Source: Pseudodesulfovibrio mercurii
GTDB lineage: Bacteria; Desulfobacterota; Desulfovibrionia; Desulfovibrionales; Desulfovibrionaceae
DNA length: 32,000 bases
Direction of reading: 5' to 3'
Assembly: GCF_000189295.2 (NCBI RefSeq)
Contig: NC_016803.1
Span: 2,700,001 to 2,732,000, forward strand
How positions within the stretch are numbered: the first letter of the stretch is position 1; the number at the start of each line of letters is the position of its first letter. The notes beneath the pieces were generated by a model that saw only the letters and a program-made list of their open reading frames with translations, was not told the origin of the DNA and did not search any database. Of this stretch, positions 1 through 32,000 are shown one piece after another. The position numbers were made by a program, and so were the translations under genes.

Positions 1-763
1 AGGTCAGGCCGTGGTACTGGCCGGGAAAGAAGCTGACCGGCGGGTGCGCGCCCCCGGACAGGTCGATGCGCCCCTCGTCCTCCATGGCCGCGACCGTGAA
101 GCCCAGGGCCTCGAGGTGGGCGCGCATCTCGTCGCGCTCGATGACGATCTGGCCCATGTCCGGACTCTTGCCGCTCTTTTCGTATTCCAGGGTGTTCTGC
201 AGGGTCAGGGCGGTGAAGAAGCGGGGCGAGCGGTGCACGGTCTTGTGCGGCTCCTCCATCCACTGCTGGATGAAGTAGCCCAGGCCGTTGGCCGTGAAGT
301 AGACGCGCCCGCCGGGCTTGAGCACCCGGTATATCTCGGCCAGGCTCTCCTTCCACGGGGTGCACGGCAGGGACACGTAGCAGAACACGCCGTCAAAGGT
401 GTCGTCCTCATAGGGCAGGGTTTCGAGCCGCGACCGCACGGCCTCGACGTTGTCCGCGCCCAGGTCCCGGGCCAGGGCGTTGACGATGTCCGCGCGGACC
501 TGGGCGATGTCGCAGCCGTCCACCCGGCGGTTCAGCCCGGCCAGGCGCAGGGTCCACTGGCCGAAGCCGCAGCAGGCGTCCAGGACCCGGTCCATGCCGG
601 TGAAGCCGATGGCCTGAAGCCGGTCGCCGTAGCGGGACAGGGGCGGGGTGTAGACCCGCTCGAACAGGGCCTTGTCGCGCGGGCCGAGCTGGTCCGCGAA
701 CGCACGCAGGCAGCGGGCCACGCCGCGCGCGGTGGCGTCGTCGATATCCGTGTCCATCATCAT
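1..763 (-). CDS. class I SAM-dependent methyltransferase (C-terminus cut by window edge)
   Basis: Not in the ORF track because it runs off the window. The minus frame is open from ATG 763-761 to the edge. My translation: MMMDTDIDD...MDRVLDACCGFGQWTLRLAG (SAM motif I)...DDTFDGVFCYVSL...YRVLKPGGRVYF. The ATG overlaps the TGA of the upstream aminotransferase (ATGA at 760-763). Third codon positions are strongly G/C. Confidence 0.8.
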   Translation of the reverse strand, partial: MMMDTDIDDATARGVARCLRAFADQLGPRDKALFERVYTPPLSRYGDRLQAIGFTGMDRVLDACCGFGQWTLRLAGLNRRVDGCDIAQVRADIVNALARDLGADNVEAVRSRLETLPYEDDTFDGVFCYVSLPCTPWKESLAEIYRVLKPGGRVYFTANGLGYFIQQWMEEPHKTVHRSPRFFTALTLQNTLEYEKSGKSPDMGQIVIERDEMRAHLEALGFTVAAMEDEGRIDLSGGAHPPVSFFPGQYHGLT

Positions 764-1890
764 GATCTTTCTTCCTTGGTTCCCCGGCCTCGGCCCGCGA
801 ACGAGGTCACGGCGGCGATGAGCCGGTCCGCGTCCACCTCGTCGTGGCAGGGCAGGGTGATGGTCGTTGCCTGGAGCCTCTCGGCATTGGGCTGCACGTC
901 CCGGTATTTTTCCCGGTAGAATTTGGTCCCGCTCAGGCAGTAGGTGCCGATGGTGCTCTCCACGCCGCGCCCGGCCAGGTGGCGGATGAGCCCGTCCCGG
1001 TCCATGCCCTGCGGCACGGCGAAGGCCATGGACTGGACGTTGTGGACCACGTCCGGCCCCACGGCCTGGGCGCGCAGGCCCAGGGGCGCGAAGGCCTCGG
1101 CGCAGCGGTCGAGCAGAGCCCGCCGCCGCCCTATGATGGCGTCGAGCCGGGGCAGCTGGGCCCGGCCCATGAGGGCCTGGATCTCGCTCATGCGGTAGTT
1201 GAAGCCGGGCGCGGTGAAGTCCGGGCGGCCGTCCACGGTCTCGCCGCCGTGGTTCAGGAGCAGCCCCAGCCGCTCGGCCAGGGCCGGATCGTCCGTGGTC
1301 ACGGCCCCGCCCTCGCCCGTGGTCAGGAGCTTGCGCGGGTGGAAGCTGAAGCAGGTCAGGTCGGCCACCCGGCCGCACCGCTCGCCCTGTTCGGCGCTGC
1401 CCAGGGCGCAGGCCGCGTCCTCGATGAGCGGCAGGCCGCGCTCCCGGCAGAGGTCCCGCACCCGGTGCAGGCCGGTGGGGTTGCCCAGCCCGTCCACGAA
1501 GATGACGGCCCGCGTCTTCGGCCCCAGCCGCTTCACCAGGCAATCCGGGTCCATGTTCCAGGTGTCCGGGTCCACGTCGCAGAACACGGGCCGCGCCCCG
1601 GCGGTCTCGACCACGTTGGCCGTGGCCGGGAAGGAATAGTCCGAAACCGCCACCTCGTCCCCCGGCCCGATTTTCAGCACGGCCAGGGTCAAGGAAAGGG
1701 CGGTTGTTGCCGATGTGGTGGGAAAGGCGTGACCGGCCCCGGTGTAGCGGGCCAGGTCCCCGGCAAAAGCTGCCACGTTGGCGCCCCGGGTGAACATGCC
1801 GGAGTCGAACACGGCGCGGATGTCCGCCTCCACGTCGGCAAAGGCGATATACGGGCGGATGAGCCGCATCAGGGGTTCCTGTTCTGGCAT
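760..1890 (-). CDS. DegT/DnrJ/EryC1/StrS-family PLP-dependent sugar aminotransferase
   Basis: Track ORF is 760..2070. Family-like sequence begins at MPEQEPLMRLIRPY (ATG 1890-1888); the first 60 aa of the ORF look like translated leader. Motifs: SATTALSLTL, GDEVAVSDYSFPATANVV, LIEDAACALGS, CFSFHPRKLLTTGEGG (PLP-lysine context). Confidence 0.85.
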   Translation of the reverse strand: MPEQEPLMRLIRPYIAFADVEADIRAVFDSGMFTRGANVAAFAGDLARYTGAGHAFPTTSATTALSLTLAVLKIGPGDEVAVSDYSFPATANVVETAGARPVFCDVDPDTWNMDPDCLVKRLGPKTRAVIFVDGLGNPTGLHRVRDLCRERGLPLIEDAACALGSAEQGERCGRVADLTCFSFHPRKLLTTGEGGAVTTDDPALAERLGLLLNHGGETVDGRPDFTAPGFNYRMSEIQALMGRAQLPRLDAIIGRRRALLDRCAEAFAPLGLRAQAVGPDVVHNVQSMAFAVPQGMDRDGLIRHLAGRGVESTIGTYCLSGTKFYREKYRDVQPNAERLQATTITLPCHDEVDADRLIAAVTSFAGRGRGTKEERS

Positions 1891-2003
1891 GGCGTTCGGG
1901 CGGTGTCTCCGGTTTTCGATCCTTTCGGGCGGGAGCGGGTCCACGACGGGCCGGACTCCGGCAGGGCGGGCGTGCGTCACGCCCTTGTCCCGCCCGGGAG
2001 CGA

Positions 2004-2020
2004 AGCAAGATTCGGGCCGG
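2004..2020 (-). promoter_or_regulatory. weak sigma-54-like promoter candidate facing the aminotransferase operon
   Basis: Minus strand reads CCGGCCCGAATCTTGCT. It has GG-N10-GC spacing and a consensus TTGCT -12 element, but a poor -24 element (CGGCCC vs TGGCAC). It lies ~115 nt upstream of ATG 1890. Confidence 0.3.
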
Positions 2021-2033
2021 ACCTGCGGTTTGT

Positions 2034-2050
2034 TGGCATGGATCATGCTT
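2034..2050 (+). promoter_or_regulatory. sigma-54-type promoter upstream of the epimerase gene
   Basis: TGGCATGGATCATGCTT: -24 TGGCAT, GG-N10-GC spacing, -12 ATGCT (consensus TTGCW). It lies ~50 nt upstream of ATG 2097, with RBS AAGGAAG in between. Confidence 0.55.
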
Positions 2051-2096
2051 GGTGTCCAGACACGTTTCAACGTTCATTCATTAAGGAAGTGAATCA

Positions 2097-3056
2097 ATGC
2101 TCCAGGGTCAACACATCTGCATCACCGGCGGCGCGGGCTTCATCGGCTCCCGCCTGGCCGGTCGGCTGCTGGCGGACAACAAGGTCACCATTTACGACAA
2201 TCTGTCGCGCAATTCGCTGAAGTCCTGCGCCTTTGCGGACCACCCCAACCTGAACCTGGTGCAGGGGGACATACTGGACGTCAAAGAATTGACCAAGGCC
2301 ATCGCGCCCGCGGACTACGTCATCCACTGCGCGGGCATCGCGGGCATCTTCACCGTGGTCCGCAACACGGTCAGGACGCTTGAGGTGAACATGGTCGGTT
2401 CGCTCAACACCCTGCGCGCCGCGGCCGAGAGCGGCCGGTGCAAGCGCATCGTCTGCTTCTCCACCAGCGAGGTCATGGGCTCCCTGGCCTTCGTCTCCCG
2501 CGAGACCGACCGCACGGTCATCGGCGCGGCGGGCCAGGCGCGCTGGACCTACGCGGTCAGCAAGCTGGCCGAGGAGCACCTGGCCTCGGCCTTCCACCGC
2601 GAGCAGGGGCTGCCCGCCACCGTGGTCCGGCCGTTCAACATCTACGGCCCCGGCCAGGTGGGCGAGGGGGCCATGAAGATCTTCATCAACAAGGCGCTCA
2701 AAAACGAGCCCATCACCATCTTCGGCGACGGTACCCAGATCCGGGCCTGGTGCTTCGTGGACGACATGCTCGACGGCACCCTGCTCTGCCTGGAGAAGAA
2801 GGAGGCCGTGGGCGAGGCGTTCAACATCGGCAACATCCGCAGCGTGCAGACCATCTACGGTCTGGCCAACACCGTGACCCGCGTCCTGGGCTCCAAGTCC
2901 GAGGTGGTCTACGGCGAGGCGCGCAGCGCGGACATCGAGCTGCGCGTGCCCTGCGTGGACAAGGCCCGCGAGCTGCTCGGCTTCGAGGCCAAGGTGGACC
3001 TGGAGGAGGGCATCCGGCGGACCGCCGACTTCTACCGGGCCAACCCGGACTGCTAG
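2097..3056 (+). CDS. NAD-dependent sugar epimerase/dehydratase (extended SDR)
   Basis: ITGGAGFIGSRLAGRLL (GxxGxxG), YAVSKLAEE (YxxxK), RPFNIYGPGQ. RBS AAGGAAG precedes the ATG. Confidence 0.9.
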   Translation: MLQGQHICITGGAGFIGSRLAGRLLADNKVTIYDNLSRNSLKSCAFADHPNLNLVQGDILDVKELTKAIAPADYVIHCAGIAGIFTVVRNTVRTLEVNMVGSLNTLRAAAESGRCKRIVCFSTSEVMGSLAFVSRETDRTVIGAAGQARWTYAVSKLAEEHLASAFHREQGLPATVVRPFNIYGPGQVGEGAMKIFINKALKNEPITIFGDGTQIRAWCFVDDMLDGTLLCLEKKEAVGEAFNIGNIRSVQTIYGLANTVTRVLGSKSEVVYGEARSADIELRVPCVDKARELLGFEAKVDLEEGIRRTADFYRANPDC

Positions 3057-3082
3057 GCCGGAACCGGCCGGAGGGGGAAGCC

Positions 3083-4201
3083 ATGCTCGTCGCCAGCCTG
3101 CCGCAGGGGGCGCGGATCGTCATCTACGGGGCCGGAGGCCGGGGCCGCCTGCTGGAATACACCCTGGGCGAGCGCCGTCCCGACGTGACCGTGCTCGGCT
3201 ACGCCGACACCTTCAAGCGCGGGTCCTTCGGGGGCCACGTCATCCACGCGCCCGGGGAACTGCCCGAATTGCTGTGCGGCGACCTCGACCGGCTGGTCGT
3301 GGCCTCGGCCCACGCGGACAAGATCGTCTCGGCCCTGCCCGAAGCGGTCCTGCCCCGGACCGTGAGCTTCGACCCCGTGACCCCGCCCCTGGACCTGCGG
3401 GAGCTGAAAGGCGACCGTCTGGCCGTGGTCACCACCCGCGCGTCCCAGGCCGCGCTGATGAACTTCCTCAACCTGCCCCTGGCCGGGGAGGCCCGGATCA
3501 CCGCGGCCCACCTGGACCCGGCCTGGACCCTGTCCCTGTGGAACCCCTACCTGCGCGGCCTGGCCGATCAGGGGCGCATCCGCCACCACGCCGACCTGGA
3601 CCCGGCGGACTTCGACGGCGCGTACCTGGCCGAATACGGTAACGGGCACGTGCTGGAATTCTTCAACGACACCCGGCTGGCCAGGGTGCCCCTGTGCAAC
3701 GCCGGGCTGCGGGCCCGGCTGCACAACACCGTGCTCGGGCTGAAAGAGCGCTTCGGCGCGCTGACCGTGGTCGAGTTCGGCAGCATCTTCACGGTGAGCG
3801 GCGGCAATTTCTCCACCCTGGCCATGGCCGAGGTCCTGTCGGACGAGGACGCCTTCACCACGGTCAACCTGGACGAGGGGTCCCTTCGGGCCGCGCGGTC
3901 CGTGTGCCGGGCCTACCCGCACGTGGACTATTTCCTCGGCACCAGCGGGGAGTTCCTGGACCGGCGGCTGGACGATATCGGCGACATCCATTTCGCCTGC
4001 CTGCTGCACCGCCCGTGCACCGAGCCCTTCGTGGCCGGAGAGTTCGAGCGGCTGGCCCCGCACATCCCCGAGGGCGGCAGGCTGCTCCTCGGGCACACCG
4101 GCGCGGACGGCATCCCGGCCGACCTCAGAGCGCGGGCGGCGGAGCGCGGCTTCACCACCGCGTACCGGGACGGGTCGAGCTGGATACTCGAACGGGCCTG
4201 A
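3083..4201 (+). CDS. hypothetical protein (Rossmann-like N-module; C-half vaguely class I methyltransferase-like)
   Basis: Track ORF 2438..4201 overlaps the epimerase out of frame. A plausible start is ATG 3083, preceded by GGAGGGGGAAG. The N-terminus (RIVIYGAGGRGRLL...VLGYADT) resembles the N-module of NeuD/PglD-type proteins. The C-half has LTVVEFGS...GGRLLLGH. GC3 is high. Confidence 0.6.
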   Translation: MLVASLPQGARIVIYGAGGRGRLLEYTLGERRPDVTVLGYADTFKRGSFGGHVIHAPGELPELLCGDLDRLVVASAHADKIVSALPEAVLPRTVSFDPVTPPLDLRELKGDRLAVVTTRASQAALMNFLNLPLAGEARITAAHLDPAWTLSLWNPYLRGLADQGRIRHHADLDPADFDGAYLAEYGNGHVLEFFNDTRLARVPLCNAGLRARLHNTVLGLKERFGALTVVEFGSIFTVSGGNFSTLAMAEVLSDEDAFTTVNLDEGSLRAARSVCRAYPHVDYFLGTSGEFLDRRLDDIGDIHFACLLHRPCTEPFVAGEFERLAPHIPEGGRLLLGHTGADGIPADLRARAAERGFTTAYRDGSSWILERA

Positions 4202-4364
4202 TTTCGCCGGATTTCCGACGGCGGGACGGCGGGGGACCGGGAAAAATCGTCCGGCGCGGGCCGTGGGGACATGGCCCTGGACCGGACGCGCAACCCCCCG
4301 GAGTTGCAGACGATCATTCAGTGCATGAACAGTCGTCCGCCGGGCCGGTCCGGGCCGGGAAGGG

Positions 4365-4380
4365 TGGCACGCAACTTGCT
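4365..4380 (+). promoter_or_regulatory. canonical sigma-54 (RpoN) promoter
   Basis: TGGCACGCAACTTGCT matches TGGCACG-N4-TTGCW at every conserved position. The GC of the -12 element lies ~40 nt upstream of ATG 4419. Confidence 0.8.
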
Positions 4381-4418
4381 TTGATTATTTGCGGGCATAC
4401 GGCCCGCAAGGTGGCAAA

Positions 4419-6368
4419 ATGTATAACGAAGCTCTGACCAATAGCGGCACCGGCGACATCCTGCCGTTCCACGCGCCCTACCTGACCGATGCCGACCCGG
4501 CCTCGGCCCGGCGGTACCTGGCCCGCGGCGACCTGTCCGAGGCGGCCTGGGTCCTGCGCAACGCGCTGCGGGCCGATCCGGCGGACCAAGACGCCCGTGC
4601 GCTGCTCGCCCGGTGCGCCGAGGCCCCGGCAGCGGGCGCGCCGCGCGGCGTGTTCGTGGGCGGCACGGGCCGGTCCGGGACCAGCCTGCTCCGGCGGGCG
4701 CTCGACTCCACCCCGGACGTGGCCTCGATCCCCGGCGAAACCAAGTGCATCCTGGACGAACGGTTCCGCCTGGCGCCGCATTGGTTCCACGCATTGCCCG
4801 GGAGCGCCCGGACCGCCGGGGTCGAGACCCTGAAGGCCCTGTGGCGCGAGCGGTTCTACTGCTACATCCATCCGGTCAAGGCCTCCCTCAAGGACGACCG
4901 GAGGCGGGGCTTCTGCCTGTGGCTGGACCGTCGGGAACTGGACCGCGAGCTCGGCCGCCTGGACGCCCTGCCGCAGGCCCGGACCCTGCGCGAGACGGAG
5001 GCGGTCTGGGGCGAGCTGTACGCGGCCCTGTTCGACCGCCGGGCCCTGGCCCGGGGCAAGCCGCTGTGGGTCGAGAAGACCCCCCGGAACAGCTGGTTCG
5101 CCGACTACCTGTACTCGATCATGCCGGGCATGAAGCTGGTCAACGTGGTCCGCGACGGGCGCGACGTGGCCCTGTCCATGCAGACGGTGTCCTGGGGCGA
5201 GAAGGACCTGGCCAAGGCCCTGGACTGGTGGGCGGACGAACTGGCCGCGACCGTGCGGGTCCTGGACACCCTGCCCGAAGGCTCGGTCCTGACCGTGCGC
5301 TACGAGGACCTGGTCACGGAGCCGGACAGGGTCATGACCGACATCGCCGATTTTCTCCACGTCTCTCCGGAGTTCGGTCTGGACATCTTTTCGAGTTCCG
5401 TGGGCCGTTGGAAACGGGAGCTGCCCGGTCCGCTCCAGGCCCGCGCCCTGGAGCGCCACAGGCCGCTGCTCGAACGGTTCGGCTACGACGTGTCCGGGCG
5501 CGTGTACGCCGTGTCCTCCGTCCCGGAAGCGCCCAGCTTCGACATGAAGAAGCGCAACGACGGCACCCGTTACCTGGCGGACCTGGTCCTGCCCCTGCAA
5601 AGGCAGCTCACGTGCGTGACCATGAGCGAGGTGGCCGAGGAGACCCGGCCGTGCTTCTTCCTGCGCCACGACGTGGACGCGGACCTGGACGCGGCCATGG
5701 AGATGGCCCGGCTCGAACACGGGCACGGCATCCGGGCGAGCTATTTCCTGCTGCCCCCGAGCCCGGCCGACGGTCCGGCCAATTACTACGGGGTCATCAG
5801 GGACGGCGGGCTGGTCGCGGACCCGGCCCTTCTGGACCGCGCCCGGCAGTTGCGGGAGTGGGGGCACGAGGTCGGGCTGCACAACAACATCGCGGAGCTG
5901 GCGGTCTGTTTCGGCCGCGATGTGGCCGAGGTCCTGGCCGAGCAGGTGGCCTTTTTCCGGGAGGGCGGCGTCGAGCTGGCCGGTTCCTCGGCCCACGGCG
6001 GGTCGTTCTTCCACCGGAACGAATTCGTCAGCTTCGAGATCTTCGACGAAGGGGGCGTCAAGCCGGGCATGGAGCGCGGCCGGACGATTCACATCGAGGG
6101 CTACGCATTGCGGCTGCACGCCCTCAGGCAGGCGGATTTCGGCTTCGCCTACGAGGCGTATTCCCTGCCCTACGGGATCGGGCTGAACGATTCCAACGGA
6201 CGGTGGGGCGGCAAGCTGGCGCGCACGTCCCCGCATCCGGAACTGAACGAACTTTCGGGAGAGCGGTTCCTGGCCGCCTTCCGCGAGATGGTCGCCGCCG
6301 CCCGGCCGGACCGGGGCGTGAACACCCTCCAGGTGCTGATCCACCCCGATCATTGGTGCATCTGCTGA
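4419..6368 (+). CDS. TPR-like / sulfotransferase / polysaccharide-deacetylase-like fusion protein
   Basis: ATG 4419 has RBS AAGGTGG (the track ORF starts at TTG 4389). PAPS-binding motifs: VFVGGTGRSGTSLL (5'-PSB) and NVVRDGRDVALS (3'-PB), plus WVEKTPRN. The C-terminal ~250 aa (FFLRHDVDADLD...GIRASYFLL...GHEVGLHNN) look like a deacetylase/CE4-type fold. Confidence 0.75.
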   Translation: MYNEALTNSGTGDILPFHAPYLTDADPASARRYLARGDLSEAAWVLRNALRADPADQDARALLARCAEAPAAGAPRGVFVGGTGRSGTSLLRRALDSTPDVASIPGETKCILDERFRLAPHWFHALPGSARTAGVETLKALWRERFYCYIHPVKASLKDDRRRGFCLWLDRRELDRELGRLDALPQARTLRETEAVWGELYAALFDRRALARGKPLWVEKTPRNSWFADYLYSIMPGMKLVNVVRDGRDVALSMQTVSWGEKDLAKALDWWADELAATVRVLDTLPEGSVLTVRYEDLVTEPDRVMTDIADFLHVSPEFGLDIFSSSVGRWKRELPGPLQARALERHRPLLERFGYDVSGRVYAVSSVPEAPSFDMKKRNDGTRYLADLVLPLQRQLTCVTMSEVAEETRPCFFLRHDVDADLDAAMEMARLEHGHGIRASYFLLPPSPADGPANYYGVIRDGGLVADPALLDRARQLREWGHEVGLHNNIAELAVCFGRDVAEVLAEQVAFFREGGVELAGSSAHGGSFFHRNEFVSFEIFDEGGVKPGMERGRTIHIEGYALRLHALRQADFGFAYEAYSLPYGIGLNDSNGRWGGKLARTSPHPELNELSGERFLAAFREMVAAARPDRGVNTLQVLIHPDHWCIC

Positions 6369-6396
6369 TGCGCGGCGGGAAAAGGCGGAATCGATC

Positions 6397-7167
6397 ATGA
6401 ACGAACAGGTCAATCGGCAGATGCGCGAGATCGCCCAGACGTATTTCGGCTATTCCGGCATCGACATCGAGCACTTCACCGACAGGGTGGAGGGGCCCAG
6501 GGACCGGACCGTGGTGCACATCCCGGCCCGCTCCGGGTCCACGCGCATCGAGAACAAGAACATCCGCGACCTCTGCGGCCTGCCGCTCATCGCCTACACC
6601 ATCGCCGTGGCCCGCGCCCTGCCCGTGGACCGGGTCATCGTCAACACGGACAGCCGCGAGATCGCGGACATCGCCGAGAAGCTGGGGGCCGAGGTCCCGT
6701 TCCTGCGGCCCGCCGAACTGAGCGCCGACGACGTGTCGCCGGGGTTCGCCCTGTTCTATGCCGAGCGGTTCCTCCTGAACGAGGGGTACCCCCTGGACGC
6801 GACCATCGAGATGTACCCGACCTCGCCCTTCCGCAACATCGCCAAGATGACCCGCTACGTGGACGCGCTTTCCCGCGCGGGGTATTGCGCCACGGCCTTT
6901 CTGCCGAACACGGAACTGGCCCGCGTGCGGACCCGCAACGGGGTCCTGCTCTCGGAGGAGGAGATTCGCTGCGAGCGGGGCAACGTGTATTTCAAGCTCC
7001 TGGCGAACTTCCTCGGCCGCAGGCTCCTGAACGAAGACAAGCGCTGGTTCCACTACGCGCTCATCGACGACCCCGTGGAGCTGGTGGACATCGACACGCC
7101 CGAGGACTTCGCCCTGGCCGAGTACATCGTGGCCAACAACCTCTATGATTTCGGGGTGACTCCATGA
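6397..7167 (+). CDS. acylneuraminate/CMP-sugar-type cytidylyltransferase family protein
   Basis: HIPARSGSTRIENKNIRDLCGLPLIAYTI and RVIVNTDS match the IPAR.GSKR..NKN signature of CMP-NeuAc/CMP-KDO synthetase-like enzymes. Confidence 0.8.
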   Translation: MNEQVNRQMREIAQTYFGYSGIDIEHFTDRVEGPRDRTVVHIPARSGSTRIENKNIRDLCGLPLIAYTIAVARALPVDRVIVNTDSREIADIAEKLGAEVPFLRPAELSADDVSPGFALFYAERFLLNEGYPLDATIEMYPTSPFRNIAKMTRYVDALSRAGYCATAFLPNTELARVRTRNGVLLSEEEIRCERGNVYFKLLANFLGRRLLNEDKRWFHYALIDDPVELVDIDTPEDFALAEYIVANNLYDFGVTP

Positions 7168-8012
7168 GGGCCTTCATCTCCTTCGGCTATTACGACATCC
7201 GCGAGCAGCAGCTGGTCGGCTCGCCCGTGATCCTGCGCCACCTCCTGGACGAGACCCTGCGCTGCCTTGGGCGCTGCCCCGACGTGCGCTTCGCCGGGGT
7301 CGTGCACACCCACACCCTGCCGGTGGAGCCGTCGCGGGGCGCGCCGTATTTCCGTATGCTCGGCGGGGAACGCACCCGCGCGGAGCTGACGGCCATCGCC
7401 GGGGTCCCGGCAGAGGCGGACGGCGACAACGAGGTCCTGGTCCTCCGGCCCGGACAGGGCGCGATCTTCGCGGACCGGCTGACCCGGTTCCGTGAGAGCC
7501 TGACGCCCGTGCCGTCCCCCCTGGTGGCCTCGGCCATCCGCTTTTCCTCCCTGTCCCATCCCCTGTGGAACGTCCAGGTGGCGGACCGGCGGTTCCTCTG
7601 CGAGGGGGCCATCCGCCAGCCGCGCTGCGGCACCGTGCGCGTGGCGCCCCTGTCCCAGATCTGCCCGGAGCTGTGGACCAGGGCCCAGGCCAAGGGTCCG
7701 GCCAACGGCTCCCAGTATCTGGACAACCTGTATCACGACGACGGTGCGCTCTACGCCGCCAGGATGGACATGATCCCGGCCGAGGGGGTAATCCCCACTC
7801 CCACGGAAGCCGTCATCTGCCAGACCGACCCCGGAGCCGGGGACGGCATGCTGGCGCGGCTGCCGCTCTTTCAAATGAGCAGGCACCAGGCCCTGGACGC
7901 GGTCCGGCTGGAACGCCTGCTCGAAAAGCTGGCCGCGCCCAAGCCCGAACGTTCGGACGAGCCCTTTCGCGCCAGGCCCTCGGGCCCGGCCTCGAACCGG
8001 GTGCACTGCTAG
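7164..8012 (+). CDS. hypothetical protein
   Basis: The ATG overlaps the preceding TGA (ATGA at 7164-7167). GC3 is high throughout. I recognise no motif. The larger antisense ORF 7143..8804 looks like a shadow ORF. Confidence 0.6.
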   Translation: MRAFISFGYYDIREQQLVGSPVILRHLLDETLRCLGRCPDVRFAGVVHTHTLPVEPSRGAPYFRMLGGERTRAELTAIAGVPAEADGDNEVLVLRPGQGAIFADRLTRFRESLTPVPSPLVASAIRFSSLSHPLWNVQVADRRFLCEGAIRQPRCGTVRVAPLSQICPELWTRAQAKGPANGSQYLDNLYHDDGALYAARMDMIPAEGVIPTPTEAVICQTDPGAGDGMLARLPLFQMSRHQALDAVRLERLLEKLAAPKPERSDEPFRARPSGPASNRVHC

Positions 8013-8033
8013 GGACGCGGCGGGAGAATTGCG

Positions 8034-8744
8034 GTGCGCATAGGAATCATCAGCGACGCTCACGGCAACGAGCCGGGCCTGGCCCTGGCCCTTTCCTTTC
8101 TCAAGAGGCAGGGCGTGGACCGCCTCCTGTTCCTGGGCGACGCCATCGGCTACGGCCCCTACAACCGGGAGACCTGCGAGAAGCTGGAGCGGTCCGGGGC
8201 GGACTGCCTCATGGGCAACCACGAGGCCATGCTCCTGGGGCTGGAACACATGCCCGAGTGGGCCGTGGACATCGTCCGGCTGCCGAAAAGCTGGGGCGAC
8301 CTGCCCAAGGGGTGGGGCGACATGGTCAGGGCCAACGGCCTGGACAAGACCGTGGAGCTCGGCGGGCGCAAAATCTTCTGCACCCACGGCGTGCCCGGCA
8401 AACCGTTCACTTGCTACGTGAACGCGGAACAGGCCTCGGATATCGACTTCGACGGGGACGTCATGCTCATGGGCCACACCCACCGGCCCTACGTGGTCCG
8501 CCACCAGGGGCGGCTGATCATCAACCCCGGCTCCTGCGGCGTGCCCAGGGACTACGGGCACCTGCTCTCCCTGGCCATCCTCGACCCCGAGGCCATGGAC
8601 GCCCAGGTTCACCGGCTGCCCTTCACCCCGCCCGCGGCCATGCTGGAGCGGGTCCACCCCCGAGTGGCCCAGTGCTTCGAGCGGACCACCGAGGACGTCT
8701 TCGGCAAGATATGGAGGCCCGATGAGCAGCCCCAGCAGCCCTAA
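8034..8744 (+). CDS. metallophosphoesterase (YfcE/MJ0936-like)
   Basis: GTG start with GGGAG RBS. Motifs: IISDAHGN, FLGDAIGYGP, GNHE, CTHG, GHTHRPYV, INPGSCGVPRD. Confidence 0.85.
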   Translation: MRIGIISDAHGNEPGLALALSFLKRQGVDRLLFLGDAIGYGPYNRETCEKLERSGADCLMGNHEAMLLGLEHMPEWAVDIVRLPKSWGDLPKGWGDMVRANGLDKTVELGGRKIFCTHGVPGKPFTCYVNAEQASDIDFDGDVMLMGHTHRPYVVRHQGRLIINPGSCGVPRDYGHLLSLAILDPEAMDAQVHRLPFTPPAAMLERVHPRVAQCFERTTEDVFGKIWRPDEQPQQP

Positions 8745-9813
8745 GGGACCCTGCGTCCTGGTCACCGGCACGGGCGGCGGCGGCCTGGGGGAACAGCTGG
8801 TCAAGGCGTTGCGCCTGGCCGCGACCCCCTACCGCGTCGTGGCCGCCGACATCACCCCGCTGAGCACGGGGCTGGCGCGCGGCGACGAGCACGTCATCCT
8901 GCCCCCGGCCGGGGCGGACGACTACCTGGAGGCCTTGCTCGCGGCCTGCCGCCGGCACGGGGCCGAGGTGGTCCTGCCGGGCTCCGAGGCGGAGCTCAAG
9001 GTCCTGAGCGCGCGGCGCGCGGAGGTGGCGGCGGCCGGGCTCTTCCTGCCCGTCAACGCGAGCTCCGTGATCGAGCGGTGCATGGACAAGCTGGCCCTGT
9101 CCCGCGCCCTGGACGAGCTGGGCGTCAAGGGGCCGCGCTACGTGCGCGTGACCAGCCCGGACGACGTGCGCGACCTGCCGGTCTTTCCCATGGTCTTCAA
9201 GCCTTCCACGGGCACGGGCGGCTCGGCCGACACCTTCATCGTCCAGACCCCGGCGGAGGCGCGGACCATCGCCGAATACCTGTGCGCCATCCGGCCGGAG
9301 TTCATCGCCCAGGAGTACGTGGGCCGGTACGACCGGGAGTACACCGTGGGCGTGCTCTCGGACATGGACGGCAATTTTCTCAACTCCATCGCCCTGAGGC
9401 GCCACACCTGGACCTCGCTCGGCTGCCGCATGCGCGTGCCCAACCGCACGGGCCGGGCCGAGCTGGGCGAGACCCTGGTCATCAGCAGCGGCATCTCCCA
9501 GGGGGACATCGGGCCCTTCCCCGAGGTCTGCGGACCGTGCGAGAAGATCGCCGCCGCCCTGGGCTCCCGAGGGCCGTGCAACATCCAGCTCCGGCTGGTG
9601 GACGGCGAGATATATCTTTTCGAGATCAACCCCAGGTTCTCGGGGACCACGTCCCTGCGGGCCCTGGCGGGATTCAACGAACCGGACGTCCTGATCCGGA
9701 AACACGTCCTCGGCGAGGCCGTCGAGCCGCGCTTCCCCTACGAGAGCGGGGTGATCATGCGCAGGCTGGAAGAGAGCCTGGTAGCGCCGGGGCAAACGCA
9801 ACCCAAGGAGTGA
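8722..9813 (+). CDS. ATP-grasp domain protein
   Basis: GGAGG RBS; overlaps the previous gene by 23 nt. Has VLVTGTGGGG, VVLPGSEAELKVL, DKLALSRALDELGVKGP, PMVFKPSTGTGGS, and LFEINPRFSGTT (ATP-grasp C-terminal motif). Confidence 0.8.
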   Translation: MSSPSSPKGPCVLVTGTGGGGLGEQLVKALRLAATPYRVVAADITPLSTGLARGDEHVILPPAGADDYLEALLAACRRHGAEVVLPGSEAELKVLSARRAEVAAAGLFLPVNASSVIERCMDKLALSRALDELGVKGPRYVRVTSPDDVRDLPVFPMVFKPSTGTGGSADTFIVQTPAEARTIAEYLCAIRPEFIAQEYVGRYDREYTVGVLSDMDGNFLNSIALRRHTWTSLGCRMRVPNRTGRAELGETLVISSGISQGDIGPFPEVCGPCEKIAAALGSRGPCNIQLRLVDGEIYLFEINPRFSGTTSLRALAGFNEPDVLIRKHVLGEAVEPRFPYESGVIMRRLEESLVAPGQTQPKE

Positions 9814-9817
9814 GGCA

Positions 9818-11131
9818 ATGATCCCCAAGTATGCGCAACCCGGTGAATGGCTGACCGACGGCGGATTGACCGACCAGGGCAGGCAGGCCCGCCGGACCTA
9901 CGCCAAATTCGTGGACGGGCTGATGGACCTCCCGGTGTCCACCTACCGGGTGAGCCGGGTCCTGCACCTGCTCCAGTCCAACTACTACGACACCTCGGCC
10001 GACGGGTTCGCCCTGCCGCCGCACACCATCAATTTCTGCGTCAACAACGTGTGCAACTTCAAGTGCTCCTACTGCGACCTGAACCACGGCCGCCAGGAGT
10101 GGGACCACCTGAACACCAAGATGAAGCACAACGTCATCGACCCCAAGGTGCGCCACGAGCTGCCGCTCGACCTGTGCAAGCGGATCATCGACGAGGTGGC
10201 CTGGTTCCGGCCGACCATCCGCATCCCGTGGATGGAGCCGCTGCTCTACCGGGACCTGATCCCGTTCATCGAGTACACCAAGAGCAAGGACCTGCAGTTC
10301 TCCATGCTGACCAACGGGCTGCTCCTGCCCAAGTACGCCCGGCAACTGGTGGACGCGGGCGTCGACGCCCTGCGCGTCTCCCTGGACGGGCCCGAGGCGG
10401 TCCACGAGGGGCTGTGCGGGGTCAAGGGGGCCTACGCCAAGATCATCGAGGGGCTCGGGATCCTGGTGGAGGAGCGCAAGAAGCGCGGAATCGACCTCCA
10501 GATCGGCTGCTACTTCACGGTCAACGACAAGAACTGCGACCAGCTGGTGCCCATGCTCGAATCCCTGGACGAGGCCGGGCTGCTCGAAGAGATGTTCGTC
10601 GGCTTCTTCATGTTCAACTACATCTCCAAGAACATGGTCGAGGCCCACAACACCCACCACGCGGCCGTCTGCGGGGCCACGGTGGAGGAGACCAGCGCCC
10701 AGTACATCGACATCTCCAAGATCGACGTGGACAGCCTGCTCAGGCAGCGCCGGGAGATCGAGGAGCGCTTCGCCCACCGCACGCGCATCCACTTCCGTCC
10801 GGACTTCACCGAGTCCAACCTGCGCTTCTGCGTGTCCGACGCGGCGGGCGAGTTCCCGGGCAGCCGGTGCGAGACCCAGTGGCACACCCTGTTCATCAAT
10901 CCGGACGGCGAGATCAAGTCCCTGCCCCAGTGCATCCTCGACCCGGTGGGCAACGTCCACGAGAACACCTTCCTGGACATCTGGAACGGGGAGAAGATGC
11001 GCGAACAGCGCAAGCTCCTGCGCCAGTACGGGGCCTACTACGGGTGCATGCGCTGCTGGTCCATCTACAACAACATCGAGGACCTGCAGGGCAGCTGGAA
11101 GAGCTTCCCGGCCACCGGGACCGAGGACTAG
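9818..11131 (+). CDS. radical SAM protein with SPASM/twitch-like C-terminal domain
   Basis: VCNFKCSYCD is the CxxxCxxC motif. The Cys-rich C-terminus (CETQWHTLFINPDGEIKSLPQC...YYGCMRCWS) fits an auxiliary cluster domain. RBS AAGGAG; starts 4 nt after the previous stop. Confidence 0.85.
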   Translation: MIPKYAQPGEWLTDGGLTDQGRQARRTYAKFVDGLMDLPVSTYRVSRVLHLLQSNYYDTSADGFALPPHTINFCVNNVCNFKCSYCDLNHGRQEWDHLNTKMKHNVIDPKVRHELPLDLCKRIIDEVAWFRPTIRIPWMEPLLYRDLIPFIEYTKSKDLQFSMLTNGLLLPKYARQLVDAGVDALRVSLDGPEAVHEGLCGVKGAYAKIIEGLGILVEERKKRGIDLQIGCYFTVNDKNCDQLVPMLESLDEAGLLEEMFVGFFMFNYISKNMVEAHNTHHAAVCGATVEETSAQYIDISKIDVDSLLRQRREIEERFAHRTRIHFRPDFTESNLRFCVSDAAGEFPGSRCETQWHTLFINPDGEIKSLPQCILDPVGNVHENTFLDIWNGEKMREQRKLLRQYGAYYGCMRCWSIYNNIEDLQGSWKSFPATGTED

Positions 11132-11133
11132 CC

Positions 11134-12297
11134 ATGACCGGATCGACCACCGCCTGCCCGGTCTGCGGCTCCGACCGCTTCGAGACCCTGTTCCCGGACT
11201 ACCAAGGCCGGTGCGTGACCTCGCAGATGTTCTTCATCGACGGCCTGGGGCTGGAGAACCGCTGCTGCACGGACTGCGGATTCCTGTACAACGCGGCCGG
11301 GACCCGAGGCCTGGGCGCGGCGGTCTACAACACCGAGGTGTGGAAACCAAAGCCGCAGATCATGAACTATTCCAAGGGAGTGAAGACGTCGCACCAGAAG
11401 GCGTGGGAGACCTTCCTGTCCCTGGCCGATCTGCCGGAGTCCGGGGCCGTCCTGGACGTGGGCGGGGGCACCGGGGCCTTCCTCGAATGTGTCCACCGCG
11501 ACCGGCCCGGCTGGGAGCTGCACGCCATCGAGCCAGGGGGCGGGTTCGCCGAGCTGTGCGGCCGCGTGCCGCTGGCCTCGGCCCACAACGCGGCCTACGA
11601 CACCCTGGACCTGGACCGGACCTTCGATTGCGTGGTCTCCCTGTCCGTGCTCGAACACCTCGAAAATCCGCTGCACGCCCTGCGCTGGATGCACGCGCGC
11701 CTCAGGCCGGGCGGGCTGCTTCTTTTGCAGTTGCCCGACTTCGACAAGCTGCCCGGCGACCTGGTCTGCGCGGACCACATCAACAAGATGACCGTGCCGT
11801 ACACCCGCATGCTCGCCCGGTACGCCGGGTTCGAGGAGACGGGGGCGGACACGGGCATGGTCATGTTCTACCTGGTCCTGCGCAAGGGGGAACCGGCCGG
11901 GGGGCCCGTTCCCTCCCGGTTCGCCGACAACCTGGCCATCGCGCGCCGGGCCGAGTCCGTGGCCCGGGCGACCATCGAGGCCGTGCGCGCGGCCGTGGAC
12001 GCGGCGGAGAGCCGGGGCGGCCGGGCGGCGGTCTTCGGGACCTCGCCCATCGGCTCCATGGCCCACCTGCTGCTCGGCTGCCGCGACCGGGTGGCCTGCT
12101 TTGTGGACGAGAACAAAAACGCCTGGGGCCGCGACATCGACGGGCTGCCCGTGGTCGGGCCGGAGCGCATGGCGGAGCTGGGCGTGACCGATCTGGCCCT
12201 GGGCATCAGCCCGGTCTACTGGGAGACCGTGGCCGGCAAGATGCGCCCCCTGGGCGTGACCGTGCACGTCCCCCAACCCGACCAGCCCGAGGCATGA
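11134..12297 (+). CDS. class I SAM-dependent methyltransferase with N-terminal zinc ribbon and C-terminal Rossmann-like module (sugar C-methyltransferase-like layout)
   Basis: Real part of track ORF 9847..12297, starting at ATG 11134, 2 nt after the previous stop. Has CPVCGS...CTDCG, LDVGGGTGAFLE (motif I), FDCVVSLSVLEHLENP and LRPGGLLLLQLPD. The C-terminus reads AAVFGTSPIGS...CFVDENKNAWGRDIDGLPVVGP. Confidence 0.8.
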   Translation: MTGSTTACPVCGSDRFETLFPDYQGRCVTSQMFFIDGLGLENRCCTDCGFLYNAAGTRGLGAAVYNTEVWKPKPQIMNYSKGVKTSHQKAWETFLSLADLPESGAVLDVGGGTGAFLECVHRDRPGWELHAIEPGGGFAELCGRVPLASAHNAAYDTLDLDRTFDCVVSLSVLEHLENPLHALRWMHARLRPGGLLLLQLPDFDKLPGDLVCADHINKMTVPYTRMLARYAGFEETGADTGMVMFYLVLRKGEPAGGPVPSRFADNLAIARRAESVARATIEAVRAAVDAAESRGGRAAVFGTSPIGSMAHLLLGCRDRVACFVDENKNAWGRDIDGLPVVGPERMAELGVTDLALGISPVYWETVAGKMRPLGVTVHVPQPDQPEA

Positions 12298-13358
12298 CAA
12301 TGACCGCCGACACCCTCGACATCCTCTTCGTGCACGTCGACCCGTGCATCCGGGCCGAGAAGGAGGCCTTCGCCCTGGCCAATCGCGGCCACCGCGTGCA
12401 CCTGCTCTGCCAGGGCCTCAACTTCCAGCCGAACATGCGCGACATCTGCGCCTCGGTGACGCACTACGCCGACCTGGCCGAGCTGGGCGCGCGCATCCGG
12501 GCGCGGGACGACTTCGACGTGGTCCACTGCCACAACGAGCCCAACGAGCCCACCGTGGCCGCCCTGGACAACACGGACCGGCCCGTGGTCTACGACTGCC
12601 ACGACTTCCGGGGGCTGCGCCAGGCTCTGGCCGGGGCCGAGGCCGAGACCGAGCGGCGCTGCTTCGAGGACACGGCCGCCGTGGTCCACGTCAGCCAGGG
12701 CATGGCCGAGGTGGCCGCCGGACGGTACGACTCGAACAGGGTCCTGGTCCTGCCGAGCTATCCCATGCTCACGGCCGCGCCCGCCGAACACCTGCCCAAG
12801 CTCGACGGCAACCACGTGGTCTACCTGGGCGGGCTGCGCGACCGGGGCTCGATCCACTACGAATACCGCAACTATCTGCCGTTCTTCGAGAAGCTCACTG
12901 CGGCCGGGGTCCACGTCCACGCCTACCCGGCGGACTTCAACCCCAGGAACCTGGCCACCTACCTGGCCCTGGACAAGGAAAACGCGTTTTTCCATCTGCA
13001 CCCGAAGCTGCCCTACGGGGAGCTGCTGCGCGAGATCAGCCGCTACCAGTGGGGGCTGTCCGGCTTCAACTTCATGGACATCACCGATCCGAACACTCTG
13101 CTTTTCCTGAACAACGCCCTGCCCAACAAGCTCTTCGACTACCTCCTGGGCGGGGTCTGCCCGGTGGTGGTCAACTGCGAGACCTCCGGGCGCTGGGCCG
13201 TGGAGCACGGCCTGGGCTACCACGCGGCCGACGCGGACCAGGTGGTGGACATCGTCCTCCACGAGACGCCCCGGCCCCCCCTGACCGACTTCGGCCGGGT
13301 GGACATGCTCGAACAGATCGGCAGGCTGGAAGGATTGTACCGGGAACTGCTGGCCTGA
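12294..13358 (+). CDS. glycosyltransferase-like protein (GT-B fold, distant)
   Basis: Real part of track ORF 11211..13358. ATG 12294 overlaps the previous TGA (ATGA). Has VVHCHNEP, VVHVSQGMAE, HVVYLGGL and LPNKLFDYLLGGVCPVVV. Confidence 0.6.
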   Translation: MTMTADTLDILFVHVDPCIRAEKEAFALANRGHRVHLLCQGLNFQPNMRDICASVTHYADLAELGARIRARDDFDVVHCHNEPNEPTVAALDNTDRPVVYDCHDFRGLRQALAGAEAETERRCFEDTAAVVHVSQGMAEVAAGRYDSNRVLVLPSYPMLTAAPAEHLPKLDGNHVVYLGGLRDRGSIHYEYRNYLPFFEKLTAAGVHVHAYPADFNPRNLATYLALDKENAFFHLHPKLPYGELLREISRYQWGLSGFNFMDITDPNTLLFLNNALPNKLFDYLLGGVCPVVVNCETSGRWAVEHGLGYHAADADQVVDIVLHETPRPPLTDFGRVDMLEQIGRLEGLYRELLA

Positions 13359-13373
13359 CGCGCGGTCGGCTCA

Positions 13374-13397
13374 GTCCAAGGCGCGGTCCAAGGCGCG
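13374..13397. repeat. tandem 12-mer duplication (GTCCAAGGCGCG x2)
   Basis: Read directly: gtccaaggcgcg gtccaaggcgcg, in the 40-bp spacer between the convergent glycosyltransferase genes. It abuts the stop codon at 13399-13401. Confidence 0.9.
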
Positions 13398-13398
13398 G

Positions 13399-14550
13399 TC
13401 AGGACGCCCGGTTAGCGGCCCGCTTGAGGACCGCGAGGACGCGCCGGGCGTGCTCGTCCGGGTCGAAGTGGGCGGCGGCGAAGCGGTGGGCGTTCGCGCC
13501 CATGCGCGCGAGCCGGTCCCGGTCGGCCAGGCCGACCATGGCCGTTGCCAGCGCCTCGGCGTCGCCCGGCGGGACCAGCTCCCCGGTCTCGCCCGGCCGG
13601 ATGAAGACCTCGCTCGTCCCGGCGGCCAGCACGGGCCGCCCCTGGCTCATGGCCTCGATGACGTCCCTGCCCCACGGGTGGCCGGTCAGGTCCGGCCGGA
13701 GCACCAGGTGCACGGCGCGCATCTCCGCCTCCGGGTCCACGGCGAACCCCTGAAAACTGACCACGTCCTCCAGTCCCGCGTCCGCGATCATCCGTTCCAG
13801 GGAGCGGTACAGCCCGTCGTGGATGCCGATGCGTCCGCCGAACAGGCGCACGCGCACACCGGCCCGGCGCAGCTCGCGCGCGGCCAGGCCGCAGGCCTCG
13901 ATGCACAGGCGGTGCCCCTTGGTGGGCGAGACGTGGGAGAACATGCCGTAGACCAGCCCGCCGTCTTCGCCGCCCGCATCCGGCATGGGCGCGGGCGCGT
14001 CCGGCACCGGGGCCGGGTTGAAGACCAGGGTCGCGTCCAGGCCGAAGACCCGGCGCGCCTGTTCGGCCTCGGCCGGGCTGATGGCCACCAGCTCGCGCAC
14101 CCTGGCGCGGACCAGGGGCCGGGTCAGGGGGAGCAGGGGGTTGTTTTCCAGGAGCATCTCGCGGCAGTGCAGCACGGCGGGCGGGCCCGCCAGGGGCAGG
14201 GCGGCCAGCAGGGTGGTGTAGCTGTTGTAGTGGATCACGTCCGGGGCGAACTCGCGGACCAGCCGCCGGATGCGCCGGAACTCGCCGGGCCGGGACACGG
14301 CGCGGCCCACGTTCTTCCAGAAGGGGATGGGGCAGGCCGCCAGGGACATGGGATAGTAGGGGATGCGCACGAAGTCCACGGCCACGCCCGTCTCGTTCAG
14401 CTCGGCCACGCGCCTGCCCGTGCGCGCGGGCGCGGAAATGCTGATGACGCGGACCTCGTGGCCCAGCCGGGCCAGGCCCTGCGCCAGGAAGAACAGGCTC
14501 TTGGCCGCGCCGCCGCTGTCTATGTCGTTGGTGACGGACAGTATCCTCAT
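13399..14550 (-). CDS. glycosyltransferase family 4 (GT-B)
   Basis: MRILSVTNDIDSGGAAKSLFFLAQGLARLGHEV and the C-terminal VIEAMSQGRPVLAAGTSEVFIRPGETGELVPPGD (GT4-type motif). Confidence 0.85.
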   Translation of the reverse strand: MRILSVTNDIDSGGAAKSLFFLAQGLARLGHEVRVISISAPARTGRRVAELNETGVAVDFVRIPYYPMSLAACPIPFWKNVGRAVSRPGEFRRIRRLVREFAPDVIHYNSYTTLLAALPLAGPPAVLHCREMLLENNPLLPLTRPLVRARVRELVAISPAEAEQARRVFGLDATLVFNPAPVPDAPAPMPDAGGEDGGLVYGMFSHVSPTKGHRLCIEACGLAARELRRAGVRVRLFGGRIGIHDGLYRSLERMIADAGLEDVVSFQGFAVDPEAEMRAVHLVLRPDLTGHPWGRDVIEAMSQGRPVLAAGTSEVFIRPGETGELVPPGDAEALATAMVGLADRDRLARMGANAHRFAAAHFDPDEHARRVLAVLKRAANRAS

Positions 14551-14805
14551 CGATGCCCCGTTGCGCTGTGCATGGTCCTGTCCCTATAACCCATGGATTT
14601 CGAGAGCAAAACACATTTTTTCGTGGTTTCCGGGCCGCAAACCCCCGCCCGGCGCGGTCCGGCCGCCCGCACGCCCCGCCCGGGGCCGGAACCCGGCCGA
14701 TATGTGTGGACCTTCACCGCAAAACATACTACGAAATATTCTCAGTCCGTGCGCGGACACTTCACCCGAAACACCAAACCGAAGCAGGGGAGCTCGAAAA
14801 ACCGG

Positions 14806-15936
14806 ATGGTTGAACTCGTTCGCGCGGCCAAGGCCGCGACCATGATACCCGGCGCGCCCGTCATCGACGACGCGGCCATCCTCGTCGATCAGGGGATCAT
14901 CAAGGAAGTCGGCACCTTCGCCACCCTTGGCAGAACCCATTCCGGCGACGTTCTCGACCTCGGGGACGTGTTCCTCTGCCCCGGCCTGATCAACGCCCAT
15001 TCCCACCTGGAACTGGCCCACCTGCGCGGCAAATGCCCCGCGAACCAGGGGTTCGTCACCTGGGTGGAGGCCCTGCTCAAGCAGCCCATCTTCGATCTCG
15101 AACCGGACGCCCTGGACCGGGCCGTGGAGGAGCTCAAGCGAACCGGCACCATCATGGTCGGGGACATCGCCACCCGTTTCGCCAAGGAGATGGCCGGAAT
15201 GCTCGAAGCATCCGGCCTTTTTTTCGCGGTCTTCTGCGAGGCCATCGGCGAGACCGTGCCCAAGCGGACCTTCATCCCGTCCGGCGAGTTCGGCGCGGGC
15301 TTCATCTCCGTGGCCGGGCATGCCCTGTACACCACCCACCGGGACGTGCTCCGGGCCGCCAAGGCCGAGACCCGCGCCAAGGGGCTGCCCTTCTCCCTGC
15401 ACCTGGCCGAGCACGACGACGAGGTGGCCATCATGGCGGGCGAGCCCAGCCCGTTTCTGGACCTGCTCCAGGCGCGCGGGCGGCTGCTCGACTTCGAGCC
15501 CCCGAAAAAACGCCCGGTGCAGCAGGCCGCCGATCTCGGCCTGCTCGACGAGACCACCCTGGCCGTGCACTGCGTCAAGGTCACGAGTGATGACATCGCC
15601 ACGGTGCGCGCCTTCGGGGCCACGGTCTGCCTGTGTCCGCGCTCCAACGAGTTCATCGGCGTGGGCCGCGCCCCGTGGGAGAAATGGTTCGCCTCGGGCA
15701 CGCCGCTGTGCCTGGGCACGGACTCCCTGGCCTCGAACACCGACCTCGACCTGTGGAACGAGGCCCGGTACCTCAAGGAACATTTCAACGGCGGGCTGTC
15801 GCTTGACGACGTGCTCGCCATGGTGACCCGCAACCCGGCGCGCATCCTGGGCGCGGGCAACACCCTCGGCACGCTGGAACCGGGCAAGGTCGCATCCTTC
15901 GCCCTGGTCCCCGAGTCCCTACACGCGCTATTCTAG
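14806..15936 (+). CDS. amidohydrolase-superfamily metal-dependent hydrolase/deaminase
   Basis: [11 protein letters not shown] (HxH), [24 protein letters not shown] chose ATG 14806 within track ORF 14593..15936 because the upstream 71 aa are low-complexity. ATG 14842 is an alternative start. Confidence 0.75.
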
Positions 15937-15958
15937 GATGCCGGAGGCAGAAACGACT

Positions 15959-16888
15959 ATGAAATGGTTACACAAGGACCTGCTGGACGTGTCCCAGCTC
16001 TCCCAGCCGGAGGTCATGGCGATCTTCGAGACGGCGGGGCGGTTCCAGGAGTTGCAGGAACGGCCGGTCAAGAAGGTGCCGACCCTGAAAGGGCGCAGCG
16101 TGGTGCTCTTCTTCGCCGAGCCGAGCACGCGCACCAAGACCAGCTTCGACGTGGCCGGGAAACGGCTGTCCGCCGACACCTTCTCCCTGGCCAAGAGTTC
16201 AAGCAGCCTGACCAAGGGCGAATCCCTCAAGGACACCGCCCTGACCCTCCAGGCCATGGCCCCGGACGCCATCGTCATCCGGCACTGGTGCTCGGGCGCG
16301 GCCCGGTTCCTGGCCGACCGGCTGGACTGCTCGGTCATCAACGCGGGCGACGGGCGGCACGCGCACCCCACCCAGGCGTTGCTCGACTCCTTCACCCTGT
16401 ACCAGGAGTGGGGCGGCGTGGCCGGCAAGACCATCCTCATCCTCGGGGACATCGCCCACAGCCGCGTGGCCCGGTCCAACGTCATCCTGCTGACCATGCT
16501 CGGGGCCAAGGTCCGGCTGTGCGGGCCGCGCACCCTGCTGCCCCCGGCCCTCAAGACCTGGCCGGTCACGGTCTTCTCCGACCTGAACGAGGCGGTCAAA
16601 GGCGTGGACGCGGTCATGTGCCTGCGCCTCCAGCTGGAACGCCAGAAGGACGGGCTGCTGCCCGACCTGCGCGAATACTCCCGGACCTTCGGCATGGGCA
16701 TGAAACAGGTGGAGCTGGCCAACCCGGACGTGCGCATCCTCCACCCCGGCCCGCTCAACCGGGGCGTGGAGATCAACTCCGAACTGGCCGACTCGGCTGG
16801 CTCCCTCATCCTCGACCAGGTCGCCAGCGGCGTGGTCGTGCGCATGGCCCTGCTGTTCCTGTACATGACCAGGAAGGGAGAGGAGTAG
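15959..16888 (+). CDS. pyrB: aspartate carbamoyltransferase catalytic subunit
   Basis: [38 protein letters not shown] lies 12 nt upstream of ATG 15959. Confidence 0.9.
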
Positions 16889-16930
16889 GGAAGGCGGGAA
16901 GGAAGCCGCCTGCGGCGGCGATGTCGGATG

Positions 16931-17000
16931 ACTTCGCCTCCGGCGGGCAAAGGGCGAGCCCTTTGCAAACCCGTTGTCGCCTTCGGCGAAGTGTTTTTTT
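16931..17000 (+). terminator. long compound hairpin followed by a T7 run (terminator/attenuator-like) downstream of pyrB
   Basis: ACTTCGCC (16931-38) pairs with GGCGAAGT (16985-92). An inner hairpin is GCAAAGGG-cgag-CCCTTTGC (16948-67). TTTTTTT follows at 16994-17000. Confidence 0.5.
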
Positions 17001-17062
17001 CGGAAGCCACCCCCTCGCGGACGACACCCCCCGCGAAGCGGCACTAAAAAGTTTTGGAGATT

Positions 17063-17092
17063 CTTAAGAACCTTTTTCAAAAGGTTCTTAAG
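17063..17092. repeat. perfect 14-bp inverted repeat (CTTAAGAACCTTTT-tc-AAAAGGTTCTTAAG)
   Basis: Read directly. The arms are exact reverse complements. It lies 52 nt upstream of the pyrC ATG, inside a REP-like palindromic spacer. Confidence 0.9.
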
Positions 17093-17143
17093 CCCCCGGA
17101 GGGGCCCCCGGCAGGGGTGCCGGAGGCATACAGGAGGCATATC

Positions 17144-18427
17144 ATGGCCAAGATCGATTTGATACTCAGGCGCGCCAAGCTGGACGGGAAGGACGTGGAC
17201 GTCTTCGTGTCCCGCGGCAAAATTGCCGAGGTGGTTGCCTCGGCCAAGTCGCTGGACGCGGGCGACGCCAAGGTGGAGGAGGCCTACGGGCTGACGCTGC
17301 TGCCGTCGCTGACGGACGTGCACGTGCATCTGCGCGAGCCGGGGTACGAGTACAAGGAGGACGTGGAGTCCGGGCTGCGGGCCGCGGCCTGGGGCGGGTT
17401 CTCGAACGTCATGTGCATGGCCAACACCAAGCCGGTCAACGACAACGGCCCGGTCACCGAGCTGATGCTGGAGAAGGCCCGCCGGTCCTGGCCCAAGGGG
17501 CCGAGACTGTTCCCCATCGGCGCGCTGACCAAGGGGTTGGAGGGCCGGGAGCTGGCGCCCATGGCCGAGCTGGCCCAGGCGGGCTGCGCGGCCTTTTCCA
17601 ACGACGGCGTGCCCGTGGAGTCCACCAAGATTTTCCGCCTGGCCGTGGAGTACGCCTCGGACTGGGACCGCGTGGTCATCGACCACTGCGAGGACCCGTA
17701 CCTGGGCGTGGGCGCGGGCATCAACGAGGGCGAGGTGTCGAGCCGCCTCGGGCTGCCCGGCCAGCCGGACGTGGCCGAGGCCATGCAGGTGGCCCGCGAC
17801 ATCCTGCTGTCCGAGTACCTGGACCTGCCCATCCACCTGGCGCACATCTCCTGCCGCAAGTCCGTGGACCTGATCCGCTTCGCCAAGGCGCGCGGGGTCA
17901 AGATCACGGCCGAGACCGCGCCGCACTACCTGACCATGACCGAGGGCGTGCTGGAGGCCGAGGGCACGGAGTACGACACCGCGGCCAAGGTCAACCCGCC
18001 CCTGCGGCCCGAGGACGACCGGCTGGCCGTGATCGAGGCCCTGAACGACGGGACCATCGACTGCCTGGCCACGGACCACGCGCCCCACGCGGGCCACGAG
18101 AAGGAGACCGAGTTCGACGTGGCCCCGTGCGGCATCAGCGGCCTGGACACGGCCCTGTCCGTGACCTGGGGGCTGGTGCGCGACGGCGTGCTCTCGCGCG
18201 AGACCTTCCTGCGCGCCTGGACCACGGCCCCGTGCGGCATCTTCCACCTGCCGGTGAACACCTTCGCGCCCGGCGACCCGGCGGACTTTTTCCTGTTCGA
18301 CGAGGCCGAGGAATGGGTGGTCGCGCCCGAAACCCTGCATTCCAAGGGAAAAAACACGCCGCTGATGGGTTCCACGCTGAAAGGGCGGGTAAAAACCCAT
18401 TTCATTGCGGGGAAAAAGATTGTATAG
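17144..18427 (+). CDS. pyrC: dihydroorotase
   Basis: AGGAGG RBS before ATG 17144 (track ORF starts at 17054). Has LTDVHVHLREPG (HxH) and IDCLATDHAPH. Confidence 0.9.
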   Translation: MAKIDLILRRAKLDGKDVDVFVSRGKIAEVVASAKSLDAGDAKVEEAYGLTLLPSLTDVHVHLREPGYEYKEDVESGLRAAAWGGFSNVMCMANTKPVNDNGPVTELMLEKARRSWPKGPRLFPIGALTKGLEGRELAPMAELAQAGCAAFSNDGVPVESTKIFRLAVEYASDWDRVVIDHCEDPYLGVGAGINEGEVSSRLGLPGQPDVAEAMQVARDILLSEYLDLPIHLAHISCRKSVDLIRFAKARGVKITAETAPHYLTMTEGVLEAEGTEYDTAAKVNPPLRPEDDRLAVIEALNDGTIDCLATDHAPHAGHEKETEFDVAPCGISGLDTALSVTWGLVRDGVLSRETFLRAWTTAPCGIFHLPVNTFAPGDPADFFLFDEAEEWVVAPETLHSKGKNTPLMGSTLKGRVKTHFIAGKKIV

Positions 18428-18562
18428 CAGGGATTCCTCCCGGCCGACCATGGTCCGGGAACCGCGACGGGGGCGCAGCCTGTCCCCGCGGCGCGACCTT
18501 GCAACGATTCAATGCCAGGCCGTCCGTCCCGAAACCGTGCGGGCGGCCCAGAGAGGAGAGAT

Positions 18563-19897
18563 ATGAGCCAGCCTTTCAAAGATGCTGTCGGCTTTTGCAA
18601 AACCATCATGCGCAACGGGTTTGACGCCTACATCATCAACGTCCGGCTCCAGGCGCTCACCCTGGACGAGACGGGCAGCGAGCAGGAACTGGATATCTGC
18701 ACCGAGGCCCCGTTCGACGAGTTGAAGAAATATTTCCCCACCATGGAGGAGTCCAGCGACAAGGGCACCCTCGGCACCCTGGCCGAAGGGGGCGTGACCT
18801 ACTTCTTCTATCCCGCGGCCACGGACGAGGCCGCCTACACCGACGAAGTGGTCTCGACCATGACCCCGCGCCTGATGAAGCGGCTGGAGCGGCGCGGCGA
18901 CATCCCGCTGTCCGCCGTCTGCCCGCTCATTCCCCGGGCCAAGGAGACCTACGCCGACTTCGCGGACTTCGCCGAGGGCCAGATCCGCTTCAAGGGCATC
19001 CCGGACCAGGCCCTGAAAAAGGACTACTCCCTGGCCTACCGGGCCATGCGCTTCGCCGCCAACTTCGACAAGGAGATCGAGGCCAACTCCTGGGCAGCCA
19101 TCGTGCGCTGCTCCCGCCGCGTGCTCGACTACGTGCCCATGGCCGACTTCCTGGACGAGTGGCGCAAGGTCGAGGCCGAGGCCATGCACAAGTTTTTCAG
19201 CCTGCTCTTCGACTCCATGCTCCTGCACGGGCTGATCCCCGAGATCGCGGCCCTGTCGCGCGTCTCCCAGATCCGGAACCCCGAGGAGAACGTGGAGGAG
19301 ACCGTCCTGGCGCACACCCTGGACGTCATGAAGGCCTACCCCGAGGAGCTGCCCTACGACTGGTTCGGGGCCGTGGCCTGCCTGTTCCACGACATCGGCA
19401 AGCTCTACACCGCCGAGTACTACGACGGCCGCTGGAACTTCCTCCAGCACCACCGCGTGGGCGCGAAAGTGACCCGCAAGGTCCTGAAACGGCTGCGTTT
19501 CGAGGAACAGGACATCGACCTGATCTGCGATCTCGTGCAGAACCACATGCGCCCGCACTTCATGCTCACGGACAAGGGCATCCGCCGCCTGCGCTCCCTG
19601 GACGAGTACCCGCGCATCATGGAGATGGTCCGCGCCGACATCAAGGCGCGCAACGGCTCCTGGCGCGAGTTCAACCACAACCTCAAGATGGCCGAACGGG
19701 CCGACATCCCGGACCTCGAGCTCGAACCGCTGCTCGACGGCAACCGGATCATGGAGCTGGCCAAGCTCAAGCCCGGCCCGGCCATCGGCAAGATCCGCGA
19801 CCAGCTCCTTGAGGCCCAGGTCCGCGACGACGTCTCCACCGTCGAAGAGGCCGAAGACTTCGTTCTCGATTACGTCGAAGAACACCGCCTGTACTAA
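18563..19897 (+). CDS. HD-domain protein with degenerate poly(A) polymerase/CCA-adding-enzyme-like N-terminal half
   Basis: GGAGAG RBS before ATG 18563. HD motif region is HTLDVM...CLFHDIGKLYT...QNHMRPHF. Confidence 0.7.
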   Translation: MSQPFKDAVGFCKTIMRNGFDAYIINVRLQALTLDETGSEQELDICTEAPFDELKKYFPTMEESSDKGTLGTLAEGGVTYFFYPAATDEAAYTDEVVSTMTPRLMKRLERRGDIPLSAVCPLIPRAKETYADFADFAEGQIRFKGIPDQALKKDYSLAYRAMRFAANFDKEIEANSWAAIVRCSRRVLDYVPMADFLDEWRKVEAEAMHKFFSLLFDSMLLHGLIPEIAALSRVSQIRNPEENVEETVLAHTLDVMKAYPEELPYDWFGAVACLFHDIGKLYTAEYYDGRWNFLQHHRVGAKVTRKVLKRLRFEEQDIDLICDLVQNHMRPHFMLTDKGIRRLRSLDEYPRIMEMVRADIKARNGSWREFNHNLKMAERADIPDLELEPLLDGNRIMELAKLKPGPAIGKIRDQLLEAQVRDDVSTVEEAEDFVLDYVEEHRLY

Positions 19898-19917
19898 AAG
19901 GCGACAGCACACACAGG

Positions 19918-19953
19918 AAAACCCCGGTCCGGCCCCGCCGCACCGGGGTTTTT
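19918..19953 (+). terminator. Rho-independent terminator
   Basis: AAAACCCCGGT-13 nt loop-ACCGGGGTTTTT, 20 nt after the stop. Confidence 0.85.
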
Positions 19954-20112
19954 CGTGTGGTGCGTCCGGCCCCCCCATCCCCTCTCCCTTTCTAAACTTT
20001 TTGGGTGCCTTCGGCAGGGGCGTGCGGGGGCGGATGAGGGGTGTTTTGAGCGGGGGTGAGGGAGATTGTTAAGAGGTATAAAGAAAAAGAGAAGGGTGCC
20101 GATAAAGAGGGC

Positions 20113-20967
20113 ATGATTATCTCCGGCGCACAGATGAACTACGGGTTCATGCACAAGCTCAAGACGCGGCAGGACCAGGGCGACGACCTAGGGTCCGCGT
20201 CCTCGCTGCTGGACGACATGCCGGGCCGTCGGCTCGGGCAGCTGGCGGTGATCAACCCGGCCAAGGACGGGCTGACCCCGGCGGTCACGGCCCTGGCCAA
20301 TGCGCCGGGCCAGGTCAAGAAGCAGGCCGACGACCAGTCCCTGGGCGAGACCTTCGCCAACGAGATCATCCGCCGCATGGGCGAGGTCACGGACGAGAAC
20401 GGCGAGACCAGGGACACCGACGGGCTGCGCGACGAGCTGGCCTCGACCATGGACTGGCTGCGCGAGCGGTTCGGCAACGACACGGCCGCCGCGGCCGCGG
20501 GCATGATCATCCAGGCCACCTCCTCGGGCGTGAACGAGGACACCCTGGGCAACGGGCTGCTCAACGTCCTCAAGTTCATCGACCGCAACTTCGGCACCAA
20601 TGCGGGCGACGCGGCCATCGCCGAGTTCAACGCGGGCATCAACACCGCCCTGAACGCCTTCTTCGACAACGGCCAGAACGAAATTTTCTACGTGGCCGGG
20701 TCTGCCGAGAGTTCGGCCACCCAGGACAACAGCGCGGCGCTCCTGGCTCAGGCCGCCGATGCCGATGGCGCCGATCCCCTGGACGAGTTCGGCGACATCC
20801 TTGACCAGCTCCGGAACGAGCTGGACAACATCGCCCAGCTCCAGGACCTGACCAGCCAGCTCGAGGAACAGTTCAACCCGGCCAAGGCGAGCGTGGGCCA
20901 GGCCCTCGAAGCCTACCAGGCCGCGCCGGGCGACTCCTCCCCCCAACTGACGAGCGTAACGGTCTAG
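20113..20967 (+). CDS. hypothetical acidic protein (no recognised domain; coiled-coil-like C-terminus)
   Basis: ATG 20113 is preceded by AAAGAGGG (track ORF starts at GTG 20056). GC3 is high. D/E/A/N-rich; no signal peptide. Confidence 0.6.
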   Translation: MIISGAQMNYGFMHKLKTRQDQGDDLGSASSLLDDMPGRRLGQLAVINPAKDGLTPAVTALANAPGQVKKQADDQSLGETFANEIIRRMGEVTDENGETRDTDGLRDELASTMDWLRERFGNDTAAAAAGMIIQATSSGVNEDTLGNGLLNVLKFIDRNFGTNAGDAAIAEFNAGINTALNAFFDNGQNEIFYVAGSAESSATQDNSAALLAQAADADGADPLDEFGDILDQLRNELDNIAQLQDLTSQLEEQFNPAKASVGQALEAYQAAPGDSSPQLTSVTV

Positions 20968-20992
20968 GCCCCACCCGGCCGGACCATTACCC

Positions 20993-21022
20993 AAGCCGAC
21001 TCCCTCCACGAGTCGGCTTTTT
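20993..21022 (+). terminator. Rho-independent terminator
   Basis: AAGCCGACTC-cctccac-GAGTCGGCTTTTT. Confidence 0.85.
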
Positions 21023-21050
21023 CACGCCCCACGCCCGTCCGCCGGACATG

Positions 21051-21084
21051 AAAAAGGGTCGGAATATTCCGACCCTTTTCTTTA
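21051..21084. terminator. bidirectional Rho-independent terminator
   Basis: AAAAGGGTCGGAATATTCCGACCCTTTT is a perfect palindrome, flanked by an A-run on one side and a T-run on the other. Confidence 0.75.
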
Positions 21085-21194
21085 TAAGGCTACCCGCCAA
21101 TGTCAGGCTTGGGAGAGTGGTGCAGCCGTGCATGTTCTCGGGCGCAGCGCAACCGGAGGCGTAGCCGATCTACGTTGACGGATTGCGCGAAGCC

Positions 21195-21222
21195 CGAAAA
21201 ATGTGCGGATGCGCCGCCATCG
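21195..21222 (-). terminator. weak terminator-like hairpin just after the folD stop
   Basis: Minus strand reads GCGATG-gcggcg-CATCCGC (one bulge) followed by ACATTTTTC. Confidence 0.35.
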
Positions 21223-21231
21223 CAAGCCGTG

Positions 21232-22089
21232 CTACGCGCCCACGTGCATCTTGAAGGCTTGGAGCGTGTTGACCATGAGCTGCGCGATGGTCATGGGGCC
21301 GACGCCGCCGGGAACCGGGGTGATGGCGTGGACCTTGTCCTTGAGGCCCTCGAAGTCGCAGTCGCCTGCCAGCCCCTCGTCCGTGCGGTTGATGCCCACG
21401 TCGACCACCACCGCGCCTTCCTTGACCATGTCCGCGGTGACGAACTTGGGCTTGCCGATGGCCGCGAAGATGTAGTCCGCCTCGAGGCACTCGGCCTTGA
21501 GGTCCGGGGTGCGGGAGTGGCACAGGGTCACCGTGGCGTTGGCGCAGGGGCCGCTCTGGGAGAGCATCATGGCCAGGGGCTTGCCCACGATGTTGGACCG
21601 GCCGATGACCACCGCCTTCTTGCAGGCCGGGTCCAGGCCGTAACGCTTGAGCAGGTTGATGACGCCCGCCGGGGTGCACGGCTTGAAGCCGGGCAGGCCC
21701 AGCGACATCTTGCCCACGTTGACCGGGTGGAAGCCGTCCACGTCCTTGTTCGGGTCGATCAGGTCGAGGATCTTCTGGGAGTCGAGGCCCTTGGGCAGGG
21801 GCAGCTGGACCAGGATGCCGTCCACGGTCACGTCGCGGTTGAGTTCGTGGATGAGCCCTTCCAGTTCGAGCTGGCTGGCCGTCTCGAGCCGGTGGGGGAT
21901 GGAGCGGATGCCGCAGTCCTCGCAGGCGCGCTCCTTGTTGCGCACGTAGACCTGGCTGGCCGGGTCCTCGCCCACCAGCACCACGGCCAGTCCGGGCCTG
22001 CGGCCGTAGCGGGCCTCGAGCTTGTCCACCTCTTCCCTGATCTCGGCGCGAATGGTCGCGGCCGTCTCCTTGCCGTCCAAAAGAATCAT
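21232..22089 (-). CDS. folD: bifunctional methylenetetrahydrofolate dehydrogenase/cyclohydrolase
   Basis: [58 protein letters not shown]. Confidence 0.92.
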
Positions 22090-22121
22090 GAAGCCCTCTC
22101 CTGTATCTGTTTTTGAGCACC

Positions 22122-22151
22122 GAAGAAAGGGCCCCTTCTCACGAAGGGGCC
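22122..22151 (-). terminator. terminator-like hairpin between the secreted-protein gene and folD
   Basis: Minus strand reads GGGCCCCTTC-gtga-GAAGGGGCCC followed by TTTCTT. It lies 20 nt after the stop at 22171. Confidence 0.6.
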
Positions 22152-22170
22152 CGTCCCGTCAAGTTCGGCC

Positions 22171-22581
22171 CTAGGGGGTCCGGACGTAGACGCCTTCGAG
22201 CACCTTGGCGTCGGGGCCGCTCTCCACGTAGAAGAGCAGCAGCGCCCCGGCCTTGGCGTCGTAGTCGCCGTGGAGCTGGCCGTCCTTCTCCTCGGCGATG
22301 TAGATCTCGTTGTCGGAGGAGATGCCGCCCGCGAACTTCTCCGTGAACGTCTCGCCCTTGCGGGTCCACTTCTTGTACCCGGTGAAGACCCGGCCGTGCT
22401 GGTCCTCGATGACCAGGGTGCTGGCCGCGTCCGGATTCTCGTACAGCCCGGCCTTGACCCCGGCCACGTTGACCGACTTGGCCACCCAGGACCCCTTGAG
22501 GTCCGGGACCTCCCCCGCCGCCAGGGCGGGCAGGGCGCAGAGCACGAACAACAGGGCCAGACCGAACGTCGCTTTCTTCAT
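22171..22581 (-). CDS. small secreted protein of unknown function
   Basis: AAGGAGG RBS. N-terminal signal peptide MKKATFGLALLFVLCALPALAAGE. Confidence 0.75.
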   Translation of the reverse strand: MKKATFGLALLFVLCALPALAAGEVPDLKGSWVAKSVNVAGVKAGLYENPDAASTLVIEDQHGRVFTGYKKWTRKGETFTEKFAGGISSDNEIYIAEEKDGQLHGDYDAKAGALLLFYVESGPDAKVLEGVYVRTP

Positions 22582-22596
22582 GAAAGGCCTCCTTGG

Positions 22597-22626
22597 AAAA
22601 GAGAAGGGCCGCCCCGAGGACGGCCC
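22597..22626 (-). terminator. eno terminator
   Basis: Minus strand reads GGGCCGTCC-tcg-GGGCGGCCC (9 bp, one G-U pair) followed by TTCTCTTTT. Confidence 0.6.
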
Positions 22627-22638
22627 GTTGAAACGTAT

Positions 22639-23961
<1,323 letters not shown>

Positions 23962-23978
23962 TCAATAAAACCGGGGGG

Positions 23979-24007
23979 ATTCTAGAGGATTTCCACCCAA
24001 TGCTCAA
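23979..24007 (-). promoter_or_regulatory. sigma-70-type promoter for eno
   Basis: Minus strand reads TTGAGC-17 nt-TAGAAT, ~50 nt upstream of the eno ATG. Confidence 0.6.
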
Positions 24008-24090
24008 TTCCTTACTACGGATGCGCGAAAATGGGCAGTGATTTTTGAAACGATACGGCGACAAGGCACGGTCCGGGACGGTGTCGCGTC

Positions 24091-25332
24091 TCATCCGCGC
24101 TTCGCCGGGCCGTTTCCTTTTCGCACCCATTCGTCGATCTTGCGCTGCGACTCCGGGGAGGGCAGGGCGTTGCAGGCCAGGAAGAACTGGTTGACGTAGG
24201 CGGTCCGGCCCGTCCGTTTCAGTTCCAGCGTGCCCCGTTCCGGCTTCATGACCCGGTATATCCAGCTGGTCCCGGCCAGGACGTCCTCGGCGTAATGCAC
24301 CACGCAGTGGCTGAGTTCCTCGCCCTCCCGTTTCAGGTCCCGGTAATTGTCGATGTACCGGATCGCGGCGTCACCGGGGATGACCGGCGGCGGGAAGCGG
24401 ACGTTGGGAACGCGTTCGTTCTCCAGTTTTTCCTCCAGTCGGCGGGACCACCGGTCGTGCAGTGCGCCCAGGGTTTCGAGGTCCGGGGCCCGCTTCAGCC
24501 TGGCGTACGGGTCGGCAAGGCCGAGGGCCGCGCCGAAGCGCATGGCGTCCCGGTAGGTTGCGGCCGTTTTCTGCGCCAGGCCGACGCGGAAGGGGGATCG
24601 GCCGAACAGGGCGCGGACGGCGTTGAGCTCCACGGCCTCGGGGTGGCGGAGGAACGGCCCGAGGCCGGGCAGGGGGCAGGCGGCGCAATGCCGCAGCGCC
24701 CTGGCGAGCCGGGCGCTGCCGAGGAAGACGGTGAGCACCTCGTGGTCGTGCGGCGTGAAGCGGCAGCCCGTGATCTTGCGGATCAGGTTCTTCGTCACCC
24801 CCGAGTCCTCGCCGAAAACGGCCGCGACGATCCGGTTCTGTCTTTGCCCCAGCAGCTCGGCAGCGGCTTCGGGCGCGAGGTTTCCCCGCCCCATATGGAC
24901 CGCCAGCAGCCAGGTGAGGACCGGGGCCGTCCGGAGCGCCTGCAACCCGTAGGGGCTGAGGCGGAGCAGCCGGAGCACCGAATACTGCATGTAGGTGAAC
25001 GGCTCCACCGCGGCCCGGTACGGCCGGGGTATGGCCCGCAGGAAATAGTCCGACTTGTAGCAGTCGCTGAAGTGGCGCGGCGACACCAGCGTGAGGTCGG
25101 GGACGGCCTCCGGCGGCCGCCAGGCCATGGCGGCGTTTGCGGGCCCGGCCGCCCCGGCCGGGGGCAGGCCGGGCAGCCGGAGCTGGACGGGGCCGACGGC
25201 CACGGGTTCGCGCCGTTCCAGGACAAGGCCCTGTTCCCACGGCGTGATTCGGTATTCCCCGCCTCCCCTTCGGAAAAAGAGATGATCGGGCCATTCCGGG
25301 CGCCGGGTGATCGAGTTGTTGTCTATGCGCAT
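24091..25332 (-). CDS. PcfJ-like domain protein (function unknown)
   Basis: C-terminal LKREGEELSHCVVHYAEDVLAGTSWIYRVMKPERGTLELK matches my recollection of the PcfJ-like signature (EG..M.HCV..Y...G...Y....R.T.E). GGAGCGGAG RBS. Starts 35 nt after the activator stop. Confidence 0.6.
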   Translation of the reverse strand: MRIDNNSITRRPEWPDHLFFRRGGGEYRITPWEQGLVLERREPVAVGPVQLRLPGLPPAGAAGPANAAMAWRPPEAVPDLTLVSPRHFSDCYKSDYFLRAIPRPYRAAVEPFTYMQYSVLRLLRLSPYGLQALRTAPVLTWLLAVHMGRGNLAPEAAAELLGQRQNRIVAAVFGEDSGVTKNLIRKITGCRFTPHDHEVLTVFLGSARLARALRHCAACPLPGLGPFLRHPEAVELNAVRALFGRSPFRVGLAQKTAATYRDAMRFGAALGLADPYARLKRAPDLETLGALHDRWSRRLEEKLENERVPNVRFPPPVIPGDAAIRYIDNYRDLKREGEELSHCVVHYAEDVLAGTSWIYRVMKPERGTLELKRTGRTAYVNQFFLACNALPSPESQRKIDEWVRKGNGPAKRG

Positions 25333-25366
25333 GCAGGTCGGTTCTCCGCTCCGGATGGCCCGCCCG

Positions 25367-26944
25367 TCATTCCCGGTAGTCCGGCGGCAGGGGCAGGGTG
25401 CGCCGCAAGGCGCTGGCGGAAGTGCCGTTGTCGCGCAGCCACTGGGTGAAGGCGATGGCCCCGCGCTTGTCGTCCGGGGCGTAGAACCCGAGGAGGGAGC
25501 CCGCGGCGTTGGCGCGCCCCTGGGTCCGGCGCATGGCCAGCCCGACGAGTTCGATCACCACCGCGAATCCGTACCGCTTGGCGAGCTCCCGGTAGTGCGG
25601 CGTTTCCCGCTGTCTTTCGCGGGCGGCCCGGATGCGCCCGTAGAGTCCCTCGGCCAGGGACGCCCGGTCCGCACCGGGCGGGCACGACGGGCCGAGCCGG
25701 TCCTGCGCCGGGCGCGGATTCCCGGCCAGGTGCGGAAACAGGGCCGGGGTGTCGATGACGCACACGCCGTGTTCGTCCGCCTCGTGGGCCACCAGGTTGG
25801 CGGCCTGGCGCAGGGTGTTGTCCAGCTCCCGGATGTTCTCCTTCCATTCGGCCGAGACGAGCCGTCGCTGGGCGTCGGCGGTCAGCCGGTAGCGGCCGAA
25901 TGGCCGCTGGTCGAGGAAGTCCCGGGCGAAATCGGGGATGTCCTCCCGCCGTTCCCGCAGCGGGGGGACCATGACCACGTTCTGGCAGATGCGGCTCCTG
26001 AAGTCGGCCCGCCACCGGCCGGTCCGGACCAGCTCGTCGATGTCCTGGTTGGTGCCGTAGATGATGCGGATGTCGGGGCGGGCCAGGCGCGACGATCCGA
26101 GCGGGTAGAAGACCCGGTCCGTGAGAAAGGAGAGGAGCTTGACCTGGAACAGGGGGGTGGTGTCCCCGATCTCGTCCAGGAAGACGGTTCCGGTGTCCGC
26201 CTGCATGAATTTCCCGGCAAAGTCCCGGACCGCTCCGGTGAAGGCCCCCCGCATGTAGCCGAACAGTTCGCTTTCTACCATGCCGTCCGGCACGGCCCCG
26301 GCGTTGACCACGACAAAGGGGCCGTTTTGGCGGGGACTCTGCTCGTGGAGGGTCCGGGCGAGAAAGGTCTTGCCCACGCCCGGCTCGCCGACGAGGAGGA
26401 GGCTGTCGTCCGTCCGGGCGATGTTGGCCAGGAAACGGAAGAGCCGGTGCATGACCGGTGCGGACGACCGCAGCCCGCCCCACTGGCGCAGGGGTTGGCT
26501 GATGGCCGTGTAGACGGGCGGCCGCCCGGCGGGGGCGGGCTCGGCCCCGCGGAGGGCGAGCTCCCGCCGGACCAGGCCGATCCGGGCGGCTTCGGCCAGG
26601 CCGTGGTGGAGGTCGCTCGGGACAAAGACGGCCCGGCCCCGGCGGAGGGCCTTCACGACGGCGCGCGGCGGGTTGTAGCCGGACGGGCCCGAAAGGATGA
26701 TCCGGCGACCGCCGCCGGGCGCGCACAGCCGGGCCAGCGTGCGGTCGTCCGGTCCCTGCCGCCCGTTGCCGCCGCCGACCTCGATGATGAGCAGCACCGG
26801 CCCTGCCGGACCGGAAGGCGCAAGCGCGGCCTGGTCCGGCCCGTGCGCCGGGACGGACGCGCCCAGGCCCGGCTCAATGCGTTCGAGCACGTCGCGCCAG
26901 GTGTCGGCAAAGTCGTATGTGTCGCTTATGATGGCAATGTGCAT
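25367..26944 (-). CDS. sigma-54-dependent transcriptional activator (bEBP) with atypical N-terminal region
   Basis: LLLVGEPGVGKTFLARTLH (Walker A), ESELFGYMRGAFTGA (GAFTGA loop), GTVFLDEIG (Walker B), PLRERREDI. C-terminal Fis-type HTH-like segment (RRTQGRANAAGSLLGF). I chose ATG 26944 (MHIAIISD...) within track ORF 25367..27133. Confidence 0.85.
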   Translation of the reverse strand: MHIAIISDTYDFADTWRDVLERIEPGLGASVPAHGPDQAALAPSGPAGPVLLIIEVGGGNGRQGPDDRTLARLCAPGGGRRIILSGPSGYNPPRAVVKALRRGRAVFVPSDLHHGLAEAARIGLVRRELALRGAEPAPAGRPPVYTAISQPLRQWGGLRSSAPVMHRLFRFLANIARTDDSLLLVGEPGVGKTFLARTLHEQSPRQNGPFVVVNAGAVPDGMVESELFGYMRGAFTGAVRDFAGKFMQADTGTVFLDEIGDTTPLFQVKLLSFLTDRVFYPLGSSRLARPDIRIIYGTNQDIDELVRTGRWRADFRSRICQNVVMVPPLRERREDIPDFARDFLDQRPFGRYRLTADAQRRLVSAEWKENIRELDNTLRQAANLVAHEADEHGVCVIDTPALFPHLAGNPRPAQDRLGPSCPPGADRASLAEGLYGRIRAARERQRETPHYRELAKRYGFAVVIELVGLAMRRTQGRANAAGSLLGFYAPDDKRGAIAFTQWLRDNGTSASALRRTLPLPPDYRE

Positions 26945-26970
26945 GGGGTCGCTCTGGTTGTCCCCCCTTT

Positions 26971-26987
26971 TACAAGGTGCGTGCCAG
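26971..26987 (-). promoter_or_regulatory. sigma-54-like promoter candidate upstream of the activator gene
   Basis: Minus strand reads CTGGCACGCACCTTGTA. The -24 element (CTGGCACG) is perfect and the spacing is correct, but the -12 element reads TTGT rather than TTGC. An AT-rich tract (27011-27040) lies just upstream. Confidence 0.35.
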
Positions 26988-27240
26988 GCGAAGGATGCCG
27001 CATGCCCGCTCCAATATGCTGAAATAAAAACAATATCAGAGGCGACGAACTGTGGGGGCGTGGGGCCTGGGCTCACACGGGCCGCGCCCTCCTCACAGGC
27101 GGTCCGTGTCTCGCGCCGGTCGGCCTTCACCAAGAAAAAACTTGCACGCTTTTCCGCCGCAAAACGGAGATGTTGTCGGCGCTCTCTTTAATATTAATTA
27201 ATACGGCATGTTGCAAAAGAATTTCTGCGGCTGCGCATGT

Positions 27241-27256
27241 TGGCACTTCATTTGAA
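27241..27256 (+). promoter_or_regulatory. sigma-54-like promoter candidate pointing into the non-coding spacer
   Basis: TGGCACTTCATTTGAA: perfect TGGCAC, correct spacing, -12 element TTGA instead of TTGC. An AT-rich tract (27186-27206) lies ~40 bp upstream. Confidence 0.3.
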
Positions 27257-27690
27257 AGAGGTGGATCGGGCCGGAGGAACCCCAGGCTTTATTGCCGAGA
27301 ATCACCTCCATGGGCGTGAAGCCGCCGGTGCGGTTTTCATCAATCCCGGATGGCCCACGGGTTCGCCGAGGCGGCCCCGTGACGGGATCGGCCTTGGGGC
27401 TTCGCGAAGCCCCGGACAGGTCGCCGCTGAAACGCGGGAGGAGTCAAGGCTCTGGCCGACGCCCGAAACAGCTCGCACCATTTCCATGGCCACACGTGGC
27501 GATTTCCGGCCCGCCGGATGCGCGGCTCGGGTTCGAGCCGCCGATATGAACCGGCGGCGGGCCAGGAAGGCATGGTGAAAACGGTGGGAGATGGCCGCCA
27601 TCGGACTGTCCGTGGCGGCCGACGCCTACACCGGAAGGCCTCGTGAAACGGCCTCCCGCATCGACGTGATGCGGGAGGCCTTGTGCGTCG
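27257..27690. other. hairpin-dense GC-rich non-coding spacer
   Basis: Perfect stems read directly: GGGGCTTCGCGAAGCCCC (27396-27413), GCGGCTCG-ggtt-CGAGCCGC (27522-41), GGCCGCCA-12 nt-TGGCGGCC (27593-27620) and GGCCTCCCGCATC-gacgt-GATGCGGGAGGCC (27650-80). ORFs here are Arg/Pro/Gly-rich, have lower GC3 than real genes, and lack an RBS. Confidence 0.5.
27650..27680 (-). terminator. 13-bp perfect hairpin downstream of the vWA gene (probable operon terminator, weak U-tract)
   Basis: 26 nt past the stop at 27706. On the minus strand the stem is followed by GTTTCAC. Confidence 0.5.
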
Positions 27691-27705
27691 GGCGGCCGGG
27701 ACGGC

Positions 27706-30700
27706 TCACCAGGCCAGGGCGAACTTCTCGACAAGCCGCCCGAACCGGGCCACGGCCTCGCCGTAGGGCAGGGTGCTGAGGTCGAAGTACTGCTTGAAGC
27801 TCGGCTCCTGGATGGGCTCCACGGCCACCTGGACGCAGTTGATGCCCCAACGGCTCTCCAACTCGTCCACCAGGCCGGTGAGGGAGGCCGGGCAGCATCC
27901 GTCGGTCGGCTGGCCGTCGCTGATCATGATGAGCAGCCGGTTCCTTTTTCGGCTCTGTTGGGCCAGGCGGGCCGCATAGTGGAGGGCCCCGCAATCGTTG
28001 TTGCCGCCGCCCGCCTGGAGCATGGCGATGGCGTGGCGTCGGAAGTCGCCGAGATCGTAGAGGGTTTCGTCGTCAAAGGCGTGGATGTGGCCGGTGATCC
28101 CCGGCAGGTCCTTCAGGGCTTCCGCGAGGAGCACGCCGAAGGAGCGCGCGAGTCCCATCCCCCTGCCGCACATGGAGCCGGACCGGTCGATGAGCAGCCC
28201 CACATAGGCGTCGGGATAGATGCGGACCTCGCGATTGATGAACAACCCGGTGCCGGGATGGAGCATGGACCGGCGCAGCCCCTGGGGATCGATCCGCTGG
28301 CCCCTGCGCGACTGCCTGTCCTCGACGACGCCGGTCCCGGCCCTTTCCATGAATGCCCTGAGGGGCCGGACGTACTGCCGCACCCTGCGCAGCTCGTTGT
28401 TCTGGGCGGCGGGATTCCGGTTCATGGGGACCACCCGGTCCAGCGGGGTGAAGCCGAGCCCGCCGGACAGGGGACGCGGCCTCGCCGGAGAGGTCTTCCG
28501 GAAATCGGGCGGCGCGGTGCGCCGGGGCAGGGAGCGGGACACGTCGCCCCGTTTCGCGCTGCCGTCGTCCTCCAGTATCTCCGGGAGATGGCCGCCCACC
28601 TCGTTCAGCCGCTTCAGGGTGGCGTCCAGCGCCGGGAGGATGCGGCGGAGCCGCCTGAGTATCTCGGCGATCTCGTTGTCCGTTGATGGTTCGAGTTCCA
28701 GGATCTCCCGTATCCTGATCGCCAGGTGGACCATCCGTGGGTGGCCGAGATTCCGGAACGTCGGCGGGATCTGGGCCAGGGCCCGGCGCACCGCGGCGTC
28801 CGCGGGCCGGTCCTCGACCGAGAACCCCGCGCGCAGGGCGAAGAAGAAGGCGAGCATCCTGCTTACGGTTCCGCCGAGCTGAACCTGCTCCCGGTGGGTC
28901 AGCCGGACCATCCGTCCCTCCAGGCGGCCTTCGAGCCTGCCGTCCTCGAAGTCCCGGCGCAACGAGTCCGGCGTCCGGTCCAGGGCCCGCGCCAGGTCGT
29001 CCAAGGGCACGGCGTTCCCGGGAAGCTCGGCAAAGACGTAGGTCAGGGTCCGGTCGAGGACCGCGCCGAAGGCGTCTCGTCTGCTCCGGAGGCGACGCTC
29101 CATCCGTTCGTCCATGAGGATGTCATACAGTTCTGTCACGCCCTGCCGCCGCGCCTGCCCCCTGGCGCTTCTGGCCCCTTTCGCGCCGATGTCGAAGACG
29201 TGATGTCCGATTTCGTGGAGGAGTATGCCTTTGACGACGGCCTCGCCCTGCGGGTGCCCGGAGGCTATGGGAAGGCTGCTCACCTCGATCCGCATGGGGC
29301 CGTCGGCCGAAGCCACGGTCCGGCCGATGCCGGTCCGGTACTGGGTTATTTCCGTTCCCCGGCCGGTCAATTCATAGCCGGTCCGGGCCGCCCACGCGTA
29401 GGCCCTGGAGAGGGCGGCCAGCCTGTCGGCGACCCAGACCGCCCTCCGAACGGGCGTCCAGTTCTCCATGAAGCCGGGCTGCCGGGGTTCCGTCAGCAGG
29501 AGGCGTTCCGCGTACTCCCGCACCTCCGGGGACGGATCGCCGAGGGCGTCGAGCAATTCGTTGGCGCACCGGGGGTCGTCCACGAACGAGAGCATGGTCA
29601 GGGCCATGGCGCGGACCTCTTCGCGGTCCTTTCTGGCGAACGCGATCAGGTGGGGAACGGCCTCGGGATCGTCCAGGATGGCGTAAAGGCAGCGCAGGGT
29701 GTCGCACCCGGCGAGACACATGCCCGGCAGGGGGCTCAACCGGGCGATCCGCTCACCGATCAGGGTGCTGTCGATATGCCTGATGGCGGCCATCCGCAGG
29801 TGCGAACCGGGCATCAGGTAGCGGGTGACAAGCGGGGCAAACTCGGCGTAATCCGTGGCCAGGTGATAGAGCAGGCGCAGTTCCAGCGTCTCCTCCATGC
29901 TGTCTTCGAGCCCCATGGTCAGCTTTTCCGAGAACAGGAGGGCCACGTCTATCAGGAGATGGGGGCACGTCACCTCCAGCACCGCCCAGAGGAAAAACCC
30001 GGTCTCTTCGTTGACCATGGCCCGCTCCTCGGCCCGGACGATCAGCTCCACCACCTTCCTTTCCGAAAAGTCGCGCATGAACCGGGCGAGCTCGGCGAAC
30101 AGTTTCGTCTCATCCTTGTCCAGCTTCCACAGGGGGGAGTCGAAAAGGGCGGTGTCGAACGGACCCGCGTATTCCGGAAGCAGGGCGAGGTTGAGAACGG
30201 CGTTGGCGTAGTCTATGGATTGGTCTTCGGACGCGCCGCCGTCGGGAGGGGGGCCTCCGGCGTTGCGCATCGCCTCCAACCGCCGGAGGGAAAGCCGCAC
30301 CGCGTCCTCCGGCGCTCTTCTCCTGAGCAGGTGCAGGGCCATGGAGGGGGTTCGTTCGATCTCCCGGCGCACGTCGGCCGAGATGCGGGGATTGGCCGCG
30401 CCGAACTCCCAGGCCGCGCCGAGAAACTCGACGAGTTCCTCCTGGTCCAGTTCGTCGTCGACCGCTTCGCCGGTGCGGGGCAATCCCTCATTCCAGCGGG
30501 CCATGGCCCGCAGCATGCCGCCCGCCGCTCCGGGGTCGTCCTTTGCCGCCCGCATGGCCAGCTCGAAGGAGACCTGGCCGCGTTCCGCAAGGTGTTCGAT
30601 CATCTCCCCGCCGACCGCGGGCGACCAGTCGAAGACCGTCCGCACCCGTTCCCAGTCCGAGGCGGGACACAGCGTCCCGCCCAGGCTCTCGACCAGTTCC

Positions 30701-30744
30701 TCCGCCTTGCGGCGGGCCATCCGTTCGGGGTTCACCGTGGCCAT
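27706..30744 (-). CDS. 1012-aa multidomain protein: N-terminal helical region with HEAT-like repeats, HExxH zincin motif, C-terminal vWA (MIDAS) domain
   Basis: Real part of track ORF 27706..31887. ATG 30744 lies 2 nt after the AAA+ stop, with GGAGGG in the AAA+ gene tail. HEAT-like repeats: DDPEAVPHLIAFARKDREEVRAMALTML..DDPRCANELLDALGDPSPEVREYAERLL (aa ~355-416). Zincin motif: GILLHEIGHHVF (aa 507-518, nt 29203-29217). MIDAS: LLIDRSGSM...AGGGNND...IMISDGQPTD (aa 850-948). Confidence 0.85.
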   Translation of the reverse strand: MATVNPERMARRKAEELVESLGGTLCPASDWERVRTVFDWSPAVGGEMIEHLAERGQVSFELAMRAAKDDPGAAGGMLRAMARWNEGLPRTGEAVDDELDQEELVEFLGAAWEFGAANPRISADVRREIERTPSMALHLLRRRAPEDAVRLSLRRLEAMRNAGGPPPDGGASEDQSIDYANAVLNLALLPEYAGPFDTALFDSPLWKLDKDETKLFAELARFMRDFSERKVVELIVRAEERAMVNEETGFFLWAVLEVTCPHLLIDVALLFSEKLTMGLEDSMEETLELRLLYHLATDYAEFAPLVTRYLMPGSHLRMAAIRHIDSTLIGERIARLSPLPGMCLAGCDTLRCLYAILDDPEAVPHLIAFARKDREEVRAMALTMLSFVDDPRCANELLDALGDPSPEVREYAERLLLTEPRQPGFMENWTPVRRAVWVADRLAALSRAYAWAARTGYELTGRGTEITQYRTGIGRTVASADGPMRIEVSSLPIASGHPQGEAVVKGILLHEIGHHVFDIGAKGARSARGQARRQGVTELYDILMDERMERRLRSRRDAFGAVLDRTLTYVFAELPGNAVPLDDLARALDRTPDSLRRDFEDGRLEGRLEGRMVRLTHREQVQLGGTVSRMLAFFFALRAGFSVEDRPADAAVRRALAQIPPTFRNLGHPRMVHLAIRIREILELEPSTDNEIAEILRRLRRILPALDATLKRLNEVGGHLPEILEDDGSAKRGDVSRSLPRRTAPPDFRKTSPARPRPLSGGLGFTPLDRVVPMNRNPAAQNNELRRVRQYVRPLRAFMERAGTGVVEDRQSRRGQRIDPQGLRRSMLHPGTGLFINREVRIYPDAYVGLLIDRSGSMCGRGMGLARSFGVLLAEALKDLPGITGHIHAFDDETLYDLGDFRRHAIAMLQAGGGNNDCGALHYAARLAQQSRKRNRLLIMISDGQPTDGCCPASLTGLVDELESRWGINCVQVAVEPIQEPSFKQYFDLSTLPYGEAVARFGRLVEKFALAW

Positions 30745-30746
30745 GG

Positions 30747-31835
30747 TCAACCCTCCAGCGTCCTGTTGGCCCTGAGCCAGACCATGCCGGCATCGCTGCC
30801 CGGGTCGTCCCAGCGCCCCTGATACCGCGCGCAGAACGAATCCTTCAGTATCTCGGGGAGCGGGTCCCCCGGAAACTCGTGCCGGTAGATCGGGTGGGAC
30901 AGGAGCAGGCACGCCTCCTGGGTGGCGCGCATGCTCAGGTCCAGGTCGAGGTCCCGGTCGGTGCGGATGGCCTCGGCGACCTTGACGACCCGGCGGATTT
31001 CCCGGAGCGGGACATCGGGATAGGTCCGGGAGAGGAGCCGGGCCTCGGCTTCGGGCGGCGGGTAGTCCACCTTGAGGGGCGCAAAACGGTCGAGTTGGGC
31101 CGGATCGACCGCCGTGGTCCCCGTGAACTGGGCGCCGTTGTTGATGGCCGCTATCCACTGCACGTTCTCGGGAATGGGGATGAACTCGCCGTTGACCGGG
31201 TTGAACATCTTGCGGGTTGCGTCCAGTGCGGACATGACCCCGTTGCGGGCCATTTCCCGGCAGCGGTTGAACTCGTCCAGGAAGATCAGGAAGCGTTCGT
31301 TGCTTTCCGCCGCCTCGGTGAGCGCCCTGAGAATGTCCGTCTCCACCCAGGTGAAGGTCCGCTTGCTTTGGTCCTCGGCCGGTTGCAGGCTGGCCAGGAA
31401 ATCCGTGGGGTCGTAGACCGCGCTGCAGTTGAAGAAGATGAAGCGGACGCCCAGGCTTTCCGCGACCTTGCGGGCGAGGACCGTCTTGCCCGATCCCTGG
31501 GGGCCGTCCAGCAGGATGCTCATGCGGTTTTCGAGCAGGACCTCCAGCTTGCGCAGGAGTGCTTCCGGGAAGAAGAAGTCGTCGCCGCCGAAGCGGGCCT
31601 CGCTGAAGTGGCGGACCTCGATGTAGCCCCGGCTGGAACGGGGCCTGCCCTTGATCCGGGTGACCCGGACCCGGCACGGACTGCCCGGAACGATCGCCTG
31701 GTCGTTGCTGAGTATCACCTTCGGCGCGCGCCTGTTGCCGATGTTTTTCGCCCTGAAGCGCCACGGGCCCTGTTTCGGGTTGAGGTGGAAGACCGTGGTG
31801 AATATGCCGGGCAGCCCGGCGTTGTCGTTTGTCAT
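30747..31835 (-). CDS. MoxR/AAA_5-class AAA+ ATPase with ~85-aa basic N-terminal extension
   Basis: LLDGPQGSGKT (Walker A), RFLIFLDEFNR (Walker B), WIAAINNG (sensor 1), VDPAQLDRF (Arg). GGAGA RBS before ATG 31835. Confidence 0.85.
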   Translation of the reverse strand: MTNDNAGLPGIFTTVFHLNPKQGPWRFRAKNIGNRRAPKVILSNDQAIVPGSPCRVRVTRIKGRPRSSRGYIEVRHFSEARFGGDDFFFPEALLRKLEVLLENRMSILLDGPQGSGKTVLARKVAESLGVRFIFFNCSAVYDPTDFLASLQPAEDQSKRTFTWVETDILRALTEAAESNERFLIFLDEFNRCREMARNGVMSALDATRKMFNPVNGEFIPIPENVQWIAAINNGAQFTGTTAVDPAQLDRFAPLKVDYPPPEAEARLLSRTYPDVPLREIRRVVKVAEAIRTDRDLDLDLSMRATQEACLLLSHPIYRHEFPGDPLPEILKDSFCARYQGRWDDPGSDAGMVWLRANRTLEG

Positions 31836-31875
31836 GCTCGTCTCCGATTGGTTGTGCGTGTTTTACGGCTCGCCG

Positions 31876-31891
31876 AGCAAAGTGCATTCCT
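31876..31891 (-). promoter_or_regulatory. sigma-54-like promoter candidate upstream of the AAA+/vWA operon
   Basis: Minus strand reads AGGAATGCACTTTGCT. It has GG-N10-GC spacing and a consensus TTTGCT -12 element, but a weak -24 element beyond the GG. It lies ~42 nt upstream of the ATG. An AT-rich tract (31921-31947) lies ~30-55 bp upstream. Confidence 0.35.
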
Positions 31892-32000
31892 TTTCCGCGA
31901 CGGCGAAACGATGATTCGCAACATACTGTATTTAATTGATCTATTCGCTTGCCGCCGGACGGTTTCCCGGAACGGACGCCGCCGGCTCCGAGGATGAAAG

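What the first reader, a model, noticed from the sequence alone, without database searches (positions are those of the whole stretch)
27706..31891. Tightly coupled AAA+ (MoxR/AAA_5-like) and giant vWA-protein operon with no recognisable client genes: candidate undescribed NTPase-driven system
Seen: two minus-strand genes separated by 2 nt, with the second RBS (GGAGGG) inside the tail of the first. They follow a sigma-54-like -24/-12 element and end at a 13-bp hairpin. The first protein has AAA_5/MoxR motifs (GPQGSGKT, FLIFLDEFNR, DPAQLDRF). The second ends in a vWA domain with a complete MIDAS (DRSGS / GGGNND / SDGQPTD). Established: MoxR-class AAA+ ATPases typically work with a vWA partner as remodelling or metal-insertion pairs (NorQ/NorD, CbbQ/CbbO, CobS/CobT, RavA/ViaA), usually encoded next to their client enzyme. 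Comparative genomics from the Aravind group has also proposed vWA-MoxR modules as conflict/defence systems. Inference: no nor, cbb, cob or similar client is adjacent here. The neighbours are a sigma-54 activator and a PcfJ-like protein, and the vWA partner carries a protease motif. The pair therefore looks like a self-contained, regulated effector module rather than a housekeeping maturation factor.
Basis: partly seen in the sequence, partly recalled or inferred. Interest (0 to 1): 0.85.

Follow-up and report, generated by a model that had tools for sequence, protein, structure and literature searches.

The report
CobS/CobT-like ATPase plus HEAT-protease-vWA adaptor
This is a real, widely conserved two-gene unit: a ring-forming ATPase motor plus a large adaptor protein that joins a variable repeat arm, an apparently active metalloprotease domain and a metal-dependent docking domain; it is an uncharacterised cellular cousin of the cobalt-chelatase motor pair CobS/CobT, and its target is unknown.

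Summary
The two minus-strand genes are real and are as described: an AAA_5 ATPase (30747-31835) and a 1012-aa partner (27706-30744), separated by 2 nt, with an internal RBS, all quoted motifs and a strong 13-bp hairpin downstream. The sigma-54 element is weak. It has 3 mismatches, no more than chance gives, and it is not conserved in homologues.

The pair belongs to a conserved two-gene family found mainly in Myxococcota and Planctomycetota MAGs. In 67 of 76 informative loci the two genes lie within 6 kb of each other, and no other neighbour is conserved. The bEBP and PcfJ-like genes are not part of it.

The partner is CobT-like: a zincin domain, a disordered linker, a pore-inserting "shaft" and a vWA/MIDAS domain. 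It also carries a variable N-terminal HEAT arm. Its HExxH...DExxER site is nearly invariant.

Phages and conjugative plasmids carry short versions with the same motif pair, so the kind is known. This HEAT-fused cellular form appears undescribed.

The most likely mechanism is an ATP-driven remodel-and-cleave machine. A defence role is possible but unproven.

Verdict: a new variant of a known kind, of moderate interest.

The parts
30747..31835 (-). AAA_5 (MoxR-class) ATPase, 362 aa; motor subunit
   Evidence: Pfam AAA_5 scores 48.6 bits against a cut-off of 22. The best PHROG match is phrog_249, the phage CobS-like 'porphyrin biosynthesis' family, at 1.9e-21. The best PDB matches are Midasin AAA modules at 1.5e-25, then NorQ at 7e-9. 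More than 1000 homologues at 55-62% identity occur in other phyla.
31551..31835 (-). Conserved N-terminal domain of the ATPase (residues 1-95), with no family assignment
   Evidence: The domain is strongly conserved across 32 homologues from several phyla, with consensus FETVFYxNPKKxSPFRFRA...PKVILCND.RIQPGQLCRVRV...RGHIEVEFL. It has no Pfam, NCBIfam or PDB match.
31482..31505 (-). Walker A, GPQGSGKT (K117)
   Evidence: Read directly from the sequence. Invariant in alignment A5, apart from S115.
31266..31289 (-). Walker B, LIFLDEFN (D187/E188)
   Evidence: Read directly from the sequence. D187, E188 and N190 are invariant. Sensor-1 N232/N233 and the arginine finger R250 in DPAQLDRF are also invariant.
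30751..30756 (-). RBS GGAGGG for the second gene, inside the 3' end of the first gene
   Evidence: The stop codon TGA is at 30747-30749 and the ATG at 30742-30744. Gaps of 15 nt or less, or overlaps, are common in homologous pairs.
27706..30744 (-). Adaptor protein, 1012 aa: HEAT arm + zincin-like domain + linker + shaft + vWA/MIDAS
   Evidence: In the full HMMER scan, 330 cluster representatives match at E<1e-30. All match residues from about 360-440 to 1012.
29455..30744 (-). Variable N-terminal alpha-solenoid (HEAT) arm, residues 1-430
   Evidence: The region is all-helical in the AF2 model, with pLDDT about 50-70 up to residue 350. HEAT_2 matches residues 357-414. Mean identity to homologues is 17% for residues 1-350, against 51% in the vWA domain. 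In homologues the part N-terminal to the conserved module ranges from almost nothing to about 1200 aa.
28675..29454 (-). Zincin-like (CobT_N / M48C-like) domain, residues 431-690
   Evidence: The AF2 model of residues 425-725 has pLDDT 90.7. It shows helix alpha-1, a three-stranded sheet, the HExxH helix and a helical bundle. Foldseek against BFVD hits the N-terminal parts of phage 'VWFA/CobT-like' proteins at E 1e-4 to 1e-2, TMq 0.42-0.47. There is no Pfam match even at E<=10 and no significant PDB fold match.
29203..29217 (-). HExxH, H510-E511-I-G-H514 (followed by H515)
   Evidence: H510 and E511 are kept in 72 of 73 sequences, H514 in 73 of 73 and H515 in 71 of 73.
29086..29112 (-). 'Glu helix' motif D545-E546-R-M-E549-R550-R-L-R553 (ILxDERxER); probable third metal ligand
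   Evidence: D545 is kept in 72 of 73 sequences, E546 in 71, E549 in 72 and R550 in 73. The same motif follows HExxH in phage Cantare gp56, in Bacteroides phage BS162P1 and in the vWA protein of plasmid pAsa4c.
28450..28674 (-). Flexible linker, residues 691-765
   Evidence: pLDDT is 39-69 and the segment is poorly conserved, at 20% identity. It corresponds to the ~90-residue disordered linker of CobT.
28210..28449 (-). beta0-alpha0 extension and beta-hairpin 'shaft/finger' (residues 766-845; hairpin 804-842 with helix 820-828 at the tip)
   Evidence: AF2 secondary structure, at high confidence. Its position just before the MIDAS D853 matches the CobT shaft Q373-R413 before D422 and the NorD finger. 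That it inserts into the pore is an inference.
27709..28209 (-). vWA domain with complete MIDAS (D853-x-S855-x-S857, N916/D917, D943) and conserved C-terminal W1012
   Evidence: The MIDAS residues are invariant in 73 sequences. The best Foldseek PDB hits are the NorD VWA domain in NorQD complexes (E 5e-7) and the Rea1/MDN1 MIDAS domains. The best PDB profile hit is CobT (2e-4). Pfam CobT_C scores 24.4 against a cut-off of 21.
27650..27680 (-). 13-bp GC-rich hairpin 26 nt after the stop codon; likely terminator or stabiliser
   Evidence: the 71-nt stretch that contains it folds at -40.9 kcal/mol, z = -4.96. The U-tract is weak (GUUUC), and the simple terminator scan did not list it.
31877..31891 (-). 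Sigma-54-like -24/-12 match AGGAATGCACTTTGC. It is listed because the finding names it, but it is not supported as a functional part.
   Evidence: It has 3 mismatches. The window holds 104 such sites against 119 expected. There is no enrichment upstream of homologous pairs.

Best explanation
The two genes encode a motor-adaptor machine of the CobS/CobT (MoxR-vWA) type.

Shown:
- The ATPase has every catalytic AAA+ motif.
- The adaptor's C-terminal 580 residues have the same order of parts as CobT: an M48C-like zincin domain, a disordered linker, a beta0-alpha0 extension with a hairpin 'shaft', and a vWA domain with a full MIDAS.
- The two genes are co-inherited as a pair, with no third conserved gene.

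Inferred by analogy with the CobST and NorQD cryo-EM structures:
- The ATPase forms a hexamer and the adaptor's shaft enters its pore.
- The zincin domain and the conserved C-terminus dock on the ring.
- ATP hydrolysis twists or stretches the adaptor.

This family differs from CobT and NorD in two ways. The adaptor keeps a nearly invariant HExxH...DExxER metal site, so it is probably a working metallopeptidase. It also carries a fast-evolving HEAT-repeat arm of very variable length, which probably holds the target protein.

My working model is an ATP-licensed 'grip, remodel and cut' machine. The HEAT arm and the MIDAS bind a protein target, the motor remodels the adaptor-target complex, and the zincin site cleaves the target or the adaptor itself. 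The target is not encoded next to the pair. Patchy distribution and variable, partly mobile or defence-like surroundings make a conflict or stress role more likely than maturation of one housekeeping enzyme. That last step is inference only.
For: Pair structure and motifs.

Co-inheritance:
- The ATPase gene lies within 250 nt of the adaptor gene in 59 of 76 informative loci and within 6 kb in 8 more.
- De novo clustering of flanking ORFs finds only these two families conserved, in 81 and 66 loci. The next real family is in 11 loci.

CobT-like architecture:
- AF2 models have pLDDT above 90 for most of residues 360-1012, apart from the 690-765 linker.
- The layout matches the description of CobT in 10.64898/2026.07.21.739949.
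- Pfam CobT_C is above its cut-off and CobT is the best PDB profile hit.
- The vWA fold is closest to NorD and to the Rea1 MIDAS domain.
- The ATPase is closest to the phage CobS-like phrog_249.

Active-site conservation: H510, E511, H514, D545, E549 and R550 are kept in 72-73 of 73 sequences that are only 24-39% identical to the window protein overall. A Caballeronia 'CobT' has lost HExxH.

Variable arm: 17% identity and a length range of about 0-1200 aa.

Horizontal, patchy distribution: the nearest ATPase relatives are 62% identical and come from other phyla, and the nearest adaptor relative is 41% identical.

Context: transposases, HTH+M78 (capP/capH-like), CHAT-TPR, Macro, an RNA ligase and SNF2/ResIII helicases occur in some flanks.

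Pore-finger mechanism: PMC13036017.
Against: - No biochemical evidence exists for any member of this family.
- The zincin domain could be a purely structural docking domain, as in CobT. Conserved metal ligands might then serve metal binding rather than proteolysis.
- The fold match to known zincins in the PDB is not significant (E about 1-2).
- The ATPase is closer in sequence to Midasin and NorQ than to solved CobS, so details of CobST may not transfer.
- No PADLOC defence model matches.
- The flank survey has no background control, and many flanks are ordinary metabolic genes.
- In 9 of 76 loci no ATPase gene lies within 10 kb.
- Hexamer formation, shaft insertion and target binding are all inferred.
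Confidence: 0.55

Rival explanations
1. It is an anti-phage or anti-MGE immune system. The diversifying HEAT arm senses an invader protein. The MoxR motor then activates the metalloprotease, which destroys the invader protein or a host protein (abortive infection).
For: The module is self-contained and patchily distributed, apparently by horizontal transfer. The putative sensor arm evolves fast next to a conserved catalytic core. The family is concentrated in Myxococcota and Planctomycetota, as are the vWA-MoxR conflict systems of PMC7159879. One MAG carries two divergent pairs, L001 and L079. Some flanks hold capP/capH-like genes, CHAT-TPR, Macro, ResIII/SNF2 helicases and transposases.
Against: There is no match to any PADLOC model beyond generic P-loop or HEAT hits. 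The flank content was not compared with a genomic background. The window copy sits between core genes (enolase, FolD) with no integrase or other defence gene. There is no third 'effector' component as in the described ternary systems. No experiment has been done.
Confidence: 0.25
2. It is a dedicated maturation or metal-insertion chaperone for a client enzyme encoded elsewhere, as with CobST-CobN, NorQD-NOR and CbbQO-Rubisco. The zincin-like domain then serves only as a docking module and the HEAT arm as the client-binding surface.
For: Every characterised pair of this class works this way. In CobSTN the alpha-solenoid domain VI of CobN provides the largest CobT-contacting surface, and that contact lies close to the CobT MIDAS. 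A fused solenoid could therefore be a built-in client interface. CobT_N itself is an M48C-like fold without a stated protease role.
Against: No client gene is conserved next to the pair in about 80 loci. Among isolates only P. mercurii is seen to carry it, so the client cannot be a core Desulfovibrionaceae enzyme. The near-invariant HExxH...E site argues for catalysis, and a CobT-annotated relative has lost that site. The NCBIfam CobT equivalog model scores 19.5 bits against a cut-off of 759.
Confidence: 0.15
3. It is a domesticated copy of the CobS/CobT-like pair carried by phages and conjugative elements. It does for the cell whatever that pair does for the element, for example supporting DNA replication or recombination, or manipulating host cobalamin or nucleotide supply.
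For: The same HExxH...ILxDxRxE + linker + vWA adaptor lies next to a CobS-like ATPase in phage replication and nucleotide-metabolism modules (Cantare gp55/56, BS162P1). In the MOBH conjugative plasmid that was inspected, pAsa4c, the adaptor gene sits near bet/exo. The vWA-domain query matched 816 plasmid records in all, 790 of them conjugative, but only pAsa4c was checked for the motif, and some matches are unrelated YehP proteins. The ATPase's best PHROG is the phage CobS-like family. The literature proposes hijack of host CobN (PMC8651126) or virion assembly (PMC7824862).
Against: Similarity to the mobile-element versions is remote: 24-31% identity, vWA domain only by sequence, and fold-level only for the zincin domain. 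No close relative of this family is found in IMG/VR or PLSDB. The HEAT arm is absent from the mobile-element versions. The function of the mobile-element pair is itself unknown.
Confidence: 0.05

Closest known systems
CobS/CobT motor-adaptor of aerobic cobaltochelatase (CobSTN)
   Same: An AAA_5 ATPase is paired with an adaptor built as an M48C-like N domain, a disordered linker, a beta0-alpha0 extension, a pore-inserting shaft and a vWA/MIDAS domain. Pfam CobT_C is above its cut-off, and CobT is the best PDB sequence-profile hit.
   Different: No CobN or cobalamin genes are nearby. The NCBIfam CobT equivalog model scores far below its cut-off, and no CobS family model appears among the ATPase's listed NCBIfam matches. 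The ATPase is closer to Midasin and NorQ than to CobS in the PDB. The adaptor has an extra 430-aa HEAT arm and an intact HExxH site.
Phage and conjugative-element 'CobS/CobT-like' pairs (MoxR + metallopeptidase-vWA; Iyer et al. 2021, PMC7824862; Liu et al. 2021, PMC8651126)
   Same: The adaptor has the same HExxH...ILxDxRxE motif pair, a low-complexity linker and a C-terminal vWA domain. Its gene lies next to a 320-400 aa AAA_5 ATPase gene in the two phages inspected; in plasmid pAsa4c the two genes are about 4.7 kb apart. The zincin domains match at fold level.
   Different: The mobile-element adaptors are 550-780 aa and have no HEAT arm. Sequence identity is only 24-31% and is confined to the vWA domain. 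This family is chromosomal and absent from IMG/VR and PLSDB at close range.
NorQ/NorD (and CbbQ/CbbO) MoxR-vWA maturation chaperones
   Same: The vWA domain is structurally closest to the NorD VWA domain in NorQD complexes, and NorQ is the second-best PDB relative of the ATPase. The family also has a finger before the MIDAS and a conserved C-terminus.
   Different: No nor or cbb genes are adjacent. NorD has neither a zincin domain nor a HEAT arm.
vWA-MoxR ternary conflict systems (VMAP, iSTAND, FtsH, beta-propeller; Kaur et al. 2020, PMC7159879)
   Same: The core is a MoxR + vWA pair. The family favours Myxococcota and Planctomycetota. Repeat domains such as HEAT, and occasionally metallopeptidase domains, are fused to the vWA protein.
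   Different: Those systems have a defining third component, and the vWA domain is N-terminal with effectors C-terminal. Here there is no third gene and the vWA domain is C-terminal, in the CobT layout.
Midasin/Rea1 (eukaryotic ribosome-assembly AAA+ with a C-terminal MIDAS domain)
   Same: Midasin AAA modules are the best PDB sequence match to the ATPase (1.5e-25). The vWA domain matches the Rea1/MDN1 MIDAS domains. The overall logic is an AAA_5 ring, a helical region, a flexible linker and a MIDAS domain.
   Different: Midasin is one 4800-4900-aa chain (PDB chain lengths) carrying several AAA modules. It matched here only through its AAA modules and its MIDAS domain, not through the zincin-like domain. 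Here the motor and the adaptor are separate proteins.

Membership tests
MoxR-class (AAA_5) AAA+ ATPases | AAA_5 domain with Walker A, Walker B, sensor 1 and an arginine finger | tested here: met
   Pfam AAA_5 scores 48.6 bits against a cut-off of 22. G111-T118, D187/E188, N232/N233 and R250 are invariant in 32 homologues, apart from S115 within the Walker A stretch.
MoxR-class (AAA_5) AAA+ ATPases | Encoded next to, and working with, a vWA/MIDAS partner | tested here: met
   The gap in the window is 2 nt. In 67 of 76 informative loci the two genes lie within 6 kb. Physical interaction was not tested.
MoxR-class (AAA_5) AAA+ ATPases | Hexameric ring with ATPase activity | not testable with these tools
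   This needs purified protein.
Cobaltochelatase CobS/CobT | CobT domain order: M48C-like N domain, disordered linker, shaft, vWA/MIDAS | tested here: met
   AF2 models compared with the published description. Pfam CobT_C scores 24.4 against a cut-off of 21. The PDB profile hit to CobT is 2e-4.
Cobaltochelatase CobS/CobT | Orthology to CobT and CobS (NCBIfam equivalog models) | tested here: not met
   TIGR01651 CobT scores 19.5 bits against a cut-off of 759. No CobS family model appears among the 25 NCBIfam matches listed for the ATPase. CobS is not among the PDB profile hits at 1e-6.
Cobaltochelatase CobS/CobT | Association with CobN or a cobalamin operon | tested here: not met
   No cob genes are in the window. 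No conserved third gene appears in about 80 loci. A CobN encoded elsewhere in the genome was not searched for.
NorQ/NorD, CbbQ/CbbO | Adjacent nitric oxide reductase or Rubisco genes | tested here: not met
vWA-MoxR ternary conflict systems (PMC7159879) | A conserved third component (VMAP, iSTAND, FtsH or a fused beta-propeller) | tested here: not met
   Only two gene families are conserved. The adaptor has no beta-propeller or STAND domain.
vWA-MoxR ternary conflict systems (PMC7159879) | vWA domain N-terminal, with effector or repeat domains C-terminal | tested here: not met
   The vWA domain is residues 846-1012, at the C-terminal end. Compare.
Mobile-element MoxR + metallopeptidase-vWA (CobST-like) pairs | Adaptor with an N-terminal HExxH domain followed by a linker and a vWA domain, with an AAA_5 ATPase gene adjacent or nearby | tested here: met
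   Motif pair and layout were compared, and the fold match is. hhalign on the vWA part gives 96% probability for phage BS162P1 but only 3% for phage Cantare gp56.
Mobile-element MoxR + metallopeptidase-vWA (CobST-like) pairs | Carried on a phage or conjugative element | tested here: not met
   There are no close relatives in IMG/VR, INPHARED or PLSDB. The window copy is chromosomal, between core genes.
Known anti-phage defence systems (PADLOC-DB 2.0) | A significant match to a defence-system protein model over most of its length | tested here: not met
   Only short P-loop or HEAT matches were found, with E of 5e-6 or weaker.
E. coli YehL-YehM-YehP-YehQ MoxR/vWA cluster | Homology of the ATPase to YehL and presence of YehM- and YehQ-like partners | tested here: not met
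   BLASTP against YehL gives E = 1.0. hhalign against YehM gives 0.1% probability. Only generic vWA similarity to YehP is seen.
Zincin metallopeptidases | HExxH on a helix after a small beta-sheet, plus a downstream acidic ligand on a second helix | tested here: met
   The AF2 model shows strands 464-488, the HExxH helix 500-517 and helix 537-555 carrying D545, E546 and E549. These residues are nearly invariant.
Zincin metallopeptidases | Significant fold or sequence match to a characterised peptidase family, or demonstrated activity | tested here: inconclusive
   Foldseek against the PDB gives only weak hits to selecase, abylysin, snapalysin and BlaR1 (E 0.7-2.2). Pfam finds nothing. Activity was not tested.

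The most novel reading that the evidence does not exclude
The pair is a new kind of two-component, ATP-gated immune or surveillance protease. A rapidly diversifying HEAT-repeat receptor arm captures a foreign or damaged protein. A MoxR ring pulling on the adaptor's shaft converts that binding into activation of a built-in CobT_N-type metalloprotease. On this reading, cobaltochelatase CobT and the phage and plasmid 'CobT-like' proteins would all be relatives of an ancestral family of MoxR-driven proteases, and CobT itself would be a catalytically dead derivative.
Probability: 0.2. Interest if true: 0.8.

Novelty: new variant of a known kind. Interest (0 to 1): 0.55.

Why it matters
MoxR-vWA pairs are among the most widespread AAA+ machines whose function is still unknown. 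This family adds an apparently active protease and a variable recognition arm to the CobS/CobT design that cryo-EM has just resolved. It therefore offers a concrete test of whether such motors can gate proteolysis rather than metal insertion.

It also links three sets of genes that are annotated very differently:
- 'cobalamin biosynthesis CobT';
- phage 'peptidase', 'porphyrin biosynthesis' and similar labels;
- 'VWA domain protein' in conjugative plasmids.

These appear to form one superfamily that shares an HExxH...ILxDxRxE domain. That suggests many 'CobT' and 'porphyrin biosynthesis' labels on mobile elements are misleading.

Every named database relative of this family seen here comes from a MAG. 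P. mercurii ND132, a cultured organism, is the one isolate found to carry it, so the function could be tested there directly.

Tried and rejected
1. The word-indexed homologue search with the whole adaptor found only the protein itself. Repeating it with a 6-sequence profile was swamped by unrelated HEAT proteins and wasted that search. The full HMMER scan was what revealed the family.

2. The PDB profile search with the full-length alignment was also swamped by HEAT and alphaRep proteins. I repeated it with naturally short members (A4).

I used representatives instead.

4. E. coli YehLMPQ as the closest system: rejected.

5. PcfJ-like and bEBP genes as system components: rejected. There is no co-occurrence, and PcfJ homologues on plasmids are not near CobST-like genes.

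6. Sigma-54 regulation as a family trait: rejected.

7. DUF2201-type metallopeptidase-vWA membership (recalled from memory): there is no Pfam hit to any metallopeptidase family even at E<=10. The motif after HExxH also differs from what I recall for that family. It was not tested further.

8. Rfam scan of the window: nothing found.

9. Search for ND132 expression or fitness literature on these genes: nothing relevant found.

10. Phage BS162P1 adaptor against the PDB, to recover the CobT_N alignment: uninformative.

Full report
**Observation.**
The window comes from the chromosome of Pseudodesulfovibrio mercurii, according to the source names attached to the exact protein matches (lineage).

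Two minus-strand genes are present as described.
- The first is an AAA_5 ATPase, 30747-31835, 362 aa.
- The second encodes a 1012-aa protein, 27706-30744.
- They are separated by TGA-CC-ATG. GGAGGG lies at 30751-30756, inside the end of the first gene.
- All quoted motifs are there: GPQGSGKT, FLIFLDEFNR and DPAQLDRF in the ATPase, and LLHEIGHH, DRSGS, GGGNND and SDGQPTD in the partner.
- The downstream 13-bp hairpin (27650-27680) is real and far more stable than chance. The 71-nt stretch that contains it folds at -40.9 kcal/mol, z = -4.96, although its U-tract is weak.
- The 1393-aa ORF listed by the ORF tool is a high-GC artefact that runs through the ATPase gene in another frame.

The sigma-54-like element (31877-31891) is the weak point of the observation.
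- It has three mismatches to TGGCACG-N4-TTGC.
- The window contains 104 sites of that quality, against 119 +/- 10 expected.
- Upstream regions of 66 homologous pairs are no richer in such sites than random windows.

**What the proteins are.**
Pfam assigns the first protein to AAA_5.
- Its best phage family is phrog_249, the CobS-like 'porphyrin biosynthesis' ATPases, at 1.9e-21.
- Its best solved relatives are the AAA modules of Midasin/Rea1 (1.5e-25), followed by NorQ (7e-9).
- It has more than 1000 homologues at 55-62% identity in Planctomycetota, Myxococcota, Kiritimatiellia and other groups.
- The alignment is unusually conserved, with a mean column identity of 73%. This includes a 95-residue N-terminal domain that has no family assignment.

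The second protein behaves very differently.
- A word-indexed search found only the protein itself.
- A full HMMER scan of 1.84 billion representatives found 852 relatives, 330 of them below 1e-30.
- All of them match residues from about 360-440 to 1012, and the parts N-terminal to that range from nothing to about 1200 aa.
- Identity to the window protein is 17% over residues 1-350, 32% in the central domain and 51% in the vWA domain.

**Is it a system?**
I collected 9 loci through the ATPase and 80 loci through the adaptor.
- Of 76 informative loci, the ATPase gene lies within 250 nt of the adaptor gene in 59 and within 0.3-6 kb in 8. It is absent from the 10-kb flanks in 9.
- Two subfamilies exist.
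  - One is window-like: ATPase identity 53-60%, gene order ATPase then adaptor.
  - The other is mainly from Myxococcota and Planctomycetota: ATPase identity 45-51%, adaptor of about 1650-1800 aa, reversed gene order.
- One MAG carries one pair of each subfamily (L001 and L079). One locus has two adaptor genes flanking a single ATPase gene (L040).
- Clustering of all flanking ORFs shows that only these two families are conserved, in 81 and 66 loci. The next genuine family is in 11 loci.
- The PcfJ-like gene never co-occurs with the pair. A sigma-54 activator lies within 10 kb in about 8 loci, which is what one expects in bEBP-rich genomes.

The pair is therefore a self-contained two-gene module. 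The window's bEBP and PcfJ-like genes are neighbours, not components.

**Anatomy of the adaptor.**
An AlphaFold2 model built on 73 family members is confident (pLDDT above 90) for most of residues 360-1012, except for a linker at about 690-765. A separate model of residues 425-725 reaches pLDDT 90.7. The order of parts is:
- a helical HEAT arm, residues 1-430;
- a domain made of a long helix, a three-stranded sheet, the HExxH helix (500-517), a helix carrying D545/E546/E549 and further helices (431-690);
- the disordered linker;
- a short strand and a long helix (770-802);
- a beta-hairpin, 804-842, with a short helix at its tip;
- a vWA domain with a complete MIDAS (D853, S855, S857, N916/D917, D943);
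- a C-terminus that ends in an invariant or near-invariant Trp.

This is the layout just reported for cobaltochelatase CobT. [quoted passage not shown] These are followed by a 'shaft' (Q373-R413) that enters the CobS ring, and then a vWA domain with its MIDAS at D422 (10.64898/2026.07.21.739949).

Independent support:
- Pfam CobT_C is above its cut-off.
- CobT is the best PDB profile hit for the HEAT-less part.
- The vWA fold is closest to the NorD VWA domain in NorQD complexes and to the Rea1/MDN1 MIDAS domains.
- In NorQD, a finger from the vWA domain penetrates the hexamer pore and the NorD C-terminus contacts the ring (PMC13036017). The hairpin and the conserved C-terminal Trp here fit that pattern, but this is inference.

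**The central domain.**
It has no Pfam match even at E<=10, no PDB sequence match and no significant PDB fold match. Selecase, abylysin, snapalysin and BlaR1 appear only at E 0.7-2.2.

Against predicted viral structures it matches the N-terminal parts of 570-780-aa phage 'VWFA' or 'CobT-like' proteins. These include proteins of Haloarcula tailed viruses and Brevibacterium phage Cantare gp56, at E 1e-4 to 1e-2 and TMq 0.42-0.47. The query model contained no vWA domain.

I read three such proteins, and all carry the same motif pair as the window protein. The window protein has LLHEIGHH...YDILMDERMER.

| Protein | Motif pair |
|---|---|
| Cantare gp56 | YHELCH...GILEDQRIE |
| Bacteroides phage BS162P1 | VHEGCH...NILEDERIE |
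| pAsa4c conjugative plasmid | AHEAAH...NILEDCRIE |

- In the two phages the adaptor gene directly follows a 340-400-aa AAA_5 ATPase gene, in replication and nucleotide-metabolism modules.
- In pAsa4c the adaptor gene lies about 4.7 kb downstream of a 322-aa AAA ATPase gene, beside bet/exo.
- The vWA-domain query matched 816 plasmid records, 790 of them conjugative. Only pAsa4c among these was inspected for the motif. At least some of the E. coli matches are the unrelated YehP protein.
- A Caballeronia protein annotated CobT keeps ILEDRRVCE but has lost HExxH.

The literature already notes a MoxR + metallopeptidase-vWA pair in jumbo phages (PMC7824862). [quoted passage not shown]

Within the family studied here the site is nearly invariant. 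H510, E511, D545 and E549 are kept in 72 of 73 sequences, and H514 and R550 in 73 of 73, at 24-39% overall identity to the window protein. That argues for a functional metal site.

**What it is not.**
- It is not cobaltochelatase. The CobT equivalog model scores 19.5 bits against a cut-off of 759, there is no CobS model hit, and there are no cob genes nearby.
- It is not NorQD or CbbQO, because no client genes are adjacent.
- It is not one of the four vWA-MoxR ternary conflict systems. Those need a third component and have the vWA domain at the N-terminus.
- It is not YehLMPQ.
- It is not a PADLOC system.
- It is not phage- or plasmid-borne at close range.

**Context and biology.**
In the window the pair lies beside core genes (enolase, FolD, pyrimidine synthesis) and a sugar-modification cluster. 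About 1 kb further upstream there are only a small zinc-ribbon gene and an unassigned gene.

The nearest relatives are in other phyla, at 62% identity for the ATPase and 41% for the adaptor. This points to horizontal acquisition.

In the window-like subfamily, the flanks of 13 loci contain the following, alongside many ordinary genes:
- transposases;
- HTH+M78 (capP/capH-like) pairs;
- CHAT-TPR proteins;
- Macro and ADP-ribosylglycohydrolase genes;
- an RNA ligase;
- ResIII and SNF2 helicases.

I had no background control, so this is suggestive only.

**Mechanism.**
The best-supported reading is a CobST/NorQD-type motor-adaptor machine. Two things have been added: a variable HEAT arm, probably for binding the target, and a conserved catalytic zincin site. 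Together they suggest an ATP-licensed remodel-and-cleave device.

- Shown: motifs, architecture, co-inheritance, and conservation of the metal site.
- Inferred: hexamer formation, shaft insertion, target binding by the HEAT arm and MIDAS, proteolysis, and any role in conflict.

Rivals, each with refuting experiments in its own section:
- a bona fide anti-phage system;
- a chaperone for an unlinked client, with the zincin domain as a docking module only;
- a domesticated mobile-element CobST-like function.

**Novelty and score.**
The kind is known: a MoxR + vWA pair with a CobT-like adaptor that includes a metallopeptidase-like domain. I found no description of this HEAT-fused, chromosomal family with its highly conserved ATPase. 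It has no family model for its central domain or for the ATPase N-terminal domain.

I rate it a new variant of a known kind, with interest 0.55.

Noticed in passing
window 4365-4379 (+): A perfect sigma-54 promoter consensus, TGGCACGCAACTTGC, lies 10 nt upstream of the sulfotransferase gene (4389-6368). That gene heads a plus-strand cluster that also encodes a cytidylyltransferase, a metallophosphoesterase, an ATP-grasp enzyme and a radical SAM/SPASM enzyme. This is a far better sigma-54 candidate than the one in the finding.
   Followed up: no
window 26972-26986 (-), 26944, 25332-25367: A one-mismatch sigma-54 site, TGGCACGCACCTTGT, sits about 28 nt upstream of an in-frame ATG at 26944 (MHIAIISD...). 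That ATG is probably the true start of the bEBP gene. The bEBP carries an intact GAFTGA motif. The PcfJ-like gene follows it after a 34-nt gap, so the two genes may form their own sigma-54-dependent operon.
   Followed up: partly
window 26945-27705: A gap of about 760 nt between the adaptor gene and the bEBP gene has no convincing ORF and no Rfam match. It contains a two-mismatch sigma-54-like site on the plus strand, at 27241-27255.
   Followed up: no
window 31551-31835 (-), ATPase residues 1-95: The N-terminal domain of the ATPase is strongly conserved across phyla but matches no Pfam, NCBIfam, PHROG or PDB family.
   Followed up: partly
window 30747-31835 (-): The ATPase matches eukaryotic Midasin/Rea1 AAA modules much better (1.5e-25) than bacterial NorQ (7e-9) or CbbQ (3e-4). 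The adaptor's vWA domain matches the Rea1/MDN1 MIDAS domain. This family may be among the closer prokaryotic relatives of Midasin's building blocks.
   Followed up: no
L108 5900-7696 (pAsa4c); 816 PLSDB records: The conjugative plasmid pAsa4c (MOBH relaxase) carries a 598-aa 'VWA domain-containing protein' with an intact HExxH...ILEDCRIE domain and a Q/G-rich linker. It lies near bet/exo and a 322-aa AAA ATPase gene. The vWA query matched 816 plasmid records, 790 of them conjugative, but only this one was inspected for the motif, and some matches are unrelated YehP proteins.
   Followed up: partly
L107 3239-4879 (Caballeronia pNK83): A protein annotated 'cobalamin biosynthesis protein CobT' lies next to an AAA ATPase gene. 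It has lost HExxH (LAARH) but keeps ILEDRRVCE, and no cob genes appear in the ±4-kb stretch listed. It may be a degenerate member of the same superfamily rather than a true CobT.
   Followed up: no
L040 231-11665; L001 and L079: One Myxococcota locus has two ~1700-aa adaptor genes flanking a single ATPase gene. One Deltaproteobacteria MAG (GCA_006226375.1) carries one pair of each subfamily on different contigs.
   Followed up: no
L017, L019, L021, L028, L046, L067, L073, L074, L082: Nine loci encode a full-length adaptor with no ATPase gene within 10 kb. Whether these use an ATPase encoded elsewhere or work alone is unknown.
   Followed up: partly
L004 15662-18807: Downstream of one homologous pair lie a ThiF (E1-like) gene and an AAA_2/AAA_5 ATPase gene with small adjacent ORFs. 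This is reminiscent of ubiquitin-like conjugation or defence modules.
   Followed up: no
L090 551-775 (just outside the window, upstream of the ATPase gene): A divergently transcribed 74-aa protein with two CxxC pairs (zinc-ribbon-like) lies 289 bp upstream of the ATPase gene in P. mercurii.
   Followed up: no

Follow-up and report, generated by a model that had tools for sequence, protein, structure and literature searches.

The window, a 32,000-nucleotide stretch of Pseudodesulfovibrio mercurii DNA, encodes a 1012-residue protein that joins HEAT-like repeats, a middle domain with a predicted zincin topology, a flexible linker and a C-terminal vWA domain, and its gene is paired with that of an AAA+ ATPase. 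This architecture, the conservation of its motifs, the gene pairing, the predicted topology and the homology to CobT-like proteins of phages and plasmids are established. With about even confidence, we propose that the protein is a CobT-like adaptor in a two-gene AAA+/vWA machine of the CobS-CobT/NorQ-NorD/midasin type, and that it operates as an ATP-actuated, adaptor-tethered metallopeptidase. The middle domain would bind zinc and cleave a client, with catalysis coupled to ATP hydrolysis.

Gene organization and the partner ATPase

The interval to which the initial annotation had assigned the gene is correct, with the gene on the minus strand (Table 1). Minus-strand translation from the ATG at 30744 yields 1012 residues ending in FALAW, and the plus-strand translation of the same interval is broken by a stop codon. 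A 1393-residue ORF (27706..31887) appears at this position in the ORF list because the frame remains open upstream of that ATG. The true start is ATG 30744, which has GGAGG 7 nt upstream, with the stop codon of the ATPase gene at 30747-30749. An identical protein is recorded from P. mercurii under the name ‘VWA containing CoxE family protein’. Past the stop codon of the vWA gene lies a perfect hairpin (fold energy -34.7 kcal/mol, z = -4.4), which none of 200 shuffled sequences equalled and which is probably the terminator of the operon. The consensus scan overlooked it because its U-tract is short.

The AAA+ partner gene, already recognized in the initial annotation, is adjacent and upstream. 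Its product has Walker A (GPQGSGKT) and Walker B (FLDEF) motifs, preceded by an N-terminal extension of ~95 residues that has no Pfam match. It matches PHROG 249 (phage CobS-type, 1.9e-21) and, among PDB sequences, the midasin AAA modules (1.5e-25) and NorQ (7e-9). The ATPase stop codon and the start of the vWA gene are two bases apart, and the two genes are translationally coupled. Of 79 related loci fetched around the vWA gene, 69 also contain a homologue of the ATPase, 45-60% identical, and in most of these 69 it directly adjoins the vWA gene. When the ORFs from the 79 loci were clustered, only these two genes emerged, with no conserved third or client gene beside the pair; the remaining clusters were antisense shadow ORFs. 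The neighbours in the window are a sigma-54 activator, a PcfJ-like gene, enolase and folD, and no cobN, B12, nor or cbb genes were found near the pair.

Table 1. Positions of the features in the window, with the evidence for each
Feature	Residues	Position	Strand	Evidence
AAA+ ATPase gene, 362 residues, AAA_5 / CobS-NorQ-midasin class		30747..31835	-	Pfam AAA_5, 1.1e-12
HEAT/zincin-like/linker/vWA gene, stop codon included	1-1012	27706..30744	-	minus-strand reading gives 1012 residues
N-terminal region	1-354	29683..30744	-	phmmer alignments begin later
PBS-lyase-type HEAT-like repeats	355-416	29497..29682	-	Pfam HEAT_2, alphaRep, AF2
CobT_N-like domain of zincin topology	425-700	28645..29472	-	AF2, BFVD Foldseek, hhalign
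HEIGH (HExxH), followed by H515	510-514	29203..29217	-	conservation in 150 relatives
DERMER; E549 is the candidate third metal ligand	545-550	29095..29112	-	conservation in 150 relatives
Flexible Pro/Arg-rich linker	701-769	28438..28644	-	low pLDDT, poor conservation
CobT_C / NorD-type vWA module	770-1012	27709..28437	-	Foldseek, Pfam, BLASTP
Predicted beta-hairpin (‘shaft/finger’) with short tip helix	804-842	28219..28335	-	AF2
MIDAS DxSxS (DRSGS)	853-857	28174..28188	-	invariant in relatives
Perfect 13-bp hairpin, 26 nt past the vWA-gene stop codon, then GUUUCAC		27650..27680	-	

Family extent and N-terminal HEAT array

An exhaustive phmmer search returned 852 matches at E <= 1e-3 and 330 at E <= 1e-30, in which the conserved part corresponds to residues ~358/440-1012 of the query. 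The conserved module corresponds to the last ~590 residues; at least 330 clusters at 50% identity contain it, most of them from Myxococcota and Planctomycetota. Alignments to relatives begin at query residues ~330-360, with one at 248, and residues 1-354 have neither a homologue detectable by phmmer nor a Pfam match. We infer that this region is helical. The relatives whose N-termini were examined carry HEAT arrays at the same position.

The HEAT-like repeats that the initial annotation had described at residues ~355-416 are supported by three lines of evidence: Pfam HEAT_2 spans residues 357-414 (29.9 bits against a cut-off of 27.7), the region has alphaRep/PBS-type matches in the PDB, and it forms helical pairs in the AF2 model. 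The N-terminal HEAT-array extension is a family-specific addition, and the only one.

A zincin-like middle domain

The motifs picked out in the initial annotation were all located correctly: LLHEIGHHVF at residues 508-517, LMDERME at 543-549, GRLEGRLEGR at 602-611 and the MIDAS sequence DRSGSM at 853-858. GRLEGRLEGR sits in a loop that varies among relatives, which have G-x-L-P-G there. The codons of this micro-repeat differ, so that it does not reflect a DNA duplication, and it is trivial.

Conservation was counted over 150 aligned relatives, which come from several phyla and are only 30-40% identical; three rows are incomplete at HExGH, leaving 147 for that motif. HExGH is kept in 143 of the 147 (~97%), a retention that, as read from the alignment at this level of identity, goes far beyond chance. 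By position, H510 and E511 are each conserved in 143 of 150 relatives, G513 and H514 each in 146, and H515 in 132. The downstream motif is retained to a similar degree (D545 and E546 143/150 each, E549 145/150, R550 147/150), and E549, which lies in the LMDERME segment where a ligand had initially been proposed, recurs in the relatives from phages and plasmids. Three relatives (P0037, P0043 and P0063) have lost the HE and DE..E motifs together, which is the pattern expected if both motifs form one site. HExxH sits within helix 500-517 of the AF2 model and E549 within helix 537-555, 35 residues past the second histidine, H514. Peptidases of the M56 family have a similar His-to-Glu spacing. Judged from its sequence, the domain has the full gluzincin signature, H510-E511-x-x-H514 plus E549 in the second helix after the HExxH helix. 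The candidate H510/H514/E549 site would bind zinc, and the domain is predicted, and likely, to have peptidase activity.

The AF2 model of the domain is confident (pLDDT 90.1, pTM 0.86) and has a zincin topology. Helix 431-460 is followed by three strands (464-468, 474-477 and 484-488), the HExxH helix 500-517, helix 524-533, the Glu helix 537-555 and more helices, making 10 or more after the strands. CobT_N has been described as one helix, a three-stranded sheet and eight helices, with a resemblance to peptidase M48C (bioRxiv 10.64898/2026.07.21.739949), and the topology predicted here agrees with that description. On both points that the initial annotation had proposed to check computationally, conservation of HExxH and a zincin-like fold, the outcome agreed with its reading.

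Foldseek searches of BFVD matched the domain to phage VWFA/CobT proteins (E 1e-4 to 1e-3, probability 1.0) and, more weakly, to lethal factor (E 0.016), a peptidase and SprT entries. Against the PDB, Foldseek found no significant zincin (best E 0.29, a spurious match; BlaR1, of family M56, at ~1.8), and a profile search of PDB sequences gave nothing relevant. The positive signals for a zincin are thereby confined to the weak BFVD matches and the published likeness of CobT_N to M48C. The domain matched no peptidase family in Pfam, NCBIfam or PHROG, even at E <= 10, and the query did not match PF06213 (CobT) at E <= 10. It aligns by hhalign with the N-domain of an IncC plasmid protein (probability 50%, E 1.7e-4), which itself passes PF06213; the connection to PF06213 is indirect, because it is made through that N-domain.

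Linker and vWA module

The Pro/Arg-rich linker noted in the initial annotation is real. Residues 700-757 have a pLDDT below 50 in the AF2 model, and the structured extension of the vWA domain begins at residue ~770. Little of the linker is conserved beyond a short (I/L)N(L/V)...F motif that closes it. We liken it to the disordered linker of ~90 residues in CobT and to the functionally essential linker of NorD.

The vWA module starts with a strand (770-773) and a long helix (778-801), followed by a hairpin of strands 804-812 and 835-842 with a tip helix at 820-828; the MIDAS strand comes right after. This strand/long helix/hairpin layout in the AF2 model is the same as that of CobT_C. Both Pfam VWA (24.0 bits, cut-off 23.8) and CobT_C (24.4 bits, cut-off 21) score above their cut-offs, in line with the C-terminal MIDAS vWA domain originally assigned, and CobT_C is the commonest Pfam match in the family (26 of 29 members). 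The closest PDB matches by Foldseek are the NorD vWA domain in NorQD complexes (E 8e-9) and then the MIDAS domains of Rea1/MDN1. The hairpin has a conserved RRGxRxD motif, with G815 present in 150/150 and D819 in 148/150 relatives, and by analogy with the shaft of CobT and the finger of NorD it would insert into the pore of the ATPase. D853, S855 and S857 of the MIDAS are each found in all 150 relatives, and NND (915-917) and SDG (942-944) are near-invariant; as far as its residues indicate, the MIDAS is complete. The three-part architecture of HEAT-like repeats, HExxH domain and vWA domain, as first described, is real and is conserved in relatives.

Proposed mechanism and alternative readings

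The 1012-residue protein may carry out AAA+-gated proteolysis or self-processing, as had been suggested at the outset, and we hypothesize the following sequence of events. The C-terminal ~590 residues comprise a CobT_N-like domain of M48-like topology, a disordered linker of ~60-70 residues and a vWA domain with MIDAS and a predicted shaft. If the analogy holds, the shaft would enter the pore of the ATPase hexamer, the product of the adjoining upstream gene, and the HEAT array and/or the MIDAS would hold a client protein. ATP-driven twisting of, or pulling on, the shaft and linker would then reposition the tethered zincin domain, which would cut the client or its own linker. The product would be an ATP-actuated tethered metallopeptidase and not a chamber protease. 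More tentatively, and with some doubt, we speculate that this is a novel ATP-dependent protease, in which a non-threading ring of the CobS/NorQ/midasin class uses the vWA shaft and linker to actuate a gluzincin fed by the HEAT array and MIDAS. If true, the CobT-type adaptors of metal-insertion machines would descend from AAA+-coupled peptidases, and the cobT-like genes carried by phages and by IncC plasmids would encode real peptidases.

Several observations count against the peptidase reading. The N-domains of CobT and NorD are docking or adaptor modules, and their machines insert metals and do not cut proteins. Three family members lack the motif, and the 79 loci offer no conserved client gene. 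The lack of a significant zincin match in the PDB and of a peptidase-family match points the same way, as does the published objection to peptidase annotations of phage cobT genes. A metal-delivery adaptor, in which the metal of the HExGHH...D-E-x-x-E site is passed to a metalloprotein client bound on the HEAT array and no peptide bond is cut, would fit with the characterised relatives of this architecture, which are the metal-insertion machines NorQD (non-haem iron) and CobSTN (cobalt). It would also fit with NorD providing the closest solved folds of the vWA domain, with an ATPase of the same AAA_5 class, and with the third histidine, H515, beside an acidic cluster. However, E511, the general base of zincins, would be superfluous for metal binding alone and is conserved like the histidines; no metalloenzyme client, cobN- or nor-type gene is conserved nearby, and the cobalt ions of CobSTN are located in CobN, not in CobT_N. 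We regard metal delivery as unlikely.

We assign a similarly low probability to inert docking, in which the domain would serve only to attach the adaptor to the client and to the ATPase lid subdomain, with HExxH...E as a structural metal site or a relic. CobT_N contacts the small subdomain of CobS, as well as CobN, through its first helices and three-stranded sheet, the NorD N-domain binds the small subdomain of NorQ, and a CobT-like plasmid protein without HExxH is still encoded beside an AAA ATPase gene; the three family members that have lost the motif point the same way. A relic would not, however, be expected to persist in ~97% of relatives spread over several phyla, or in homologues from phages and plasmids, and the exceptions, in losing both motifs at once, argue for a single functional site. 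The simplest reading, that HExxH arose by chance in a helical spacer and that the middle region merely links the HEAT and vWA parts, draws on the lack of a match to that region in Pfam, NCBIfam, PADLOC and PHROGs. A lone HExxH in 1012 residues is not improbable by chance, and a rough estimate is that a few percent of similarly sized proteins would carry one. We rejected this reading as extremely improbable in view of the near-invariance of the motif across 147 relatives and the AF2 model, which predicts a confident globular fold; the structural and profile matches to CobT-like N-domains also speak against it.

Comparison with known systems

The tethered metallopeptidase that we propose shares its order of parts with CobT, namely an N-domain and then, past a disordered linker, a vWA domain that has an N-terminal extension, a shaft (in the query a predicted hairpin) and a MIDAS, and both proteins are encoded beside an AAA_5 ATPase. 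It differs from CobT in the N-terminal HEAT extension (350 to more than 1000 residues in the family). We rejected a bona fide cobaltochelatase CobT, since the query scores 19.5 bits against the CobT equivalog TIGR01651 (cut-off 759) and has no cobN or B12 genes nearby. The query keeps HExxH...E, whereas the one chelatase-like protein compared, from Caballeronia pNK83, lacks HExxH; the gene of this CobT-like protein adjoins that of an AAA family ATPase matching CobS below the family cut-off. The description of Brucella CobT_N mentions no zinc, and its resemblance to M48C makes the initial view of the vWA as the only well-defined domain of CobT outdated (bioRxiv 10.64898/2026.07.21.739949).

Mobile elements also encode counterparts. 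The CobT-like protein WAX08856 of Bacteroides phage BS162P1 is collinear with the query and has HEGCH...EDERIER, with an AAA_5 ATPase gene directly upstream of its own; its N-domain aligns with that of the query by hhalign (probability 81%, E 1.3e-5), and the query vWA matches a phage CobT-like protein by BLASTP at 1e-11. In the IncC plasmid pair WP_327319124/WP_283807798, the CobT-like protein has HEAAH...EDCRIER. The phage and IncC proteins share an HExxH...(L)ED-x-R-I-E-R signature, a linker and a vWA domain, all collinear with the query, whose DERMER motif corresponds to EDERIER and EDCRIER. The pairing of a zincin with a vWA domain is therefore the CobT-type ground plan with its site intact, and not the unusual fusion that the initial annotation took it to be. 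A jumbo-phage MoxR-vWA pair with a metallopeptidase has also been noted and proposed to act as chaperone plus peptidase (Iyer et al., 2021, PMC7824862), and phage cobST genes have been described (Liu et al., 2021, PMC8651126). One published view is that phage cobT genes were ‘mistakenly annotated as a peptidase’; the searched literature contains no biochemical peptidase test of the phage or plasmid CobT-like proteins. These proteins have about 550-800 residues, no HEAT array and ~25% identity to the query, and reside on mobile elements, whereas the query family is chromosomal and mainly from Myxococcota and Planctomycetota.

NorD provides the best solved-structure match to the query vWA domain, as NorQ matches the ATPase, and NorD/NorQ and CbbO/CbbQ follow the same logic of a finger in the pore and an essential flexible linker. 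The query locus, unlike theirs, has no nor or cbb genes. The minimal gluzincins of M48 and M56 (HtpX, Ste24, BlaR1/MecR1) have the same order of backing helix, three-stranded sheet, HExxH helix and Glu helix; the query domain, in contrast, is soluble, without a membrane anchor, and has no sequence-family match to them. DUF2201 proteins (PF13203, a putative metallopeptidase, plus PF09967, VWA-like), encoded beside MoxR ATPases, are the small proteins to which the initial annotation had alluded. They likewise fuse an HExxH domain to a vWA-like domain and are paired with an AAA+ ATPase, but they have another downstream motif and lack a HEAT array. Membership in DUF2201 was rejected, as neither PF13203 nor PF09967 matched the query (whole protein at E <= 1, residues 441-720 at E <= 10) or any of 29 family members. 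In VMAP (vWA-MoxR associated protein) ternary conflict systems (Kaur et al., 2020, PMC7159879), HEAT-bearing vWA proteins are frequent and metallopeptidases are seldom seen. The query family resembles these systems in its enrichment among bacteria with complex life styles. VMAP systems, however, depend on a third gene, VMAP, and on an ATPase of the MoxR type; we rejected this assignment because the 79 loci have no conserved third gene and the ATPase is AAA_5, not bpMoxR/AAA_3. Of the merger of a peptidase with a repeat scaffold that was initially inferred, the addition of a HEAT array stands, and the zincin-vWA pairing is not new. What is new is the HEAT-array extension, together with the chromosomal, cellular family that carries it.

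Gene organization and genomic context

The positions that the initial annotation assigned to the vWA gene are right, and the gene lies on the minus strand; translation of the plus strand hits a stop codon. Read from the ATG at 30744 to the stop codon at 27706, it encodes a protein of 1012 aa, the exact sequence of which is recorded for Pseudodesulfovibrio mercurii as ‘VWA containing CoxE family protein’. Two bases separate the start codon from the stop codon of the gene before it, and a GGAGG box lies 7 nt upstream of the start. In this DNA of 68% GC no stop codon interrupts the frame in the 381 codons ahead of the true start, and a mechanical ORF list contains a longer, spurious frame that overlaps the ATPase gene.

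The gene directly upstream encodes an AAA_5 ATPase with intact Walker A and Walker B motifs. Its best matches are the phage CobS-type PHROG 249 (1.9e-21) and, among solved structures, midasin AAA modules (1.5e-25) and NorQ (7e-9). The ATPase begins with an extension rich in basic residues (for example PCRVRVTRIKGRPRSSRGYIEVRH), which has no Pfam match, yet is conserved in the family, with tblastn alignments beginning at residues 1-25 at most loci.

The stop codon of the vWA gene is followed by a perfect 13-bp hairpin (-34.7 kcal/mol, z = -4.4) and then, in order, by a 570-bp gap and genes for a sigma-54 activator, a PcfJ-like protein, enolase and folD. Small genes in divergent orientation are found upstream of the ATPase gene. 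With the hairpin and gap on one side and the divergent genes on the other, the ATPase and vWA genes therefore constitute a two-gene operon. No RNA families were detected in an Rfam scan of the window, and no sigma-70 promoters in a scan of 27000-32000. Horizontal acquisition of the vWA protein is suggested, because its closest relatives among the matches listed belong to other phyla and are only ~40% identical; GC3 (0.88-0.89) is slightly lower than in the housekeeping neighbours (0.94-0.96).

A scan with one genome per species returned 79 loci, mostly from Myxococcota (Nannocystaceae, Sandaracinaceae, Kofleriaceae and Polyangiaceae; the isolate Plesiocystis pacifica SIR-1 is among them) and Planctomycetota, with further loci in Kiritimatiellae, Acidobacteriota and other phyla. 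At 69 of the 79, the fetched locus also contains a homologue of the ATPase, 45-60% identical over the full length including the N-terminal extension, which directly adjoins the vWA gene in most. ORF clustering found only this pair conserved at the 79 loci; the extra clusters that could have indicated a third gene are antisense shadow ORFs in high-GC DNA. The ATPase gene is located upstream of the vWA gene in the subfamily of the query (loci L001-L008, L032, L049 and L065) and, with few exceptions, downstream of it in the larger Myxococcota/Planctomycetota subfamily. Both genes are on one strand in all loci but L036.

Coordinates of the genes, motifs and domains discussed (window positions unless a locus is named; residues refer to the protein concerned)
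Feature	Position (strand)	Residues	Remark
vWA protein	27706-30744 (-)	1-1012	
AAA_5 ATPase	30747-31835 (-)	1-362	
N-terminal extension of the ATPase	31551-31835 (-)	1-95	~95 aa
Spurious ORF	27706-31887 (-)		1393 aa
Sigma-54-dependent activator and PcfJ-like protein	24091-27133 (-)		588 aa and 413 aa, downstream of the operon; PcfJ-like family known from conjugative plasmids
HEAT_2		357-414	Pfam
LLHEIGHHVF		508-517	HExxH
LMDERME		543-549	
GRLEGRLEGR		602-611	
Disordered linker		700-757	AlphaFold2
Linker-end motif	28438-28470 (-)	~758-769	degenerate, LGFTPLD
VWA, CobT_C, VWA_CoxE		800-980	weak Pfam matches
DRSGSM		853-858	MIDAS
vWA cysteines	27835-27897 (-)	950-970	C950 147/150, C970 136/150
ATPase and CobT-like genes of Bacteroides phage BS162P1	L082:1044-4274		CobT-like protein 618 aa, ‘hypothetical protein’
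CobT-like gene of IncC plasmid pSE12-01738-2	L085:1824-3651		two CDS, split by a frameshift

Domain architecture and conservation

All motifs quoted in the initial annotation were found at the residues given there. Residues 441-720 have no match in Pfam, even at E ≤ 10, nor in NCBIfam, PADLOC or PHROGs, and no Pfam model covers the middle domain of the HEAT-tagged family. The HEAT array is pronounced in relatives (HEAT_2 E-values as low as 7e-75); the P. mercurii protein has a reduced form, with a single recognisable unit and a 350-aa region for which Pfam and phmmer detected no homologue. Membership tests rejected DUF2201, the VMAP ternary systems and true cobaltochelatase CobT. PADLOC returned a weak HEAT match and weak generic ATPase matches only, and assignment to a defence system was rejected. 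A literature search found no published description of the HEAT-tagged cellular family.

Word-indexed homologue searches returned the query protein alone; with the family alignment they were flooded by unrelated HEAT proteins, and with the zincin-core alignment they yielded short fragments only. With an exhaustive phmmer search, 852 representatives reach E ≤ 1e-3, and 330 of them E ≤ 1e-30. The best 150 matches listed all align to query residues ~358/440-1012 and have variable N-termini, with lengths of about 500 to 1875 aa.

A MAFFT alignment of these 150 relatives, three rows of which are incomplete, shows H510 and E511 each in 143 of them, G513 and H514 in 146 and H515 in 132. The acidic motif further downstream is equally well preserved (D545, E546, E549, R550 and R553 in 143-147), and the MIDAS residues D853, S855 and S857 are present in all 150. 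Two cysteines of the vWA domain are also strongly conserved. The expected conservation of HExxH among orthologues was thus borne out. The GRLEGRLEGR micro-repeat sits in a variable loop and corresponds to no DNA repeat, and we do not regard it as a meaningful feature.

Three family members (P0037, P0043 and P0063) have YKIGH, YKLGH and LHLGH in place of HExxH and retain the MIDAS; in all three the D-E-x-x-E motif is degraded together with the loss of HE. Such joint loss is the pattern expected of motifs that build one site, and the three are probably inactive derivatives. P0037 and P0063, the two that were scanned, have long HEAT arrays.

Predicted structure

An AlphaFold2 model of residues 350-1012 (29-sequence alignment, mean pLDDT 84.5) has a disordered linker, followed by a vWA domain. 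Ahead of the vWA domain lie a short strand (770-773), a long helix (778-801) and a hairpin (804-842), the tip of which bears a short helix. With Foldseek against the PDB, the vWA domain matches first the NorD vWA in NorQD complexes (E 8e-9) and then the MIDAS domains of Rea1/MDN1. In relatives, a short conserved motif, (I/L)-N-(L/V)-x(4-5)-F-x-x-(L/I), stands at the end of the disordered linker, which is otherwise variable, immediately ahead of the first vWA-module strand; the motif could be a docking or processing site.

The middle domain modelled alone (residues 425-719, 60 sequences) is predicted with a pLDDT of 90.1 and a pTM of 0.86. It consists of a helix (431-460), three strands (464-488), the helix carrying HExxH (500-517), a further helix (524-533), a helix carrying D-E-R-M-E-R (537-555) and then more helices. 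In the model, this is the secondary-structure order of minimal gluzincins, in agreement with the zincin-like fold that had been proposed. An HD-type metal site was rejected, as the domain holds a three-stranded sheet and the motif is HE, not HD.

Foldseek gave no significant match of the middle domain to a solved zincin in the PDB, only spurious MerR-type long-helix matches; the structures of CobT postdate the PDB copy used. A zincin-core profile searched against PDB sequences retrieved only the HD-domain oxygenase TmpB (E 0.16). Among predicted viral structures, the domain matches the non-vWA part of phage proteins named ‘VWFA domain’ or ‘CobT’ (E 1e-4 to 1e-3, probability 1.0, TM 0.4-0.5) and, more weakly, entries named lethal factor, peptidase and SprT. 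The putative zincin assignment is based on the predicted topology, the motif and a chain of likeness that leads via CobT-like proteins to the M48 peptidase-like N-domain recently reported for CobT (bioRxiv 10.64898/2026.07.21.739949).

Phage and plasmid homologues

Bacteroides phage BS162P1 encodes an AAA_5/CbbQ_C ATPase followed by a CobT-like protein with HEGCH, EDERIER 25 residues later, an acidic linker and a vWA domain; the pair is a compact, HEAT-less version of the operon. BLASTP aligns both domains of the phage protein collinearly to the query (3e-4 and 1e-11), and the family core profile matches the protein in hhalign with a probability of 81% (E 1.3e-5). A second protein, from an IncC plasmid, has HEAAH...EDCRIER, a Gln/Gly/Asp-rich linker and a vWA domain. 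Its N-domain is over the Pfam CobT (PF06213) threshold, and hhalign places the motifs in register with the family profile (probability 50%, E 1.7e-4). These comparisons support homology of the query with the CobT-like proteins of phages and plasmids. The chelatase-like ‘CobT’ of a Caballeronia plasmid matches PF06213 and is without HExxH; hhalign of the core profile against its N-domain gave no signal.

D545, E549 and R550 are invariant across the query, phage and IncC proteins, and the position of E546 is Cys in the IncC protein. Since E549 is invariant there and E546 is not, E549 is the best candidate for the third ligand, which had been sought within LMDERME.

The IncC gene adjoins genes of the lambda-exonuclease and DUF3150 families. 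VWA proteins that match the vWA module were found on 805 plasmid records, of which 785 are conjugative, mostly from Enterobacterales. Lactobacillus phage 3-521 and Microcystis phage Mel-JY01, which were retrieved as ATPase matches, were discarded because they have no vWA neighbour.

Possible function

The observation behind the initial annotation is confirmed, and its interpretation is supported in part. Going beyond the architecture, conservation, gene pairing, predicted topology and homology to CobT-like proteins established here, we see about an even chance that the middle domain is a metal-dependent hydrolase, most likely a peptidase. We infer this because the gluzincin signature is intact, including the general-base Glu, and the motifs are lost jointly in rare members. 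The same conservation, together with the model, rules out that HExxH occurs by chance. The characterised relatives insert metals, and the domain might accordingly deliver a metal instead of cleaving proteins, which we consider rather unlikely. A purely structural role in docking is likewise improbable.

By analogy with CobST and NorQD, we hypothesize that the hairpin 804-842 inserts into the pore of the ATPase hexamer, that the N-domain docks on a lid subdomain, and that ATP hydrolysis twists or stretches the linker. The target of such a hydrolase would be a client bound by the HEAT array, the MIDAS or both, or else the protein's own linker.

AAA+ ATPases of the MoxR/CobS class with vWA partners are widespread, and their mechanism is understood in few cases, mostly of metal insertion. 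In many cellular proteins, and in phage and conjugative-plasmid homologues too, the catalytic site of the CobT-type N-domain is apparently complete. If the site is active, it would represent a protease under the control of a mechanical adaptor, not a degradation chamber, and would provide a function for the cobT-like genes of phages and IncC plasmids. Whether adaptors of the CobT type can act as ATP-actuated peptidases could be tested clearly and cheaply in this family, with H510, E511, H514, E549 and D853 as the key residues. P. mercurii ND132 is available as a cultured isolate, its genome is complete, and it is genetically tractable.

Comparison with known systems

A July 2026 preprint on the cobaltochelatase CobSTN divides CobT into three parts, including a disordered linker of ~90 residues (bioRxiv 10.64898/2026.07.21.739949), and the last ~590 aa of the query show exactly the same arrangement. 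NorQD follows the same logic, with a pore finger and a flexible linker that is essential. Earlier computational studies noted in jumbo phages a pair of MoxR and a vWA protein with an N-terminal metallopeptidase, proposed to act as chaperone plus peptidase (PMC7824862), and in VMAP systems vWA proteins with HEAT repeats, rarely with a metallopeptidase (PMC7159879). The combination of a zincin-like domain and a vWA domain, first taken for part of an unusual fusion, is the ground plan of CobT-type proteins, here with the presumed catalytic residues intact, and the family-specific addition is the N-terminal HEAT array.
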